Source of the DNA: an uncultured Acidobacteriota bacterium
GTDB lineage: Bacteria; Acidobacteriota; UBA4820; DSQY01
Reading direction: 5' to 3'
DNA: 64,000 nt
Assembly (NCBI GenBank): GCA_963772255.1
Contig: CAVYWK010000022.1
Coordinates: forward strand, 242,525 to 306,524
The position numbers and the translations under genes were made by a program. Numbering within the stretch: the first letter of the stretch is position 1; every line of letters starts with the position of its first letter. The notes under the pieces were generated by a model. That model made no database searches. It was not told where the DNA came from and worked only from the letters and a program-made list of their open reading frames with translations. Below are positions 1-64,000 of this stretch, piece by piece.

Positions 1-684
1 GCGGGCGAGCGCCCCCGCCTCATCATGGCCTGGATGCGCGGCGCCGACGGGCCGGGCCATGCGGAGGGCCCCGACGGGGAGGGCGTGCATCGGGCTATGG
101 CCTCGGCCGATGGCCTCCTGGCAGAACTGCGGGCGGGGCTCAAGACGCTGGATCCTCCCGTGCCCGTGGACCTTCTGCTCGTGAGCGACCACGGCATGGC
201 CAAGGTGGATCGCATCGTGGACCCGCTGAAGGCCATCCCCAAGGAGGGTTACTTCCCCTTCGTGGCCAGCTCCGGGCCCGTGTGCAATATCACCGTGAAG
301 AACGAGGCCCAGCGACGCCAGGTGGCGGCGGGGCTCCATCGGCTTCCCAAGGATGTCCTAGCCATGACCCGCACGGAGGCCGCTGCGCGCTTCCGCTACG
401 AGTGTCCCGGCCGCACGGGCGACTTCGTGCTCCTCTGCCCGCCCGGGGCCACTTTCTCCAGCCACAGCAAAAAGAGGACCCGTGACGTTCCCCGCGGCAT
501 GCACGGCTACGACCCGGCCCTGCAGGACATGGGCGGCATTTTCTACGCCGAAGGGCCCCATTTCCCCGCGGGAAAGGTCCTGGCCGAAGTCCGTGCGGAG
601 GACATCTCTCCCACCGTTTGCGCCTGTCTGGGCATGTCGCCTCCACCCCGGTGCGAGGGCCACAATCTGCTCAACGCACCCTGA
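1..684 (+). CDS. Alkaline-phosphatase-superfamily nucleotide pyrophosphatase/phosphodiesterase (NPP type), 5' partial
   Basis: Frame is open from base 1. Motifs D-GPGH, LLLVSDHGM and GMHGY match the C-terminal half of type I phosphodiesterases. Confidence 0.85.
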   Translation, partial: AGERPRLIMAWMRGADGPGHAEGPDGEGVHRAMASADGLLAELRAGLKTLDPPVPVDLLLVSDHGMAKVDRIVDPLKAIPKEGYFPFVASSGPVCNITVKNEAQRRQVAAGLHRLPKDVLAMTRTEAAARFRYECPGRTGDFVLLCPPGATFSSHSKKRTRDVPRGMHGYDPALQDMGGIFYAEGPHFPAGKVLAEVRAEDISPTVCACLGMSPPPRCEGHNLLNAP

Positions 685-689
685 GGCGA

Positions 690-1541
690 TCAGGCATCCA
701 TAAAGAGGGTGCACCCTTTGCCGGCGGACTTGGCCCCGTACATGGCCCGATCCGCGGCGTGGAGGAGGGCGTCCACGGACTCGGGCGGTCGGACGAACGC
801 CACCGCCCCGATGCTGAACCCGATGGGCCAATTTGCCTTCGCGGCCAAGTGCTCCAAGTCCTCGCGCAGGCGCCCCAGGACCGCTTCGGCTTCCTCGCGC
901 CCGGCGTCCGTCAGGAGGAGGGCGAACTCATCCCCGCCGATGCGAGCCACCGCATCCGATTCCCTCGTGGCGGCCTTCAGCACCCCAGCCACGGCGCACA
1001 GGATCCCGTCCCCCGCGCTGTGCCCGCTCCGGTCGTTGCACGCCTTGAAATCGTCCAGGTCCAGGTAGGCCGCGGTGAGGCGGGCGCCGGTCCTGCCGGA
1101 GCGGGCGATCTCTGCGGAGGCGCGCTCGCGGAAGCCCCGGCCGTTGTCAATTCCCGTCAGGGAGTCGCTCTTGGAGCAGACGCGCTCCTTGCGCAAGAGC
1201 CGCTCCCGCGAAACCTCCAGAACCGACAGAAGGGCGAAGATCGCCGTACGGACGAGGGCGTTCCAGAGGTGCTGCTCCGCGCTCGCTTCGGCCGGCTTTT
1301 GAAAGAGGTCGGAGAGGAACCATCCAGCCCCTGCGGAGGCGGAGACCAGGAGGCTGGGACCAAGCCCGGAGAACCGTGCCACGACGAGGACCGGCACCGT
1401 GCAGAGCAGGAGCAGGCTTTCCCGGAGGGACAGGGTCCAGTCCAGAAGCCAGATGGCGGTCAGCATCGCCAGCCCGAGGGCCAGGATCGCCGGCCTGGAC
1501 AATCCTTCCAGGAATGCCCGGATGCGCTTGAGGCCTTCCAT
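690..1541 (-). CDS. Membrane-anchored diguanylate cyclase (GGDEF)
   Basis: N-terminal hydrophobic helices, D-LTGIDN, YLDLDDFK, RESD I-site and intact RIGGDEF. ATG 1541 chosen over the longer ORF start. Confidence 0.9.
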   Translation of the reverse strand: MEGLKRIRAFLEGLSRPAILALGLAMLTAIWLLDWTLSLRESLLLLCTVPVLVVARFSGLGPSLLVSASAGAGWFLSDLFQKPAEASAEQHLWNALVRTAIFALLSVLEVSRERLLRKERVCSKSDSLTGIDNGRGFRERASAEIARSGRTGARLTAAYLDLDDFKACNDRSGHSAGDGILCAVAGVLKAATRESDAVARIGGDEFALLLTDAGREEAEAVLGRLREDLEHLAAKANWPIGFSIGAVAFVRPPESVDALLHAADRAMYGAKSAGKGCTLFMDA

Positions 1542-1684
1542 CGGTCCCCCCCCCGAGGAAGAATAACGGGCGCGGGTCTCCCTCACAAGAGCCGGTCGTG
1601 GATCGGTCCCATCGGTTCCGGCCCTCTTCGGGTAAACTAGGCACTCTGAATTCGGGACCGACATTTGGCCAGGGGAGGAAGGCC

Positions 1685-2890
1685 ATGGAGCCCAAACCCT
1701 CAAAGGAGAGGACCCCCGAGGGAGTCTGGCTCCTCCTGTCGGCGCAGGTGGCTTCACAGATGGGCGACGCGGCCTTCGGCGTCCTCCTCCTCTGGTCGGT
1801 CCTCGGCATGTCCGACAGCAAGGCGGTAGTGGGCGCCGTAGCGACCCTCAACTACTTGCCCATCCTTCTCTTCGGCATGGTAGGCGGCCTCGCGGCGGAC
1901 CGGTTCCCCCGCCGGGGCCTCATGGTGGCCTCCGACGGCGCTCGGGCGGCGGTCGCATTCTCAGTCCCGGTCCTCGGACACTTCGGGCTGTTAGACCCCT
2001 GGGTTCTGGCGGCGGCGGGGTTCTCGCTGTTCACGGCCTCGGCCTTCTTCAACCCGGCCCGGGACGCCTACATACCCTCCCTCGTGGACAAGCGCGACCT
2101 GGTGCGCGCCAATGCGCTCATCCAGGTGAGTGTTCCCATGGGCTGGCTCTTTGGTCCCGCCCTGTGCTCGCTGTTCTTGAAGTGGGTGTCCCCGGAGAAC
2201 CTGATGGGGGGGGTGGGAGGCCTTTTCCTGGTGTCTGTGGCCTTCCTGTTGGCCCTCCCCGGCTTCAGGACGATGCAGCGGGAGAGCGCCCCCGCCTTGA
2301 AGGCCATCGGGGAGGGCCTCTCCGCGGCCTGGCGAGACGTTCGTCTCCGCTGGCTCCTGATCCTCACGGCGGTGGACAACCTCTTCATCATGGGCCCCGC
2401 CATCGTGGGGACACCCCTGCTGGTGAAGGGTCCCTACGGCGGGACGGGAACCGACTATGCCCTTCTGGAGGCGGCCCTGGCCGCGGGTGTCTTCCTGGGC
2501 CTGCCCCTCACGGCCTGGCTCAACCGCCGCATGGGCCAGGGCAAGGTCCTCATCGCCGGGATTTTTCTCGACGGCATCACCTACCTGCCCCTCCTCTGGA
2601 TCGACCACCTCTGGGCGGCGGGCGTGGCCATCGGCCTGCACGGCATTTCCATTCCGCTCATCACGGTGACGCGCTCGAGCCTCATCCAGCGCATAGCCCC
2701 TCCCGAACAACTCGGCCGAATTTTCGCGTTCGTTGGCATCACCGTCTTGGGCCTCACCGCCGCGTCTTCGGGCCTCACGGGCCTGCTCGCCACCGTCGTT
2801 CCCGTCAAGGTCATCTTCGGGGGCATTGCCATTTGCGCCGCGCTGTGCGGCCCGGCGGCGTGGATGAGCAAGGCCTTCCGGGAGGCGTAG
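1685..2890 (+). CDS. MFS transporter
   Basis: About 12 hydrophobic segments and motif-A-like GLAADRFPRR. RBS ggggagg precedes ATG 1685. Confidence 0.88.
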   Translation: MEPKPSKERTPEGVWLLLSAQVASQMGDAAFGVLLLWSVLGMSDSKAVVGAVATLNYLPILLFGMVGGLAADRFPRRGLMVASDGARAAVAFSVPVLGHFGLLDPWVLAAAGFSLFTASAFFNPARDAYIPSLVDKRDLVRANALIQVSVPMGWLFGPALCSLFLKWVSPENLMGGVGGLFLVSVAFLLALPGFRTMQRESAPALKAIGEGLSAAWRDVRLRWLLILTAVDNLFIMGPAIVGTPLLVKGPYGGTGTDYALLEAALAAGVFLGLPLTAWLNRRMGQGKVLIAGIFLDGITYLPLLWIDHLWAAGVAIGLHGISIPLITVTRSSLIQRIAPPEQLGRIFAFVGITVLGLTAASSGLTGLLATVVPVKVIFGGIAICAALCGPAAWMSKAFREA

Positions 2891-3015
2891 CGTGCATCGC
2901 CGGGACGTGCGCCGCCAGTCTCGGACCTCGGGCGTGGTCAGGCTGCGGCGACCAACCCTGCGACGTACCAGGTTGCATCCGAAGCTGCCGCAAGAGTGGC
3001 GGCCCTTTTCGCTGG

Positions 3016-3594
3016 TCAGGGTTCAGATTCGACGAGGGCGCAGAGCAGGTGCCCGAGGACCGCGTGGAACTCCTGGATTCGCGGGGTCTGCTGGGCCCCG
3101 TAGACCAGCGCCACGTCCACCTCGGCCGCCATGGTCCCTCCGTCCCGCCCGAGGACGGCCACGGTCCGACAACCCATGGCCTTGGCCTTCTTGAGGGCGA
3201 GACGAACATTGGGGGAAGTGCCCGAGGTGGAGATACCCACGGCCGCGTCGCCGGGGCGGGCCAGAGCCTCCACCTGCCGGGCAAAGATGTGATCGAAGCC
3301 GTAATCGTTGCCGATGGCCGTCAGCGCGGAGGTGTCGGTAGTGAGCGCGATGGCGGCCAACCCCGGCCGCTCCCTCAGGTAACGTCCCGTGAGTTCTGCG
3401 GCCCAATGCTGGGCGTCGGCGGCGCTTCCGCCGTTTCCGAAGAGGAGCACCTTCCCTCCGGCGGCCATGGTGCTGCGGAGCAGTTCCGCGGCGTTGAGAA
3501 TGCTCCCGCGCAGGGCTTCCAGGGCTTCCCCCTGGCGGCGCAGGTTTTCCTGGATGGAACGCCGTTCGGCATCGAACACGCTGCCCAAACTCAT
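3016..3594 (-). CDS. gmhA: D-sedoheptulose-7-phosphate isomerase
   Basis: [29 protein letters not shown] and RIQEFH motifs. Confidence 0.95.
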
Positions 3595-3640
3595 CCTTAC
3601 CTCCTACCCACGAGGGTTCAGGGACAAGTATACTTCAGCC

Positions 3641-5080
3641 ATGGAACGCCTGGGCCCCGTTGTTGCCACAGTCCCTGCGGCCACCGTCTCCTCGGCCCGT
3701 GCCGCGGCCCGTGCCGCGCGGGCCGCCGGAGCGGCCCGCGCCGAAATGAGGCTGGACCACCTGGATCGGGGCGAGGACCCGCTCTCCCTGGCGGACCTCG
3801 CCCGGGAGATGCCGCTCCTGCTCTCCGGCCGTCGGGACGCGTTTCGCACCGAGGACCTGCCCGCATTCAGGCGAGGACAGGCTCTGGGCGCCTGGGTGGA
3901 TCTGCCATTTTCTACCCACCTGCCCGAGGATCTCTTCGGTCTGGACCCTTCGAAGATGGTTCTTTCGTGGCACGACTTCGAGGGGACGCCCCCGAAACCG
4001 GAGGCCGTCCTTGAGCGAATGCGGACCCGCCGCGCCGCGGCCTACAAGATCGTCACGACGGCCCGGGACCTTCCCGACGCCCTTTCGATGCTTCGCTTTG
4101 TGGACCACCGGGGGACCGAGGGAGACCTCTGCGCGTTCGCCATGGACGGCCCGGGCGCGCCCAGCCGGGTGCTCGCCCTGGCATGGGGATCCTGCGCCAC
4201 CTACGCTACCGCGCCGGGGTGCGAGGCCGCCGCCGCCGGACAGATGGGCCTGGAGGAGTTCCTCGGTGACTACCGGCCCGGGGATCTTGGCCGGCAGGAT
4301 CCCCTGTACGCCCTGGCGGGATGGCCCCTGGCCCACACTCGGACGCCTTCGTTCTTCAACCGATGGCTGGCGAATACGGGCCTCCCCGGCCGGTACCTGC
4401 CGATCCCGTGCACGAATCCCTCGGCTCTTCTGGAGGGCGGCCTGCCCCTGGGGGGAGTGGCGATCACCATCCCCCACAAGGAGACCGTCGTGTCCCTGGC
4501 GGGTCGCTCCTCGCACCTGGTTCGAGCGACGGGCGCCTGCAACACGCTCCTGCCCACACCGGCCTGCTGGCTCGCCGCGAATACGGACGTCTTCGGCGTG
4601 AGGCGAGCCTTGCGCCACGTGCCTCGGGGTTCCCGGTGCCTGCTGCTCGGATACGGCGGCGCGGCCGCAGCCGCGGCGTTCGCGCTGGCAGGCCGCGGAC
4701 CCGTGTCCGTCTCGGGGCGCGATGACGAAAAGGCCGCAGCCTTTGCTCGGAGGTGGGGGTTGCTGGCCGCTCCCTGGGAAGAGAGGGGATCGGCCCGCTG
4801 GGACCTCCTGGTCAACGCCACGCCGGTGGGGCGTCACGACGGCGAAATGCCCTATCCGGTCGATCGCCTTTGCGGTTCTTGGGTCTTCGATATGGTGGTA
4901 CGCCCCGGCAGAACGACGCTTTTGAAATCCGCCTCCGACCGTGGACTGGCGGCCATCCAGGGCGAAGCCATGCTCATTCCCCAGGCCGCCTTGCAGTACC
5001 GCCTCTGGACAGGGCGGAGGCCGTCGAGGGAAGGTGGCATGGAGCATTCATTCCTTGACGGGGCACCCTTTCCTCGCTAG
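3641..5080 (+). CDS. aroDE: Type I 3-dehydroquinate dehydratase / shikimate dehydrogenase fusion (AroD-AroE)
   Basis: N-half has AEMRLD, LSWHDF, YKIV and AFAM. C-half has ITIPHKE, GACNT, NTD, LGYGGAA, NATPVG and MLIPQAALQ. Confidence 0.85.
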   Translation: MERLGPVVATVPAATVSSARAAARAARAAGAARAEMRLDHLDRGEDPLSLADLAREMPLLLSGRRDAFRTEDLPAFRRGQALGAWVDLPFSTHLPEDLFGLDPSKMVLSWHDFEGTPPKPEAVLERMRTRRAAAYKIVTTARDLPDALSMLRFVDHRGTEGDLCAFAMDGPGAPSRVLALAWGSCATYATAPGCEAAAAGQMGLEEFLGDYRPGDLGRQDPLYALAGWPLAHTRTPSFFNRWLANTGLPGRYLPIPCTNPSALLEGGLPLGGVAITIPHKETVVSLAGRSSHLVRATGACNTLLPTPACWLAANTDVFGVRRALRHVPRGSRCLLLGYGGAAAAAAFALAGRGPVSVSGRDDEKAAAFARRWGLLAAPWEERGSARWDLLVNATPVGRHDGEMPYPVDRLCGSWVFDMVVRPGRTTLLKSASDRGLAAIQGEAMLIPQAALQYRLWTGRRPSREGGMEHSFLDGAPFPR

Positions 5081-5157
5081 ATTGGGAGGGTGAACCCGAA
5101 GGAGACGATCGACCTCATCCTGACCGAATGCCTCGCTTTGGCCACAGGGAAAGGACC

Positions 5158-5910
5158 ATGAAGCGACGCACGTTCGTCCGCGTGGCAGGGCGCCTCACCC
5201 TCGCCGCAGCGGTGTTCCCTCGCACGACTCTCGCAAGAATCGCCGGGGAGATTTCCATCCCCGGCCACCCCAACCCGCAAGGAGGACGACCCATGGCTTA
5301 CGAAGCGAAAGTTCATCTGAAACCATCCGGACTCAAGGGAATTTCCGAGAACCAGATCGCCCAGCACTGGAAGCTCTACGAGGGATACGTGGCCAATACC
5401 AACGGCCTCATCACCGAGCTCGAGGCCATGCGGAAGGAGGGCAAGGGGGGGACGCCGATCTACGCAGACCGGCGGCGCCGGTTCGGGTTCGAATACAACG
5501 GCATGGTCCTCCACGAGTACTACTTCGGCAACCTCAAAACCGGCGTGGCCGCGCCCGGTGATGCCACGGCCTTCAAGAAGGCCCTGGCCGAGCAGTTCGG
5601 CTCCTTCGACGCCTGGAAGGAGGATTTCGTCAAGACCGGAGCCTCCCGCTCCATCGGCTGGGCCATCCTCTACCTCGACCCGGCCACAGGCACCCTCACC
5701 AACGATTTCATCCAGCTCCACGAGGAAGGCAACGTGGCCGGGTTCATCCCCGTCCTGGTCATGGATGTCTGGGAGCACGCCTACATGGTGGACCAGCCCG
5801 CCACGGGCCGCCCCGAATACATCAAGGCCTTCTTCGAGAACGTCAACTGGTCCGTCGCCGAGAAACGCTTCGACGAGGCCAAGGCAGGGAAGATCCCCGC
5901 CCGGTGGTGA
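5158..5910 (+). CDS. sod: Fe/Mn superoxide dismutase, divergent subtype, with in-frame twin-arginine leader (second RBS+ATG at 5293)
   Basis: Metal-ligand segments AQHWKLY, LHEYYF and DVWEHAY. Leader MKRRTFVR. A purine-rich RBS precedes each ATG. Confidence 0.88.
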   Translation: MKRRTFVRVAGRLTLAAAVFPRTTLARIAGEISIPGHPNPQGGRPMAYEAKVHLKPSGLKGISENQIAQHWKLYEGYVANTNGLITELEAMRKEGKGGTPIYADRRRRFGFEYNGMVLHEYYFGNLKTGVAAPGDATAFKKALAEQFGSFDAWKEDFVKTGASRSIGWAILYLDPATGTLTNDFIQLHEEGNVAGFIPVLVMDVWEHAYMVDQPATGRPEYIKAFFENVNWSVAEKRFDEAKAGKIPARW

Positions 5911-5988
5911 GGTCGGCATGGTGCACTGGGGACTAGACTCGGCGTGCGGACGGGTCGAGCCAAGACCGGAAGAGGATCGCGCATCGGC

Positions 5989-6014
5989 AAAGGCGGGCTT
6001 AGGCCCGCCTTTTT
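5989..6014. terminator. Intrinsic terminator, probably bidirectional
   Basis: AAAGGCGGGC-TTAG-GCCCGCCTTTTT between convergent genes. Confidence 0.8.
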
Positions 6015-6047
6015 CGTCATCGGAACCCGGCCCCGTCCTGCGGCCTG

Positions 6048-6539
6048 CTAGCGCTTGCGGGCTCGGGACCTGGGAGCGAGGAGCGTGCCCCGGCATCGGG
6101 GTGTTCCGCAGTGACAGGGGTACCGCGCCTTCACGGCGCGGGTGTGGCGGCCCTCGAGGTCGAGGGCGTAATCGTAGGTCAGTTCCTCGCCCGGCAGAAT
6201 GTCCCTCAGGGCTTCGATGAAAATGCGCCCCGCGTCCTCCACGGCCTGGCAGGAGGGTTCGCACGAGTGGTTGATGAAGCGGGCCTCGTTGCCCCGCACG
6301 GCACCGTCGATGACCGTGCGGTCATCCACCGCGAACAGCACCACGTGGATCGCGTCTCCGGGGGTGTCTTCATGGCGCCGGGAGGCTTCTTCGTGGGTGA
6401 TCCGCTGCCCCATGTACTCGAGGATCCTGGTCCCTGAAGCCATGGGGCGACGGGCGAAGACCCCCGTTCCATGTATGGGGGAGGTTCGCACTTCCCACTT
6501 CGGCGCACGAATCGTGACCGCGCCTCCCGAACCCCTCAA
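6048..6539 (-). CDS. SET-domain protein-lysine methyltransferase with post-SET Cys cluster
   Basis: HGTGVFA, RFINHSCEP, EELTYDY and CHCGTPRCRG. TTG start overlaps the upstream stop (TTGA). Confidence 0.9.
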   Translation of the reverse strand: MRGSGGAVTIRAPKWEVRTSPIHGTGVFARRPMASGTRILEYMGQRITHEEASRRHEDTPGDAIHVVLFAVDDRTVIDGAVRGNEARFINHSCEPSCQAVEDAGRIFIEALRDILPGEELTYDYALDLEGRHTRAVKARYPCHCGTPRCRGTLLAPRSRARKR

Positions 6540-7336
6540 CCTTCCTCCCGCTCCGCGGCGGCGGCTTCCATTCTTCGGCTGAGGGCGCACCCGAGGAATA
6601 GGAAAAGCGCGGTGTAGACCGCCAGGAACACGAGCGCGGCGGTTCGGGATTCGCTGGCCGCGAGCATCTGCTCGATCACCCCTTGGGGAGCCGTGTTGTG
6701 GGGCAGGAGCGTGTGCAGGTGGAACAGGAGCGTGAGCCTCTTGAGGAAGCCCGGAAGCCACGCCACCAGGTTCTCCCAGCCGAACCCGATGATGAGGCCC
6801 CAGAATAGGGGCTTCTTCACGGCCAAACCGATAAAGGCGAAGAGGGCGCCGTAGGCCAACACGCCCAGCCCCGTGGTGGCCAAGTCTCCAAGGAGGGTCC
6901 CCATTTCCCGGCCCAGCGCTCCGGCGCCGTCGATGGAGAGGGACAAGAGATAGGTGCCCGCGATGCTCAGCCAGCTCCCCGCCACCAGCACCGCCACCAT
7001 GGCGGCGACCTTGGCCAGGTAGACCCTCTCGCGCCGCACGGGGCGGCCGAAGAGGTAGGGCAGGGTCCCGCCCTCCACCTCGTCGGCGATGAGCGAGGTC
7101 CCGAAGAAGAGCGTGGAGAGGGGGACCAGGAAGCCGGTGATGTAGGCCAGCACCAGGATGCCGTAGAGGGTCACGCCTCCCAGCGGCACCTGGACGCCCC
7201 GCCATATGAGCAGGCGGAGGAAGAGGGCCGCGGCCCAGGGCACCGCCAGGAGGAGCCCGAACAGCCAGCCCTTCACCGAGCGGGTCATACCCCGCGCCGT
7301 GAAACTGAAAATCGCCCGCACCGCGCCGTCGATCAT
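6536..7336 (-). CDS. ABC transporter permease (ABC-2 type)
   Basis: About 6 TM segments and SLIADEVEGGTLPYLFGRPVRR (EAA-like loop). Start overlaps the upstream ATPase stop. Confidence 0.85.
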   Translation of the reverse strand: MIDGAVRAIFSFTARGMTRSVKGWLFGLLLAVPWAAALFLRLLIWRGVQVPLGGVTLYGILVLAYITGFLVPLSTLFFGTSLIADEVEGGTLPYLFGRPVRRERVYLAKVAAMVAVLVAGSWLSIAGTYLLSLSIDGAGALGREMGTLLGDLATTGLGVLAYGALFAFIGLAVKKPLFWGLIIGFGWENLVAWLPGFLKRLTLLFHLHTLLPHNTAPQGVIEQMLAASESRTAALVFLAVYTALFLFLGCALSRRMEAAAAEREEG

Positions 7337-8250
7337 CACGCCACCAGGTAGGAAAAGACCGCCGACAGGTTGTCGTCGAGCGGGTTCAGGAGGTCCAAGC
7401 CCAGTTCGCGCTCGGCCATGAGGTCGCCCAGGCGCAGGCGGAAGTCGCCCATGTCCGTCACCTCGGCGGTGAGGATCTTGGCGTCCGCCCCGAAGGTCAC
7501 CGACTGCACGCAGGGCCAACCGATGAGCGATGCCGCCAGCGCGCGGGCGTCCGTGCAGCGCACGAACACGTGCATGGGCCTGGAGGCGATGGCCTGCCGA
7601 ACCTGCGGCACTTCGCCGGAGGCCAGAAGCTTGCCGTGGTGCAGGAGGAGGATGCGGCTGGTCATGGCCTCCACCTCGTGGAGCATGTGTGAGGACACCA
7701 GCACGCACTTGCCCTCTTCGCCCCAGCGGCGGATGGCCGCGATGGCCTGGGCCCGGCTGGGCGGATCCATACCGTTGAGGGGCTCGTCCAGCAGGAGCAC
7801 CGGCGGGTCGTGCACGAGGGCCTGGGCCATCTTCACTTTCTGGCGCATACCCTTGCTCATGGCCCGGACCTTTTTGCCCGCCTCCTCGCCCAGGGCCACT
7901 TCGTTGCAGGCGCTTCGGGCGCGGTCCCGGGCGTCGGCGGGGGAGAGACCGGATAGGCGACCCAGGTAGGCCACGAATTCGAGACCCGTGACATCCTCGT
8001 AGAAGTGGTCGGGGCTGGGGCAGTATCCCATCTGCTTGAGGGCGTCGGGGTTGGCGAAAAGGGCCTTGCCGTCCAGGTCCACCGTCCCCGAACTAGGCTG
8101 CAAGAGCCCCGCCATGAGGTTGAGGAGCGTGCTCTTGCCCGCCCCGTTGACGCCCAGCAGGCCGGTGACGCCGGGCTCGATGGTGAGGGAGATGCGGTTC
8201 ACACCCACCACCAGCCCATACCATTTTGAGACATTCTGGACACGGATCAT
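7336..8250 (-). CDS. ABC transporter ATP-binding protein
   Basis: GVNGAGKST, MSKGMRQK, LLLDEP and SSHML. Confidence 0.93.
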   Translation of the reverse strand: MIRVQNVSKWYGLVVGVNRISLTIEPGVTGLLGVNGAGKSTLLNLMAGLLQPSSGTVDLDGKALFANPDALKQMGYCPSPDHFYEDVTGLEFVAYLGRLSGLSPADARDRARSACNEVALGEEAGKKVRAMSKGMRQKVKMAQALVHDPPVLLLDEPLNGMDPPSRAQAIAAIRRWGEEGKCVLVSSHMLHEVEAMTSRILLLHHGKLLASGEVPQVRQAIASRPMHVFVRCTDARALAASLIGWPCVQSVTFGADAKILTAEVTDMGDFRLRLGDLMAERELGLDLLNPLDDNLSAVFSYLVA

Positions 8251-9125
8251 TGCAGCACCGCCCGGCGCGAGAACCGGACCACCAGCACCGCCACACTGGC
8301 GGCGGCCAGCCCGATGAAGTAAAGCGCCACGAGGGCCGGATGGAGGTCGGCTGAGGCGAAGGGTGCCGGCGCCCCAAGGCAGAGGTGCGCCAGTGCCGTG
8401 AGCTCCCGGGAGAGGGAGAAGAACCATACGGAGGTGACCTTGGTGATGGCGTAGACGATCCCGCAGGCGATGTCGCCGAAGAACACCAGCGCGATGAAGG
8501 CCAGGCCCACCACCCGCGGGGAGCGGGCCATGGAGGACAGGGCCAGCGTGAAGAGCACGATCACGCCTGGACCGATGGCCGTGTAGAGCAGGGTGCCCCA
8601 CAGGATCCGGGCGTGGGAGAAGAGCCAGGCGGCGTCCCCCGTGAGCCCCACCTGGAAGATCACCAGGACCAGCGTGGGCAGGAGGGAGAAGATGAGGAGG
8701 AACGCGCCGAGTGCTGTGCCCTTGGCCCACAGGTACTGGAAGGAGGAGACGGCCCGGCCCAGGAACACGTCCAGGGTCATGTCCTTGCGGTCCCTGGACA
8801 CGAGGCCGGACCCCACCCAGATGGACACGATGAACAGCAGGAAGAGGTCGTACCCGTTGGTGAGCAGCTTGGCCACGAGTTTCTCGTCCACCACGGGGAG
8901 CTGTTTGACCAGGTCCTTGGCCCAGTCCGCGTCCCCGAGCTGGGTATGGAGGAACGTGAGCGCCACGCCGTACATCCACGGAAGGAGGGCCACCACCAGC
9001 AGGAACACGAAGACCCTGCGACGGAAGTACGGCAGGATCTCCTCCCGGAAGAGCGGCCACCACCGGCGGTTCAGGGGGAGGCGGTCTCCCGTGTAGACTT
9101 CGTAGCCCTGCTCATAGACCGGCAT
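8247..9125 (-). CDS. ABC transporter permease
   Basis: About 6 TM segments and GSGLVSRDRK loop. Lies between two ABC ATPases with overlapping stops and starts. Confidence 0.85.
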   Translation of the reverse strand: MPVYEQGYEVYTGDRLPLNRRWWPLFREEILPYFRRRVFVFLLVVALLPWMYGVALTFLHTQLGDADWAKDLVKQLPVVDEKLVAKLLTNGYDLFLLFIVSIWVGSGLVSRDRKDMTLDVFLGRAVSSFQYLWAKGTALGAFLLIFSLLPTLVLVIFQVGLTGDAAWLFSHARILWGTLLYTAIGPGVIVLFTLALSSMARSPRVVGLAFIALVFFGDIACGIVYAITKVTSVWFFSLSRELTALAHLCLGAPAPFASADLHPALVALYFIGLAAASVAVLVVRFSRRAVLQ

Positions 9126-10050
9126 GGTTGTCCCCGTTTTTTTGCAGGGCCGAGAGGAAAAGTTCCTCCAGGGAGGTCTCCTCGCGGACGAATCGGTTCA
9201 CGGCCCCTCCCGCTTCGCGCGCCACGCGGAACACCGCCCTTGCGCTCTCGCCGGGCGGGAGCACCAGCTTGAAGAGGCCATCCTTCCTGGGCTCGACGGC
9301 CCAGCCCGCTCCGGCGCACGCGGCGGTGAACGCTTCGCCTGGGCCATCGCCCTCCCACTGGACCAGGAAGTGCTGAGCCTCGCTGTGCGTCCAGTCCTCC
9401 ACCGAGACGCCCGCCTGGACCTGGCCCCTGTGGAGGATTACCACCTGTTTGCAGAGCGTTTCCACATCTTTGAGGATGTGGGTGGAGAGGAGGACGGTCT
9501 TGCCCTGTCTCACGATGTCCTGGCATAGGGCCAGCATTTCTTCCCGCCCCACGGGATCCATGCCCGAGGTGGGCTCGTCCAACAGCAGGAGGGCCGGGTC
9601 GTGCACGAGGGCGGCGGCCAGCTTGAGGCGCTGGCGCATGCCCGTGGAGAAGGTCTCGGCATTGCGGTACCGGCTCTCCTCGAGGCCGACATACTGCAGG
9701 ACCTCGTGGGCGCGTTCCACGGCGGCCCGGCGCGGAAGTCCGGAGAGCTCGCCCAGAAGGGCAACCCACGCCACGCCGCTCAATCCCGGCCTCAGGCCCT
9801 CCCGCTCGGGCACGTAGCCCACGCGGTCGCGCAATGCGGGCCCCAGGGAGCCGCTGTCCTGCCCCATGAGGCTGAATCGGCCCGCGCTGAGGGGCACGAG
9901 CCCGAGAAGGGCCTTGATGAGCGTGGACTTTCCCGCCCCGTTGGGGCCGAGCAGCCCCACGGCGCCACCCTCGATGTCGAAGGTCACGCCCCTCAGGGCT
10001 TCGGTGGATCCATAGCGCACGCGGATGTCGTGGATCGACAAGACGCTCAT
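9112..10050 (-). CDS. ABC transporter ATP-binding protein
   Basis: GPNGAGKST, FSTGMRQR, LLLDEPT and STHIL. Confidence 0.93.
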   Translation of the reverse strand: MSVLSIHDIRVRYGSTEALRGVTFDIEGGAVGLLGPNGAGKSTLIKALLGLVPLSAGRFSLMGQDSGSLGPALRDRVGYVPEREGLRPGLSGVAWVALLGELSGLPRRAAVERAHEVLQYVGLEESRYRNAETFSTGMRQRLKLAAALVHDPALLLLDEPTSGMDPVGREEMLALCQDIVRQGKTVLLSTHILKDVETLCKQVVILHRGQVQAGVSVEDWTHSEAQHFLVQWEGDGPGEAFTAACAGAGWAVEPRKDGLFKLVLPPGESARAVFRVAREAGGAVNRFVREETSLEELFLSALQKNGDNHAGL

Positions 10051-11681
10051 GCCGTTCCTCTACGCCGCGTGGAAGGGGAAGGTTTCATCCCGCGCTCCTC
10101 CTTGCTCCCCGGACCAGGCCCCAGCAAGCGCCGCACGGACCCCCGGTCGAACTTTTTCCACAGGCCCGAGAGCCGCGCCCGGCGCTCGCCTGCGATCTCC
10201 CGCTGGACCTGGATGAGTCCGCCCATATCGAGGAGGGCCTGAAGGGGAAGATCGCCCCTGGCGGCCATTTCGCGGGCCAGGAGTTCCACCCGCGCCGCTG
10301 CCACGACCGCGTCCTGGTGCTCTCCGAGACAGTCCTGAAACTTCACCATGGCCTCAAGGAGAGGATCGAGGCGCTTCCCAAGGGCCGGGGCGAAGAACTC
10401 GCTGGCATAGCGCAGCCGCTTGAAGAGGATGCGGAGCCGGTGCAGGGCCGCAGGCGTGGAGACCGCCTCCGGGCCGGCTCCGGAGACGGGTACGGAAACC
10501 CGGCCCTGTTTCACCACGCGCCGGTAAGCCTGCCTCAGAAAGAGCGGTCCCGCCGTATCGGCCCGCTGCGCCGAAAGACCCCGCGGCCATTGGGGTGGAG
10601 CGGAGCTAGCCAGCGCGTGAAGCCGCGCCATGAGGTTCGCAAACCGCTTCCCCTCCATGGCGCTCACCAGGGTCTCCCGGGCGGGTCCACGCCGGACCCA
10701 CAGCTCGGCCTCCAGGGCCATGGCCACGCGGGCCGCTTCGCCCAACCGCCCAGATTGGCCCCTGAGTCCCTCGATGAAGACATCCAGGTCCCGAACCTCG
10801 CCCAGCAAGCCTGCGAGCCAACCCAGCTCCAGGCGAAGCGATTCGGCGCGTTTCGGACCCAGCGCCGGCCCCAGGAGGTTGAGAGCTGATCGCGCCCTGC
10901 GGGTGGCGACCCGCAGGTCGTGGAGGTATTCCGGATCCAGGTCCAGGAGCGTTCCTTCGATATTGGCGCGCATCTTCAGGACCTGTCCGACCAGCACCTT
11001 CCTCGCCGCCAGCGCCAGCGGGTCCTCCGGGCGAACCCTGTTGGCCTCGGGGGCTTGGCCTCCGGGTTCGGGACGCCCGAGGGCCTCCAGCGCCAGGCCA
11101 CACGCATCCAGGGATGTGGGGACCAGGCCCAGGCGGTCTCGAAGGTACACCGCGAGGTAATCCGCTTCACCCGGGGCACCCTCCACCAGGCGCGCCGTGA
11201 GCAGGGTCCCCCTCATGGACTGCGTTGTTGGGGTGAACGGGGGGACGGCGGCGCGCAGGGTTTCGCAACAGAGATCGATGCGTCCGCCACCCGGGGCGGT
11301 TAAGGCCGCCTCCGTCCAAGTCAGCCTGAGCGTCAAAACCGGAAAAAGGGGCCTGGCCCCCGCGAGTGCAGCCGCCGATTCTGGAAGACCCGCGCCCTCC
11401 GAAGGTAACGGCCACGGCCCTTGTGCCATGCGGTAGGGCGCCTCCACCACGGAGCCCTCCGCCGGGTCGAAGCGAAAGAGCCAGGAGCCCGCCCTCGCCC
11501 GCAGCCTGAGGCGTGACCCGGCTCGCGCGAACCGGCCGTCCTGTGTGTCGAGAAACCGGTCCGCCACGACCGCCGCGGGGCCGCGCTCCACACCGTATCC
11601 CGCCCGGGACAGGGCCCCGAGAACTCCCTTCGGGGTCCGCCCGCTCGGGACTAAGAATCGGACCACGACCACGGCGTCCAC
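10047..11681 (-). CDS. CYTH-like + CHAD domain protein (polyphosphate-binding)
   Basis: CHAD motifs LHDLRVATRRARS, LGEVRDLDV, LHRLRILFKRLRY and QDCLGEHQD. N-terminus has DT..RLRLR typical of CYTH. Start may be GTG 11672. Confidence 0.88.
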   Translation of the reverse strand: MDAVVVVRFLVPSGRTPKGVLGALSRAGYGVERGPAAVVADRFLDTQDGRFARAGSRLRLRARAGSWLFRFDPAEGSVVEAPYRMAQGPWPLPSEGAGLPESAAALAGARPLFPVLTLRLTWTEAALTAPGGGRIDLCCETLRAAVPPFTPTTQSMRGTLLTARLVEGAPGEADYLAVYLRDRLGLVPTSLDACGLALEALGRPEPGGQAPEANRVRPEDPLALAARKVLVGQVLKMRANIEGTLLDLDPEYLHDLRVATRRARSALNLLGPALGPKRAESLRLELGWLAGLLGEVRDLDVFIEGLRGQSGRLGEAARVAMALEAELWVRRGPARETLVSAMEGKRFANLMARLHALASSAPPQWPRGLSAQRADTAGPLFLRQAYRRVVKQGRVSVPVSGAGPEAVSTPAALHRLRILFKRLRYASEFFAPALGKRLDPLLEAMVKFQDCLGEHQDAVVAAARVELLAREMAARGDLPLQALLDMGGLIQVQREIAGERRARLSGLWKKFDRGSVRRLLGPGPGSKEERGMKPSPSTRRRGTA

Positions 11682-11713
11682 TCCTTCAGTTCCCGGCCTT
11701 CAACGCTTCGTCC

Positions 11714-12499
11714 TCACCGGCGCACGCCGCGGACCAAGTCCGCAGGCATGGCTCTCGGAACCTTGCGCGTCTTGAGGTCGGCCACCACCGATTCCACGGG
11801 GTAGGAGAACCGTACGATCCGCGCCCGCGGATGCGCGCCTTCGCGCAGGTCCACGAGAGCATAGGAGCCTCGCGGGTCCCCGTCCACCGGCCGCCCCACC
11901 GAACCGCTGTTGACCACCAGGACCCCCGCCACGGTGCGGACGAAGGGGATGTGCGAATGGCCGCATGCCAGGAGCGCGGGTCGCTCCACGCCGAGCTTCC
12001 CCAAAAGGGCCGGCTCGGTGATGCTGGGAAAGATGTAGTCCGTGTCCGCCAGGGGACTCCCGTGGACCACCAGGATGTCCGCTCCACCCGCGGAGAACCG
12101 AAGCGACCCGGGGAGCGCGGCCATCCAGGCCAGCTCGGCGGGTCCCAGAACCTTGGCCGTCCAGGCCAGAGGGGCCCGCTTCCTGTGGCGACTGGCGCGC
12201 CGGAGCCGCTTGGGGGCGGACGCCAGGGCGCAGACCTTCCGGTCTACATTGCCGGCCAACGTGGGGAGCCGCTGCTCCATGAGGAGCCGAATGACCTCTG
12301 TGGGGTGGGGGCCTCCGCCCACCAGGTCCCCCGCGCACAACACCCGATCGGCACCGGCCGCGGAGGCATGCTCCAGGGCCACGCACAGGGCGGGAAAATT
12401 GGCGTGGATGTCCGATAGAAAGGCAATTTTCATGGGTTCTTTCGGCGGGGCGAGGTGCTCGGTCTCTACATCTCCCGCTCCCCCGCTCGACCCCCTCAC
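11714..12499 (-). CDS. Calcineurin-like metallophosphoesterase
   Basis: SDIHAN, GDLVG, GNVD, HGSP, GHSH and NSGSVG. ATG 12499 overlaps the upstream stop; alternative ATG 12433. Confidence 0.9.
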   Translation of the reverse strand: MRGSSGGAGDVETEHLAPPKEPMKIAFLSDIHANFPALCVALEHASAAGADRVLCAGDLVGGGPHPTEVIRLLMEQRLPTLAGNVDRKVCALASAPKRLRRASRHRKRAPLAWTAKVLGPAELAWMAALPGSLRFSAGGADILVVHGSPLADTDYIFPSITEPALLGKLGVERPALLACGHSHIPFVRTVAGVLVVNSGSVGRPVDGDPRGSYALVDLREGAHPRARIVRFSYPVESVVADLKTRKVPRAMPADLVRGVRR

Positions 12500-12987
12500 C
12501 TGCCCGGCGGCATCTTGCTGGCCAGGACCATGAGGAGGAGTTCGATTCGGGCCAGGTCCTTGACCCGCCCCTTCTTGGGCTTGACCTTGAGCCCGCCGAA
12601 AGCCGCGGCCATGGCCGTCAGAGTCCGGGCGCTCGGCAGGAGCGCCTTTTCGCCGGGAAGGCTGTCCCCGTCCAAGAAGAGGGCGAGGGACGCGGCCTCG
12701 CCGTCCAGGCGGTCCACCACTCCGGACCCCACCTCTTTAAGGACGGACCGAACCTTGGAGAGTTCCACGGCCACCTGCCGTCCCAGCTCTTGGCGGGAAA
12801 CCTTGGGCGTCTTGCCCAGCGCTTTGGCCTTTTTCTTCGCAGGGGCCTTCCTCTTGGGAGTCTTGCCGCGGACCTTGTTTCCCTGGGTGGCGGGGGATTT
12901 CTTCTCGCGTTTTTCGGGCGGGGCCGTGCCGGCTCCGGCGGATTCCGCGGTGATACTAGCCTCTGGCGTCATGAATGATGACCTCAA
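12496..12987 (-). CDS. Hypothetical Lys/Arg-rich basic protein
   Basis: Coupled at both ends (TTGA, ATGA). Contains EKREKK..KTPKRKAPAKKKAKALGKTPK and KVKPKKGRVKD. Confidence 0.7.
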   Translation of the reverse strand: MRSSFMTPEASITAESAGAGTAPPEKREKKSPATQGNKVRGKTPKRKAPAKKKAKALGKTPKVSRQELGRQVAVELSKVRSVLKEVGSGVVDRLDGEAASLALFLDGDSLPGEKALLPSARTLTAMAAAFGGLKVKPKKGRVKDLARIELLLMVLASKMPPGR

Positions 12988-13685
12988 CCTTTCTCTCTGC
13001 GTGCCAAAACCTGCTGGACGCGGCCCTTAAGGTCGGCATCGAGGGCCGGGATCGTCCGGTTGGCATTCACCACCTCGAAACCGTATCGCTTCTGCATTCT
13101 AACAAATTCCTGGCGGATTTTCCGCTGGTACCTCAAGAAACTTCCGAACCAGTCTCTCCCCAGCCCGCAGTCCATACCCGACTCCCAGTAGTCCAGCTCG
13201 GCGTGGGTCTGAAACGTCCTGTCCACGAGGGTTTTCGAGGAGACCATGAGGTAGAACACGGCCTCCGGCACGGGTGCCATGGCGTAAATCGACTCCACCC
13301 ACTCGGGCTCGGCGCCGCGGACGATGTCGCGCGCCATGAGCGTGTAGATGTAGCGGTCCGCCAGGACCACGAATCCCGCTCTCAGGGCCGGCACGATCTG
13401 GTTTTCGAGTTGGTCGTAGAAGTCCGTGGCATAAAAGAGACTCAGTGTCCTGGGGCTGAGAATGTTCCCTTGCTTGGCCTTCTCGAGCTCCGCCGCCACC
13501 AGGTTCGAGCGCTTGAGCCCCACCTGGGCCACGGCGTGACCCTGCTCCTCGAGCCACTGGCGCAGGAGACCGATGTGCGTGGACCGTCCGGAGGAGTCGG
13601 GACCCTCTAGGACGATGAGTGTCCCGGTGAGTTTGCCGGCGTCCACGCCCGGGGGGGCGATGTGGTAAAAGCGCTGGGGGCTCAT
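12984..13685 (-). CDS. Thymidylate-kinase-fold protein with degenerate P-loop (candidate regulatory PPK3-type subunit)
   Basis: LEGPDSSGRST (Walker A Lys->Arg) and LADRY. Paralogous to the upstream gene; ATGA overlap. Confidence 0.8.
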   Translation of the reverse strand: MSPQRFYHIAPPGVDAGKLTGTLIVLEGPDSSGRSTHIGLLRQWLEEQGHAVAQVGLKRSNLVAAELEKAKQGNILSPRTLSLFYATDFYDQLENQIVPALRAGFVVLADRYIYTLMARDIVRGAEPEWVESIYAMAPVPEAVFYLMVSSKTLVDRTFQTHAELDYWESGMDCGLGRDWFGSFLRYQRKIRQEFVRMQKRYGFEVVNANRTIPALDADLKGRVQQVLARREKG

Positions 13686-14365
13686 TGGGCAAACCTCTTG
13701 TGAAAGAGGGCCAGGTCGATGCGCTCTTGGATGAGTTGGCGCACGCGTGTCTGCTGGGCATGCACCGAGAGCGTCGCGTCCAAGACCGTAAACCCAAACT
13801 CCTCCACCATGCTCATATATTGGTCCAGGACCCTTCCCTGGAAAATCCTGAAGCTCTCCGTGATGTCTGGGCTCAACCCCAGGTCCATGCCGGCCTCGAA
13901 GTACTTGAGCTGGGGGCGCCCCTCCAGGATGCGGCCCAGGGCCACCTCCAGCGGCAGCCTGAAGAAGAAGGTGATGTCCGGGATCCTCGCGAACCCGTAC
14001 ATCTTCCGAAGCCACGCCTCGTCACAGCCTCTCGTGGCGTCTCGGGCGAAGGAGGTGAAAATGTACCGGTCGCACAGGACGATGTAGCCTGCCCTCAGGA
14101 GAGGGAGCATCTGCCGCTCGTACCGGTCGGCAAAATCCGTGGCGTGGATGAGGCTGAAGGTCGTGGGGGTCAGGAGCTGACGTTTCTTGCCCTTCTTGGT
14201 GGCTTCCCGCACCAGGGAAGAGCTGTTCCACTCCGTGAAAAAGACGCGGTACCCCTTGCTTTTGAGCCACTGGTGAACCAGGTGGATCTGCGTCGATTTG
14301 CCCGATCCGTCCAGGCCCTCCACGGCGATGAGCTTGCCCGGGAGCTTCTCGTCTCTCGGCCTCAC
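13682..14365 (-). CDS. Thymidylate-kinase-fold protein with intact P-loop (candidate catalytic PPK3-type polyphosphate kinase subunit)
   Basis: VEGLDGSGKST and LCDRY, but FTEWNS in place of the TMK REPG motif. GTGA overlap with the ppx stop. Confidence 0.8.
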   Translation of the reverse strand: MRPRDEKLPGKLIAVEGLDGSGKSTQIHLVHQWLKSKGYRVFFTEWNSSSLVREATKKGKKRQLLTPTTFSLIHATDFADRYERQMLPLLRAGYIVLCDRYIFTSFARDATRGCDEAWLRKMYGFARIPDITFFFRLPLEVALGRILEGRPQLKYFEAGMDLGLSPDITESFRIFQGRVLDQYMSMVEEFGFTVLDATLSVHAQQTRVRQLIQERIDLALFHKRFAQ

Positions 14366-15981
14366 GGTTTTCCCCCTTTTCTCCGCCCGCTGGTTGAGAC
14401 CTCCACCGACAGGCCGTAGGTCTTTTTTAGGAGATCGGACTTCCGCTTGAGCGCCCAACCCTCAAGGAGAAGATCCCCGTCTCCGTCGAGGGTGAGTTTC
14501 AGAGTATGTCCCACCGTTCTGGCCAAGACCCCGGAAACCTTCTGACGATGCTCCCGGTCTAGGGCGTCCGCGAGTCGCAGAAGGGCGGCCAGCTTGCTGG
14601 CCACCGCTCGCCCTTGAGGGTCCAGGGCCGAGTAGGACTCGTGTTCCAACTTGGGCATGTTACGCCGATGGTACCGGGCCACATTGGCGGCCAATTGGAC
14701 CTCCCGGGGGGCGAACCCGGCGAGGTCGGCGTGGGCGATGAGGTAGAGGCTGTGCTTGTGGTGGCGGCTGTAGCTCACGAAGGTTCCGATGTCATGGAGG
14801 AGCGCCGCCGCGTGCAGGACGGCACGCTCTCCATCTCCCATCTGGTGAAGGGGCCGGAGTTGATCGAAGAGACTCAGGGCCAGGCGCGCCACATGAATCC
14901 CGTGGGCCTCGTCGAACCGGTATTTGCGCCCGATGGCGACAGCCGCCTGGTGAACCTGCTGCTCCCTCTTCCCCGAGGACGGAAGACCCGTTCCTTGGTG
15001 GTCCGCCATGTCGAGAACGATTCCCTCACGGACCCCTACAAAGGGCACGGTGATCTCCTTGAGTCCGGAAAGGCGGGCCAGTCGCTCGTACACGATGGCC
15101 GCCGGAAGGATGACGTCGGCCCGGTCCTCCCTCAGGCCCAACTGGGTGACGCGCTCGTGGTAGCTCAAGCGAGCAAGTTGCCGGATGAGTCGAGACAGCG
15201 TGCTCACGGGCACTCTCGACACGCCGTCCGGGTCCGGGACCGCCATGGCCATCTGGGCGAGGGTCTCCATGTTTCCCCCCGTGGCGACGAACCCCACAGG
15301 GCTCTGGCCCACCAATCCCGCGGGAATCCGGAGCGTCTCGGCGTATTCCTGCAGCAGCCTGAGAACACCCTGGGGATCCGCCGACCCGCCCGCCAGTTCT
15401 TCCAGGAGACGAACCGATCCCATGGTGTGGGATTCACTCCACAAGACGCCCGTTTGGTCGGCGAGGGAAACCTCCACGCTGCCCCCGCCCAGGTCCGCCA
15501 TCATCCAGACGTCCGAGCCGAGTTCCAGGCGGCTCGCGACCGCCCGGCAGACGAGCCGGGCCTCTTCCGATCCGCTGATGATCTCCAGGTCCATGCCCGA
15601 TGCCCGCCGGACGCGGGCGAGGAAGCTCTTCCCGTTGGAACTCTCCCGCAGGGCGCTGGTGGCTACCGCCCGGTGCCGCGTGACCCCCAGTTCCCGCATG
15701 ATGCCGGCGTATTCTTTCAAGACCTTCACCGCGGCCGTCATCACGCCCGGGGACAGCCTGCCGCTCACAAAAACGCCGTGTCCCAGGCGCACGGGACTCC
15801 TGTCGGCCCGGATCACGGTATAGCTCTGGGGAGAGGAGAACTCGGCCACGAGGAGGCGTATCGCGTTGGAACCCACATCCACGGCAGCGGCGCGAAGGGG
15901 AAACGCGCGGTGAGGCCCCGGGTTCTTCCTGGGTTTCGTGGGGCGGCGCACCGCGTTGACTTTCTCACCCATCTTGGCCAC
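14362..15981 (-). CDS. ppx: Exopolyphosphatase / pppGpp 5'-phosphohydrolase (Ppx/GppA with HD domain)
   Basis: DVGSNAIRL, SGSEEARL, DLGGGSVEV, LLHDIG and RLADALD. Confidence 0.95.
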   Translation of the reverse strand: MAKMGEKVNAVRRPTKPRKNPGPHRAFPLRAAAVDVGSNAIRLLVAEFSSPQSYTVIRADRSPVRLGHGVFVSGRLSPGVMTAAVKVLKEYAGIMRELGVTRHRAVATSALRESSNGKSFLARVRRASGMDLEIISGSEEARLVCRAVASRLELGSDVWMMADLGGGSVEVSLADQTGVLWSESHTMGSVRLLEELAGGSADPQGVLRLLQEYAETLRIPAGLVGQSPVGFVATGGNMETLAQMAMAVPDPDGVSRVPVSTLSRLIRQLARLSYHERVTQLGLREDRADVILPAAIVYERLARLSGLKEITVPFVGVREGIVLDMADHQGTGLPSSGKREQQVHQAAVAIGRKYRFDEAHGIHVARLALSLFDQLRPLHQMGDGERAVLHAAALLHDIGTFVSYSRHHKHSLYLIAHADLAGFAPREVQLAANVARYHRRNMPKLEHESYSALDPQGRAVASKLAALLRLADALDREHRQKVSGVLARTVGHTLKLTLDGDGDLLLEGWALKRKSDLLKKTYGLSVEVSTSGRRKGGKP

Positions 15982-16001
15982 CCCCCTCGCGGGTGTCTTT
16001 C

Positions 16002-16030
16002 AGTATAGCCCGCCAGAGTGCTGGACGCAA
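16002..16030 (-). promoter_or_regulatory. Putative sigma70 promoter of the ppx operon
   Basis: Minus strand TTGCGT-17 nt-TATACT, about 20 bp upstream of the GTG. Confidence 0.6.
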
Positions 16031-16230
16031 AAAGGGACCTGCTTTGTTATCCCAGGCCCCCCTTCCTGGGGCGGCCCTAACTTGATCTGCGGTCTCCCTG
16101 GAGGGGAGCTTCCAGGGTCATCATCGGGGGGCTCGAGAGCAGTTGGCCGCCCCCTGCCTTCCGCTGGGTCTCGGGGGTGAAAAGCTGGCGCGAGGTGCAC
16201 TCTTGGAGACTCCTTCGGCGTGGTCCATTA

Positions 16231-16280
16231 TGGTATACTCGGTGGGTCAGGAGAGGGCCCTTTTCCACATCTGTGGAAAT
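16231..16280 (+). promoter_or_regulatory. dnaA promoter (extended -10) with two downstream DnaA boxes
   Basis: TGG-TATACT at 16231-16239. Inverted boxes TTTTCCACA (16261-69) and TGTGGAAAT (16272-80) fit autoregulation. Confidence 0.6.
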
Positions 16281-16293
16281 ACCTGTGAAAAAC

Positions 16294-17634
16294 ATGCCGG
16301 CTGATCTTTGGTCAAAGGTACTGAAATCGGTGAAAGGACGGGTCCCGGAGGGGACCTACAACACGTGGTTTGCTCCCCTGAAACCCGTCCAGGTTTCCGG
16401 GTGCCAGATCCGCGCCGTGGCACCCAATCCCCTGTTTATCGAATGGATCGAAAAGCACTACGCAGGGCTTTTTGGAGAGGTGGGGAGGGACCTGAACCTG
16501 CCGGACCTCATGGTCGAACTCCTGGAGGCGCCCCCGGAGGACCTTATCCTCGCACCCCCCGCATCGGGCAAGCCCAAGGAAAGCAAGGCCTCAGCGAAGA
16601 AATCTTCGGATGTCCCCGACCTCGGATTCAACCCCCTCTACCGTTTTGAGGCTTTCGTGGAGGGTCCCTCGAACCGGTTTGCCTACGCCGCATGCAAGGC
16701 AGTCGCGCAGAGTCCCTCGAAGGCCTATAACCCTCTTTATGTCTACGGGGGGGTCGGGCTGGGGAAAACCCACCTCATGCAGTCCATCGGCCATTTCATC
16801 CGGGACAACTTTCCCGCGCTCAAGGTCTCCTATCTGTCGGCTGAGCGCTTCATGAACGAGATGATCAGCGCCATCGGAAACAAATCTACGCCGGACTTCA
16901 GGAACAGGTACCGCCAGATGGATGTCCTTCTCCTGGATGACGTGCAATTTTTGGCCAACAAGACGGGCACGCAGGAGGAGATCTTTCATACCTTCAACGC
17001 GCTCCACGAGGCCCGCAAACAGATCGTCATCAGCAGCGACTGTCCTCCCCGTGATCTCCAGAGTATCGAGGAGCGTCTTCGGTCCCGGTTCGAGTGGGGC
17101 CTCATTGCCGATATTCAGCCCCCCGAACTTGAGACCAAGGTGGCGATCCTCTACAAGAAAGCAGAGGCCTATCACGTCAAGCTTCCCGAAGACGTGGCCC
17201 TCTTTGTTGCCAGTCGCATCAAGACCAACATCCGCGAGTTGGAAGGCTGTTTGGTACGCCTCATCGCCATGTCGTCATTCAGGGACCTGCCCATCAATCT
17301 CGACCTTGCCCATGAAACCCTCCACACCCTCTTTCGGGAGGATGGGCGATCGGTGACGGCCGAGGGGATTCAAAAGCAAGTCGCGGCCTATTTCAGAATG
17401 AAGGTTCAGGATCTGAAATCTACCAGCCACAAGGCTCAGGTGGTTCTTCCCCGGCAGGTCGCCATGTACCTCTGCAAAGAACTCACGGGGGCATCACTCC
17501 CCGAAATAGGCCGGAAGTTCGGCGGAAAGCACCACACCACCGTTCTTCACTCCATCCGAAAGGTGGAGCAGAAAATGGCCTCCGATCCGCAGTTTCAACA
17601 GCAGATCCACACCTTTATGCGTTCGTTTTGTTGA
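16294..17634 (+). CDS. dnaA: Chromosomal replication initiator
   Basis: YNTWF, NPLYVYGGVGLGKTHL, LLDDVQF, SRFEWGL, NIRELEG and domain IV HHTTVLHS. Confidence 0.98.
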   Translation: MPADLWSKVLKSVKGRVPEGTYNTWFAPLKPVQVSGCQIRAVAPNPLFIEWIEKHYAGLFGEVGRDLNLPDLMVELLEAPPEDLILAPPASGKPKESKASAKKSSDVPDLGFNPLYRFEAFVEGPSNRFAYAACKAVAQSPSKAYNPLYVYGGVGLGKTHLMQSIGHFIRDNFPALKVSYLSAERFMNEMISAIGNKSTPDFRNRYRQMDVLLLDDVQFLANKTGTQEEIFHTFNALHEARKQIVISSDCPPRDLQSIEERLRSRFEWGLIADIQPPELETKVAILYKKAEAYHVKLPEDVALFVASRIKTNIRELEGCLVRLIAMSSFRDLPINLDLAHETLHTLFREDGRSVTAEGIQKQVAAYFRMKVQDLKSTSHKAQVVLPRQVAMYLCKELTGASLPEIGRKFGGKHHTTVLHSIRKVEQKMASDPQFQQQIHTFMRSFC

Positions 17635-17830
17635 GGTTTCCCAATGATTGTGGAAAGGGTCCTGTGCATGATCTGTGGAAAACCCACTCCTTCGTGGCCT
17701 GGCCGGTTTCCACACAGGAGACATGTGGATTGTCCACACAGTTTTAGTCGAGTTTTTTGCGTGCCCGGCCAAGGCCGTTTGGCACATTTCCACACTTCCA
17801 CAGGCCCTACTGGCTCTACTGGTTAAGAGG
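17635..17830. other. oriC: DnaA-box cluster with DnaA-trio-like element
   Basis: About nine box-like 9-mers at 17649, 17663, 17674, 17706, 17724, 17730, 17778, 17786 and 17794. T-rich patch at 17741-59. The last box is followed by GGCC-CTACTGGCTCTACTGG. Confidence 0.85.
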
Positions 17831-17840
17831 AGAGGCTTCT

Positions 17841-18964
17841 ATGAATATTCGTGTAGACGCTAAAGCGCTGCAGACCGAGTTGAGCCTGGCCCTGGGCATC
17901 GTGGAAACCAAGGCCACCATTCCGATCCTTTCCAACCTTCTCATCCGGGCGGAGGGCGACCACCTCGAACTCGCCGCCACGGACCTGGAGGTCACGCTCA
18001 AAACGCGATGTCCCGCAGAGGTGACCCAAGCAGGTGCCATCACTGTTCCGGCTAAAACCTTCGGCCCCATCGTGAAGGCCTTCGCCGGCCAGGATGCGCC
18101 GCTGGCCATTCACTCCACGCCTGAGAACAAGCTCTTCATCCAACCCGAGGGCGGAAAACAGGAGTACCTGTTGCACACCCTTCCGGAAGAGGACTATCCG
18201 ACCCTCCTTCAGGCGGCCGATGCCGAGTCTCTCACGGTGCCTTCCGAAGCTCTCAGGCGCTGTGTCCAGGAAGCTCTGGTTTCCGTGGGAACGGACGACA
18301 ACCGCTACTCCATCCGGGGTGCGCTCATGATCCTGGAGCCCGAGGGCCTCACGGTGGTATCCACGGATTCGCACCGGCTCACATTTACGCAGTGGAGCGG
18401 ATCCCTAGACGTCCAGGCCAGCCGACGGGCGCTTGTGCCGCGGAAGACACTTTTGGAGTTTCTCAAACTGGAGAGCGGCGGCGAGGTCAAACTCTCCTTC
18501 AAAGATAACCATATCTTTATGGAATTGGGTAGCCGGCTCTTGTACAGCCGGCTCTTGGACTCGTCTTTCCCAGCTTATGAGCGCGTCTTGCCCGCCGATT
18601 CGGACAAGAGGGCCCTGGTCAACCGAGCCTCGTTCCTGGAGCGCTTGAAGCGCGTGGGTATGGTCGCCGAGACGAAGACACGCGCCGTGACCCTCCTGTT
18701 CAGCCCGGGCGGGACCGTCGAGATGGTGGTCCGGAACCAGGAGACCGGGGACGAGGGGCGCGAGTACTTGGTTTGTGAGAGCTATGAAGGTGAGGCCGTG
18801 ACGATCTGTTTCAATGTGGACTTCCTCATCGAGTTTCTCTCGGTGAGTTCGGCGGAGCAGGTGAGCCTGGGCATGCGAGATCCCGGTGCTCAAACGGTGT
18901 TCCAACCGGTCCGCCCCGAGTCGGAGGGGATCCATAAATACGTGGTCATGCCCTTGAGGTTGGA

Positions 18965-18968
<4 letters not shown>
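17841..18968 (+). CDS. dnaN: DNA polymerase III beta clamp
   Basis: TIPILSN, AATDLE, STDSHRL, FPAYERV, FNVDF and YVVMPLRL. RBS gaggagagg. Confidence 0.97.
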
Positions 18969-22445
<3,477 letters not shown>

Positions 22446-22549
22446 GCGGTAGCGGGGAGCAGGAAGCGGGGAGCGGGTGAGGATTCCCCACGGCTCCCAG
22501 CTCACCGCTCCCGGCTCCCGAACGAAGGAAAGCCCTCAGAGGAAGAAAA

Positions 22550-25054
22550 ATGACTGAACCCCACCTGTTCGACCGCCCGGTGCCGGTGCACCTGGAGGAG
22601 GAGCTCAAGAAGAGTTACCTCGACTACGCCATGAGCGTCATCATCGGGCGCGCCTTGCCCGACGTGCGGGACGGACTCAAACCCGTGCACCGGCGGATCC
22701 TCTACGGCATGTACCTGGGCGGGAACCACTGGAACCGCGCCTACAAGAAATCGGCCCGCATCGTGGGCGATGTCATGGGCAAATTCCACCCCCACGGCGA
22801 CGCCGCCATATACGACTCCATCGTGAGGATGGCCCAGGACTTTTCCATGCGGCACCCACTCGTGGACGGCCAGGGCAATTTCGGTTCCATCGACGGGGAC
22901 GCGGCGGCCGCCATGCGGTACACCGAGATCCGGATGACCAAGCTCGCCCACCAGATGCTCGCCGACATCGAGAAGGACACGGTGGAATTCGTCCCCAACT
23001 ACGACGGGGAGGAGACGGAGCCCTCGGTGCTGCCCACGCTCGTTCCGAACCTGCTCGTGAACGGTTCGGCGGGCATCGCCGTGGGTATGGCCACCAACAT
23101 TCCGCCCCACAACCTCGGCGAAGTGTGCGACGCCGTGGTGGCGACGGTTGAGAACCCGGAGATCGGCAACGCCGAGCTCATGCGTCTCGTGCCCGGTCCC
23201 GACTTCCCCACCGCGGGGTTCGTCCTGGGGCGCGAGGGGATCCGTCAGGCCTATGAGACCGGCAAGGGTCTGGTGCGCGTGCGGGCCCGGGCCCACATCG
23301 AGGAGTACAGGAAGGACCGGGAGGCCATCATCATCACGGAGGTGCCCTTCCAGGTCAACAAGGCGAACCTCATCACCAAAATCGCCGAACTGGTGCGGGA
23401 GAAGCGCATTTCGGGCATCACGGATATCCGGGACGAGTCGAGCCGCGAGGGGATCCGCGTGGTGCTGGAGCTGGGCCGGGGCGAGATCCCGGACATCATC
23501 CTCAAGTCCCTCTACAAGTTCACCGAAATGGAGACCACTTTCGGCGTTCAGCTTCTGGCCATTTCCAATAACCAGCCGAGGCTCTTCACGCTCAAGGGCA
23601 TCATCGAGTCGTTCATCGAGCACCGGAAGGAGACCATCGTCCGGAGGACGCGCTTCGACCTGGCGCGCGCCAAGGAGCGGGCCCACATTTTAGAAGGCCT
23701 GGCCACGGCTCTGGACCACCTGGACGAGGTCATCGCACTCATCCGCGCCGCCAAGACCCCCGACGACGCCCGTGCCGGCCTCATGGAGCAATTCCGGCTC
23801 AGCGAGCTGCAGGCCAAGGCCATCCTGGACATGCGCCTCCAGCGCCTCACGGGCTTGGAGCGGGACAAGATCCTCCAGGAATACCGTGAAATCCTCCTGC
23901 GAATTCAGGAGTTGAGCGAAATCCTGGGAAGCGAGGCGAGGGTTAATGCCATCCTCTGCGAGGAGACCAAGGCCCAGAAGGCGGAGTTCGCCACGCCCCG
24001 CCGGACGCAATTCCTGGAGGCCGTGGGCGACATCACCATGGAGGAGCTCATCCCCGACGAGGAGATGGTCGTTACGGTATCCCACACGGGCTACATCAAA
24101 CGAACCTCCCTCACCGAGTTCCGCTCCCAGCACCGGGGGGGTAAGGGCAAATCGGGCATGGGCACGAGGGACGACGATTTCGTGGAGCGCCTCTTCATCG
24201 CCACGAACCACGAGACGTTCCTGTACTTCACCAACAAGGGGAAAGTCTACGCCCTGAAGGTCTACGAGATTCCCGAGGCCTCCCCCACGGCCAAGGGGCG
24301 GGCGTTGGTGAACCTGCTCAGCCTGGAGGAGGGGGAAAAGATCCTGGGGATGCTCTCCACGCGGGGATGCTTCGACGAAGGGCACTTCCTGGTCATGTCC
24401 ACACGCGAGGGGCTGATCAAGAGAACCGTCATGACCGAATTCGCCTCCATCCGGACCAACGGAAAGATCGCCATCACGTTCCAGGAAGGCGACGAACTGG
24501 TGGGCGCGGGCGTGAGCTGCGGTTCGGACCACCTCTTCCTCGCCACGCGAAACGGTCATTGCATCACCTTCGCGGAGGACGATGTGCGCTCCACCGGGCG
24601 GACGAGCATGGGGGTCATCGGCATCCGCCTGCGAGCGGGCGACCGCGTCGTCGAGATGGAGATCCTGCGGGGCGCGGTGGTGGAATCCTCCGACGAGGAG
24701 GGCCAGGGCAAGGCCGTGGCCATGGAGGGCGACATTCTCACCGTCACCGAACGCGGCTACGCCAAGCGGACGCCCCTCGGCCACTACCGCATCCAGGGCC
24801 GGGGCGGCTACGGCGTCATCAACATCCAGGTGACGGCCAAGAACGGCCCCGTGGTGGGTGGCCTGCACGCCCACGACAAGGACGAGATCGTGGTCATCAC
24901 CGCGGGTGGGCAGATCCTGAGAACCCCCGTGAAGGGCATCTCCCGCGTCGGGCGCCGAACGCAAGGTTACAAGCTGATCACCCCGACGGCCGGCGACCCC
25001 GTGGCCGCCATCGCGCATGTCGTGGCGGAAGAGGCCGAGGGCGAGAGCGCGTGA
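22550..25054 (+). CDS. gyrA: DNA gyrase subunit A
   Basis: [21 protein letters not shown] and GyrA-box QHRGGKG (distinguishes it from ParC). Confidence 0.98.
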
Positions 25055-25196
25055 GTGGCATCTGGGGGGGCGCCTGGTTCTGCGGGTGGCCCCCTGAGCG
25101 GATTCACCCGACTTTCCCAGTGCCCGCCGCCGCCGCTGGAAATGTCTTCGCTTGCGATGTATACTCCCTCTAGATCTTATTTGAGGGAGAACGGTC

Positions 25197-25862
25197 ATGA
25201 CCGATGGACCCCCGGGAACGGGTTTCTATATGGTCCGTTGCCACAGGTGCCTTGAGGAATTCAACGCCATGGAGAGCTCCTGGTGCTCCTGCCTGGCCGT
25301 GTCCCCCACCCTGGTCTGCCCGCACTGTCTGCAGTGCAGTTGTCAGGCGCCGCACGCCTACAAGACGGCGTTCTGGGCCGCTGCGCCGCCGGAACTGTTC
25401 CGCAAGCGCCAGGAACTCAAGCACCGCAAAAACGCCACCTCCGAAACCGGTAGCCCCACCGAGCCGCCCGATCATCCTTTCGTGCTCGTGGTGGAAGATG
25501 AGGCGGATCTGAGAGAGTTGGCCAGCGAATTGCTGCGGGAACTCGGTTACCCCGTGGTGGTGGCGGCCAACGGGGAACAAGGGTATCTTCTGGCCACGAC
25601 GCTCAAGCCGGACCTGGTCCTCTCCGACGCCGTGCTTCCCCGCATGGACGGACGGGAGATGTGCCTGCGGATCAAGCACAACCCGGAAACGCGAGAGATC
25701 CCCGTGGTCATCATGTCCGGAATCTTTACCAGGGAAACGCACAAGACGGAAGCCCTCAAAACGTTTCGGGCCAACGCATTCCTTCGCAAGCCGGTGAGCC
25801 TTAAGGAACTGAGCGACGTCTGCCGCCAGCTCATGGGCCCGGCTCCCCGGCCGCCAGCTTAG
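25197..25862 (+). CDS. Response regulator receiver with N-terminal 8-Cys module
   Basis: VVEDE, phosphoacceptor [14 protein letters not shown] and RKP. N-terminus has CHRC, WCSC, CPHC and QCSC. Confidence 0.85.
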
Positions 25863-25886
25863 GGAGACGGTGCGGAAAGATCCGAG

Positions 25887-25920
25887 AAGAAAGGGCCCCG
25901 GTTCCCCGGGGCCCTTTCTT
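25887..25920. terminator. Bidirectional intrinsic terminator
   Basis: Perfect 15-bp inverted repeat AAGAAAGGGCCCCGG-TTCC-CCGGGGCCCTTTCTT between convergent genes. Confidence 0.85.
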
Positions 25921-25936
25921 GCTTCATGCGAGTTTC

Positions 25937-26552
<616 letters not shown>

Positions 26553-26709
26553 GGGTTCCTCCGGATCGTATCTTGCTAGTGGTCCTTCCCTGCCCAGGTC
26601 CGGGAAAGCGTCCCGGAAAAAGGCCGGAAGGGGGCCCAGCCACGAGCGGCCGGCCACGGGAAGTCAAAACCCTTGGCAGCGAAGGTTTATTGCGCCGGGG
26701 GTGAGGTGG

Positions 26710-27486
26710 TTACTTGAAAAGCTCCTGCAAAAAATCCCTCATGGCCGTCCATGAGCGGGCATCGGCCCTGGCGTCATAGGCGGCTCCACGCCGGGGGTCC
26801 GATCCCGCGCCGGGGTTCGTGAAGGCGTGGACCGCGCCCCCGTAATAGATCATCTGCCAGTCCACCCCGGCCTTCCGCATCTCGTCCTGAAAGGCGGCCA
26901 CGTCCGCGGGAGGATTGAAGGGGTCGTCGGCCCCGTGGAGCACGAGCACCCGGCCCTTGATGGCCTTGGCGTCCTCGGGGTGGAGACTGTCGAGACCGCC
27001 GTGGAAGCTCACCACGCCCGCCACGTCCGCACCGCTGCGGGCCAACTCGATGACGCCCGTGCCCCCGAAGCAGTAACCGATGGCGGCGACCTTGGATCCG
27101 TCCACGTGAACATCTTTCCTGAGCTGGGCCAGCGCCAAGGCGAGCCGCTTCCGGAAAAGTGCGCGGTCGCCCTTGTACAGGCCGGCCAGCTTCCCGGCCT
27201 CCTCCGGGGTCGAGGGCCGGATCCCCTTGCCGTAAATGTCCGCGGCAAACGCCACGTATCCCAGGCCGGCGAGCATGTCACAGCGCCGACGCGTCTCCGG
27301 GCTCACGCCCATCCAATCGTGGACCACCAGGACTCCGGGTCTCCGGGAGGAGAGGGCCTCGTCGTAGGCGATGTACCCCTCAAAGGAGAGGGCCCCGTCC
27401 TTGTAATCCACCGCATGCCCGACGACCTTGGCCTGGACCGAGGCCGAGAGGACCAAAAACACGAAAGCTACGAGCGCACCTTTCAT
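26710..27486 (-). CDS. Dienelactone hydrolase family protein with signal peptide
   Basis: HDWMG, GYCFGG, SFHGGL, HGADD and HAFTN. RBS ggagg precedes ATG 27486. Confidence 0.92.
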   Translation of the reverse strand: MKGALVAFVFLVLSASVQAKVVGHAVDYKDGALSFEGYIAYDEALSSRRPGVLVVHDWMGVSPETRRRCDMLAGLGYVAFAADIYGKGIRPSTPEEAGKLAGLYKGDRALFRKRLALALAQLRKDVHVDGSKVAAIGYCFGGTGVIELARSGADVAGVVSFHGGLDSLHPEDAKAIKGRVLVLHGADDPFNPPADVAAFQDEMRKAGVDWQMIYYGGAVHAFTNPGAGSDPRRGAAYDARADARSWTAMRDFLQELFK

Positions 27487-27586
27487 GAAAACCTCCAAGA
27501 AAAGCTAAACAACGGAATCGCCTTCCTTCATCCGGCCGGTGGTGTACACTGCCCCTCCGCACGCCGGGGCGCGCAGGGGGTGGGAC

Positions 27587-28153
27587 ATGGGAACCTGGGA
27601 ACTGATGGCCCTGGCCGTGGCGCTGGCCATGGATGCGTTTGCGGTGGCCGTGGCCACGGGCGTCACCCTCCGCCGGGTCTCGGGACGCCAGACCTTCCGC
27701 CTCGCCTACCATTTCGGTCTGTTTCAGGCCCTCATGCCCGTCCTGGGCTGGGCCGCGGGCCGCACGTTCTCCAAGGCCATGGAGGCCTTCGACCACTGGG
27801 CCGCCTTCGGGCTCCTGTTCTTGGTGGGAGGGCACATGATCTGGGAGGCCGTCCGGAGGGGCGAGGAGCGCGAGGCCCGGGACCCTACCCGCGGGGCGAC
27901 GCTCGTGGTGCTCTCGCTGGCCACCAGCATGGACGCCCTGGCCGTGGGCCTGAGCTTGTCCTTCCTCGGCGTGTCCATTCTTTGGCCGGCGTGCATCATC
28001 GGCCTGGTCTGCGCCGCGTTCACCGCCGGCGGGCTTCATCTGGGGCGGCTGGCGGGTGCCGCGACCCGGCTGGGCCGAGCCGCAGAGGTTCTCGGGGGAG
28101 TCGTCCTGATCGCCATCGGAGCCAAAATTCTATCCCAGCACGGCGTCTTCTGA
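27587..28153 (+). CDS. mntP: Manganese efflux pump MntP family
   Basis: ALAMDAFAVA, FQALMP, DHWAAF, ATSMDALAVG and GGVVLIAIG. Confidence 0.9.
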   Translation: MGTWELMALAVALAMDAFAVAVATGVTLRRVSGRQTFRLAYHFGLFQALMPVLGWAAGRTFSKAMEAFDHWAAFGLLFLVGGHMIWEAVRRGEEREARDPTRGATLVVLSLATSMDALAVGLSLSFLGVSILWPACIIGLVCAAFTAGGLHLGRLAGAATRLGRAAEVLGGVVLIAIGAKILSQHGVF

Positions 28154-28191
28154 GGAGGGACCCCGGCAGGGCATGCCGTACCGCCGAACCC

Positions 28192-28527
28192 TCAGCGTTT
28201 GTGGGGCCTGGGGTAGGCCTTGAGCGCCCAGAGGAGTTCGCGTGCCTCCCCCTGGAGGGAGGCGGAGAGCTTGTCGCCGGCATCCAGGCTGAGGATGGCC
28301 TCCTGGAAGGCGGCCAACCGGCATGGATTCTGGAGCGGGTGGGGGGCCGGGATTCCCCAGTCGCAGGCGGCGCACGACTCGTCACATCCGATGGCCCGGA
28401 GGGCCTCGGGCAAGTTCATCTGGCGCATGTGGTCCTGGAGGGAGCCCAGAGAGCTGAGTTTCTTCGTGTGGACGCACTCCTCCAGGAGCGAGGCCACTTC
28501 CTTGAGCCATTCCTGCGTGGACTTCAC
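28192..28527 (-). CDS. Hypothetical 111-aa protein with Cx3Cx2C-x13-C (paralogue of 37489-37824)
   Basis: RBS gggagg + GTG. Aligns without gaps to the second copy. Confidence 0.8.
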   Translation of the reverse strand: MKSTQEWLKEVASLLEECVHTKKLSSLGSLQDHMRQMNLPEALRAIGCDESCAACDWGIPAPHPLQNPCRLAAFQEAILSLDAGDKLSASLQGEARELLWALKAYPRPHKR

Positions 28528-28605
28528 GGCGGATCCTCCCCTTCAGGCCATCAGTTTGCCTCAAGGCAGGCCAGGCTGACAAGGTCCCGGGTCGCGGTCC
28601 GCCCC

Positions 28606-28634
28606 TTGACAGGGGGACGAGGCCACATTAGCGT
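28606..28634 (+). promoter_or_regulatory. Putative sigma70 promoter for amrS
   Basis: TTGACA-17 nt-TAGCGT. Confidence 0.5.
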
Positions 28635-28651
28635 CCAACCAGGGGGACGGC

Positions 28652-29899
28652 ATGAAGGAGAAGGACCTCTCCCGGCGAGGGTTCCTGGGGATGGCCGCAC
28701 GGTACGGGTCCGTCCTGGGGGGGGTGGGTGCGCTCCTTTCCAGCCCCGAGTTGCTCCGGCTCCTGGGGTGCGACCCCCTGGATCCGTCCGCGGAGCCCGT
28801 CGACGACATCATCCGGCGGTCTCCTGTGGCAAGGTACTGGACATCGCCCGCAACCCTCGCCCCCGACTGCGGGGCCTGTCATTCTGCGGCGGAACTGGCC
28901 AAGGGCTCCAGGCACACCCACAAGACCCGCGCGGTGAAGTGCCTCCTCTGCGCCCACGGCTGCCTCATCGCCGAGGGGGAACGCGGGCGGTGCCGCGCGC
29001 GCATGAACCTCCGGGGGGAACTGCGCTCCCTGGTCTACGGGCGACCCATGGCCGAGCACGTGGACCCCATCGAGAAGAAGCCGTTCTACCACTTTCTACC
29101 CGGCGCGCAGGCGTACTCCCTGGCCACGTCGGGGTGCCCGCTGCGCTGCAAATTTTGCCAGAACTGGGTCATCAGCCAGGCCCGGCCCGAGGACTACGAC
29201 GCGCCGTTCTGTCCCGCCCCGGCCATGGCGAACCGGGCCAGGGGCCGCGGTGCGCCCGTGCTGGCCTTCACCTACAACGAGCCCACGGTGTTTATCGAGT
29301 ACCTCACGGACATCGCCCGAGCCGCGAGGCCACAGGGGTTGCGGTCGGTGCTCATCTCCTGCGGTTTCATGAACGAGGGACCGCTCAAGGAGATGACCGG
29401 CGTGCTCGATGCCATCAAGATCGACCTGAAGGGATTCTCCCCCAAGTTCTACAGGGAGGTTTGCGGCGCCGAGCTGGCCCCCGTCCTTCGGAGCATCAAG
29501 CAGGTCGCACGGTCGGGCTGCCACCTGGAGATCGTCAACCTCGTGGTGCCCACGCTCAACGACTCGGACACGATGATGACCGAACTGATCAAGTGGATCG
29601 CCGGCGAAACGGGCCCCGACACCCCCGTGCACTTCACGCGCTTCCACCCCGACTACCAGCTCATGAATCTTCCCCCCACGCCCGTGGCCACGCTGGAGAG
29701 GGCCCGAGATGCGGCCATGGGAGCGGGACTGCACTATGCCTACGTGGGCAACGTGCCGGGTCACCCCGGGAACCATACCTACTGCCCCAAGTGCAACATG
29801 GCGGTCATCGAGCGCTCGGGGATGTTTGTCACCGCCATGAGACTCAAGGGCGGGGCCTGTCCCGCGTGCGGTACCAAGATTCCCGGAGTCTGGGTCTAG
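28652..29899 (+). CDS. amrS: AmmeMemoRadiSam radical SAM enzyme with twin-arginine leader
   Basis: SRRGFLG leader, CLLCAHGC..RC, DPIEKKPFYHF, GCPLRCKFCQN, TYNEP, HFTRFHPDY and YVGNV. Confidence 0.92.
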   Translation: MKEKDLSRRGFLGMAARYGSVLGGVGALLSSPELLRLLGCDPLDPSAEPVDDIIRRSPVARYWTSPATLAPDCGACHSAAELAKGSRHTHKTRAVKCLLCAHGCLIAEGERGRCRARMNLRGELRSLVYGRPMAEHVDPIEKKPFYHFLPGAQAYSLATSGCPLRCKFCQNWVISQARPEDYDAPFCPAPAMANRARGRGAPVLAFTYNEPTVFIEYLTDIARAARPQGLRSVLISCGFMNEGPLKEMTGVLDAIKIDLKGFSPKFYREVCGAELAPVLRSIKQVARSGCHLEIVNLVVPTLNDSDTMMTELIKWIAGETGPDTPVHFTRFHPDYQLMNLPPTPVATLERARDAAMGAGLHYAYVGNVPGHPGNHTYCPKCNMAVIERSGMFVTAMRLKGGACPACGTKIPGVWV

Positions 29900-30001
29900 C
29901 GGTCACCGCCAGGGCACCGGACGCGAAGAGATCCACTCGGTCTACCGGACAAAAGGCGGGGAACCGGGCACGAAGCGAAAGAGGCAGATGAGGAGAACCT
30001 C

Positions 30002-31555
30002 ATGAAAAGGCTCTTGATGCCTGGCAAGACCACCTTCGCCTCCGCGCTTCTGGTCACCATGGTGTCTGGGTGGTTCATCTTATCTCCGTCGGATGTCGCG
30101 TCGGAGCCGGTGGACGCCATCGTGCGGCCGCCGGCGGTGGCGGGCAAGTTCTACCCCCAGGACGGGAAAAAACTCCGGTCCGCCGTGGAGGCGTATCTCG
30201 CCGATGCTCTGCCGCCCAAGGGCGAGCAACCCCTGGCCCTGGTGGCGCCCCATGCGGGATACATCTATTCGGGCCAAGTTGCGGCGGATGCCTTCAAGCA
30301 GGCGGCCGGGTATGAGATCGACCTGGTGGTCATCCTCGGGACGAACCACACCGTGCCGCCCTTCGATTCGGTCTCCGTCTTTCAAGGACGAGGCTACGCA
30401 ACCCCGCTTGGCGTGGCGATGACGGACCAGCCGGTGGCCCAGGCGCTCCTGGCGAGCGGGTTCGTCTACAGCCCCGAGGCCCACGCGGCGGAGCATTCGG
30501 AAGAGGTCCAGGTGCCCTTCGTTCAGGTGCTGTTCCCGAAAGCGAAAATCGTGACGGCCATCGTGGGGCGGCAAGACCTGACCCTGGCCACACGGTTCGG
30601 TCAGGCGCTGGCGAGGGTGATCAAGGGTCGAAAGGCGCTCGTCGTGGCGTCTTCGGATCTTTCCCACTATCCGCCCTACGATGAGGCGGCGGCGGCGGAC
30701 AGGGCCACCCTGATGGCGGTGGCGTCTCTGGACCCCAAGGCCGCCGCGGAATCCATCGCTCGGCAGATGAGAACCGGCCGCCCCGGGCTGGAGACCTGCG
30801 CCTGCGGCGAGGGCGCGATCCTCGCGGCCATGGTGGCGGCCAAGGCCATGGGCGCCACCCGGGGCACGGTTCTGAGCTACGCAAATTCCGGTGATACGGC
30901 CATCGGCGAGCGCGACCGCGTGGTGGGCTACGGGGCGGTGGTCTTCACCGCGGGCCCCGGAGGGACCGACACGGCTGCACTGGATGTGCCGCGGGTCGAC
31001 CGCGATGCCCAGCTCTCCGAGGCCGACAAACTGGTCCTGCTGAAGATCGCGCGCTCCACCGTGGAGCGGTATCTCACCACGGGTACGCTCCCCCTCCCCA
31101 GGGCCTCGACCCCCGCACTCCGGGCGAAGCAGGGGGCGTTTGTCACCCTCAAGAAGCACGGCGATCTCCGGGGTTGCATCGGTCACATGGCGGAGGACAC
31201 GCCCCTGGCCCAGGTCGTCTCTCGCATGGCCCTCGCGGCGGCCTTCGAGGACACGCGGTTTCCGCCCGTGCGCTCCGAAGAGCTCGCCTCTTTGGAGGTG
31301 GAGATCTCGGTCCTCACCCCGCTGTCCCCCGTTCCGGGGCCGGGCGCCGTGGTGGTGGGGCGAGACGGCGTGGTGGTTCGAAAGGCGGGGCGCAGTGCGG
31401 TGTTCCTGCCGCAAGTGGCACCCGAGCAGGGCTGGAGCCGGGACGAGCTTCTCGACCACCTCTGCGAGAAGGCGGGCCTGCCCCGCGACTGCTGGCGCGG
31501 GGGCTGTGAGCTCCTCACGTTCCGCGCCATCGTTTTCGAGGAGAAGAAGAAATAA
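30002..31555 (+). CDS. amrBA: AmmeMemoRadiSam protein B (MEMO1-like) - protein A (AMMECR1-like) fusion with N-terminal signal/anchor
   Basis: RPPAVAGKFYP, PHAGYIYSG, EHSEEVQ, SSDLSHY and CG for MEMO. GAFVTL..LRGCIG, DTRF, EISVL and FLPQV for AMMECR1. Confidence 0.92.
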   Translation: MKRLLMPGKTTFASALLVTMVSGWFILSPSDVASEPVDAIVRPPAVAGKFYPQDGKKLRSAVEAYLADALPPKGEQPLALVAPHAGYIYSGQVAADAFKQAAGYEIDLVVILGTNHTVPPFDSVSVFQGRGYATPLGVAMTDQPVAQALLASGFVYSPEAHAAEHSEEVQVPFVQVLFPKAKIVTAIVGRQDLTLATRFGQALARVIKGRKALVVASSDLSHYPPYDEAAAADRATLMAVASLDPKAAAESIARQMRTGRPGLETCACGEGAILAAMVAAKAMGATRGTVLSYANSGDTAIGERDRVVGYGAVVFTAGPGGTDTAALDVPRVDRDAQLSEADKLVLLKIARSTVERYLTTGTLPLPRASTPALRAKQGAFVTLKKHGDLRGCIGHMAEDTPLAQVVSRMALAAAFEDTRFPPVRSEELASLEVEISVLTPLSPVPGPGAVVVGRDGVVVRKAGRSAVFLPQVAPEQGWSRDELLDHLCEKAGLPRDCWRGGCELLTFRAIVFEEKKK

Positions 31556-31666
31556 GACATCACATCCGAGGCCGAAAGAACTCCAGGGAGGAACCGGACA
31601 TCCTCAAGGAGAACAGATTCCCATCCTGGCGCGCGCGGTGAGGTTTCTTTTCTCGGGTGGCGGACG

Positions 31667-33802
31667 ATGCTGTGGCTGGTGGCAGTGGGGCTCGTGACCC
31701 TTTGGGGGCAAGTGCTGCTCCTGAGGGAACTCCTGGTGGCTTTCTACGGCAACGACCTGGTCTACATCGTCGCCCTGGGCGGCCTCATGCTGTTCGCGGG
31801 GCTCGGCGCCCTTCTGGAGCGAAGACTGGGCCGCCACTCCGGAGCGAAGGTGCCCGCGCTCCTCATCGCCTTTGCGGTGGCCCTGCCCGTCCTTCTCGTG
31901 ATCCTCCGCGCGCTGGGGGTCCTGCTCGGCGGGACACCCGGCGCCGAACTCCCCCTGGGCCATCAGTTCCTGGCCCTGGGTCTCGTGCTCGCGCCCTACG
32001 GAATCCTGGCGGGGCTCCTTTTTCAGGGCGCGGCCACGCGCTATCTGAAAGCGGGCGGGACACTGGCGGGCGCCTATGCCACCGAGAGCTCCGGCGCCCT
32101 CGCGGGGGGACTTCTGGCCACGGTCACGGCGTTCCTGGGAATTTCCTGTTTCGCGGGAACGCTCCTGTGCGCGCTCGCGGCGGCTTGCGCGGCCTGCGTA
32201 CCTTGGACCGGCCGGCCACGCTGGCTCGCGGGGGTTGCGGCGCCGGTCATCCTCCTTCTCATGGCCGGATTGGCGCTCTCTCCGGGGCTCGACCGGAGCC
32301 TGACCGCGCTCAGCCATCCGGATCTTCGTGCCGCGGTGGACACGCCCTACGGCAGGACGGTGGTGGCGGGGGGCCTCGGGCAGGTGACGGTTTTTCACAA
32401 CGGCACCCTGGTCAGCGAGAGCCAGGGGACATCCTCGGAGGAATTCGTCCATCTGGCCGCATTGGAATGCGAGCTGCCTCGCCGGGTGTTGATTCTCGGG
32501 GGTACGTCGGAGGGACTCGCGGCCAGGGCCCTGGAACATGGTCCGCAACGCGTGGACCTGGTCGAGATGGACCGCGGCGCAGTGGACATCGAGAGCGGCT
32601 TCCTTCCGGAGAGGGACCGGGCGGCCCTCGCGGACGCGCGCGTGAAGCGTTCTTTCAAAGATCCCCGGCGGTTCCTGGCGGGAGCGGGCTCCTACGACCT
32701 CATCCTGTCGGCGGCGCCGGAACCCGGGTCGGGGGAGTCCAACCGCCTTTTCACCCGCGAGTTCTTTTCGCTATGCCGGGAGCACCTGTCCGCAGAGGGC
32801 GTGCTGGCCCTGCGCCTGCCCTCCTCCGAAAACCTCTGGACGAAGGCCCTCGCTTCGCGGAACGCCAGCGTGCTGGTCGCCCTGCGCGCCGTCTTCCCCC
32901 GGACCCTCGTCCTTCCAGGCACATCCGATCTGGTGCTCGCGTCTCCACGGCCCCTGGTGCGCGACCCCCGGATCCTCGCGGAAAGATGGAGAGCGCGAGG
33001 GATTGCGGCGCGCCTGGTGAACCCCGAGTACATCGCCTACCTCCTGACCAACGATCGTATCGCGGCGGCGGAATCGGCGTTGGCGCGGACCCAGGCTCCA
33101 GAAAATGCCGACGCGCGCCCGGCGTGCTACCCGTTCACGATGCTCCTGTGGCTCTCGAAGTTCTTCCCCGCCCTCGGGAATGTGTCAGCGCCGGGGACCC
33201 TGCCCTGGTACGGATTCGCCCTTCTCCCTGGTCTTCTCGCCGGCGCCGCGCTGCCGGCCCGCCGGCGCAACACGCTCCGCCGAGCCCTCTTCGTGGGTTC
33301 CGCCGGGTTCGCGGGAATGCTTCTGGAGGGCGCGCTCTTGCTTGCGTATCAGGCGCGGCGAGGCGCGCTATACCAGGACCTCGGCCTCCTCCTGACCTGC
33401 TTCATGGGCGGCCTGTGCCTCGGGGCTTGGGGCATGGGCCGCGTGGGGCGCAGGAAGGGGTCGGGTCTTGCAATAGCCCTCTGCACCTCCTCGGTGGGGG
33501 CGGTGTGCGCGTGGGCCATCCAGACGGGAGGGGCGGCGGGCCGGATGGGAACCGGGCTCCTTCTCGCGGCGGCCGGCGCCTGTGTGGGCGCCGCCTTCGC
33601 GTGGGCGGGGGACCAGGGCCAGGCCAACCCGTCAGCCCTGTCGGATCCCTCGCGGGGAATGGCCCCCCTCTACGCGGCGGATCTCTGGGGAGGATGCCTG
33701 GGCGCCCTGCTGGGAAGCTTGGTCTTCCTGCCCTTCTCGGGCCTCGCGTCCAGCGCCGGGCTTGTCTCACTCGTGGGGCTCGCCATGCTCCTGCTGGTTT
33801 GA
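31667..33802 (+). CDS. Multi-TM membrane protein with spermidine-synthase-like (Rossmann MTase-fold) domain
   Basis: Two TM blocks flank VLILGG, VDLVEMD, DPRRFL, YDLIL and LFTREFF. Confidence 0.8.
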   Translation: MLWLVAVGLVTLWGQVLLLRELLVAFYGNDLVYIVALGGLMLFAGLGALLERRLGRHSGAKVPALLIAFAVALPVLLVILRALGVLLGGTPGAELPLGHQFLALGLVLAPYGILAGLLFQGAATRYLKAGGTLAGAYATESSGALAGGLLATVTAFLGISCFAGTLLCALAAACAACVPWTGRPRWLAGVAAPVILLLMAGLALSPGLDRSLTALSHPDLRAAVDTPYGRTVVAGGLGQVTVFHNGTLVSESQGTSSEEFVHLAALECELPRRVLILGGTSEGLAARALEHGPQRVDLVEMDRGAVDIESGFLPERDRAALADARVKRSFKDPRRFLAGAGSYDLILSAAPEPGSGESNRLFTREFFSLCREHLSAEGVLALRLPSSENLWTKALASRNASVLVALRAVFPRTLVLPGTSDLVLASPRPLVRDPRILAERWRARGIAARLVNPEYIAYLLTNDRIAAAESALARTQAPENADARPACYPFTMLLWLSKFFPALGNVSAPGTLPWYGFALLPGLLAGAALPARRRNTLRRALFVGSAGFAGMLLEGALLLAYQARRGALYQDLGLLLTCFMGGLCLGAWGMGRVGRRKGSGLAIALCTSSVGAVCAWAIQTGGAAGRMGTGLLLAAAGACVGAAFAWAGDQGQANPSALSDPSRGMAPLYAADLWGGCLGALLGSLVFLPFSGLASSAGLVSLVGLAMLLLV

Positions 33803-33882
33803 GTGGTCGGTCTCAGTCGACGATGAAGACGCGGGCGCCCCGATCGGAGATGGCGCTGTGGGGGTTGGCTTCGTCGTCGGGT

Positions 33883-35173
33883 TCAGGTTTTGGCGAGGAG
33901 TGCTTCGAGGTAGCGCGATTTCACCTGCCGCGAGGCCAGCGCCTGCTTGATCGGCGGCATCTTGAGGAGGACGCCCAGGATGGCGGCGACGGCCCGGTGC
34001 CCGTAGGAGGCCTGGCCGTCCACGAGGAGTTCTGCGAAACATCCCCGCTCGATGGCCATGAGGACGACCTTGTGCGAGGTGTTGAGGGGGGTGAGGACGC
34101 GCTCCGCCCTGGCGCGGAGGTGGATCGCCTCCTCCGGGCAGGCCTGGACGCAGACGCCGCAGCCCAGGCACCGGTCCTCCTCCAGCTTGGCCGCCTTGGC
34201 GGCCGGTCGCCGGGCGTTGTGGGCGGAGACGAGTTCCAGGGCATCCACGGGGCACGCCGAGACGCACTTCCCGCACCCGTTGCAGGCGGCTCCCGTCAAG
34301 TTCGGGCAGGAAGTTGGTCGTGTGGACGGGACGCATGAAGCCGAAGCGCCGGGCGGCGATCAAGGCTTCGCAGCAGCACCCGCAGCAGTTGCAGATGAAG
34401 CTCACGCCTTCCCTCACGTTCTCCCCAAATTGCACGAGCCCCGTCTCCCTCGCCGCCGCCAGCAGATCCAGGCACTCCGCCGCCTCCACCCTCCTCGCCG
34501 CGCCGTGCCGAGTGAGGGAGGAGGCGGCCGTGCCGAAGGTCATGCAGATGTCCAGGGGGGCGTCGCAGGCCCGGTCCAGGTGGGCCATCTTGTGCCGGCA
34601 GTAGCAGAGGCCCACGCCGATGGCCGCGGCCCCCCGCACGACTTCGCTGGCCCGTTCGTAGTCCAGGACCTGGAGGGGGCCCCTGGCTTCAGCCTTGGGG
34701 TTCACGAGGGCCGTTTCGTTGACGAAAACCCGCCCGAGCTGCGTCTCACCTCGGGCGAAGAGCTCTCGGACGAAATCTTCCTCCACGTTGAGGTACTGGT
34801 AGAAGAGCTCGGAGAGGGCTCTCTGGTCCACGTCGCCTCTCACGCGCATGAGGGAGAACTCGAAAAAACCCGCCATGGGGGGCGGGAGGACATACCGCGT
34901 CTCCCCGTCCTCGGGGTAGTCCAGGAGGAGGGCCCGGTCCGCCAGGGCATCGAGAATCTTCCGCGCGTCCCCTTCGGGCAGGCGCCAGAGCGACGCGGCC
35001 CGCTTGGCCGTAAAGGGCCGGATGGGAAGCTGCGCCACCAGGGCGGCCTCGCGCTCGCTCAGCAGAATCTTCAGAATCTTGAAGAGCAACTCGGAGGGGG
35101 GCGCGCCCTGGGGAAATCGATTGAGCCGATCCACCAGGTCGTCGTAGCTCCCCTTCAGCGTTTGATGGGCCAT
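33883..35173 (-). pseudogene. 4Fe-4S dicluster protein interrupted by a +1 frameshift (may be a sequence error)
   Basis: CYCR and ICNCCGCCC are in one frame; two CxxCxxCxxxCP ferredoxin motifs are in the next. Deleting one base of the 3-base run at 34292-94 gives a 429-aa ORF. Confidence 0.8.
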
Positions 35174-35266
35174 GGCCGGTGCGCTCCCGAACCCCAAGAA
35201 TACACCCAACGGGGCGCGCTAAACTTCTGCCGGTTTCGGGCGTACCATGGCACGGGAGGGAGAGCC

Positions 35267-36487
35267 ATGAGCCGAGCGCGCTACGCATCGCTGAAACCCG
35301 TCTTGGAACCGGACCGCCGGGATTTTCTGAAGACCCTGGGCGTGGCCGCCGCGGGGGGCTTGGTTTTGGGAGTGCCCGATTTCGCGGACGAGCAACCTCC
35401 CGCCAAGCCGGCGCCTCCACCCGCGGAGGTGGAGACCAACATCGCCGACTTCATGAAGGTCCCCAAGGGCAAGTTCGCCCTCCCCGGCCCCTTTCCCGGC
35501 AAGGTGGTCCAGGTCACCGATGCCAAGTCCATGAAGGACCGTAACGTGGACCCCAAAGTGGTGTCCAAGATGTTTGAGAAGGGGCTCACCGAACTCACGG
35601 GGCTGTCGCCCCGGAAGAGCTTCGAACTGCTCTTCACCAAGGATGACGTGGTGGGGATCAAGGTCAACCCCGTGGGCGCCCCCCTCATCAACACCACCCC
35701 CGCGCTCGCCCTGGCCGTGGTTTCTTGGCTCGAAGCCAACGGCCTGCCCCGGAAGAACATCATCATCTGGGACCGCTTCGACGACATGCTCAAGGAGGCC
35801 GGGTTCACGGCCGAGCGCTTCCCCGGCGTCCGCATCGAGTCCCTCCAGACCATGGCCGAGGACGGAAAACCCTGGAAGAACGACAAGGGTGAACACCCCA
35901 GCGCGGCCAATTTCGACAAGGACGCCTACTACTTCGCCAAGGGCGTCATGGGCGCGGGCGTGAAGGGCTACGAGAACGACGACGCCTACGCCAACCAGCA
36001 CGTCTTCACCGGAGAGTATTCCTACTTCGGCAAACTCGTCACCGGCGGCCTCACCAAAATCATCAACCTGGCGGCCTTCAAGAACGCCGGCAACGGCATC
36101 TCCATGGCCACGAAGAACCTGGGCTACGGCGCCATCTGCAACACCGGCCGCCTCCACGCCCCCCTCTTTTTCAAGGTGTGCACGGAGGTCTGCGCCGCGC
36201 CCTGGGTGAGGGACAAGCTCGTCCTGAACGTCACCGACGGCATCCGCGGCCAGTACGACGGCGGGCCCATGGGCAACGAGCAGTTCTACTTCCCGAACCA
36301 TTCGCTCTACTTCGCCACCGACCCCTTCGCGCTGGACCGGGTCTGCCACGACCAGATCGTGTCCAAGCGAAAGGCCATGGGCGTCAAGGTCAACGACCAT
36401 CCGCGCTTCACCGATTACCTGGACTATGCCCAGAAACTCGGACTCGGCGTGGCCGACCCCATGAAAATCAAGCTCTACAAAGTGTGA
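35267..36487 (+). CDS. DUF362-like protein with twin-arginine signal
   Basis: DRRDFLK leader, VGIKVN, IIIWDR, MATKNLGYG, FATDPFALD and LGLG. Confidence 0.78.
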   Translation: MSRARYASLKPVLEPDRRDFLKTLGVAAAGGLVLGVPDFADEQPPAKPAPPPAEVETNIADFMKVPKGKFALPGPFPGKVVQVTDAKSMKDRNVDPKVVSKMFEKGLTELTGLSPRKSFELLFTKDDVVGIKVNPVGAPLINTTPALALAVVSWLEANGLPRKNIIIWDRFDDMLKEAGFTAERFPGVRIESLQTMAEDGKPWKNDKGEHPSAANFDKDAYYFAKGVMGAGVKGYENDDAYANQHVFTGEYSYFGKLVTGGLTKIINLAAFKNAGNGISMATKNLGYGAICNTGRLHAPLFFKVCTEVCAAPWVRDKLVLNVTDGIRGQYDGGPMGNEQFYFPNHSLYFATDPFALDRVCHDQIVSKRKAMGVKVNDHPRFTDYLDYAQKLGLGVADPMKIKLYKV

Positions 36488-36498
36488 GGCCCAACGCC

Positions 36499-37392
36499 AT
36501 GAGATGCCTCGGGGTGCTGACGGCGTTGCTTTTCTTCGGCGTGGCCGCCTCGGCCGCCGGTGATGCGGCCCTCCTGCCCGCAAACGGGTTCGCGCCGGGT
36601 TGGACGCAAGATGGGCAGGCGAAAATCTATGAGGGAGAGGCCCTCTACGACCACATCGACGGAGGCGGGGAAGCATTCCTGGAACTGGGCTTCGAGGCCT
36701 GCATCGTCCAGCGGTATCGGAAGGCCCCGAACCAATTCACCTTCGAACTCTACCGGATGAAAGACACCGCCGCGGCCCTCGGAGTGTACCTCACGAACTG
36801 CGGTCGCGAGACACCCGACGAGTCCTTCGCGGAGCGCCACACGGTAGGCCGCAACCAACTCCTGGCACAGAAGGGCCGGTACTACCTGGTAGCCACGAGC
36901 CCGGAGGCCTCTCCGGGCATGCCGCAGGCCCTCCTGGCCGCGGCCAGAGCCGTGACCGAACGGCTCCCTCAGACTGAACCGCCGGCCATCTTGGCGCTCC
37001 TGCCCAGAGAGGGTCTCATTCCCCATTCTGAGCGTATCGTGCGGGGCTCCATAGGCTTGCAGGCGTTCGTGACCCTCGGTGAGGGGGACGTGCTCCTGCT
37101 CGATCGCAGGGCCACGGCCGTGGCGGGGGACTATCAGGGAAAGGGTGGCGGACAGCGGACGCTGATCGTGGCCGAGTATGCCTCGGATCAAGAGGCGTCT
37201 GCCGCCCTGCGACACCTCACCACCAACCTGGATCCGACGCTGTCCGTTCTCTTTGCGGGCGACCGCGTTCTGGCGTTGAAGGATAGCAAGGGCCGCTTCG
37301 GTGAGGCCACCCTTCAGGGTGCCCGCCTGACGATCCAGCTCGGTTTGGAGACGCCACCCTCCCAACCCCCACAGCGAGGGTCCGCGCGCTGA
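36499..37392 (+). CDS. Secreted hypothetical protein (DUF6599-like)
   Basis: Sec signal (..AASA-AG) and LYDHIDGGGEAFLELGF..YRM..AALGVY pattern recalled for this family. Confidence 0.6.
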   Translation: MRCLGVLTALLFFGVAASAAGDAALLPANGFAPGWTQDGQAKIYEGEALYDHIDGGGEAFLELGFEACIVQRYRKAPNQFTFELYRMKDTAAALGVYLTNCGRETPDESFAERHTVGRNQLLAQKGRYYLVATSPEASPGMPQALLAAARAVTERLPQTEPPAILALLPREGLIPHSERIVRGSIGLQAFVTLGEGDVLLLDRRATAVAGDYQGKGGGQRTLIVAEYASDQEASAALRHLTTNLDPTLSVLFAGDRVLALKDSKGRFGEATLQGARLTIQLGLETPPSQPPQRGSAR

Positions 37393-37488
37393 TTAAGCCC
37401 GGGAGGTCAAGTCAACCTCCACGGCGCGCCTGACTCTGTCAGGATCGGAGTCACCGGAGCGGAGTTCCCGCTCCCGTAAGAAAAGGGT

Positions 37489-37824
37489 TCAGTGCTTCCG
37501 GTGCACGGGTAGGCTGTCCAAGATCTCCAGGAGGGCCGCCGTGTCCCGCGGGGCGGGGGTCTCGCGGTTGGGGATCGCCTGCAGATCCTCGATAGCCTCC
37601 TGAAGCGCCACGAGTCTGCAGGTCCCGCGAAGCGGGTGCCCTCCAAGAAAGCCCCAGGAGCATTCCGAGCAGTGGTCCCCGCAACCCAGATCGGTCTCGG
37701 CCTGGCTCATGTCGATTTTCGTAATGTGGTCCTGGAGGAAGTCGGCCAAGTTGCGTCGCCCGCCCCAACGCGCCGTCTTCAGATATTTTCTCGCCTGCTG
37801 TATCCAGCGCTCGGTTTCATTCAC
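37489..37824 (-). CDS. Hypothetical 111-aa protein with Cx3Cx2C-x13-C (paralogue of 28192-28527)
   Basis: RBS aggagg + GTG. Aligns without gaps to the first copy. Confidence 0.8.
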   Translation of the reverse strand: MNETERWIQQARKYLKTARWGGRRNLADFLQDHITKIDMSQAETDLGCGDHCSECSWGFLGGHPLRGTCRLVALQEAIEDLQAIPNRETPAPRDTAALLEILDSLPVHRKH

Positions 37825-38078
37825 GTGGGCCTCCTGCCGGGGGAAAAAGGGTGCACCCGCGGCCTACTTAGAAGAGAACCGTCCTTGCGTGCGATTTGTT
37901 CCGTTCCCCCGTCCCTTGAGGAAGAATCGCACGACGGGTGTGTCACACGAAGTCCTGCGGGAGCCTCCAGGGTGAGCTGGTCATCGGCCATGGATTCGGC
38001 CATGGATTACGCCCCATGCGAACGAGGCGGGCGGTTGGACCGCCCGCCTCGCAATGGGGTGGGACAGCGCACGTGCCG

Positions 38079-38429
38079 TTAGGTCTTGCGGATCTGTCCG
38101 ACCCTCAGGCCCGGGAGTCCGTCGCGCTCCACCAGCACACCGCTCACCGTGGCCCATTGATCCCGGCCCGCCAGGCGCTCTGCGGTATTGAACGCGGCCT
38201 CTGCGTTCGATGACGGGAGGAGGAGATAGACCTGTCCCTCGGGCGTCACGACGCCCAGCTTGTAAGTGACCCCGGTGGGGGTTTCGCCTACTCTCACGTG
38301 CTCGACCTGGCCGTTCACCTCGATGGATTTGGCCCCATGCATTGCCGAAGAGGCGAATGCCGCGGGCGCCAAGCCCATGGTCGCGCAAACCGCCGCCACA
38401 CCAATCATTTGTTTCAGTTGGATCTTCAT
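38079..38429 (-). CDS. Small secreted hypothetical protein
   Basis: RBS aggagg, signal peptide ending AFA-SS and beta-rich mature region. Confidence 0.75.
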   Translation of the reverse strand: MKIQLKQMIGVAAVCATMGLAPAAFASSAMHGAKSIEVNGQVEHVRVGETPTGVTYKLGVVTPEGQVYLLLPSSNAEAAFNTAERLAGRDQWATVSGVLVERDGLPGLRVGQIRKT

Positions 38430-38765
38430 GGCCGTAACCTCCTAGCTGACGGGTGAGCCGCAAGGCTCGTGCCAGTGCCTGAGAAGGGATAACTACTTGA
38501 TAAAATGGCAGTTATGTCTGAATAGCGCCCAGGCGGCCGCGCCACCGTGGCGTGCCAGGGCGGCAGAGTCCCGCGCGGTGATCGAGGCCTCATGCCCGTC
38601 ATTCCGAAAGGACCGTGCACCGATCGGCCCTGCCGCCACCTAATGCGCCCGGCGCCGCGCGCGCGACGGTGCCCTACTTACAGATAGGCCCATCGTCCCA
38701 CCATGGTGGTCAAGCCTGGTGAGTTCTCCCTAGGTATTTCCCCCCTCCACGCCCGAACGATTCGC

Positions 38766-39599
38766 TCAGGCTTCCTCATCGGGAGGCGGGGGCTTGCGTG
38801 CCTTGGCGGGCTTGGGAGGGCGCTCAACGCGGAGAACCGCCGTGTGGACAACTCGATCGTGGGGCAGGCGGCGGTTGGAATCCCGCCAGAGGGACACGAG
38901 GGATAGACCCAGGGTGGCCGGGATCTCCAGGTACGCTGCGGCCCGCTCGAAACTCTCGAAGAGACCGAGCCGCTCCCCACCCAGTTGCACGACCCGGATC
39001 CCAAGGAGGCGCTTCCCGAGGGTCTGCCCCCGGCGCGAGGCGTGGCAGAGGGTGAAGTAAAGGGCCGCCACCCCGAAAAGGGCGAGGGCCCGGAAAGGCT
39101 TGGGGATGAGCTTCTCGACCTCCAAGAGGATCATCTTGTGGGGCAGGTGGACCTCTGGCCGCTCGCCGATGGCCAGCGCGACCATCATGTCGTAGCCCTC
39201 GAAGGCCGCAGCGAGTCTCACCTTATCGCCCCGCTCTACGGCCTCGACTGCTTCGGCAGGCAGGCCGGGGGCTTCGATGCGAACCAGGAGGGCCCCCACC
39301 GCCTCCCAGGCCACCTTGGCTTCGGGGGGGGCGGGCTTGGTGAATAGGAGGGTCTGGAGCCCCCGGTAGGCTTCGGGGTCGGTCATCCGCAAGGAACAGG
39401 CGGCGGCCGCGATGGCCACCGCCAGCGCCGGAAGGAGGAGGATCAGATAGTCTATGCCGAGTGCTACGGCCCGCCGGAGAGGCCCGGCCAGCGGTTGGCC
39501 GAGAAGCTCCGGCGCTACGTACATGGGTTCGTTCGTCAAATGGCGCGGACCCGTCTTCCCCCAGATGCCCATACGCATTCCTCCCCACCCTCCGGGCAT
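38766..39599 (-). CDS. RDD family membrane protein (start uncertain: 39599, 39539 or 39524)
   Basis: RRAVALGID, GQTLGKRLLGIRVV, FER and HDRVVHTAV. Confidence 0.88.
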   Translation of the reverse strand: MPGGWGGMRMGIWGKTGPRHLTNEPMYVAPELLGQPLAGPLRRAVALGIDYLILLLPALAVAIAAAACSLRMTDPEAYRGLQTLLFTKPAPPEAKVAWEAVGALLVRIEAPGLPAEAVEAVERGDKVRLAAAFEGYDMMVALAIGERPEVHLPHKMILLEVEKLIPKPFRALALFGVAALYFTLCHASRRGQTLGKRLLGIRVVQLGGERLGLFESFERAAAYLEIPATLGLSLVSLWRDSNRRLPHDRVVHTAVLRVERPPKPAKARKPPPPDEEA

Positions 39600-39623
39600 G
39601 CCCCCGGAGGAACAGGCAAAGGC

Positions 39624-41987
39624 TCAGGTGGCGGACCCCTGCTCGGTCCGGGTGATGATCTCCTCCTGCAGGGCCGCCGACAGATCGCAGAAGTAATCAC
39701 TGTAGCCGGCCACTCGAACGATGAGGTCCCGATGCTGCTCCGGGTGGTACTGGGCCTCCCGGAGAGTTGCCGCGCTCACCACGTTGAACTGTACGTGGTG
39801 GCCGTCCAGTTTGAAGTAGCCTCGAACCAGCCGGGTCAGGGCTTCGATGCCCTCTTCCCCCGCGAGAAGGGAAGGGGTGAATTTCATGTTGAGGAGGGTC
39901 CCTCCCGTCTTCACATGGTCCATTTTCCCCGCGGAACGAAGGACCGCCGTGGGCCCGTGCCGGTCGGCCCCCTGCACCGGGGAGATGCCCTCGGAAAGAG
40001 GGAGGAGAGCTCGGCGACCGTCGGGGGTGGCCCCCGTTTTGGAGCCGAAGTACACGTGGCACGTGGTGGGTAGCATCTCAACGCGGTGGTGGCCGCCCTT
40101 CCCGTTGGGGCGCCCGTCCACCCGCCTCAGGAGTTCCTGGAACACGCGGACCATGAGGTCGTCGGCGAAGTCATCGTCATTCCCATATTTGCGGGTCTTG
40201 TTCACCAGCCGTTGGCGCAGGGGCTCGCGCCCTTCGTAATCGGTGTCCAGCGCGGCGATGAATTCGGCGGGTGAAAGGGCGCCCTCCTCGAAGGCCAGCT
40301 GCTTCAGGGCCGAAAGGCTGTCGGCGATGGTCCCTATGCCCACGAATTGGATGAAGGTGTTGTTGTAGCGTGCCCCTCCCGCGTTGTAATCCCTGGCGGT
40401 CCCGATGCAGTCGTCCGTGAGGACCGAGAGGAAGGGGGCCGGCATGAGGGTGGCGAACATCCGCTCCACGAGCATGTTCCCGCGGATCTTGATGTCGAGA
40501 AAGTGCCCCAACTGGACGGCGAAGGCATCGAAGAGGTGGTCGAAGGAGGTGAACGTGTCGGGCGCTCCCGTCTTGGGGCCTAGCTGGTTCCCGGTGAAGG
40601 GATCCACGCCGTCGTGCAGGGCCAGTTCCAAGATTTTGGGAAGGTTGAAATAGCCCGTAAGGATGTAGGCCTCTTTCCCGAAGGCCCCCACCTCTACGCA
40701 GCCGCTGCAGCCCCCGGCGCGGGCATCCTCGATGGTCTTGCCCTGGCGGAGTTGCTCCTCCACCACGGCATCGGCGTTGAAGACCGAGGGGAAGCCATAC
40801 CCCTTTCGGATGACCCGCAGGGCACGCTTCAGGAAGGCGTCGGGGGTCTTTCGAGAGATCTGCACGTTGCTGCTGGGTTGGAGCAGGTGCATCTCGTCCA
40901 CGATTTCGAGGAGGAGATGGGAAACCTCGTTCGAGCCATCGGAACCGTCGGGGAGGAGTCCGCCCAGGTTGATGTTGGCGAAATCCGTATAGGTGCCGCT
41001 CTCTGCCGCGGTCACCCCCACCTTGGGCGGCGCCGGGTGGTTGTTGAACTTCACGAAGAAAGCCTCGAGGAGTTCCCGGGCGCCCTCCACCGTCAGGGTC
41101 CCCTCCTCCAGTCCGCGCCGGTAGAAAGGCAGGAGGTGGAGGTCGAGATGGCCCGGGCTGAAGGCATCCCAGCCGTTCAGTTCGGTGATCACGGCGAGGT
41201 GACAGAACCAATAGGCCTGGAGGGCCTCGTGGAGATCCCGCGGGGCGTGCGCGGGGACCTGGCGGCAAACCCCGGCGATCTTGAGAAGCTCGGCGCGGCG
41301 GGTCGCGTCCCGCTCGGAGGCGGCCATCTCCTCTGCGAGGGCGGCATGCCGGTGGGCAAAATGGATGGCCGCGTCGCAGGCGATGGCCATGGCCCGGAGC
41401 TGCTCCCGCTTGCCGTAGGCCTCCCCATCGGTGGCAAAGTCCAGGGCGCCTATGGCGCCGGCGATGTCTTCTTTGAATTCCAGCAGACCCTTCCTGTAAA
41501 TTTTGCCGTCCAGGACCGTGTGTCCCGGGGCGCGTTGTTCCATGAACTCGGTGAAGATGCCAGCCCCGTACGCTTCATGCCATTCCTCCGGAAGTTCGGC
41601 GAAGAGGCGGTCCCTCATGGAGCGCCCCTCCCAGTAAGGGATGACCACCGTCTCGTAGGCATCCAAGCATGCGCCGTCCACGAGATAGCGGGTCTTCTCG
41701 CGGGTGTTGAGGATGCGGAGGTCCTCCAGGGTGTGGCACGTGAGCTCGGGGTAGGTGGGGACACGCTTGGGTGCGGGGCCGCGCTCCCCCACGATGAGCT
41801 CCCCTTCGCCGATCCACAGGGTCTTGCGCTGGCACAGGCGCTCGAAGCAGCGAGCCCGCATGACGGCGACCGAGAGCTTTCCCCCATGCTCCTTGTAGAA
41901 TTCCGTGACGAGCAGGGCCCGCTCCTCGGAAAGGGAGGCGGGAGTCGCCAGGCTTTGCTGGCGAAGCCATCTCGTTCGCTCGTTCAT
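39624..41987 (-). CDS. hypD: Glycyl radical enzyme, trans-4-hydroxy-L-proline dehydratase type
   Basis: EFMEQRAPGH, ELNGWDAF, NNHPAPPKVG, ESGTYTDF, SGCVE, LPTTCHVYFG and RVAGYS. These match the HypD active-site segments as I recall them. Confidence 0.9.
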   Translation of the reverse strand: MNERTRWLRQQSLATPASLSEERALLVTEFYKEHGGKLSVAVMRARCFERLCQRKTLWIGEGELIVGERGPAPKRVPTYPELTCHTLEDLRILNTREKTRYLVDGACLDAYETVVIPYWEGRSMRDRLFAELPEEWHEAYGAGIFTEFMEQRAPGHTVLDGKIYRKGLLEFKEDIAGAIGALDFATDGEAYGKREQLRAMAIACDAAIHFAHRHAALAEEMAASERDATRRAELLKIAGVCRQVPAHAPRDLHEALQAYWFCHLAVITELNGWDAFSPGHLDLHLLPFYRRGLEEGTLTVEGARELLEAFFVKFNNHPAPPKVGVTAAESGTYTDFANINLGGLLPDGSDGSNEVSHLLLEIVDEMHLLQPSSNVQISRKTPDAFLKRALRVIRKGYGFPSVFNADAVVEEQLRQGKTIEDARAGGCSGCVEVGAFGKEAYILTGYFNLPKILELALHDGVDPFTGNQLGPKTGAPDTFTSFDHLFDAFAVQLGHFLDIKIRGNMLVERMFATLMPAPFLSVLTDDCIGTARDYNAGGARYNNTFIQFVGIGTIADSLSALKQLAFEEGALSPAEFIAALDTDYEGREPLRQRLVNKTRKYGNDDDFADDLMVRVFQELLRRVDGRPNGKGGHHRVEMLPTTCHVYFGSKTGATPDGRRALLPLSEGISPVQGADRHGPTAVLRSAGKMDHVKTGGTLLNMKFTPSLLAGEEGIEALTRLVRGYFKLDGHHVQFNVVSAATLREAQYHPEQHRDLIVRVAGYSDYFCDLSAALQEEIITRTEQGSAT

Positions 41988-41991
41988 GGCA

Positions 41992-42881
41992 TCATCCTCC
42001 GATGGTCACGGTGAGGCCCGCGCGCTCGAAGGGTTTCGCGAGCCGCGCCAGGTGTTCACCTGAAAGGGCTGGGGCGATTGGCGGCAACGGGGGCCTCCCC
42101 AGCCGAACCCCCTTCTCCGTCCCAAAGTCGTGGCAGGGCAAAAGGCTCACGCGCCGGACGCCCGGAAGGACCGAAGCGAGGTCCGCCACGGCGGCCATAT
42201 TGTCCAGATCGTCGTTCACACCGGCCACCACGGGGATGCGGAGCCAAAGGTTGGAGTGGACCCGCGACACGGCGCGGAGGTTCTCCAGGATGACTTCGTT
42301 GGAGCCCCCCGTGAAGCGCTCGTGGAGGCCCTTGTCCATGACCTTCACATCGAAGAGGACCAGGTCCGCAAGGCGGGCGGCTGCCAGAAGGTCCCCCGTG
42401 GGAGCGAAGGCGCAGGTGTCGAGGGCCGAGTGCAATCCCTCGGCTCGGCACGCCTCGAGGCACGCCATGAGAAAGGCCGGCTGAGCCAGGGGTTCGCCGC
42501 CGGAAAAGGTGACACCGCCCCGAGACTCCTCGTAGAAAATCCGATCCCGCAGAATCTGGGCCATCACCTCGGTGAGGGTGAACTGGCGGCCCATCACCTC
42601 CCGGGCGCCCGTGGGGCAGGCGTCGGCGCAGCTCCCGCAGCGGTCGCAGGTCGCCTCCCCCCGGTCGCGGCACCGGTGGGACAGGCCTCACGGCAAGCTC
42701 CGCACCGGATGCATCGGCCCGCGGACCACATCACCTCCGGGGAGGCAACCTGGCTCTCGGGATTGTGGCACCAGTGACAGCGGAGGGGGCACCCCTTGAA
42801 GAAGACGGTGGTGCGGAGGCCCGGACCGTCGTGGACCGAGAACCGCTGTATGTTGAAGATGAGGCCCGATGGTTCGCTCAC
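41992..42881 (-). pseudogene. Glycyl-radical activating enzyme interrupted by a -1 frameshift in a G6 run (may be a sequence error)
   Basis: [21 protein letters not shown] and the first CxxCxxC are in one frame; the second CxxCxxC, SGGEPL and LRIPV are in another. One added base at 42657-62 gives 296 aa. Confidence 0.88.
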
Positions 42882-42918
42882 GGACTCCTCTCCCCCGCGC
42901 GGATCTGTCCCGCGGTGG

Positions 42919-44295
42919 TCAGTTCTCCAGCCGTTCTAAGAAACGGATGAGGGATTCTGTGCCGCCGTAGAAGTTCTCGATGAGGAACTTCTCGTTGGGC
43001 CCGTGCGCGGCGCAGTCGGGAAGGCCGAAGCCCATGAGGAGCGAGGGGGCCTTAAGATATTTCCCAAAGGCGGCCACGATGGGGATGGAGCCTCCGGTCC
43101 GGATGAACACGGTTTCCTTGCCGTAGACTGCTCGCATGGCGTCCGCGGCCACCTGGACGAACCGGTTGTCCGTGTCCACCACGATGGCCTCGCCCGCGCC
43201 CAACAATTTCACATCGATGCGGATGCCTCTGGGGCAGAGGGATCTCACGTAGGCTTGATAGAGTTCGAAGATTTCTACCGGGTCCTGATCGGGCACGAGG
43301 CGCATGGAAACTTTGGCCGAGGCCCTGGCGGGGATGACGGTCTTGGCGCCAGCGCCCGTGAACCCCCCCGGCATGCCGTGGACTTCGAGGGTGGGACGGG
43401 CCCAGGTCCGATACATGACCGAATACCCAGGCTCCCCCGTGAGTTCCGTGGATCCCACCTCGTTCTTGAGATATTCGGCCTCGTCGAAGGGCAGGGAGGC
43501 CCAGGCCTTCAATTCCGCCTCCGTGGGGGGCTTCACCTTCTCGTAAAAACCGGGGACGAGAATGCGGCCGTTCTCATCCTTCAGCTTGGCGATGATCTGG
43601 CAGAGTGCGAAGAGGGGATTGGGCGAGGCCCCCCCGTAGGAGCCCGAGTGGAGGTCGCTTGCCGGCCCCTGAGCCTCGATCTGGGTGTAGACCATGCCGC
43701 GCAGCCCCACGGTCAGGCTGGGCAGACCGGGGGCGAACATCTCGGTGTCCGAGACCACCACCACATCGCAGGCCAGGCGCTCGGGGTGGGCCTTGATGAA
43801 CGCGTCGATGCCCGCACCGCTGACCTCCTCTTCGCCCTCGATGATCACCCGGACGTTGAGTGGAAGCCTGCCGCCGCGCGTCTTCATGAGGGATTCGAGG
43901 GCCTTCAGGTGCATGACCATCTGCCCCTTGTCGTCCGTGGATCCCCGGGCGTAGAGGTTCCCGTCGCGCTCCACGGGCTCGAAGGGCGGCGAGGTCCACT
44001 CCTCGATGGGGTCAGCGGGCTGCACGTCGTAGTGGCCGTAACACAGGACCGTGGGGGTGCCAGGAGCGTGGAGCCAGTCGCCGTAGACCAGCGGATGTCC
44101 CGCCGTGGGGATGATCTCCACGTGCTCCATGCCGGCCCGGGTCAGGTCGTCGGCCACCCATCGGGCCGCCCGCAGCATGTCGGGTTGGTGCTCCGGGAGC
44201 GTACTCACGCTCGGGATCCGGAGCAGCTCCTTCAACTCTTCTAAGAATCGCTCGCGGTTTGCGCGGGCGTACGCGATGGCGGGAGAGTCATTCAT
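42919..44295 (-). CDS. M20 family dipeptidase
   Basis: [26 protein letters not shown] and HGPNEK. Confidence 0.92.
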
Positions 44296-44423
44296 GACCT
44301 GAACCTCCTGGGACAAGTTTAGCGCATCGGGGCGGTGCGGTGGCGTGCGATCGAAGCCACATCGAACCCGCGGGATTGAAACTCAACTTTGAACGCGCCG
44401 TAAGACATCGCAGGAGGTGGTTC

Positions 44424-45050
44424 ATGCGAAACATCCTGACTTCACCTAAGACCTTCACCGCCCTGCTGGCGGGCGTCCTGTCCTTCTTTCTTGCGCTTCC
44501 TGCCCTTGCGGCCGAGCCGGCGGCGGAGTTCGTGGCCCTCCGGATCCAAGGCAGCCACGACCAAGTGATCATCGAGATGCCCGCCCAGCTCCTCCAGTTC
44601 CTCGCCGAGCACAGCAAGGACGAGAAGTTCGACGTGGGGAACATCGGGGGCCGAGACGCCAAGTTCACGATGGCGGACCTGGTGAAGGTCGTCCAGAGCG
44701 GCAAGGCGAGGGACCACGAGGTGCTGTTTTTCACCGAGAAGGACGAGCACGGAGAGACGGGGACCTTCTACGTGAAGACCTTCACACGGAGGGGCCACGG
44801 TAGCCCGGGCAAGCCCAGCGGCCTGGTGTTCACGGTCCTCAAGGACGGCAAGGAGAAGGTCAGCCTCAGCGTGTCCATGGACACGGTGGCGTCCTGGGCG
44901 AAGGACTTCGGAAGCGACGAAACGGGCAAGGAGGCCGACGACTTCGGCCCCCTCGTCCGTTCGGCGCTGGCCTCAGCCAAGGAGCTGGGAGTGGGCGTCC
45001 TGCTCCGCATTGAATCGAAGGACGCGGAACTCATCTTCTCCCTGAAGTAG
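44424..45050 (+). CDS. Secreted hypothetical protein
   Basis: RBS aggagg, signal peptide ending ALA-AE, no recognised domain. Confidence 0.72.
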   Translation: MRNILTSPKTFTALLAGVLSFFLALPALAAEPAAEFVALRIQGSHDQVIIEMPAQLLQFLAEHSKDEKFDVGNIGGRDAKFTMADLVKVVQSGKARDHEVLFFTEKDEHGETGTFYVKTFTRRGHGSPGKPSGLVFTVLKDGKEKVSLSVSMDTVASWAKDFGSDETGKEADDFGPLVRSALASAKELGVGVLLRIESKDAELIFSLK

Positions 45051-45122
45051 ACGCCGGGCCTCGCTCCAGGCCTGGGCCGCCAGCAGAGATTCCGGCCCAG
45101 GCGGGGTTCTCTCGGTCGTCCG

Positions 45123-47297
45123 TTATCCCTTCTTCCCTCCGGGCCCCTGCACGGTCACGCCCAGCTGATAGAAGAGGAACGAGTAGACGTCCACGTTTTC
45201 CGTGATGCGTTCGGCGAGGGCCATGTCGATCCCGTGGCCGCTGCTGGAGCTCGTCCGGAGCAGGATGGGGGCTCCCGAAACACTGGCCGCCTGGAGGCGC
45301 GCCACGAACTTGCGGGACTGCATGGGGTCCACACGGGGGTCATTGGCCCCCGTGAGGAAGAGGGCGGGGGGGTAAGAGGTCTTGTCCGTCACGCCGTGGT
45401 AGGGAGAATAGGCGTAAAGCGCCTTGAACTGCAGGGGGTCTTTGACGCTGCCGTATTCGGTGACGTTGAAGGCGCCGTTGGTGGAGAGTTCTACGCGGAG
45501 CATGTCGTAGATCCCCACGAAGCTCACCACGGTCCGGAACATTTCAGGGTGCTGCACGAGTTCGGCGCCCATAAGGAGCCCGCCGTTGCTCCCCCCGATG
45601 ATGGCCAGGCGCGCGGGCTTGGTGTATCCCTTTTCGACCAGCGCGCGGGCACAGGCGGCAAAATCATCGAACACGTTCTGCTTGCGGGTCAGCCTTCCGG
45701 CGTCGTGCCAGGCTTCGCCGAACTCACCGCCGCCTCTCAGGCTGGCGATGGCGTAGATGCCCCCCTGCTCGATCCAGACGCGCTTGGCGGCGCTGAAGGT
45801 GGGCGTCTGGCTGATGCCGAACCCGCCGTATCCCGTGAGGAGCGCAGGGTTGTTGCCGTCCAGGGGCGTCCCCTTGCGCATGAGGATCACCAGGGGGACC
45901 TTGGTGCCGTCTTTGGACACGGCCTGGGTGGTGACCACCTCCGTGTCCGAGAAATCCGCGGGGGAGGTCTGCACCAGGGCCGTCTTTGAGATCTTCCCCG
46001 TGTGGGCGATGAACCGGACCCAGGCGGGCGGGTTGAGATACCCCTCCACGTCGAAAAGCAGGTCGTCCATTCCCGTGCGCACCAACTCCCCGACGCTGGT
46101 CTCCGGGGGGAGCGGGACCTCCCCGAGGGACTTGCCCTCGAGGTCGAAGATGCGGATGCGGGAGGGTCCGCCCAGCATTTCCCTGACATAGACGCGGGAG
46201 GCGGTGGGCCGGATTCCCTCCAGGACGGCTTCCGATTCGGGGACGACGACTCGGGCCTTGGTCAGGTCGGGCTCCGCCAGTGAAAGGCGAAGGACCTTTC
46301 CGCGCGGTGCGTCTTTGATGGAGAGGCAGTAGAGCGAGCCGCCTGGGCCGAACTCGGCGGCCTTCACCTGGTCCTTAAAGTCGGCCACGCGCGCCCACTT
46401 GCCCGAGGGGCCCATGAGGTAGAAGGCGTACTCGCCGCCGTCACCGTTGGCTACTGCGGCAAGGATGGCCGTCCCATCCTCGCTCCGCTTCAGTTCCGTC
46501 TCCGCGATCTTGGGGAAGTCGCGGCCGAGGGCGTACTCGTCCTTGGAATCGGGCGTCCCCAGGACGTGGTGGTAGATCTGCTGGTAGAAGTTCAGGTCCT
46601 CCGGGGGCCGTTCGGACCCACGGGGATAGCGGGTGTAGAAGAACCCCGTCCCGTCCTTGTCCCAGGCCACGCTACCGCCCCCCGTGCCCTCCTGGACGCG
46701 AACGATCTTCTCGTAGACCGGCTTGCCCGTGGCCACGTCGATGATCTGGAGCGTCCCGTCCTCGGAGCCGCCCACGGAGAGGGACACGGCCACGAACTTA
46801 CCGTCGGGGGAGGGGACGAACCAGTCGATGGCCGTGATGCCCCGCGGGTCTAAGAGGCCGGGATCCACCACCGGGTGGGCCGCATCGGGAGCGTCCAGCG
46901 GGAGCGTCACGAGAAAGGGCTGCTGCTTGGGCGGCTGGTTCTTCATGGCGAAGATGGTTCCCCCCTCGATGGTGAGGCCGTAGAACCGGGGCGAGGCTCC
47001 GCCCAGCAAGGCTGCAAATCGGGCCGCGAGCAGGTCCCGCCCCGGCAGCTTGTCGAGATAGAGGCGTGCGCACTCGTTTTGCGCACTGCTCCAGACCTTC
47101 ACCTTGATGTCGTTGCCATTTTCTAGCCAACGGTAGTCGTCCGTGACCCTCACCCCGTGGTAGGTGTCCGTCACGGGCAATTTGGGCGTCATGGGCGGGC
47201 ACCTGGGCCCGGGGGGAGCCGGTTGGGCAAATACCGAGAGCGAGGTGGCCAGCCATAGGGCCATGGGCAGAGCCAGAATCCGGGCGATGTGCTTCAT
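45123..47297 (-). CDS. Prolyl oligopeptidase (S9A), secreted
   Basis: Signal peptide, DDYRWLE, GYGGF, GGSNGG (Ser), DPRVDP (Asp) and SGHG (His). Confidence 0.95.
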   Translation of the reverse strand: MKHIARILALPMALWLATSLSVFAQPAPPGPRCPPMTPKLPVTDTYHGVRVTDDYRWLENGNDIKVKVWSSAQNECARLYLDKLPGRDLLAARFAALLGGASPRFYGLTIEGGTIFAMKNQPPKQQPFLVTLPLDAPDAAHPVVDPGLLDPRGITAIDWFVPSPDGKFVAVSLSVGGSEDGTLQIIDVATGKPVYEKIVRVQEGTGGGSVAWDKDGTGFFYTRYPRGSERPPEDLNFYQQIYHHVLGTPDSKDEYALGRDFPKIAETELKRSEDGTAILAAVANGDGGEYAFYLMGPSGKWARVADFKDQVKAAEFGPGGSLYCLSIKDAPRGKVLRLSLAEPDLTKARVVVPESEAVLEGIRPTASRVYVREMLGGPSRIRIFDLEGKSLGEVPLPPETSVGELVRTGMDDLLFDVEGYLNPPAWVRFIAHTGKISKTALVQTSPADFSDTEVVTTQAVSKDGTKVPLVILMRKGTPLDGNNPALLTGYGGFGISQTPTFSAAKRVWIEQGGIYAIASLRGGGEFGEAWHDAGRLTRKQNVFDDFAACARALVEKGYTKPARLAIIGGSNGGLLMGAELVQHPEMFRTVVSFVGIYDMLRVELSTNGAFNVTEYGSVKDPLQFKALYAYSPYHGVTDKTSYPPALFLTGANDPRVDPMQSRKFVARLQAASVSGAPILLRTSSSSGHGIDMALAERITENVDVYSFLFYQLGVTVQGPGGKKG

Positions 47298-47595
47298 GAA
47301 ATCCTCCTTGCAAGGCGCGGGACGTGAGGTCGCGCACGAGGAACGATTGTACTCCTGGGTCGAGGGGGCGGTGAACCGCTCGGCTCCGCCCCGGGCCACC
47401 CGAAGCGTGCATGGGATGTCAGGGACGCCCATGTGGCCGTGTCCGGGCGCGGGTCTCATGATACCGGGAGGCAGGGTGCAAATGGGAACCATCGGGGCCC
47501 GAACTGCGTAGAAGGATCCATTAGGGAGCCGACCCCCGATCTCGGGGGTCGCCGTGGGTGAATTTGTTGCGGCCGACGGGGCGAAAGGGGGCAAG

Positions 47596-49122
47596 ATGGG
47601 CCAGATTCACAGAAGGGACTTCATAAAGGTGGCCGGTGCGGGATTGGGGGCGGTGGCGGTCTCCTCCTTTTTCCACGACCGGCTCTGGGCGGGCACCGAA
47701 CCGCCCCCAGCAAGCGTCTTCGAGGACCGTTTCGGCGTGACCCGCGAGGACATGCGCAAGGTCCTCGCGGCCGCCCTTTCGAAGGGCGGGGATTTCGCCG
47801 AGCTGTTCTTCGAGTACAGGCTCGCCAACGCCGTCACCATGGAGGACGACATCATCAAGGAATCCTCCGAGGAGGTGGCGCTGGGCGTGGGCATCCGGGT
47901 CCTCAACGGCATGCAGACCGGGTACGGTTACACCAGCGACCTCTCCCTGCCGAAGATGAACGATGCGGCCCTCGCGGCCGCCGCCATCGCCAGCTCGGGC
48001 GGGAAGTTCGAGGCCAGGACCCTGGAGACCGTGAAGCCGGGGCGCCAGGTCTACACCATGGCCGCTCCGGTGGCGCAGGCTCCCCTGTCGGACAAGATCG
48101 CCCTCGTGAAGGAGGCCTATCTCGCCGCCCTGACCGCGGACAAACGCATCACCAAGGTTTCCTCGGGCCTCACCGATGAGCTGCAGTACATCACCATCGC
48201 GAACAGCGAGGGACTTCTGGTGTCCGACGCGCGGCCCCAGACGCGCATGCGGGTTCGCGCCACTGCGGAGGAGAACGGCGTGCGAAACACGGGTTCGGCC
48301 AACGCGGGCGGACGCGTGGGCATGGACTTCTACCGAGCCGAGGGAACCGGTCCCAGGGACCTGGGGAAAAAGGCGGTTTGGGAGGCGGTGACCCTCCTTT
48401 CCGCAGTCAATGCCCTGGCGGGTGACCAGCCCGTGGTCCTGGGCAAGGACGAATCGGGCGTCATGATCCACGAGGCCGTGGGGCACCCGCTGGAGGCCGA
48501 CGGCAACTGGAAGAAGACCTCCATCATGTGGGACAAGCTCGGCCAGATGGTGGCCAGCCCCCTGGTGACCATCAGCGACGATGCCACGATCCCCGGGTAC
48601 AGGGGAAGCCTCAACGTGGACGACGAGGGGACCGCCACCGGCTCGGCCCTGCTCATCGAGAAGGGCCGCCTCGTGGGCTACCTGCACGACCGCCTGTCGG
48701 CGCGCATCATGAAATTGCCCGCCAACGGACATGGCCGCAGGGAGGGGTTTACCCATATGCCCATCCCCAGGATGAACAACACCATCCTGGCCAAAGGTGA
48801 AGCGCGGCCGGAAGACATCCTCAAATCGGTGAAGAAGGGCTTCTACGCACAGACCTACCAGGGCGGTCAGGTGCAGGGGACGGGCAAGTTCACCTTCTCC
48901 GTGAATTTGGGCTTCCTCATCGAGGATGGCAAGCTCACGAGACCCGTGAAAAACGCCACCCTCATCGGGACCAACGTGCAGATCCTCAAGGAAGTGGAGA
49001 TGATCGGCAACGACATGGCCTTCTTCCTGGGAACCTGCGGCAAAGGCGGCCAGTGGCAGCCCGTCACCGCGGGAACCCCCACGCTGAAGATCCGACAGAT
49101 GACCGTAGGAGGCCGGGCATGA
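47596..49122 (+). CDS. tldD: TldD-family metalloprotease with twin-arginine signal
   Basis: HRRDFIK leader, HEAVGHPLEAD, DDEG, PRMNNT and TCGK. Confidence 0.93.
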   Translation: MGQIHRRDFIKVAGAGLGAVAVSSFFHDRLWAGTEPPPASVFEDRFGVTREDMRKVLAAALSKGGDFAELFFEYRLANAVTMEDDIIKESSEEVALGVGIRVLNGMQTGYGYTSDLSLPKMNDAALAAAAIASSGGKFEARTLETVKPGRQVYTMAAPVAQAPLSDKIALVKEAYLAALTADKRITKVSSGLTDELQYITIANSEGLLVSDARPQTRMRVRATAEENGVRNTGSANAGGRVGMDFYRAEGTGPRDLGKKAVWEAVTLLSAVNALAGDQPVVLGKDESGVMIHEAVGHPLEADGNWKKTSIMWDKLGQMVASPLVTISDDATIPGYRGSLNVDDEGTATGSALLIEKGRLVGYLHDRLSARIMKLPANGHGRREGFTHMPIPRMNNTILAKGEARPEDILKSVKKGFYAQTYQGGQVQGTGKFTFSVNLGFLIEDGKLTRPVKNATLIGTNVQILKEVEMIGNDMAFFLGTCGKGGQWQPVTAGTPTLKIRQMTVGGRA

Positions 49123-50459
49123 GCAGGGACACCCAGAGCATGAGGGGCTTGGCTGAAACCCTCCTCCGGTACGGAAAATCCAAGGGTGCCACCGAGATGG
49201 AGGTGGCCATCGACGAGGGCACCGAATTCAGCGTGAGGGTCCTCAACCAGGAGGTCGAGAAGCTCACCCAGGCGGGATCCAAGGGCATCGCCCTGCGCGT
49301 CATCGTGGAGGGCAAAACCGCCACGGCCTCCTCCTCGGACTTCACGAAGGCGACCCTGGAAAAACTGGTGGACGGTGCCGTGACCCGGGCGCGCCTTTCG
49401 GGAAAAGACCCCTTCGCGGGACTACCCGACCTGGAGGGTGTGGCCGTCGATGCCGCGACCCTCCAGATTTACGACCCCGCCGTGGGCGAGATCCCCGCCG
49501 AGAAGAAGCTGGCTCTGGCCCGAGAGGCGGAGGCCGCGGGCCTCAAGGAGAAGGGTGTCACCAAGTCCCTGGGAGCCGGTTGCGGCACCGTGGTCCTGGA
49601 TCGCCTCCTGGTCAACTCCAAGGGATTCGCCGGATCCTACCGGCGGACCTCCATCTTCCTGGGATCGTCCTACCAGGCGGGCGAGGGGGATAACCTCTTT
49701 CAGGACGGATGGTACGACAGCTCCGTGAGCCTCAAGGACCTCATGGGTGCGGAGGCCCTGGGCAAAAAGGCGGCCGGGCAGGTGACCCGCTTGGTGGGCG
49801 CGCGCAAGGTGCCCACGCAAAATGTGCCGGTGATCCTCGAGCCCCCTATGACTGGGCAGATCCTGGGCTTTCTGGCGCGGTGTCTCTCGGGGGACGCCGT
49901 GGACCAGCGCCAGACCTTTCTGGCAGGCAAGCTGGGCGAGGCCGTGGGCAACGGCCTGGTGAACATCGTGGACGACGGCCTCCTGCCCGCAGGCCGGGCC
50001 ACGGCACCCTTCGACGACGAAGGGGTCCCTGCCCGGCGGACCGCGGTCATCGAAAAGGGCCTCCTCAAGAGCTACCTGCTGGACACCTACTACGGCCGGA
50101 AGCTCAAGCTCAGATCCACGGGCAACGCCGCCGGCCCCACGAATTTCTACTGGGCCGCGGGGGACAAGACCCCCGAGCAGATTCTCAAGTCGGTGGACAG
50201 GGGGCTCCTGCTGACGGGGACCCTCGGGCAGGGCACTGTGCCCACCACGGGAGACATCTCCGTGGGCGCCTTCGGGCTCTGGATCGAAAAGGGCGAGGTG
50301 GTCCATCCCGTGGCCGAGATCACCATCTCGGGCAACCTGGGCGAACTGCTCAAAGGCGTGGAAATGGTGGGTAGCGACCTGGAGTTCCGCCGCGCGCTCA
50401 CGGGTCCCACCGTCAAGTTCTCCCAGATGACCGTGGGCGGCAAGGGCAGCGCGTCCTGA
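49119..50459 (+). CDS. tldE: TldE/PmbA-family partner
   Basis: ATGA-coupled to tldD. Has PFDDEG, GDISVG and EITISGN, and lacks HExxxH. Confidence 0.92.
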   Translation: MSRDTQSMRGLAETLLRYGKSKGATEMEVAIDEGTEFSVRVLNQEVEKLTQAGSKGIALRVIVEGKTATASSSDFTKATLEKLVDGAVTRARLSGKDPFAGLPDLEGVAVDAATLQIYDPAVGEIPAEKKLALAREAEAAGLKEKGVTKSLGAGCGTVVLDRLLVNSKGFAGSYRRTSIFLGSSYQAGEGDNLFQDGWYDSSVSLKDLMGAEALGKKAAGQVTRLVGARKVPTQNVPVILEPPMTGQILGFLARCLSGDAVDQRQTFLAGKLGEAVGNGLVNIVDDGLLPAGRATAPFDDEGVPARRTAVIEKGLLKSYLLDTYYGRKLKLRSTGNAAGPTNFYWAAGDKTPEQILKSVDRGLLLTGTLGQGTVPTTGDISVGAFGLWIEKGEVVHPVAEITISGNLGELLKGVEMVGSDLEFRRALTGPTVKFSQMTVGGKGSAS

Positions 50460-50480
50460 ATCCAGGGTTCAGTCGACGCA

Positions 50481-50514
50481 AAACGGGGAGGCGGTTTCGG
50501 CCACCTCCCCGTTT
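50481..50514. terminator. Bidirectional intrinsic terminator
   Basis: AAACGGGGAGG..TTCG..CCTCCCCGTTT between convergent genes. Confidence 0.78.
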
Positions 50515-50559
50515 GACGCTCAGCCTTCTTTCAACGATCCCGCGCACGAGGCGGGCTCT

Positions 50560-52185
50560 CTACAAAATAAAGTCCGTGGTGATGAAGCTCGAGCGGTGAT
50601 CGCGGACGATGTCCTCGATGAGGGCCTTGTTGGCCTCCGTGGTTTTGGCGGCGACGATGGTCCGGATGGAAAAGACGCGCAGGGCGTCGGAGACGGAGAG
50701 GGTGCCCTCCGCCGAATCCTTCCGGCCGCAGAAGGGGAACGTGTCGGGGCCGCGCTGGCACTGGCTGTTGATGTTCACGCGGCAGACCTGGTTCACGAGC
50801 GGGTCCACGAGCTTGCCGATGACGGCGGGGTCGGTCCCGAAAATGCTCACCTGCTGGCCGTAGGGCGAGTCGATGACGTACCGCACGGGCGTCTCGGTGT
50901 CGTCGAAGGCGGCCACGGGGATGATGGGTCCGAACTGCTCCTCGTGGTATACGCGCATGCTTGCGTCCACGGGGTAGAGGATGGCGGGACAGAAGAAGGT
51001 GCCTTCGAATTTTCCCCCTCCGGGATTGACGATGCGCGCACCCTTGGCCAGCGCGTCCTCCATGAGGGTGATCTGGTACTGGACCCGTTCCGGATCGGGC
51101 ATGGGCGTGATGCCGACGCCCGGGTCCCAGGGCATGCCGCACTTGAGGGCCGAAACGGCGTCGCAGAGCTTCTCCAGAAAGGTGCCCACCGCGTTCTTGT
51201 GGACCCAGAGGATCTTCAGGGCCGTGCACCGCTGACCGTTGTAGGACAATGCGCCCAGGGCGCTCTCGGACGCCGCTTGGTCGAGGTCCGCATCCTTGAG
51301 GATGATGGCCGCGTTCTTGGCCTCCAATCCCAGGACCGACCGAAGACGATGGGGCGTGGGATGCTGTTTTTTCAAGCTGTCCGCCACCTTGCTGGAACCG
51401 ATGAAAGCCAGGACGTCAATCTTGCCGGTGGCCATGAGGGGGTGGACCACCTCCTGACCCCGGCCGAAGAGGGTGTTCACCACCCCAGGCGGGAAGGAGT
51501 CCCGGAAGGCCTCCAGCAGTGGGAAGTGCAGGAGCACGCCCTGGCGCGGCGGTTTGAAGAGGACGGTGTTGCCCATGATGAGGGCCGGGATGAGGAAGGT
51601 GAAGGTTTCGTTGAGGGGATAGTTGTAGGGGCCCATGCAAAGGGCCACGCCCAGGGGCCCCCGCCGGATCTGCCCCACGATGCCCTGGGCGAGCGTGAAG
51701 CGGGAGGAGACCCGGTCCAGGTCCTTCAGGGCATCCATGGTGTCGCGGATGTATTCCAGCGTGCGGTCGAACTCCTTGGCCGCGTCGGCGTGTGTCTTGG
51801 CGATCTCCCACATGAGCAGGCGCACCATCTCGTCCCGCTTCTGCTTCATGCGGTGGGCGAAGCGCTCCATGTAGCCGATGCGCTCGCGCACGGACATGGT
51901 GGGCCATCGGCCGCGGCCGTGGTCGTAAGCCTTCACGGCGGCGTCGAGCGCCTCCATGGCATCGGGGGTGCCCATGAGGGGATAGCTCCCGAGCGGTCTT
52001 TGGCGAGGGCCCTGAGGTGTGCTCATGCAGACGGGGGAGAGGACTTCCCGCATGGGGCCACTCCAGGGCCTGATCTCTCCGTCTACGAGAATGCGGTCAC
52101 ATACCACCGGGCCGTCGAGGCGAAACTCGGCGGGGATATCCTTCTCCTGAGGGAACACAAACCCGCAGGCATCATTAACAGGCAT
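50560..52185 (-). CDS. gapN: Non-phosphorylating NADP-dependent glyceraldehyde-3-phosphate dehydrogenase (ALDH family)
   Basis: GPYNYPLNE, FIGSS, LGLEAKN, SYNGQRCTALK, EEQFGP and FPFCGRKDSAEG. Confidence 0.88.
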   Translation of the reverse strand: MPVNDACGFVFPQEKDIPAEFRLDGPVVCDRILVDGEIRPWSGPMREVLSPVCMSTPQGPRQRPLGSYPLMGTPDAMEALDAAVKAYDHGRGRWPTMSVRERIGYMERFAHRMKQKRDEMVRLLMWEIAKTHADAAKEFDRTLEYIRDTMDALKDLDRVSSRFTLAQGIVGQIRRGPLGVALCMGPYNYPLNETFTFLIPALIMGNTVLFKPPRQGVLLHFPLLEAFRDSFPPGVVNTLFGRGQEVVHPLMATGKIDVLAFIGSSKVADSLKKQHPTPHRLRSVLGLEAKNAAIILKDADLDQAASESALGALSYNGQRCTALKILWVHKNAVGTFLEKLCDAVSALKCGMPWDPGVGITPMPDPERVQYQITLMEDALAKGARIVNPGGGKFEGTFFCPAILYPVDASMRVYHEEQFGPIIPVAAFDDTETPVRYVIDSPYGQQVSIFGTDPAVIGKLVDPLVNQVCRVNINSQCQRGPDTFPFCGRKDSAEGTLSVSDALRVFSIRTIVAAKTTEANKALIEDIVRDHRSSFITTDFIL

Positions 52186-52223
52186 GGCGCGTGCCTCCTT
52201 TGTGAGCATTGTACGCCTATCCG

Positions 52224-52625
52224 CTACAGGTCCTTGTCTGGCCCGGCACCCCAGAAGTTGGTGGATTCCCGCGCATCCTCTCCATACCATCGCTCCTGCT
52301 CCTCGGTGATGAAGCAGGTGGCGTGGGATCCGTAAACCTTGGAGAAGACCACCGAGCCCCGCACGCCGGAGGAAGTAGAGAAGTGGATCTCGGCCCAGGC
52401 CTTTCCCTTGGCCGAGGAGAGGTCGCCACCGCAGACGGGACAGGCGAACTCCACCCGGTCACCCTTCTCCAGCTCCAAGCCGTGGGGGATGAACACGTCG
52501 TAGTTGCCGGGCTTGGGACTGAACAGCAAGAGGCCGTTCCGCTTCTTGTGCCGTGCTCGAAGGACGATCTTCACGTTGGGATTGAGCGTTGCGTGGCAGT
52601 GTGGACAGGTATAGGTCCGCTTCAT
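52224..52625 (-). CDS. Hypothetical protein with two CPxC motifs and a further HxxC
   Basis: CPHC, CPVC and HATC. RBS ggggaacc. Confidence 0.75.
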   Translation of the reverse strand: MKRTYTCPHCHATLNPNVKIVLRARHKKRNGLLLFSPKPGNYDVFIPHGLELEKGDRVEFACPVCGGDLSSAKGKAWAEIHFSTSSGVRGSVVFSKVYGSHATCFITEEQERWYGEDARESTNFWGAGPDKDL

Positions 52626-52754
52626 GGCGGTTCCCCCATGGGTTTCTGGCCTAAACTTAGTGCTCCATGTTCCCGCTGTAAAGCGCCTTCTTTAAAAAGC
52701 AGGGTCTTGGCGGCACGTCCTTGCCGGGCGCATCATTCTCCAAGGAGGGATCCT

Positions 52755-53798
52755 ATGAGGCGAGTTGGGCTTGGGCTGTTTCTTTGGGTGGCGAGTTCCC
52801 TGATCTCCTCGGTTTGGGCCGCATGGCCCGATCCCAGCATCTTCTTGCAACCCGATGGGGGCTATCTGGGCCAGAAGCCTCCCGGCAAGGATCCCGAGAT
52901 CTTCGCTCCCGGCGTGGTCAACACGGGGATGTACACCCGGGACGTGGCGATGACACCTGACGGGAACGAGATCTACTGGACGGCCACGGTGGGGAACTGG
53001 ACCATCACGACCATTTTGTTCAGCAAAAGGGTGGGGGGGCACTGGACGGCGCCCGAGGTGGCCCCCTTCGCCACGGACCCACGTGCGCACCACATCGAAC
53101 CCTGCATCTCACCCGACGGCCAGAAATTCTTCTTCGCGTCGGACCGGCCGGGTCCCAAGGAGGGGGAGGACGCGAATTTCGACATTTACGTCATGGAGCG
53201 CAAGGAGGGTGGTTGGAGCGAGCCCCAGAGCCTGGGACCAGCCATCAACACGCCCCGGGGGGAATTCTTCCCCTCAGTGACCAAGGAGGGCACCCTCTAC
53301 TTCACGAGAGACGATGGCCCGGCCTCCGGGCATATATGGCGGACCCGTTGGGTGGACGGGCACTATGCAGCACCGGAAAAGCTGCCTTCTCCGGTGAATC
53401 AGGGGGCCTCCCAGTTCAATGCGTTCGTCGCCGTCGACGAGAGCTACCTCGTCTTCTCGGTGCCCGGCAGGAGGACGAACCTCGGATCGGTAGACTACTA
53501 CGTGGCGTTTCGGAGCGGGGATGATGCCTGGAGCGATCCTGTCAATCTCGGGCCCGCCATCAATGGCAGGAAGTGCGAGGGCTACTCGTCCTATGTGTCC
53601 AGAGACGGCAAATACTTCTTTTTCGCCTCGGCACGCACCCGCAAGGACCTCCTCGGTCCGGGGGAAAAGTTGACCTGCGCCAAGTTGCGGGAGCTGCACG
53701 ACACGGGTGGAAACGGGACCTCGGCCATTTACTGGATGGACGCGGGGTTCATCGCGGACCTCAGGCCTCCACCACCCAGGCAGGCGCCTCCTGCTTAG
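52755..53798 (+). CDS. Secreted PD40 / TolB-like beta-propeller protein
   Basis: Signal peptide, YLGQKPPG..PEIFAPG, repeated P.ISPDG..FF.S.R and LGPAIN. Confidence 0.85.
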   Translation: MRRVGLGLFLWVASSLISSVWAAWPDPSIFLQPDGGYLGQKPPGKDPEIFAPGVVNTGMYTRDVAMTPDGNEIYWTATVGNWTITTILFSKRVGGHWTAPEVAPFATDPRAHHIEPCISPDGQKFFFASDRPGPKEGEDANFDIYVMERKEGGWSEPQSLGPAINTPRGEFFPSVTKEGTLYFTRDDGPASGHIWRTRWVDGHYAAPEKLPSPVNQGASQFNAFVAVDESYLVFSVPGRRTNLGSVDYYVAFRSGDDAWSDPVNLGPAINGRKCEGYSSYVSRDGKYFFFASARTRKDLLGPGEKLTCAKLRELHDTGGNGTSAIYWMDAGFIADLRPPPPRQAPPA

Positions 53799-53926
53799 CG
53801 TGTCGCAGAAATACCCGCATGGGGCGCGCGTAAGAGACATCCGTCGCCAGACGCCTCTGCGCTCCACGGCCGCCGCACCGGGAACCTTTTCCTCGGCGCG
53901 CTCGTCATGAAGGGTGAGGAGGCCGG

Positions 53927-54547
53927 ATGAACGGTTCCACACCTTCGCCAGATCTGTTCCTCGCTCGCCGCGCCGCGGCGGGGCACGATGACGCCTGGGC
54001 CGACCTCATCGACCGCCACGGACGGCGCCTCTACAATCTGGCGCTCCAGTTCAGCGGAGGCCGGGAGGAGGCCGAGGATCTGACCCAGGAGATCTTCATT
54101 CGGCTCTACCAAAACCTCCGGACTTACCGGGGAGAGGTCCCCCTCCTGGGTTGGGCGCTTCGGCTGTCCAGGAATCTATGCATCGATCACTACCGCCGGT
54201 CCCGCCAGGAGCGAAAGTGGCACCGCGTGACCGAGGCGGTCCTCGAACAGCTGCCAGCCACAGGAGACTTTGAAGCGGACCTCCAGCGCCGGCAACACCT
54301 TGAGGCGGTCTACGAGGCCCTCTCCGAGATCGAAGAGGTCCACGCCGAGGCGGTTCTTCTCTGCGACCTGCAGGGGCTCTCCCTGGAGGAGGCCTCCGTC
54401 TACCTGGACATCCCCCTCGGAACCCTCAAGTCTCGCCTGCACCGGGGCCGTCAGCACCTGACGGAGGTGGTTCGGGACCGGATCGGGTTGGGCCGCGGTG
54501 CGGGCGACATGGCCACGGGAACCACAAGGGGGAGAATGCCGTGCTGA
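53927..54547 (+). CDS. ECF RNA polymerase sigma factor
   Basis: AEDLTQEIF, WALRLSRNLCIDHYRR and LGTLKSRLHRGR. Confidence 0.93.
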   Translation: MNGSTPSPDLFLARRAAAGHDDAWADLIDRHGRRLYNLALQFSGGREEAEDLTQEIFIRLYQNLRTYRGEVPLLGWALRLSRNLCIDHYRRSRQERKWHRVTEAVLEQLPATGDFEADLQRRQHLEAVYEALSEIEEVHAEAVLLCDLQGLSLEEASVYLDIPLGTLKSRLHRGRQHLTEVVRDRIGLGRGAGDMATGTTRGRMPC

Positions 54548-55224
54548 AGGAGCGGTGCCGCGCCTTTCGCGAGGAATTCATGCCCGGCCTGACGGACGGG
54601 CACGGCGGCGAGTGCCCAGATTGCCTACAATGGGTCCAAGACATTGAACGCCTTCGCGCCTGCGGGGCGAACCTGCCCCTTCCCGGGGAGATTCGATCCC
54701 GCCTGGAACAGCTGCCTGCGGGCCAGGGGCAGCAGGATCCGGGACCCGCCCTCGGCAGGCTTCCCCAGGTTCCCCTTCCCGCCGGGTTGATGGCTGCCCT
54801 TTACAGAGTCCCTACCGAATCACCATCGAGGCGCGCGACGAATCCTGGCCTCGCCCGGACGGGCGAGATGGTGGCCGCGAGCCTCCTATTCTCCGCATTG
54901 CTCACGCTGGGGCTTGGCGGCAAGGTTTTCATCGAGGGCAACCGGCTGCCTCCCAACCTCTCCGCGGTGTCAACGGTCGCGGCCAAAGCTCTCCGCCAGG
55001 CTGGAGATGAGGGGAACCAGACGCTCCTGAGCGCGGGAGAGTCCATCGTCCGTGGATGCATCTTCGCCAACCGTTCCCTGGAGAGCCTGATCGAACGCAT
55101 GAGCTCTCCAGGATCCCCGCCCTCTCCCGATCCACCACCACCCTCGGCCGCTCCGGGCGCACCTTCGCAGCCCTCCCGTCCAGAAAAAAAGGAGACCCCC
55201 CATGGAAGCCACCCAGCCCGCTGA
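54541..55224 (+). CDS. Putative membrane-bound zinc-binding anti-sigma factor
   Basis: HGGECPDC (ZAS Hx3Cx2C), one TM helix, overlaps the sigma gene. Confidence 0.72.
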   Translation: MLKERCRAFREEFMPGLTDGHGGECPDCLQWVQDIERLRACGANLPLPGEIRSRLEQLPAGQGQQDPGPALGRLPQVPLPAGLMAALYRVPTESPSRRATNPGLARTGEMVAASLLFSALLTLGLGGKVFIEGNRLPPNLSAVSTVAAKALRQAGDEGNQTLLSAGESIVRGCIFANRSLESLIERMSSPGSPPSPDPPPPSAAPGAPSQPSRPEKKETPHGSHPAR

Positions 55225-55762
55225 ATCCCGTGTCGCCGAAGAGCATGTCCTGCCGCACCCCATTTCCGCTGCACCACCCATGATCAAGAGGCCCATGATT
55301 GCGGGTTTTCTCGCCCTTTTTCCCGGGATCGGGAACATCTACAACGGGCTCTACGTGCGCGGGGCGGTCTTTTTCACGATCATCGCCTGCCTGGTGGCCC
55401 TGGGCAACGATGGAGAGTCGCACTCCGTCCTCGGTTTTGTCGTGGCATTCGCCTGGATCTTCAATGTGCTCGATTCCTACCGGCAAGCCCAGCTTATCAA
55501 CCTCGGCGTGGGCCAGGACCTGGGCCTGAACGACCTGCCCGCCGCGCCCAAGGCGGGCCAGGGCGGCTTGTTGGCGGGCATCCTCATGCTCGTCCTCGGT
55601 ATCGTGGCCAGCCTGCAGGTGTACCTTGACATCGACCTCTCGTGGATCATCAAGTTCTGGCCCCTCGCCCTGGTGGGGATCGGAGGGTGGCTCATCTTCG
55701 CGTGGTTCCGGGAAAAACGACGGCGCGAGAATCCGGAAGTGGGCGAGGGCGACCTTAGGTAG
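55202..55762 (+). CDS. Membrane protein (LiaF-like / DUF5668-like)
   Basis: LFPGIGNIYNG, four TM segments and KFWPLALV. Confidence 0.7.
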   Translation: MEATQPAESRVAEEHVLPHPISAAPPMIKRPMIAGFLALFPGIGNIYNGLYVRGAVFFTIIACLVALGNDGESHSVLGFVVAFAWIFNVLDSYRQAQLINLGVGQDLGLNDLPAAPKAGQGGLLAGILMLVLGIVASLQVYLDIDLSWIIKFWPLALVGIGGWLIFAWFREKRRRENPEVGEGDLR

Positions 55763-55873
55763 CGGGGTTCTGGCCCGGGGAGGGGCAGGACACCTGCCCC
55801 TCCCACGGGTTCCGCCTGGTGAACGGTGGGTAGGTCTGCTGTACACTGGGTCCTTCCGTGGGGAGGGCCCGAG

Positions 55874-56458
55874 ATGAAAAAAAGCGCGTCGAGGGAACCC
55901 GGTGCGCCGCTGACCCCCCTGGATGTGGACCGAGCCCGCCTGGAATTCGTCTTCGACGGCGTGTTCGCCATCGCCATGACCCTCCTCGTCCTGGAACTGA
56001 AAGTCCCGGAACTGGCAGACACCCGCTCCGTGAGGGAGCTGATCTCGGGGCTCGCACACCACGGGGCGGCGTTCTTCAGCTACGGCCTGAGCTTTGCCAT
56101 GCTGGGCATCCTCTGGTATAACCACCAGCGCCAGTACCGGTTCATCCGCAGGGTGACCCCTGGCATCTTCATCGCCAACCTCATCCTCATGGCCACCGCA
56201 GCCGCGTTCCCGTTCTGCGCGGCCCTCTTCGGCCGCTACCCCCTCAACGGCTTTTCCGTCGTGCTCTACCTAGCCTGCCTCTTCGTCCACATGGCGGCTT
56301 CCTGCGCGCAATGGCGCCTCGCAGAGCGGGCAGGCGCCCTGAGTCCCGACCTCGAACCGGCACGCGCCGCGAAATTCCGGCGCGGGTCTCTCGCAGGGAG
56401 CCTCGCTCTGGGATTCCTCGCCCTGACCTACCTGGTCCTGGCCCTGAGCCGGCTCTGA
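55874..56458 (+). CDS. TMEM175-family potassium channel
   Basis: RLEFVFDGVFAIAMTLLVLEL, SFAMLGILWYNH and FPF. Confidence 0.88.
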   Translation: MKKSASREPGAPLTPLDVDRARLEFVFDGVFAIAMTLLVLELKVPELADTRSVRELISGLAHHGAAFFSYGLSFAMLGILWYNHQRQYRFIRRVTPGIFIANLILMATAAAFPFCAALFGRYPLNGFSVVLYLACLFVHMAASCAQWRLAERAGALSPDLEPARAAKFRRGSLAGSLALGFLALTYLVLALSRL

Positions 56459-56484
56459 TTGCTCGCAGCCTCCCGGGGGTCCAC

Positions 56485-57378
56485 TTGAACAGGGGATTCA
56501 CCTATACCGAAACCATTGGCAGGCGGGGCGAGGGCCGGGGGCTTTTGGAATACCTCTCCCGACGCTACGTTCACACGCCGGAACCCGCTTGGCGCGAGCG
56601 CATCGAGGGCGGCCTGGTTCTCGTGGACGGGAGGCGGGGAGACTGCCCGGAGATCCTCCGCACGGGCCAGACCGTCACTTGGTCTCGGCCGCCCTGGGAG
56701 GAGCCGGCCGCCCCACTAACGTACGCCGTCCTGTTCGAGGACGAGGACCTGCTGGCCGTAGCCAAACCCTCGGGCTTGCCGACGCTGCCGGGCGCCGGGT
56801 ACCTGGACAACACGCTGTTGGCCCTCGTCCGCCGCCGGACGCCCGGCGCTTCGCCCGTACACCGGCTGGGACGGGGCACTTCGGGCATCGTCCTTTTTTC
56901 CAGAACGCGCGCGGCCATGCGCGCCATCAGCGAAGATTGGCGAGAACACCGCGTCACGAAAATCTACCGGGGGCTGGCCACCGGAACGCCCGAAGCCGAC
57001 GAGTTCGTGGTGGAAACCCCTATCGGCCCGGTGCCGCACCCGGCGCTGGGGGTCGTGTACGCCGCGTCGCCGAATGGCAAGCCGGCCCGAAGCTTCGTGA
57101 GCGTGATCGAACGGCGGGAGGGATCGGCCCTACTGGAGGTTCGAATCGAGACGGGGCGGCCCCACCAGATCCGAATTCACATGGCCGCCATCGGGCACCC
57201 GCTCGTGGGCGATCCGCTCTATGTGGCCGGCGGCGGTATCCGCGAAGGCGAAAACGCACTCCCGGGCGACACGGGCTACTGGCTGCACGCCATGCGGCTG
57301 AGTCTCCCTCACCCGAGGACCGGGGAGCCCTTCTCGGTGGAATGCCCCCCTCCCCTCATGCTCCGGACCGACGCGTGA
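56485..57378 (+). CDS. RluA-family pseudouridine synthase
   Basis: KPSGLPT, HRLGRGTSG, TGRPHQIRIH, GHPLVGD and LHA. Catalytic HRLD reads HRLG here. Start approximate. Confidence 0.88.
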   Translation: MNRGFTYTETIGRRGEGRGLLEYLSRRYVHTPEPAWRERIEGGLVLVDGRRGDCPEILRTGQTVTWSRPPWEEPAAPLTYAVLFEDEDLLAVAKPSGLPTLPGAGYLDNTLLALVRRRTPGASPVHRLGRGTSGIVLFSRTRAAMRAISEDWREHRVTKIYRGLATGTPEADEFVVETPIGPVPHPALGVVYAASPNGKPARSFVSVIERREGSALLEVRIETGRPHQIRIHMAAIGHPLVGDPLYVAGGGIREGENALPGDTGYWLHAMRLSLPHPRTGEPFSVECPPPLMLRTDA

Positions 57379-57402
57379 GGCGGTGAAGGCGCTGCACTGC
57401 TT

Positions 57403-58974
57403 TTATAGGTTGGCCCAGTACTTCTCAAAGACCACGGCCGAGAGCAGGAACCCCAACGGAACATTGACCAGGACCCCTAGGGTGAAGGCCCAGAAGGGCT
57501 TGAGCCCGAAGGTCGCCAGATCTCTGAACCGCGTGGAGAGGCCGATACACAAGAAGCACAGCACGAACGCCCAGGAGCGCAGTTTCTTGACGGGCCCCAC
57601 GACCTGCGGGGTCAGGACGCTCTCGAACCAGTTCGTCCGGACGCGGAGGGCGTCCAGGGCGCGGGCCTGATCGGGCGTGGCGGACTCGGCCAGCAGCTTG
57701 CGGTCCTCCCGGGACATGGGCCCCTTGAAGGCAAGGGTCTTCCCCTGGGCATCCACCGTGAATCGGTCTGCCAGAGCCACGGGTATGGTGAACGCCGCGA
57801 AATCTGCCCGGTAGGAAAGGCCCTGGAAGCTACCCTCCCAAGGGCCCGTGGCCGTTCGTCCTGCAGGGGGGCGGGCGGAGACGAAGCTCATGATCACGGA
57901 GGCGGCCAGAAACCCGATGACGAACTTGGGGAAGCGCTCCCAGATGATGGCGGCGCTGACGCGGCCGGCTTTCTCGCCGGCGACCTTGTCCCAGGAGATC
58001 ACCGACACCACGGAAAGAATAAGGCACCAGATGCCGATCCAGATATCCCGCCCGATGACCTTCATGAGGGTGAAGGCATTGATGGGAGCGTCCCCGAAGC
58101 GCGTGGCCAATTCGGCCACTACGGCCAGGCCCGCCGCGTCGGCGAACTCGGAGTTGCCCACCCAGGCCCCCGCCACGCCCGGGGAGAGGGTGTTGGGAAC
58201 GAGTTGCTTGAGGAGGATGGTGAGGAAGAAGATCATGACGATGGCCCAGATGGTGACCACCGCGATGGCGATGGAGATGTGGTCCTTCTTGGCCTTCACC
58301 GCGCCGCCCACGGCGATGGAGGCCGAGACGCCGCAGACCGCCCCGGCGGCGCCCAGCACGGCTCCGAATTTGGGCTCGAGCTTGAAGATCCGCGTGGCGG
58401 CGAAATAGATGGTCAGCCACGTGGTCACGGAGACGATGGTGGCCTGCAAGAAGGCCACGGGTCCCGCCGTGAAGATCAAGGTGAGGGGCAGGGTCGCACC
58501 TAGGAGGACGATGCCCACCTTGATGTAAAACTCGGTGCAGAGGCAGTCCTTGCACCACTCGGGGATCTTGGCCACGTTGGAAATGAGAAGGCCCGCGATG
58601 AGAGCCAACAGGGGCGCCTCCAGGTTCCACTCCTCCATCACCTTCCAGCCCGCCAGGTAGAAGAGCGCCAGGGAGCCCGCGAAGAGCAGGATGAAGCCAG
58701 CCAGAAAGCGGCGGACGTTTCGGCCCATGACGGCGATGGCCAAGGCGAAGGCGGCCCCGAAGAGCACGAAGATGACGCCGTATCCCCAGGCGTGGGTGAC
58801 CAGGTCGCGGCCCGCCGCAGGCAGGGTGGACCACCGCGCCGGGGTCACCGCCCAGCCCTTGATAGAGCCTCCCGCCCAGAAGGTCCCAAGGGCCACCAGA
58901 ACCAGTCCCAGCCCCATCCAGACGGACCACCAGTCCTCGGTTTTCCACAAGGGTTCCAACTTGCGTGCGGCCAT
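57403..58974 (-). CDS. YeiH / putative sulfate exporter family membrane protein
   Basis: IKVGIVLLGA, GAVCGVSASIA, GAWVGNSE, MKVIGRD, FPKFVIGF and FLCIGLST. Confidence 0.85.
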   Translation of the reverse strand: MAARKLEPLWKTEDWWSVWMGLGLVLVALGTFWAGGSIKGWAVTPARWSTLPAAGRDLVTHAWGYGVIFVLFGAAFALAIAVMGRNVRRFLAGFILLFAGSLALFYLAGWKVMEEWNLEAPLLALIAGLLISNVAKIPEWCKDCLCTEFYIKVGIVLLGATLPLTLIFTAGPVAFLQATIVSVTTWLTIYFAATRIFKLEPKFGAVLGAAGAVCGVSASIAVGGAVKAKKDHISIAIAVVTIWAIVMIFFLTILLKQLVPNTLSPGVAGAWVGNSEFADAAGLAVVAELATRFGDAPINAFTLMKVIGRDIWIGIWCLILSVVSVISWDKVAGEKAGRVSAAIIWERFPKFVIGFLAASVIMSFVSARPPAGRTATGPWEGSFQGLSYRADFAAFTIPVALADRFTVDAQGKTLAFKGPMSREDRKLLAESATPDQARALDALRVRTNWFESVLTPQVVGPVKKLRSWAFVLCFLCIGLSTRFRDLATFGLKPFWAFTLGVLVNVPLGFLLSAVVFEKYWANL

Positions 58975-59045
58975 GTTCTCCCCCCGTCCAGTGCCGGTCC
59001 CGTCCTCCCCCGGATGAAGCGTCCCCCGTCCTCCCGGTGGAGACC

Positions 59046-60335
59046 TTAGGCCCCGGTGCGCACCTTCAAAACGGTCGTTTCCCTGAGTTTGTCCGCCGGG
59101 AGAAACTTCCCGTCCGGTCCCACGGCGTTCAACTGACTATTGGCGATGTAGTAGAGGGTGTCCCCCACCAGCGTTCCCGTGGTGGGCATGCCCACAAACA
59201 GCGGGTTGTGTGCCTCCAGGACCTCCACCCGGTCCACCTTGTCCAGGGTCTTGTTGAGCACCAACCGGGCCACCCTGCGCGCGCAGTTCTGGATGCCCAT
59301 TAGGCTCCCCCGGAAAAAGTACAGACCGTCGATCCCTCCGATGAACACCTTGGCCCCGTGCTGAAGTTCCCCCCGGTCCCCAGTTTTGAGGTTGACCGTT
59401 GCGATGCCCGAGGCGTGGGCCACGAAGAGGGTGGTCTCGTCGGAGGAAAGGGCGATGCCGTTGGGATATTCGTAGAGCCCGTAAGGGGTCAGGAGAACGA
59501 GGTCGTCCTGTTCGGGGGAAATGCGGTAAACGGCGCCGGCAAGGCTGTCCGTCGCGAAGACCACCCCCTGGGAGGTGACGACGAGATCGTTGAGGAGGTG
59601 CGGGCCGGTCTTCCCGTCCATGACGTACTTCTTCAGGAGTTTCCTGGAGGTCAGGTCGTACTTGAAGATCCCCGAAAGCCCAGCCGTCCCTTCGTTGTGG
59701 CCCTCCATCCTCGGTCGGTCGGCGGTGCAGACCCAGAGGATTCGTCGCGAGGCGTCCACGGTCGCGCCCAGGCCGCTGAGGAACCCGTCCTGCCCTGGGG
59801 CGATGAAGTCCGTCACGGTTCCGGCCTTGTCCCGCACCACGATTTTTCGCTTGAGGATGCTCGTGAGATAGAAGGCCTCCTGGGCGGGGTCGTAGGCGAT
59901 GCCCTCGGGGAATAGGTCCCGCTCTGCCAGGGTAAACGCGGTCTCGCTGCGCGCCACCGGCTTGCGTGCCACTTCCAGCTTGCCCAGGAACGCCTGAAAT
60001 CCCGGGCTATCTCTCAGCGAGGCCAGGTCGGGGTCCGAAGGAGCGTCCCAGCCCAATTCCATGCCGGCCAGCCTGTCCAGGGTCTTCACGGCTTCAGCCT
60101 TGTTTCCCGTGAGGGCGAAGGCGCAGGCCAGGTTGTAGAGCACAGCCGGATCGTCCCCGGACATCTCCTTGGCTTTCTTGAGGTTGTCCAGGAAGGCGGA
60201 GTAGTCCTTTTTCTGGTAGGCGTCGTCCGCCTTTCGCATGAAGCCCGCCACACTGCTTCCCCCTTGGGCCAAATAGGGTAGAGTCAGGCAAAAAAACAAC
60301 GCCACCGCACATAGGTTCGGGAGAATCTTCTTCAT
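59046..60335 (-). CDS. Secreted TPR + SMP-30/gluconolactonase-like beta-propeller protein
   Basis: Signal peptide, YNLACAFAL (TPR), FPEGIAYD, LNDL, YPNGI and GIDGL. Confidence 0.8.
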   Translation of the reverse strand: MKKILPNLCAVALFFCLTLPYLAQGGSSVAGFMRKADDAYQKKDYSAFLDNLKKAKEMSGDDPAVLYNLACAFALTGNKAEAVKTLDRLAGMELGWDAPSDPDLASLRDSPGFQAFLGKLEVARKPVARSETAFTLAERDLFPEGIAYDPAQEAFYLTSILKRKIVVRDKAGTVTDFIAPGQDGFLSGLGATVDASRRILWVCTADRPRMEGHNEGTAGLSGIFKYDLTSRKLLKKYVMDGKTGPHLLNDLVVTSQGVVFATDSLAGAVYRISPEQDDLVLLTPYGLYEYPNGIALSSDETTLFVAHASGIATVNLKTGDRGELQHGAKVFIGGIDGLYFFRGSLMGIQNCARRVARLVLNKTLDKVDRVEVLEAHNPLFVGMPTTGTLVGDTLYYIANSQLNAVGPDGKFLPADKLRETTVLKVRTGA

Positions 60336-60451
60336 AGCCACCTCGCTCGGCGCACATTTTCTCACAAAATGGAGAGCGGGGGTGGAACCCTGCGAGCCTC
60401 CCTTGCGTAAGAATGGCAAAGAGCGCCCGTGCGGCGCTGGGGGGGGCGGCC

Positions 60452-61930
60452 ATGAAAAGACATGGGGAATGGGTAGAACGGACGCTGGTTGCCGCGGTGG
60501 TGGTGGGCACGGGAGTTCTTGCCGCGGCGCAGGGACAATCTGCCGCCGTGGACGCGCTGGTCACCAAGTATGCCCAACTGGGTCAATTCAACGGAACGGT
60601 GCTGGTGGCCCGCGAGGGGAAGGTCGTTCTGGAGAAGGGCTACGGCATGGCCAACTTCGAGAACTCGGTCCCCAACCGGGCGGAGACCAAGCAGTGGATC
60701 GGTTCCGTCACCAAAGTTTTCACAGCCACGGCAGTGATGAAGCTTGCCGATGGCGGGAAGCTCAGCCTGGAAGACCGGGTCGCCGACCTCCTGCCATGGT
60801 ACCGGAAGGACACCGGCGCCAAGGTGACGGTGCGCGAGTTGCTCAATCACACGTCCGGGATCCCGGATTACATGCACCTTCCAGGAATCGGCAGGGAGGG
60901 CTTTCGCAAGGAGGCCGGAGAGGGTGTCATCGACGTGAAGGCCTTCGTTCAGAGATGGTGCAGCGGCGACCTCGCTTGGGAGCCGGGCACCCGGTGGGGG
61001 TACAGCAACTCGGGTTACGTCCTGCTGGGGGCCATCATTGAGCAGGTCACGGGGCGGACCTTCGACCAGGTTCTCCGGGAACTCGTCCTGGGACCGGCGG
61101 GTCTAGAGGCAACGGGAGACCTCGCCATGAGGCCTCGGGCGGTGGTGGACGGCCTGGCCAGCGGCTATGAGAAAGCCGGCGGAGCGCTGGTCACAAGGCG
61201 GGCGTGGAACGTCTCCACGGCCTATGCCGCGGGGGCCATGGTCTCCACCGTGGGCGACCTCTACCGCCTGGACCGGGCCCTCGACCGGCCGGGCTTCCTC
61301 TCCCCCCAGGCGAAGGAGGCCATGTTCACGGCCGGTCTCGGAAACTGGGGCTGCGGGTGGGAGGTGCGGACTCTGCCCGTGGGGCCCGGCGGGGCGGAGC
61401 GGAAGGTCGCGGGCCACGAGGGATTCATTTTCTGGACCCTCACGCGCATCTGCCGGATTCCCCAGGACAGAATCTTCATCGCGCTCGTTAACAACACGGG
61501 GGACGCTCCATTGCAGCCGCTGCTGGGGGGCATCACGGACATACTCTACGGTCGACCGCCCAAGCTTCCGGTGCCCTCCGTGGGCGACGCGCTCCGCGAG
61601 GCCATCGCCGCGGGCGGCCCCTCCGCCGCAGCGCCCAAATTCCGGGATCTCAGAGCCAAAGATCCCGCGGGGTGGGACTTTGGCGAGCGGGCCGTGAACG
61701 CCCTGGGGTATGAGTACCTTCAGGGCGGCCATCCCGGCGAGGCGGTGGCTGTCTTTCGCCTCAACGTGGAGGTGAACCCCCTGTCGGGAAACGCGTGGGA
61801 CAGCCTCGGCGAGGGCCTGGCGGCCCAGGGCAAGCGCGAGGAGGCCGTGAAGGCCTACGCCCACGCCCTCGAGCTGGACCCCGGGAACCGGAACGCCGTC
61901 CAGATGCTCCAAAAAATCACGGCGGACTGA
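60452..61930 (+). CDS. Serine hydrolase (beta-lactamase/PBP-like) with C-terminal TPR
   Basis: Signal peptide, SVTK (SxxK), LLNHTSG, YSN, AAG and C-terminal NALGY..NAWDSLGE. Confidence 0.9.
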   Translation: MKRHGEWVERTLVAAVVVGTGVLAAAQGQSAAVDALVTKYAQLGQFNGTVLVAREGKVVLEKGYGMANFENSVPNRAETKQWIGSVTKVFTATAVMKLADGGKLSLEDRVADLLPWYRKDTGAKVTVRELLNHTSGIPDYMHLPGIGREGFRKEAGEGVIDVKAFVQRWCSGDLAWEPGTRWGYSNSGYVLLGAIIEQVTGRTFDQVLRELVLGPAGLEATGDLAMRPRAVVDGLASGYEKAGGALVTRRAWNVSTAYAAGAMVSTVGDLYRLDRALDRPGFLSPQAKEAMFTAGLGNWGCGWEVRTLPVGPGGAERKVAGHEGFIFWTLTRICRIPQDRIFIALVNNTGDAPLQPLLGGITDILYGRPPKLPVPSVGDALREAIAAGGPSAAAPKFRDLRAKDPAGWDFGERAVNALGYEYLQGGHPGEAVAVFRLNVEVNPLSGNAWDSLGEGLAAQGKREEAVKAYAHALELDPGNRNAVQMLQKITAD

Positions 61931-61935
61931 CCCAC

Positions 61936-62024
61936 TGGACAACCGCCCCGTTTTGTGCTAGAGTCTCTTTGCACACTTTAGCAAACGGTTTGTTGAGGTG
62001 GTTGTAGCAACGTAGGAGTGTCAA
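61936..62024 (+). promoter_or_regulatory. csp-1 promoter and 5' leader
   Basis: TGGACA-17-TAGAGT with TG extension. Leader is nearly identical to that of csp-2. Confidence 0.65.
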
Positions 62025-62231
62025 GTGGTAAACGGAATTGTGAAGTGGTTCGACGAGAAGAAGGGCTATGGCTTCATCACGGTTGAAGGCGGCAAGGATG
62101 CCTTCGTCCATCACAGCAACATCGAGGGCAGCGGCTTCAAGACCCTCGCCGAGGGGCAGAACGTGACCCTCGAAGTGACCCAGGGTGCCAAAGGCCCCCA
62201 GGCGGAGCAGGTCCGCGTCGTCAACAGCTGA
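62025..62231 (+). CDS. csp: Cold-shock protein
   Basis: [12 protein letters not shown] (RNP1), FVHHS (RNP2), GFKTL and KGPQA. Confidence 0.97.
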
Positions 62232-62256
62232 CCTGATCCACACCCAGGTAAGTTGA

Positions 62257-62283
62257 AAGGGGCCTTCGGGCCCCTTATTTTTT
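62257..62283 (+). terminator. Intrinsic terminator
   Basis: AAGGGGCC-TTCG-GGCCCCTT followed by a T-rich tail. Confidence 0.85.
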
Positions 62284-62289
62284 GGGGAT

Positions 62290-62378
62290 TTGAAACGGTC
62301 AAAGTTCTGTGCTAACATCACCGCGCACACTTTAACAAACGGTTTGTTGAGGTGATGTACCAGCACTAGGAGTGTCAA
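62290..62378 (+). promoter_or_regulatory. csp-2 promoter and 5' leader
   Basis: TTGAAA-17-TAACAT with TG extension, offset 354 bp from the first copy. Confidence 0.7.
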
Positions 62379-62585
62379 GTGGTAAACGGAATTGTGAAGT
62401 GGTTCGACGAAAAGAAGGGCTACGGCTTCATCACGGTCGACGGCGGCAAGGACGCCTTCGTCCATCACAGCAACATCGAGGGCACCGGTTTCAAGACCCT
62501 CGTCGAGGGCCAGAAGGTCACCCTCGTGGTCACCCAGGGCGCCAAAGGCCCCCAGGCGGAGCAGGTCCGCGTCGTCAACGACTAG
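62379..62585 (+). CDS. csp: Cold-shock protein (tandem paralogue)
   Basis: Same motifs, only a few substitutions relative to the first copy. Confidence 0.97.
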
Positions 62586-62612
62586 CCTGCGCGCCAGTCA
62601 GGATAGCGATTC

Positions 62613-62637
62613 AAGGGGCCTTCGGGCCCCTTTTTTT
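62613..62637 (+). terminator. Intrinsic terminator
   Basis: Same AAGGGGCC-TTCG-GGCCCC stem followed by T7. Confidence 0.9.
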
Positions 62638-62714
62638 CCGCCTGGGACCCGCCTGAGATAGAATGGCCAAGGTCGAGGCGGATCGAGTCGAGGATTTTGC
62701 AGGAGGAGGACCGC

Positions 62715-62949
62715 ATGGCCCACCCGGGAGCATACCGCGGCAACAAGCGGCAGAAGGAAATCAAGCGATCTGGAGAAGCAAAAGGAGAAACGGGAGAAAC
62801 GCCAGCTCAAGAAGGCCGACGGATCCCCCATGGACGACGGCGTCCCCGAATTTCCGCTGGACGGACCCATTCTGCCCGAGGGATTCGTTGGGGAAGAACC
62901 CCCTGAGCCTGAAGTGCCGGGCCCACCCCCCGAGCCCGAGACTCCGTAG
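62715..62949 (+). pseudogene. Small basic-then-acidic/Pro-rich protein with a +1 frameshift
   Basis: RBS aggaggagga. Removing T62769 gives a 77-aa ORF: MAHPGAYRGNKRQKEIKRLEKQKEKREKRQLKK...EEPPEPEVPGPPPEPETP. Confidence 0.6.
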
Positions 62950-63368
62950 GTCTCAGCGCACGCCGCCGCACACCACGCCGCGCTCCATCCGGGGCCGGGC
63001 CGGGTTTCCCCGAGCCCCAAGCCCCATCCTCCCGATTCTTTCTTGCCGCCCCTGCCCGTCGCCAAGATTCTGGGCATCGCCATGGCTGCCCTTGACGGCC
63101 CTGCGGCTCAGGCCCGCCCGGGCGAGGTCCTTCGCGGTCCATCATGGGAAATTCATAAGTATTTACAGCTAGTTACGCCGGTTTCCCGCGATGCCATCCT
63201 GCCGGAAATATTCGTTCCCATGAGTCCGTTATTCCAGCCCTGTTTAGAAGGAGGACTGGTACCGAGCGTATGAGTGGGGGGCGGCCCACCGGATTCCCGT
63301 GGGCAGGAAGCCACTGTTCCTAACCGCCTTTTTCTCGTCCCGGGCAGGACCGGGACCGGAGGTACCCC

Positions 63369-64000
63369 ATGCAACCGAAGGTCGACGAAAAAAAGCTGAA
63401 CCTCTTCCTTGAGAAAATGCTGGAGGATATCGGCGCCGCCATGAGCGCCTCTCTGGTGGTCATTGGGGACAAGTTGGGCCTCTACAAGGTCCTCGCCCAG
63501 GGCGGACCCCTGGCCCCCATCGATCTGGCCAGAGCCACGGGCACAAACGAACGCTATGTCCGGGAGTGGCTGGCCAACCAGGCGGCTGGCGGCTACGTCT
63601 CCTACGATCCGAAAGCCCGATCCTACTACCTCTCACCCGAACAATCGGCCCTTCTCGCCGACGAGACGAGCGCCCACTTCATTCCTGGGGCCTTTGAGAT
63701 CATCACCTCCACCGCGAAGGACCAACCTCGCATCGAGCAACGCTTCCGAACGGGGGCGGGGCTGGAGTGGGGAGATCACGATCCCGGCCTCTTCCATGGC
63801 ACCGAGCGGTTCTTCGGGCCCAACTATGCGACGCACCTGGTCAAATCCTGGATCCCCGCCTTGGACGGGGTGGAGGACAAGCTGAAGCGGGGCATCGAAG
63901 TGGCCGACGTGGGTTGCGGCCACGGCATCTCCACGATCCTCATGGCCCAAGCCTATCCCAAGTCCCATTTTGTGGGTTATGACTACCACGAGGCTTCCAT
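63369..64000 (+). CDS. Class I SAM-dependent methyltransferase with N-terminal winged helix, 3' partial (not in ORF track)
   Basis: Read by hand: IGDKLGLYK, TNERYVREWL and VADVGCGHG. RBS ggagg. Runs off the window edge. Confidence 0.92.
   Translation, partial: MQPKVDEKKLNLFLEKMLEDIGAAMSASLVVIGDKLGLYKVLAQGGPLAPIDLARATGTNERYVREWLANQAAGGYVSYDPKARSYYLSPEQSALLADETSAHFIPGAFEIITSTAKDQPRIEQRFRTGAGLEWGDHDPGLFHGTERFFGPNYATHLVKSWIPALDGVEDKLKRGIEVADVGCGHGISTILMAQAYPKSHFVGYDYHEAS

What the first reader, a model, noticed from the sequence alone, without database searches (positions are those of the whole stretch)
28652..28960. AmrS carries a Tat leader and an extra CxxCH motif
Seen: SRRGFLG, a hydrophobic stretch, LLGC (lipobox-like), then CGACH (28868-28882) and HTH before the normal AmrS Cys-rich start. 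Known: CxxCH is the heme c attachment motif, and radical SAM enzymes are normally cytoplasmic and need SAM plus a reductant. Inference: an exported radical SAM enzyme with a built-in heme or Zn site.
Basis: partly seen in the sequence, partly recalled or inferred. Interest (0 to 1): 0.62.

Follow-up and report, generated by a model that had tools for sequence, protein, structure and literature searches.

The report
Exported radical SAM enzyme with haem-c motif
This iron-sulfur "radical SAM" enzyme carries a conserved export signal and a conserved inserted loop with the motif that normally anchors haem in cytochromes c, so it probably works outside the cytoplasm, where this chemistry has not been described.

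Summary
ORF 28652-29899 is an AmrS radical SAM enzyme (TIGR04337, 339 bits). It has about 87 extra N-terminal residues:
- a twin-arginine leader (SRRGFLG; TIGR01409 above cut-off);
- a roughly 24-residue loop inserted into the first hairpin, carrying C73-G-A-C76-H77 and H90.

In 120 homologues (63-97% identity) RR is kept in 116 and CxxCH in 119. The two x positions vary freely (49 variants), and every CxxCH copy has a His 8-16 residues downstream.

CxxCH-bearing AmrS form one well-supported clade across at least 10 phyla, with two secondary losses.

Export is supported independently:
- The downstream AmrB-AmrA fusion carries a Sec or lipoprotein signal in nearly every locus.
- RR leaders occur only in genomes with TatC (35/35). 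Genomes with Sec-like AmrS leaders mostly lack TatC (9/10).

All 23 genomes with CxxCH-AmrS have cytochrome c assembly genes. A profile of the loop finds only AmrS and multihaem cytochromes among 1.84 billion proteins.

LLGC is not a credible or conserved lipobox.

Haem versus another metal site is unresolved, and nothing here is experimental. I found no literature describing this. Best reading: a Tat-exported AmrS with a bis-His haem c loop as electron entry (confidence about 0.5; export alone about 0.8).

The parts
28642..28647 (+). Shine-Dalgarno-like GGGGGA, 4 nt before the ATG
   Evidence: Read directly from the sequence.
28652..29899 (+). amrS, 415 aa: AmmeMemoRadiSam radical SAM enzyme with an N-terminal extension
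   Evidence: TIGR04337 scores 338.7 bits (cut-off 220) over residues 88-414. PF04055 Radical_SAM also matches. AF2 gives pLDDT 85.8, and the closest solved fold is PFL-AE 3cb8.
28652..28768 (+). Twin-arginine leader, residues 1 to about 39. The RR motif S7-G13 lies at 28670-28690 and the h-region spans G19-S31. The cleavage site is not determined.
   Evidence: TIGR01409 TAT_signal_seq scores 19.3 bits (cut-off 16.7). R8 and R9 are invariant and F11 is at least 90% conserved. AF2 models a helix at 8-29 and disorder at 41-47.
28760..28771 (+).
   Evidence: The Cys is not conserved, and R36 sits at -4.
28829..28840 (+). A60-R61-Y62-W63, first strand of the N-terminal hairpin, equivalent to ARFY/ARYY in canonical AmrS
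   Evidence: A60, R61 and W63 are invariant. The alignment with CxxCH-less relatives shows the equivalence.
28844..28915 (+). Clade-specific insertion of about 24 residues (S65-H88) in the hairpin loop
   Evidence: Absent from CxxCH-less relatives such as L026 and L029-L084. AF2 models it as coil with a short helix at 73-75, pLDDT 69-83.
28868..28882 (+). C73-G-A-C76-H77, a CxxCH haem c attachment-type motif
   Evidence: Present in 119 of 120 homologues with 49 different xx pairs; invariant in A1 and A2.
28919..28921 (+). H90, candidate distal axial ligand
   Evidence: A His lies 7 residues before the first core Cys in 114 of 120 homologues. Every CxxCH copy has a His 8-16 residues downstream.
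28940..28993 (+). N-terminal four-Cys motif of AmrS (C97, C100, C104, C114), a presumed auxiliary metal or cluster site
   Evidence: Invariant columns. Cluster binding is inferred, not tested.
29135..29158 (+). Radical SAM cluster motif C162-x3-C166-x2-C169 (CPLRCKFC)
   Evidence: Invariant columns; PF04055 match.
29783..29869 (+). C-terminal Cys pairs C378-x2-C381 and C403-x2-C406 (zinc-ribbon-like)
   Evidence: Invariant columns.
30002..31555 (+). amrB-amrA fusion (Memo + AMMECR1), 517 aa, with an N-terminal Sec-type signal (about residues 1-34, 30002-30103)
   Evidence: TIGR04336 scores 243.6 bits and TIGR04335 scores 180.6 bits. A signal or lipobox precedes the Memo domain in nearly all related loci. 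It has no Tat model hit.
31667..33802 (+). Polytopic membrane protein with a spermidine-synthase-like domain; conserved third gene of the operon
   Evidence: PF01564 and PRK03612 match. It follows amrBA in all 16 loci of the CxxCH clade (14 CxxCH-bearing, 2 that lost the motif) that have enough flank.
35267..36487 (+). DUF362 protein with its own Tat signal; a neighbour and possible redox partner
   Evidence: PF04015 scores 43.4 bits and PF10518 TAT_signal 23.7 bits. TIGR01409 scores 24.3 bits.

Best explanation
This is a distinct subfamily of the AmmeMemoRadiSam radical SAM enzyme AmrS that is built to work outside the cytoplasm.

Proposed sequence of events:
1. The protein receives its Fe-S clusters in the cytoplasm (established knowledge of Fe-S assembly).
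2. The Tat pathway exports it folded, through the SRRGFLG leader (inferred from conserved signals).
3. In the periplasm the cytochrome c maturation system attaches haem covalently to C73 and C76 of a flexible loop of about 24 residues inserted into the first hairpin. H77 and H90 serve as axial ligands, giving a bis-His low-spin haem c (inferred).
4. The haem sits next to the N-terminal four-Cys site. It would take electrons from periplasmic low-potential cytochromes and pass them to the radical SAM cluster, replacing the cytoplasmic flavodoxin or ferredoxin donor (speculative).
5. The enzyme then acts together with the Sec-exported AmrB-AmrA (Memo-AMMECR1) fusion and the conserved membrane spermidine-synthase-like protein on an unknown envelope substrate.

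The source of SAM outside the cell is unknown.
For: **Identity.** TIGR04337 scores 338.7 bits. AmrB/AmrA is encoded directly downstream.

**Leader.**
- TIGR01409 scores above its cut-off.
- RR is invariant across 40 diverse homologues and present in 116 of 120.

**Export, from evidence independent of AmrS.**
- AmrB-AmrA has a hydrophobic signal, often with a lipobox Cys, in essentially every locus where it follows amrS.
- All 35 genomes with an RR-leader AmrS have TatC. Nine of 10 genomes whose AmrS has a Sec-like leader lack TatC.
- The window's genome encodes at least 10 other canonical RR-leader proteins.

**Haem.**
- C, C and H are invariant while the two x positions take 49 variants.
- Every copy has a His 8-16 residues downstream, and 114 of 120 have it at a fixed position.
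- The motif lies in a clade-defining insertion that AF2 models as a cofactor-less coil with a helical turn at CxxC.
- All 23 genomes with CxxCH-AmrS have PF01578 cytochrome c assembly genes, against 13 of 27 without the motif.
- The window's genome has ccmABC and at least 20 ORFs with 3-16 CxxCH motifs.
- A profile of the loop searched against 1.84 billion proteins hits only AmrS and multihaem cytochromes c. The cytochromes match repeatedly over positions 17-46, that is CxxCH plus the downstream His.
Against: - There is no experimental evidence of any kind.
- TatC and CcmF were not found in this 86%-complete assembly.
- No curated cytochrome c model matches above threshold. PF09698 scores 17 bits against a cut-off of 21.7, and weak zinc-ribbon hits are equally good.
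- I know of no characterised Tat substrate that carries covalent haem c. Haem would have to be attached to a loop of an already folded protein.
- Two clade members (L018, L026) lost the motif and one homologue (P0024) has FGTCH, so the module is dispensable.
- The genome-level associations rest on only 1-4 phylogenetically independent contrasts and are not statistically significant once relatedness is considered.
- Relatives in TatC-less genomes carry Sec-like leaders, which is hard to reconcile with export of an Fe-S enzyme.
- Neither SAM nor a sufficiently low-potential donor is known outside the cytoplasm.
Confidence: 0.5

Rival explanations
1. The enzyme is exported by Tat, but the inserted C73/C76/H77/H90 loop binds a non-haem metal loaded in the cytoplasm before export. 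Candidates are Zn, Fe, or extra ligands that remodel the neighbouring four-Cys site into a larger Fe-S centre. The loop would then be structural or a redox site.
For: - Tat substrates normally receive their cofactors before export.
- The spacing C-x2-C-x11/12-H-x-H resembles a C2H2 zinc finger.
- The pair CxxC...CxxC (C73/C76 with C97/C100) gives weak sub-threshold hits to zinc-ribbon models.
- The protein already has two other Cys-rich metal motifs.
- AF2 gives the loop moderate confidence without any cofactor.
Against: - The His immediately after the second Cys is invariant. A zinc ribbon or rubredoxin knuckle does not need it and sterically disfavours it as a co-ligand with C76.
- H88, the residue that would complete a C2H2 pattern, is present in only about half of the homologues (63 of 120).
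- The only non-AmrS proteins found with the loop profile are multihaem cytochromes.
- The motif is never found in a genome without cytochrome c maturation genes.
Confidence: 0.25
2. The leader does not drive export. It is a vestigial or chaperone-binding Tat-like peptide, or a membrane tether, and AmrS works at the cytoplasmic face. CxxCH then binds a metal in the cytoplasm.
For: - Radical SAM chemistry needs SAM and a low-potential reductant, both known only inside the cell.
- Remnant Tat signals that bind chaperones exist (NarG, from my own knowledge).
- TatC is not found in this assembly.
- Two loci pair a leaderless AmrS with a signal-bearing AmrB-AmrA (L047, L060). So the two partners need not share a compartment.
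Against: - The partner AmrB-AmrA carries Sec or lipoprotein signals with a lipobox Cys in many loci.
- The leader switches from RR-type to Sec-type exactly in genomes lacking TatC.
- The leader has a full n/h/c organisation and is conserved across at least 10 phyla.
- The neighbouring DUF362 protein has its own Tat signal.
Confidence: 0.12
3. Annotation artefact: the gene starts downstream, and the RR and CxxCH motifs are chance features of an untranslated or mis-framed upstream region.
For: High-GC genomes produce long spurious upstream extensions (many are seen).
Against: - The region is conserved as protein, with variable codons and variable xx residues, in 120 homologues down to 63% identity and in 23 genomes of at least 10 phyla.
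- The only internal Met before the core is M14, which would still include the h-region and the CxxCH loop.
- A GGGGGA ribosome-binding site precedes the ATG.
Confidence: 0.02

Closest known systems
Canonical AmmeMemoRadiSam system radical SAM enzyme (AmrS; NCBIfam TIGR04337), partnered with AmrB (Memo, TIGR04336) and AmrA (AMMECR1, TIGR04335); function uncharacterised
   Same: - Full-length match to the family model from residue 88.
- Same CxxxCxxC cluster motif, N-terminal four-Cys motif and C-terminal Cys pairs.
- Same gene partnership.
   Different: - About 87 extra N-terminal residues: a twin-arginine leader and a roughly 24-residue CxxCH...H loop inserted into the first hairpin.
- The partners are fused and carry a Sec signal.
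- A membrane spermidine-synthase-like gene is a fixed third member.
- Leaderless relatives exist: L034, L047, L060, L068, L071.
Pyruvate formate-lyase activating enzyme (PflA; PDB 3cb8, 3c8f)
   Same: Closest solved fold: Foldseek E = 7e-15, TM-score 0.78 on the target. The sequence match covers the radical SAM core. Databases often name these proteins 'PFL activating enzyme'.
   Different: PflA is cytoplasmic and is reduced by flavodoxin. It has no leader, no N- or C-terminal Cys domains and no CxxCH. Identity is only 17%.
CxxCH-less, leader-bearing AmrS clades (for example L029-L084: Acidobacteriaceae, Planctomycetota, Omnitrophota)
   Same: Same family, same exported-looking architecture (Tat or Sec-like leader), and same AmrB-AmrA and membrane SpeE-like partners.
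   Different: They have no insertion and no CxxCH. Fourteen of 32 RR-leader loci have a Tat-signal DUF362 gene directly upstream of amrS, which the CxxCH loci never have (0 of 17). They form separate branches of the tree.
Bis-His haem units of multihaem c-type cytochromes (c3/c7-like repeats; Pfam PF09698 is the nearest model)
   Same: CxxCH followed by a His 11-13 residues later, within about 25-35 residues per haem. Otherwise the sequence is unconserved. Multihaem cytochromes are the only non-AmrS hits of the loop profile.
   Different: - A single unit is embedded in a loop of an Fe-S enzyme.
- The leader is Tat rather than Sec.
- The match to any curated cytochrome model is below threshold.
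- Haem binding is not shown.

Membership tests
AmmeMemoRadiSam radical SAM enzyme (TIGR04337) | Score above the curated cut-off of the family model | tested here: met
   338.7 bits against a cut-off of 220, residues 88-414 on model positions 5-333.
AmmeMemoRadiSam radical SAM enzyme (TIGR04337) | CxxxCxxC radical SAM cluster motif | tested here: met
   C162-P-L-R-C166-K-F-C169 is invariant in 40 homologues. PF04055 matches.
AmmeMemoRadiSam radical SAM enzyme (TIGR04337) | Encoded next to AmrB (Memo) and AmrA (AMMECR1) | tested here: met
   The fusion at 30002-31555 matches TIGR04336 (243.6 bits) and TIGR04335 (180.6 bits). The same order is seen in related loci.
AmmeMemoRadiSam radical SAM enzyme (TIGR04337) | Reductive cleavage of SAM / enzymatic activity | not testable with these tools
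   No substrate or activity is known for any family member in the literature I could search.
Twin-arginine (Tat) signal peptide | S/T-R-R-x-F-L-K consensus followed by an uncharged h-region | tested here: met
   S7-R8-R9-G-F-L-G is followed by an uncharged stretch G19-S31. R17 lies between the motif and that stretch.
Twin-arginine (Tat) signal peptide | Match to the curated Tat signal model | tested here: met
   TIGR01409 scores 19.3 bits against a cut-off of 16.7 for the window's N-terminus. Seven homologues tested score 0-20 bits, and only one of them exceeds the cut-off.
Twin-arginine (Tat) signal peptide | Tat translocase (TatC) encoded in the genome | tested here: inconclusive
   There is no TatC hit in this 86%-complete assembly. 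The nearest relative and all 35 other genomes with RR-leader AmrS have TatC. At least 10 other RR-leader proteins are encoded here.
Twin-arginine (Tat) signal peptide | Signal peptidase site (AxA) and demonstrated export | not testable with these tools
   No conserved AxA is present, and the linker 41-47 is disordered in the model. Export needs an experiment.
c-type cytochrome (covalent haem) | CxxCH motif under selection | tested here: met
   Present in 119 of 120 homologues. C, C and H are invariant and xx is free.
c-type cytochrome (covalent haem) | Conserved sixth ligand (His or Met) | tested here: met
   A His lies 8-16 residues after CxxCH in all 119 copies, and at a fixed position in 114.
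c-type cytochrome (covalent haem) | Cytochrome c maturation system in the genome | tested here: inconclusive
   The window's genome has ccmA-B-C (below the curated cut-offs) but no CcmF by HMM or tblastn. It has at least 20 multi-CxxCH ORFs. All 23 other genomes with CxxCH-AmrS have PF01578 genes.
c-type cytochrome (covalent haem) | Match to a curated cytochrome c family model | tested here: not met
   The best match is PF09698 at 17 bits against a cut-off of 21.7, in 2 of 8 fragments. Zinc-ribbon models score about the same.
c-type cytochrome (covalent haem) | Covalently bound haem demonstrated | not testable with these tools
   This needs a haem stain, pyridine haemochrome or mass spectrometry.
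Bacterial lipoprotein (lipobox) | [LVI][ASTVI][GAS]C at the end of an uncharged h-region, conserved Cys | tested here: not met
   LLGC lies 9 residues after the h-region with E33 and R36 in between. Only the 97%-identical homologue shares the Cys. Five other homologues have LLSC at the proper place instead.

The most novel reading that the evidence does not exclude
A widespread clade of AmrS enzymes would be the first radical SAM enzymes shown to operate outside the cytoplasmic membrane. It would also be the first to carry covalently bound haem c. The enzyme would be exported by Tat with its Fe-S clusters and haem-loaded afterwards on an inserted loop. The periplasmic cytochrome pool would then reduce it, which implies that SAM or a tightly bound, regenerated SAM cofactor is available in the periplasm. 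The Memo-AMMECR1 proteins, conserved up to humans and of unknown function, would in these bacteria act on an envelope substrate.
Probability: 0.4. Interest if true: 0.9.

Novelty: new variant of a known kind. Interest (0 to 1): 0.77.

Why it matters
Radical SAM enzymes are treated as strictly cytoplasmic, because they need SAM, Fe-S assembly and a very low-potential electron donor. A conserved, multi-phylum subfamily whose enzyme and partners all carry export signals challenges that rule.

The inserted CxxCH...H loop suggests how such an enzyme could be reduced outside the cell. It would also be an unusual case of haem attachment to a Tat substrate.

The finding gives a concrete experimental handle on the AmmeMemoRadiSam system. 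Its Memo and AMMECR1 components are conserved up to humans, and their biochemical function is still unknown.

Testing is straightforward: a haem stain and a tatC-dependent export assay in E. coli.

Tried and rejected
- **Literature.** Searches for AmmeMemoRadiSam, for AMMECR1/Memo/radical SAM, for periplasmic or exported radical SAM, and for Tat plus CxxCH found no description of an exported or haem-bearing AmrS. The most relevant paper is Burroughs et al. 2019, J Biol Chem, on Memo-AMMECR1 contexts. It is not held, so I cannot exclude that it mentions signal peptides.
- **Pfam scan of the isolated loop.** Only sub-threshold hits appeared, split between a Geobacter CxxCH model and zinc ribbons. 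This does not discriminate.
- **Phylogenetically independent contrasts.** For leader type against TatC, and for CxxCH against cytochrome c assembly genes, only 1-4 contrasts were available. The raw Fisher values (1e-8 and 2e-5) therefore cannot be taken as significance.
- **AF2 model.** It gives confidence and secondary structure only, without coordinates. I could not measure the Cys/His geometry or the distance to the four-Cys site.
- **Solved structures.** PDB sequence and fold searches return only PFL-AE-like radical SAM cores, with nothing for the N-terminal module.
- **CcmF.** A tblastn search with the nearest relative's gene found nothing in this assembly.
- **Topology of the membrane SpeE-like protein.** A crude hydropathy scan could not settle it.
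- **Rejected readings.** The lipoprotein reading of LLGC and a downstream start are both rejected.
Full report
**What is there**

The ORF at 28652-29899 (+) encodes a 415-aa protein. A GGGGGA ribosome-binding site lies four bases before the ATG.
- It is an AmmeMemoRadiSam radical SAM enzyme (AmrS). TIGR04337 scores 338.7 bits against a cut-off of 220, and the alignment begins only at residue 88.
- The radical SAM domain is confirmed by Pfam. The AF2 model has mean pLDDT 85.8, and its nearest solved fold is pyruvate formate-lyase activating enzyme.
- Directly downstream lies a Memo-AMMECR1 (AmrB-AmrA) fusion at 30002-31555. A polytopic membrane protein with a spermidine-synthase-like domain follows at 31667-33802.

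- S7-R8-R9-G-F-L-G;
- an uncharged Gly-rich stretch;
- L37-L-G-C40;
- C73-G-A-C76-H77 at 28868-28882;
- H88-T-H90;
- the normal AmrS start C97-L-L-C100-A-H-G-C104.

**Is the extension real and conserved?**

A search of 5.8 billion proteins returned thousands of relatives. The 120 best (63-97% identity) are nearly all 408-420 aa and align over the whole length.
- Among them RR is present in 116, ARYW in 119 and CxxCH in 119.
- The two x positions take 49 different combinations while C, C and H never change.
- The spacing from CxxCH to the first core Cys is 24 residues in 102 of 120.
- A His lies 7 residues before that Cys in 114.
- All 119 copies have a His 8-16 residues after the motif.
- In a 40-sequence alignment R8, R9, P58, A60, R61, W63, C73, C76 and H77 are invariant.

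The one exception, P0024, reads FGTCH; it has lost only the first Cys. A downstream start is therefore excluded. The leader itself passes the curated Tat-signal model (TIGR01409, 19.3 bits against 16.7).

The Cys of LLGC is shared only by the 97%-identical homologue. It also sits beyond the h-region, behind E33 and R36. Five close homologues have LLSC at the proper place instead. Lipidation is at most sporadic and is not supported here.

**Anatomy of the CxxCH module**

I aligned the protein with relatives that lack the motif. ARYW (residues 60-63) corresponds to the ARFY/ARYY strand that in ordinary AmrS sits about 8 residues before the first Cys. Here about 24 residues (S65-H88) are inserted into that hairpin loop. 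H90 replaces a Leu of the canonical sequence. AF2 models the insertion as coil with one helical turn at C73-A75 and only moderate confidence (pLDDT 69-83). The leader forms a helix at 8-29 and residues 41-47 are disordered.

**Distribution**

A scan of one genome per species gave 80 loci. I classified 77 of them, plus the window (78 in all), for the leader counts below. I extended each AmrS ORF to its start and classified the N-termini (corrected by eye):
- about 60 have RR leaders;
- about 11 have Sec-like leaders without RR;
- 5-6 have no leader.

CxxCH occurs in 22 sequences, all with RR leaders. I built a tree from the core only, leaving out the extension. In it the CxxCH proteins form one clade (SH-aLRT 99 for 22 rows; 86 when an Anaerolineae sequence is included) on a long stem. 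The clade spans Acidobacteriota, Thermodesulfobacteriota, Myxococcota-labelled MAGs, KSB1, Latescibacterota, Ignavibacteriota, Fibrobacterota, Eisenbacteria, Aminicenantota and Chloroflexota. One gain and two losses (L018, L026) suffice.

The window's nearest relative is an Acidobacteria MAG: 78% identity over the full length and 83% over the core. It shares the upstream MntP and 111-aa Cys-protein genes.

The gene order amrS, amrBA, membrane SpeE-like gene is kept in all 16 loci of this clade with enough flank.

**Is it really exported?**

Three lines of evidence are independent of the AmrS leader.

1. *The partner protein.* The AmrB-AmrA fusion has a strongly hydrophobic N-terminal signal just before the Memo domain in essentially every locus where it follows amrS. 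Many of these signals end in a lipobox Cys. The window's copy starts MKRLLMPGK-TTFASALLVTMVSGWFIL-SPSDVAS and does not match the Tat model.

2. *The leader type follows the machinery.* TatC is found in all 35 genomes whose AmrS has an RR leader. It is missing from 9 of the 10 genomes whose AmrS has a Sec-like leader.

3. *Other Tat substrates.* The window's genome encodes at least ten other textbook RR-leader proteins. One of them is the DUF362 protein of this same cluster.

There are caveats:
- TatC itself is not found in this 86%-complete assembly.
- The association rests on only 1-4 phylogenetically independent contrasts, so the raw Fisher value has no statistical weight.
- Two loci pair a leaderless AmrS with a signal-bearing AmrB-AmrA.
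- A Sec-type leader on an Fe-S enzyme is itself unexplained.

**Haem or another metal?**

Haem c accounts for all four selected residues. C73 and C76 would form the thioether bonds, H77 would be the proximal ligand, and H90 the distal ligand.

The necessary condition holds. All 23 other genomes with CxxCH-AmrS contain PF01578 cytochrome c assembly genes, against 13 of 27 genomes with CxxCH-less AmrS. Independent contrasts are again too few for significance.

The window's genome has a ccmA-B-C cluster and at least 20 ORFs with 3-16 CxxCH motifs. No CcmF was found, and the nearest relative does have one.

I searched a profile of the loop (47 positions) against 1.84 billion representative proteins. 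It returned 60 hits. About 50 are AmrS or fragments of it. The other roughly 10 are multihaem cytochromes c that match 6-19 times each over the CxxCH-to-His part. The module was found in no other enzyme context.

Against haem:
- No curated cytochrome model reaches threshold, and zinc-ribbon models score about equally.
- The CxxC...H-x-H spacing recalls a C2H2 finger, although H88 is kept in only half of the sequences.
- As far as I know, no Tat substrate with covalent haem c has been characterised.

I put haem c at roughly 0.55-0.6, another metal site at about 0.25, and export at about 0.8.

**Mechanism proposed**

- *Shown by sequence:* the family identity, the conserved leader, the insertion and the partner signals.
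- *Inferred:* Tat export after cytoplasmic Fe-S loading, and periplasmic haem attachment to the flexible loop by the Ccm system.
- *Speculative:* the bis-His haem relays electrons from periplasmic cytochromes to the adjacent four-Cys site and on to the radical SAM cluster.

The SAM source outside the cell is unknown. The conserved membrane protein with a SAM/dcSAM-type fold is the obvious candidate to examine.

A complementary pattern fits a redox-partner swap. A Tat-signal DUF362 gene lies directly upstream of amrS in 14 of 32 CxxCH-less RR-leader loci, and in none of 17 CxxCH loci. This is also a clade property.

**Comparison with what is known**

The protein is a member of TIGR04337 by every testable criterion. 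It departs from the canonical form in localisation signals and in the inserted module.

Full-text searches found no paper on an exported or haem-bearing AmrS or on any extracytoplasmic radical SAM enzyme. The 2019 survey of Memo contexts could not be read.

Earlier notes of this scan have flagged exported AmmeMemoRadiSam systems in other genomes, and one proposed the bis-His haem. These are unverified AI notes that agree with my reading. They are not independent evidence.

**Verdict**

This is a new variant of a known family. It is of high interest because it places radical SAM chemistry, and possibly a cytochrome c module, outside the cytoplasm.

Noticed in passing
L038, L041, L044, L058, L059, L065, L066, L069, L081, L083 (AmrS N-termini): In Omnitrophota, Elusimicrobiota, Ratteibacteria and similar small genomes, AmrS carries a classical Sec-type signal (for example MKKSLLLLILLLSVLFPAIGA) instead of an RR leader. 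Nine of these 10 genomes lack both TatC and cytochrome c assembly genes. How an Fe-S radical SAM enzyme could be exported unfolded is unexplained.
   Followed up: partly
L047 and L060: A genuinely leaderless AmrS (no upstream frame encodes a leader) sits next to an AmrB-AmrA fusion that has a signal peptide or lipobox. In these loci the two partners seem to be in different compartments. L060 has an EAKYYKVLDE remnant in another frame just upstream.
   Followed up: partly
Genome contig C26 (L002), also C36, C37, C35 versus C22, C29, C18: A second copy of amrS-amrBA, about 97% identical, lies on another contig, and other contig pairs also duplicate each other. This probably reflects strain heterogeneity in the MAG rather than true paralogy.
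   Followed up: partly
window 33767-35209 (-): The Fe-S protein gene looks frameshifted. The N-terminal 300 aa, including CNCCGCCC, are in one frame. A 2x[4Fe-4S] ferredoxin domain (33883-34299) follows in another frame, and the tail of the first frame is low-complexity Pro/Arg/Gly.
   Followed up: no
L029, L036, L039, L040, L042, L043, L045, L046, L053, L055-L057, L061, L062, L067, L070, L078, L082; window 35267-36487: A DUF362 protein with its own Tat signal lies directly upstream of amrS in 14 of 32 CxxCH-less RR-leader loci, and in 0 of 17 CxxCH loci. The window has one 5.4 kb downstream. This may be an alternative redox partner to the CxxCH loop.
   Followed up: partly
P0024 (473 aa, 70% identical homologue): The motif reads F-G-T-C-H: the first Cys is lost while Cys-His and the downstream His are kept. 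This resembles single-thioether haem motifs.
   Followed up: no
window 28192-28527 (-) and 37489-37824 (-): Two 111-aa Cys-rich paralogues flank the cluster and match no Pfam or NCBIfam family. The first is 68% identical to a gene in the same divergent position in the nearest relative (L005). It is absent from the other loci.
   Followed up: partly
Genome contig C32 (L003:384-1190, -): A gene resembling (R)-S-adenosyl-L-methionine hydrolase (NF058624, 187 bits, below its cut-off) lies immediately next to the ccmA-B-C cluster.
   Followed up: no
Whole genome G000: TatC and CcmF are both undetectable, although the genome encodes at least 10 RR-leader proteins and at least 20 multihaem-type ORFs. 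They most likely fall in the missing 14% of the assembly.
   Followed up: partly

What the first reader, a model, noticed from the sequence alone, without database searches (positions are those of the whole stretch)
28652..37392. Apparently extracytoplasmic AmmeMemoRadiSam system with membrane MTase-fold, Fe-S and DUF362 partners
Seen: AmrS (Tat), AmrB-AmrA fusion (signal/anchor), multi-TM spermidine-synthase-like protein, a cytoplasmic multi-Cys ferredoxin-like protein, DUF362 (Tat) and a secreted DUF6599-like protein. Known: the amrS/A/B trio is widespread with no established substrate and has been predicted to modify nucleic acid bases or cofactors. Inference: a periplasm-facing variant, in which the membrane protein could supply or recycle SAM-derived metabolites.
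Basis: partly seen in the sequence, partly recalled or inferred. Interest (0 to 1): 0.7.

Follow-up and report, generated by a model that had tools for sequence, protein, structure and literature searches.

The report
Exported radical-SAM (AmmeMemoRadiSam) membrane module

Summary
The genes are real and the domain calls are correct. The conserved unit is smaller than proposed. It has three co-oriented genes:
- AmrS, with a twin-arginine leader and an invariant CxxCH insert.
- An AmrB-AmrA fusion with a Sec-type leader.
- A 14-TM protein whose spermidine-synthase-like domain is predicted to face the periplasm.

This trio recurs in about 40 loci from at least 10 phyla. Export-type leaders mark one deep branch of the AmrS tree. 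Relatives are fused, with no intervening TM helix, to FMN_bind, CBM_11 or beta-propeller domains. Exported placement is therefore well supported but not proven.

The three extra partners fare differently:
- The Fe-S gene lies on the minus strand and is frameshifted in this assembly. Its orthologues elsewhere are unlinked, so it is a bystander.
- DUF362 followed by DUF6599 is a robust exported two-gene module of its own.
- Orthologues of that pair are unlinked to AmrS outside this genus, although paralogues sit inside Amr operons of other Acidobacteriota.

How SAM and electrons reach the enzyme is inference. The candidates are the membrane protein for SAM and a haem at CxxCH for electrons. I found no paper describing an exported radical SAM enzyme. 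Notes from this scan have reported the same system in many other genomes.

The parts
28652..29899 (+). amrS: radical SAM enzyme of the exported, CxxCH-bearing clade (415 aa)
   Evidence: TIGR04337 338.7 bits against a cut-off of 220. The CX3CX2C motif is C162/C166/C169, invariant in 34 relatives. The AlphaFold model has pLDDT 82.5 and its best PDB match is PFL-AE 3C8F.
28652..28747 (+). Twin-arginine-type leader of AmrS (residues 1-32: SRRGFLG plus h-region)
   Evidence: R8 and R9 are invariant in alignment A1. An RR motif was found by pattern in 112 of the 120 best homologues, several of the rest being N-terminally cut. Residues 8-29 are modelled as a helix. TIGR01409 scores 13.8 bits, below the 16.7 cut-off.
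28868..28882 (+). CGACH (C73-x2-C76-H77): invariant CxxCH motif in the N-terminal insert, followed by the nearly invariant H90
   Evidence: C73, C76 and H77 are invariant and H90 is at least 90% conserved. The motif defines one clade of the AmrS tree (support 96). A few nested members have lost it (L025, L028, L037).
30002..31555 (+). amrB-amrA fusion (Memo plus AMMECR1) with an N-terminal Sec-type signal or anchor (517 aa)
   Evidence: PF01875 at residues 44-313 and PF01871 at 347-512. TIGR04336 and TIGR04335 score above their cut-offs. 48 of 49 evaluable orthologues have a hydrophobic leader, 13 with a lipobox-like motif.
31667..33802 (+). 14-TM membrane protein: TM1-6, TM7, spermidine-synthase-like domain (about residues 205-480, predicted periplasmic), TM8, TM9-14
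   Evidence: The AlphaFold model has pLDDT 92.8 and pTM 0.93. The soluble domain matches SpeE structures with TM-score about 0.75. TM1-6 is homologous to TM9-14 (hhalign 97.3%, E 2.6e-11). Loops on the modelled cytoplasmic side carry 15.8 K+R per sequence against 3.7 on the other side, over 46 homologues. The gene sits next to AmrS in 52 loci.
35267..36487 (+). Tat-signal DUF362 protein (406 aa): possible accessory, membership unproven
   Evidence: PF04015, PF10518 and TIGR01409 match above their cut-offs. Orthologues are followed by DUF6599 in 24 of about 26 loci but are unlinked to AmrS outside the genus. Paralogues lie directly upstream of AmrS in about 18 loci.
36499..37392 (+). Secreted DUF6599 protein (297 aa), translationally close partner of DUF362
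   Evidence: PF20244 92.4 bits. The Sec-type leader was judged by inspection. The pairing with DUF362 is conserved.
33886..35173 (-). Cys-rich 2x[4Fe-4S] protein gene, frameshifted here: judged an unrelated neighbour
   Evidence: The reading frame switches near 34290. Intact copies exist on C26, in L083 and in relatives' contigs. Fer4 domains are seen in the intact copy. Orthologues elsewhere are unlinked.

Best explanation
The functional unit is a three-gene, four-domain AmmeMemoRadiSam module that works at the outer face of the cytoplasmic membrane.

Proposed mechanism:
1. AmrS folds and receives its Fe-S clusters in the cytoplasm. It is then exported by the Tat pathway. No conserved cleavage site is evident, so it may stay tethered by its leader.
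2. The AmrB-AmrA (Memo-AMMECR1) fusion is exported by Sec, and as a lipoprotein in many relatives.
3. The third gene encodes two homologous 6-TM halves. These are joined by a TM7 / spermidine-synthase-like domain / TM8 insert that places the Rossmann domain in the periplasm.
4. That domain keeps its nucleotide-binding residues and lacks the aminopropyl-transfer Asp pair. I infer that it binds an adenosyl compound (SAM, dcSAM, MTA or 5'-deoxyadenosine). The TM part would move that compound across the membrane, feeding or clearing AmrS.
5. The invariant CxxCH...H insert of AmrS is inferred to be the electron entry point. The likeliest form is a bis-His haem c attached after export.
6. The substrate is an unknown envelope or membrane molecule.

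Status of each step:
- Shown: domain identities, conservation of the leaders, gene linkage and the topology statistics.
- Inferred: actual export, SAM supply, haem and substrate.

The neighbours:
- DUF362-DUF6599 is a separate exported two-gene module that only this genus has next to the trio.
- The Fe-S gene is a bystander.
For: Leaders:
- RR was found by pattern in 112 of the 120 closest homologues, 63-97% identical, and R8/R9 are invariant in the 34-sequence alignment.
- Of 80 genome loci, 35 are Tat+CxxCH, 30 Tat-only, 5 Sec-like and about 6-9 leaderless.
- On a tree of 201 AmrS cores, one branch (support 92) separates 112 rows from 83. Of the 112, 101 have an export-type leader or fusion. 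Of the 83, 77 are leaderless.

Independent domain evidence:
- AmrS relatives have a signal-anchor followed by FMN_bind (with the SGAT flavinylation motif), CBM_11 or a beta-propeller.
- No TM helix separates these domains from the radical SAM domain.

Partner proteins:
- 48 of 49 AmrB-AmrA fusions have a hydrophobic leader.
- The gene order amrS, amrBA, membrane gene is conserved in Acidobacteriota, Syntrophales, Calditrichota, KSB1, Latescibacterota, Ignavibacteria, Fibrobacterota, Eisenbacteria, Anaeromyxobacter and Anaerolineae.

Topology of the membrane protein:
- It has a 7 + 7 helix layout around a SpeE fold.
- TM1-6 and TM9-14 are a parallel repeat.
- The K+R bias is 15.8 against 3.7.

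Active site of the SpeE-like domain:
- G278, G279, G283, E300 and D332 are conserved.
- The catalytic D-x-x-D-P reads S-A-A-P-E-P.

Export and haem machinery:
- TatC is present in 30 of 30 genomes of the CxxCH class, and in 5 of 5 genomes of this genus.
- It is absent from 3 of 4 genomes whose AmrS has a Sec-like leader.
- Cytochrome c assembly genes are present in 30 of 30 CxxCH-class genomes and in this genome.
Against: - No experiment supports export. No signal-peptide predictor was available.
- The window's own AmrS leader is just under the TIGR01409 cut-off.
- TatC was not found in this MAG.
- Neither SAM nor a low-potential reductant is known in the periplasm.
- A covalent haem on a Tat substrate would be unusual, because haem c is normally attached to unfolded Sec substrates.
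- TatC and cytochrome c assembly genes are so common that their co-occurrence has little power (45 and 47 of 50 genomes).
- Nested lineages contradict a simple picture. Four Nitrospirota-type loci, plus L050 and L053, have leaderless AmrS. The four Nitrospirota-type loci pair it with a lipoprotein AmrB-AmrA.
- Some relatives are fused to NapH/NosR-like Fer4_5 or DsbD_2 TM domains, which may leave the radical SAM domain inside.
- A Sec-type leader on an Fe-S enzyme (5 loci) is hard to reconcile with export.
- Model coordinates could not be inspected, so the topology rests on helix counts and charge bias.
Confidence: 0.62

Rival explanations
1. The whole 8.7-kb stretch is one system. AmrS, AmrB-AmrA, the membrane protein, the Fe-S protein, DUF362 and DUF6599 act together. 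The Fe-S protein would feed electrons from the cytoplasm, and DUF362/DUF6599 would be obligatory periplasmic partners.
For: - All the genes lie within 9 kb, and do so again in the 79%-identical relative L083.
- DUF362 has a Tat leader and DUF6599 a Sec leader.
- Paralogous DUF6599, DUF362, amrS, amrBA operons exist in Terriglobia-type loci. DUF362 is within 10 kb in 18 of 30 Tat-only loci.
- All 29 genomes with a match to the window's DUF362 (E 1e-30 or better; most with the DUF6599 pair) carry AmrS, against 141 of 201 in the phylum sample.
Against: - None of the 35 CxxCH-class loci outside this genus has DUF362, DUF6599 or the Fe-S gene within 10 kb.
- Fe-S orthologues in 26 loci of other families have none of these genes beside them.
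- Orthologues of the DUF362-DUF6599 pair lie on other contigs or 280-890 kb from AmrS.
- In L083 a C11 peptidase gene and a methyltransferase gene are inserted between the parts.
- The Fe-S gene is on the opposite strand and frameshifted here.
- The phyletic 29 of 29 is not corrected for relatedness.
Confidence: 0.15
2. The proteins are membrane-associated but the radical SAM chemistry stays in the cytoplasm. The N-terminal segments would act as tethers or be non-functional relics. The membrane protein and the exported AmrB-AmrA would receive a product made inside.
For: - SAM, flavodoxin or ferredoxin, and Fe-S assembly are all cytoplasmic (established knowledge).
- Nested lineages have leaderless AmrS; four of them pair it with a lipoprotein AmrB-AmrA and the same membrane protein (L047, L054, L069, L070).
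- Fusions to Fer4_5 (NapH/NosR-like) and DsbD_2 TM domains could deliver electrons across the membrane from or to a cytoplasmic radical SAM domain.
- Five loci have Sec-like leaders, which are incompatible with export of a folded Fe-S protein.
Against: - A single N-terminal helix preceded by RR places the C-terminal domain outside, by the positive-inside rule.
- The RR pair is invariant over a large, old clade.
- FMN_bind, CBM_11 and beta-propeller fusions have no TM helix before the radical SAM domain.
- The SpeE-like domain, also a SAM-type fold, is predicted to be outside.
- Sec-like leaders occur mostly in genomes without TatC: 3 of 4.
Confidence: 0.13
3. AmrS is exported but does not turn over SAM outside. 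It leaves the cytoplasm with one SAM bound and acts once, as an activase that installs a radical or modification on AmrB-AmrA. Alternatively, it has a non-radical redox role. The membrane protein then has another job, such as handling a polyamine or a lipid.
For: - AmrS is closest to glycyl-radical activases in sequence and fold, and these act on a protein partner.
- Tat exports proteins with bound cofactors (established knowledge).
- This would remove the need for a periplasmic SAM pool.
Against: - No glycyl-radical-type partner is known for Amr systems.
- The strictly co-inherited membrane protein keeps its adenosyl-binding residues, which is hard to explain if no adenosyl compound is handled outside.
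- Electron-entry modules (CxxCH, FMN_bind) suggest repeated reduction.
Confidence: 0.1

Closest known systems
Canonical AmmeMemoRadiSam system (NCBIfam TIGR04337 AmrS, TIGR04336 protein B/Memo, TIGR04335 protein A/AMMECR1)
   Same: All three families are matched above their curated cut-offs. The genes are adjacent and co-oriented. The radical SAM CX3CX2C motif, the N- and C-terminal Cys clusters, the Memo His/Asp/Cys motifs and the AMMECR1 LRGCIG motif are all present.
   Different: Canonical members have no leader: 77 of 83 rows on the other side of the tree split. Here AmrS has a Tat-type leader plus a CxxCH insert. AmrB and AmrA are fused behind a Sec-type leader. A fourth conserved component, the 14-TM SpeE-like protein, is present. 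The function of the canonical system is itself unknown. From memory, Burroughs et al. 2019 (J Biol Chem) predicted nucleotide-base or isoprenoid modification. That paper could not be read here.
Pyruvate formate-lyase activating enzyme (PFL-AE; PDB 3C8F) and other glycyl-radical activases
   Same: These are the best structural and second-best sequence matches of the AmrS core.
   Different: Scores are far below the family cut-offs (about 49 bits against 174-232). No glycyl-radical enzyme partner is in the module. PFL-AE is cytoplasmic.
Tat-exported Fe-S proteins that remain anchored by an uncleaved signal (Rieske protein; hydrogenase small subunits)
   Same: An RR motif is followed by a moderately hydrophobic helix on a protein that must fold around Fe-S clusters before export. 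No conserved AxA cleavage site is seen.
   Different: None of those is a radical SAM enzyme, and none needs a nucleotide co-substrate outside. Export was not tested here.
Membrane-bound polyamine aminopropyltransferases (NCBIfam PRK03612 type) and soluble SpeE
   Same: The N-terminal TM block plus SpeE domain aligns with PRK03612 (89 bits). The soluble domain has the full SpeE fold, with TM-score about 0.75 to 1UIR.
   Different: Scores are far below the cut-offs (89 against 472 and 66 against 250). The catalytic D-x-x-D-P is not kept. A second 7-TM block follows the domain. The domain is predicted to be periplasmic.
Extracytoplasmic electron-transfer modules (ApbE-flavinylated FMN_bind domains; NosR/NapH-type membrane polyferredoxins)
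   Same: Relatives of this AmrS are fused to exactly these modules (P0129, P0130, P0137, P0138, P0152). This suggests that electrons reach AmrS at or across the membrane.
   Different: The window's AmrS has none of these domains. It carries the CxxCH insert instead.
DUF362 (PF04015; Pfam clan CL0471 with the LarA N-terminal domain, PMC11770544) and DUF6599 (PF20244)
   Same: Both families are matched above their cut-offs. The RR leader and K/H/D/N/R residues are conserved in DUF362 copies next to AmrS.
   Different: No function is known. There are no Cys motifs, so it is not an Fe-S protein. The window's copy belongs to a subfamily that is not linked to AmrS outside this genus.

Membership tests
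AmmeMemoRadiSam system | Radical SAM protein scoring above the TIGR04337 cut-off with a CX3CX2C motif | tested here: met
   338.7 bits against a cut-off of 220. C162-x3-C166-x2-C169 is invariant.
AmmeMemoRadiSam system | Adjacent Memo-family protein B (TIGR04336) and AMMECR1-family protein A (TIGR04335) | tested here: met
   243.6 bits (cut-off 26) and 180.6 bits (cut-off 99), fused in one ORF 102 bases downstream of amrS.
AmmeMemoRadiSam system | Leaderless, cytoplasmic proteins, as in the canonical members | tested here: not met
   AmrS has an 87-residue N-terminal extension with RR and AmrB-AmrA has a 40-residue leader. The window falls in the leader-bearing half of the tree.
Tat (twin-arginine) substrates | S/T-R-R-x-F-L-K-type motif followed by a hydrophobic h-region | tested here: met
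   SRRGFLG plus a helix at residues 8-29. R8 and R9 are invariant in 34 of 34 relatives.
Tat (twin-arginine) substrates | Score above the TIGR01409 / PF10518 cut-off | tested here: not met
   AmrS scores 13.8 bits against 16.7, and 20 of 34 relatives match at E<=1. DUF362 does pass, with 21.9 and 23.7 bits.
Tat (twin-arginine) substrates | TatC encoded in the genome | tested here: inconclusive
   Not found in this 86%-complete MAG. Present in 5 of 5 genomes of the genus and in 30 of 30 CxxCH-class genomes.
Tat (twin-arginine) substrates | Tat-dependent translocation shown experimentally | not testable with these tools
   Needs reporter fusions or fractionation.
c-type cytochrome (covalent haem) | CxxCH motif with a candidate distal ligand | tested here: met
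   C73, C76 and H77 are invariant and H90 is at least 90% conserved.
c-type cytochrome (covalent haem) | Cytochrome c maturation genes in the genome | tested here: met
   Two PF01578 matches in this genome. Present in 30 of 30 CxxCH-class genomes, but also in 47 of 50 genomes overall, so the test has low power.
c-type cytochrome (covalent haem) | Export of the unfolded apoprotein by Sec, and haem actually attached | tested here: not met
   The leader is of the Tat type. Haem attachment cannot be tested here.
Spermidine synthase / aminopropyltransferase | SpeE fold | tested here: met
   Foldseek match to 1UIR, 7XIF and 3O4F with E 1e-12 to 1e-10 and TM-score about 0.75.
Spermidine synthase / aminopropyltransferase | Score above the curated speE cut-offs | tested here: not met
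   TIGR00417 65.8 against 249.55. PRK03612 89.3 against 472.
Spermidine synthase / aminopropyltransferase | Catalytic Asp pair (D-x-x-D-P) that binds and deprotonates the amine | tested here: not met
   It aligns to S-A-A-P-E-P. These positions are variable in 46 homologues.
DUF362 (PF04015) / DUF6599 (PF20244) | Score above the Pfam gathering cut-off | tested here: met
   43.4 against 24 and 92.4 against 27.

The most novel reading that the evidence does not exclude
A complete radical SAM catalytic cycle runs outside the cytoplasm in many anaerobic lineages. AmrS is exported folded by Tat. It is re-reduced through a haem c attached at its CxxCH insert, or through FMN_bind or polyferredoxin modules in sister clades. 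It is fed with SAM, or cleared of 5'-deoxyadenosine, by a dedicated 6+6-TM transporter. That transporter carries a catalytically inactive periplasmic spermidine-synthase-like domain as the adenosyl-binding station. Memo-AMMECR1 then completes the modification of an envelope lipid or polymer.
Probability: 0.3. Interest if true: 0.9.

Novelty: new variant of a known kind. Interest (0 to 1): 0.72.

Why it matters
Radical SAM enzymes are treated as strictly cytoplasmic. They need Fe-S assembly, SAM and a low-potential reductant, and they are oxygen-labile.

A large, old, multi-phylum clade built for the outer face of the membrane would change that view. It would imply an unknown route for SAM, or an adenosyl product, across the membrane. 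It would also imply periplasmic low-potential electron delivery to a radical SAM cluster.

It gives the long-unexplained Memo/AMMECR1/radical SAM triad a place of action, the cell envelope, which narrows the search for its substrate. MEMO1 and AMMECR1 are human disease-linked proteins with unsettled biochemistry.

It also assigns a testable role to the widespread membrane-fused 'spermidine synthase' genes, which annotation pipelines currently mislabel.

Tried and rejected
Literature:
- Searches for AmmeMemoRadiSam, AMMECR1+Memo+radical SAM, radical SAM+twin-arginine+periplasmic, flavinylation+extracytosolic+radical SAM, five 'exported/periplasmic radical SAM' phrases, and AMMECR1+periplasm found nothing on an exported system.
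- The key comparative paper (Burroughs et al. 2019, PMC6664185) is not held. Prior mention there cannot be excluded.
- The DUF362 hits in PMC12423673 were really DUF3623.

Links tested and rejected:
- Fe-S protein as a partner.
- Orthologous DUF362-DUF6599 linkage to AmrS beyond the genus.

Analyses that gave nothing:
- No further conserved neighbour emerged from all-against-all clustering of ORFs in 80 loci. The remaining families were antisense shadow ORFs, a second DUF362 paralogue, ABC, PAS kinase, ADH, a response regulator, GT9 and an epimerase, in 9 loci or fewer each.
- The promoter and terminator scan was uninformative.
- The source sequencing run is not indexed and only relatives' contigs were found.
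- Model coordinates are not exposed. Cys/His distances around CxxCH and the position of the SpeE-like domain relative to the bundle could not be measured.
- Foldseek of the membrane protein returned only SpeE hits and no transporter match for the TM part.
- TatC and cytochrome c assembly co-occurrence tests were passed but have low power.

Considered and set aside:
- That the second AmrS hit in the genome (C26) is a paralogue. It is a near-identical copy of the whole locus.

Full report
**What is there**

The window is G000:C22:242525-306524. It comes from a 3.49-Mb MAG that is 86% complete and about 66% G+C. Its nearest named relatives are uncultured Acidobacteriota.

| Product | Coordinates | Evidence |
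|---|---|---|
| AmrS | 28652-29899 (+) | TIGR04337 338.7 bits, cut-off 220 |
| AmrB-AmrA fusion | 30002-31555 (+) | TIGR04336 243.6 bits, TIGR04335 180.6 bits |
| Spermidine-synthase-like membrane protein, 711 aa | 31667-33802 (+) | PF01564 |
| DUF362 | 35267-36487 (+) | PF04015, Tat signal above cut-off |
| DUF6599 | 36499-37392 (+) | PF20244, Sec-type leader |

Two corrections apply:
- The ferredoxin-like gene (about 33886-35173) is on the minus strand. Its frame switches near 34290 in this assembly. Its two [4Fe-4S] motifs are seen only in the intact copy on contig C26.
- Contigs of relatives in four metagenomes, C26 and L083 are all intact at that place. The break is therefore either an assembly error or private to this strain.

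C26 (11 kb) is a 90-99% identical copy of the whole locus. I read it as a strain variant binned into the MAG, not as a paralogue.

**The leaders are conserved features, not chance**

- The AmrS model match starts at residue 88. Upstream lie SRRGFLG, a hydrophobic stretch, a linker, and a conserved block APxARYWxS...CxxCH...H.
- A pattern search finds the RR motif in 112 of the 120 best homologues, which are 63-97% identical. Nearly all of them also carry CxxCH. Several of the eight without RR are N-terminally cut.
- In a 34-sequence alignment R8, R9, C73, C76 and H77 are invariant, and H90 is at least 90% conserved.
- The window's own leader scores 13.8 bits on TIGR01409, against a cut-off of 16.7. 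The argument therefore rests on family conservation, not on this one score.
- A scan of species-representative genomes returned 80 loci. I classed 35 as Tat+CxxCH, 30 as Tat without the insert, 5 as Sec-like and about 6-9 as leaderless. Some of the leaderless calls are truncations.
- Among the 150 nearest representatives of 50%-identity clusters, 74 have no leader, at least 27 are Tat-like and 5 are Sec-like. The rest are fragments or fusions.
- On a FastTree of 201 AmrS cores one branch (support 92) separates 112 rows from 83 rows. Of the 112, 101 carry an export-type leader or fusion. Of the 83, 77 are leaderless. The CxxCH class forms a single clade with support 96.
- The AmrB-AmrA fusion carries a hydrophobic leader in 48 of 49 evaluable loci, and 13 of these look like lipoproteins.

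**Independent support for an outside location**

- Some AmrS relatives consist of a signal-anchor, an FMN_bind domain with the SGAT flavinylation motif, and the radical SAM domain. No TM helix lies between these parts (P0129, P0138).
- Others have a leader followed by CBM_11 (P0140) or by a beta-propeller (P0136). One is TM-AmrS-Memo-AMMECR1 (P0134).
- These partner domains are typical of the cell exterior.
- TatC is present in 30 of 30 genomes of the CxxCH class and in 9 of 10 Tat-only genomes tested. It is missing from 3 of 4 genomes whose AmrS has a Sec-like leader.
- TatC was not found in this MAG but is present in all five genomes of the genus.
- These co-occurrence tests have little power, because TatC is common.

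**The fourth component**

- The membrane protein follows amrS-amrBA in the CxxCH-class loci wherever the contig is long enough. A more distant form (25-32% identity) sits beside AmrS in the other classes. In total it is present in 52 loci.
- Its AlphaFold model is confident, with pLDDT 92.8 and pTM 0.93. It shows seven helices, a SpeE fold at residues 220-474, an amphipathic helix, and seven more helices.
- The soluble part matches spermidine synthases with TM-score about 0.75.
- TM1-6 and TM9-14 are homologous (hhalign 97.3%, E 2.6e-11). The protein is therefore two parallel 6-TM halves joined by TM7, the domain, and TM8.
- Over 46 homologues, the loops that this layout puts inside carry 15.8 K+R per sequence. 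The loops it puts outside carry 3.7.
- Both arguments place the SpeE-like domain in the periplasm.
- The domain keeps the glycine-rich loop, E300 and D332, which bind the nucleotide in SpeE. The catalytic D-x-x-D-P reads S-A-A-P-E-P and varies across the family.
- I conclude that it binds an adenosyl compound but is not an aminopropyltransferase.

**The other neighbours**

- *Fe-S protein.* In 200 genomes of the phylum it has orthologues at 59-80% identity in about 30. In the 26 loci outside this genus nothing from the cluster lies within 1.5 kb. In genomes that have both genes, it lies far from DUF362. It is a bystander.
- *DUF362 followed by DUF6599.* This pair is kept in 24 of about 26 orthologous loci, so it is a real two-gene exported module.
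- Outside this genus the pair lies on other contigs or 280-890 kb from any AmrS.
- In the 79%-identical relative L083 a C11 peptidase gene and a methyltransferase gene are inserted between the parts.
- None of the 35 CxxCH-class loci has a DUF362 within 10 kb.
- Against that, a paralogous DUF362 (24-28% identical, RR leader at least 90% conserved) lies directly upstream of AmrS in about 18 of 30 Tat-only loci. DUF6599 often precedes it.
- All 29 genomes with a match to the window's DUF362 (E 1e-30 or better; most with the DUF6599 pair) have AmrS, against 141 of 201 in the phylum sample. This is not corrected for relatedness.
- I give about one chance in three that the window's pair works with the trio.

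**How it probably works**

- Shown: the identities, the linkage, the conserved leaders and the topology statistics.
- Inferred from established Tat biology: AmrS is loaded with clusters inside and crosses folded.
- Inferred from the retained nucleotide-binding residues and the outside position: the membrane protein handles SAM or its adenosyl products.
- Inferred from the motif and from the electron-transfer modules fused to sister enzymes: the CxxCH...H block is the electron entry, most simply a bis-His haem c. Cytochrome c assembly genes are present here and in 30 of 30 CxxCH genomes, which does not discriminate.
- The substrate is unknown. No further conserved neighbour gives a hint.

**What does not fit**

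- Four Nitrospirota-type loci (L047, L054, L069, L070) have a leaderless AmrS beside a lipoprotein AmrB-AmrA and the membrane protein. L050 and L053 also have a leaderless AmrS.
- Fusions to NapH/NosR-like Fer4_5 and DsbD_2 TM domains could leave the radical SAM domain inside.
- Sec-like leaders are hard to reconcile with an Fe-S enzyme.
- These cases keep alive a rival in which the chemistry is split across the membrane.

**Comparison and novelty**

The module passes the membership tests of the AmmeMemoRadiSam families. It departs from the canonical system in location signals, in the AmrB-AmrA fusion, in the CxxCH insert and in the fourth gene.

I found no paper on an exported radical SAM enzyme. 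The one paper most likely to mention it could not be read.

Notes from this scan already describe the same exported system in many other genomes. I read them after forming this view. They are not independent evidence, but they do mean this window is one more example.

This window adds three things:
- A CxxCH-class trio lying near a DUF362-DUF6599 pair.
- A test showing that this adjacency is genus-specific.
- The exclusion of the Fe-S gene.

Noticed in passing
window 33886-35173 (-), break near 34290: The Cys-rich 2x[4Fe-4S] protein gene has a +1 frameshift in this assembly. The copies on contig C26, in L083 and in relatives' contigs from four metagenomes are intact there. The break is an assembly error or a strain-private lesion.
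   Followed up: partly
genome contig C26 (11,151 bases), whole length: C26 is a reverse-oriented second copy of window 28.6-39 kb. Protein identities vary: DUF362, DUF6599 and Cys111b 99%, AmrBA 96%, membrane protein 90%, Fe-S 89-93%. This looks like strain heterogeneity in the MAG, with mosaic divergence.
   Followed up: partly
window 28192-28527 (-) and 37489-37824 (-): Two 111-aa paralogues (34% identical) carry a G-C-x3-C-x2-C-x13/14-C motif and no leader, and match no Pfam or NCBIfam family. They bracket the region. One is kept upstream of amrS in L003 and L083, and none was found in more distant loci. They may be small zinc- or redox-sensing regulators.
   Followed up: partly
proteins P0129, P0130, P0131, P0136, P0137, P0138, P0140, P0144, P0152 (other organisms): AmrS relatives are fused to FMN_bind, NapH/NosR-like Fer4_5 TM domains, DsbD_2, CBM_11 or beta-propellers. 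This is a set of alternative electron-entry or targeting modules for the same radical SAM core.
   Followed up: partly
loci L047, L054, L069, L070 (Nitrospirota/Thermodesulfovibrionales), L050, L053: These loci have a leaderless AmrS nested inside the leader-bearing clade. In the four Nitrospirota loci it still sits beside a lipoprotein-type AmrB-AmrA and the membrane protein. Export may be by hitch-hiking, or the system may be split across the membrane.
   Followed up: no
loci L064, L073, L074 (Omnitrophota, WOR-3, unclassified): AmrS has a Sec-like or anchor leader instead of RR in genomes where no TatC was found. The same is true of only 1 of about 40 RR-bearing genomes tested (L066).
   Followed up: partly
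window 28790-28840 and 30101-30154: The stretches just after the two leaders resemble each other: AmrS AEPVDDIIRRSPVARYW and AmrB-AmrA SEPVDAIVRPPAVAGKFY. This may be chance, or a shared recognition or processing element.
   Followed up: no
genome C22:169919-170491 and C20:351864-352667 (outside the window): The same genome holds stand-alone AMMECR1 (42% identical) and Memo (34% identical) paralogues. Genomes of the same genus also carry a second AmrS (ORF of about 378 aa) that this MAG lacks.
   Followed up: no
locus L083 15244-16398 (-) and 18252-19316 (+): In a 79%-identical, otherwise syntenic relative, a Peptidase_C11 gene and a class I methyltransferase gene are inserted. The first lies between the membrane-protein gene and the Fe-S gene. 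The second lies between the Fe-S gene and DUF362.
   Followed up: no
loci L046, L048, L049, L058, L062, L063, L076, L079, L080: Terriglobia-type Amr loci carry a further, canonical DUF362 paralogue (PF04015 187 bits) downstream of the membrane-protein gene. This gives two or three DUF362 genes per locus.
   Followed up: no
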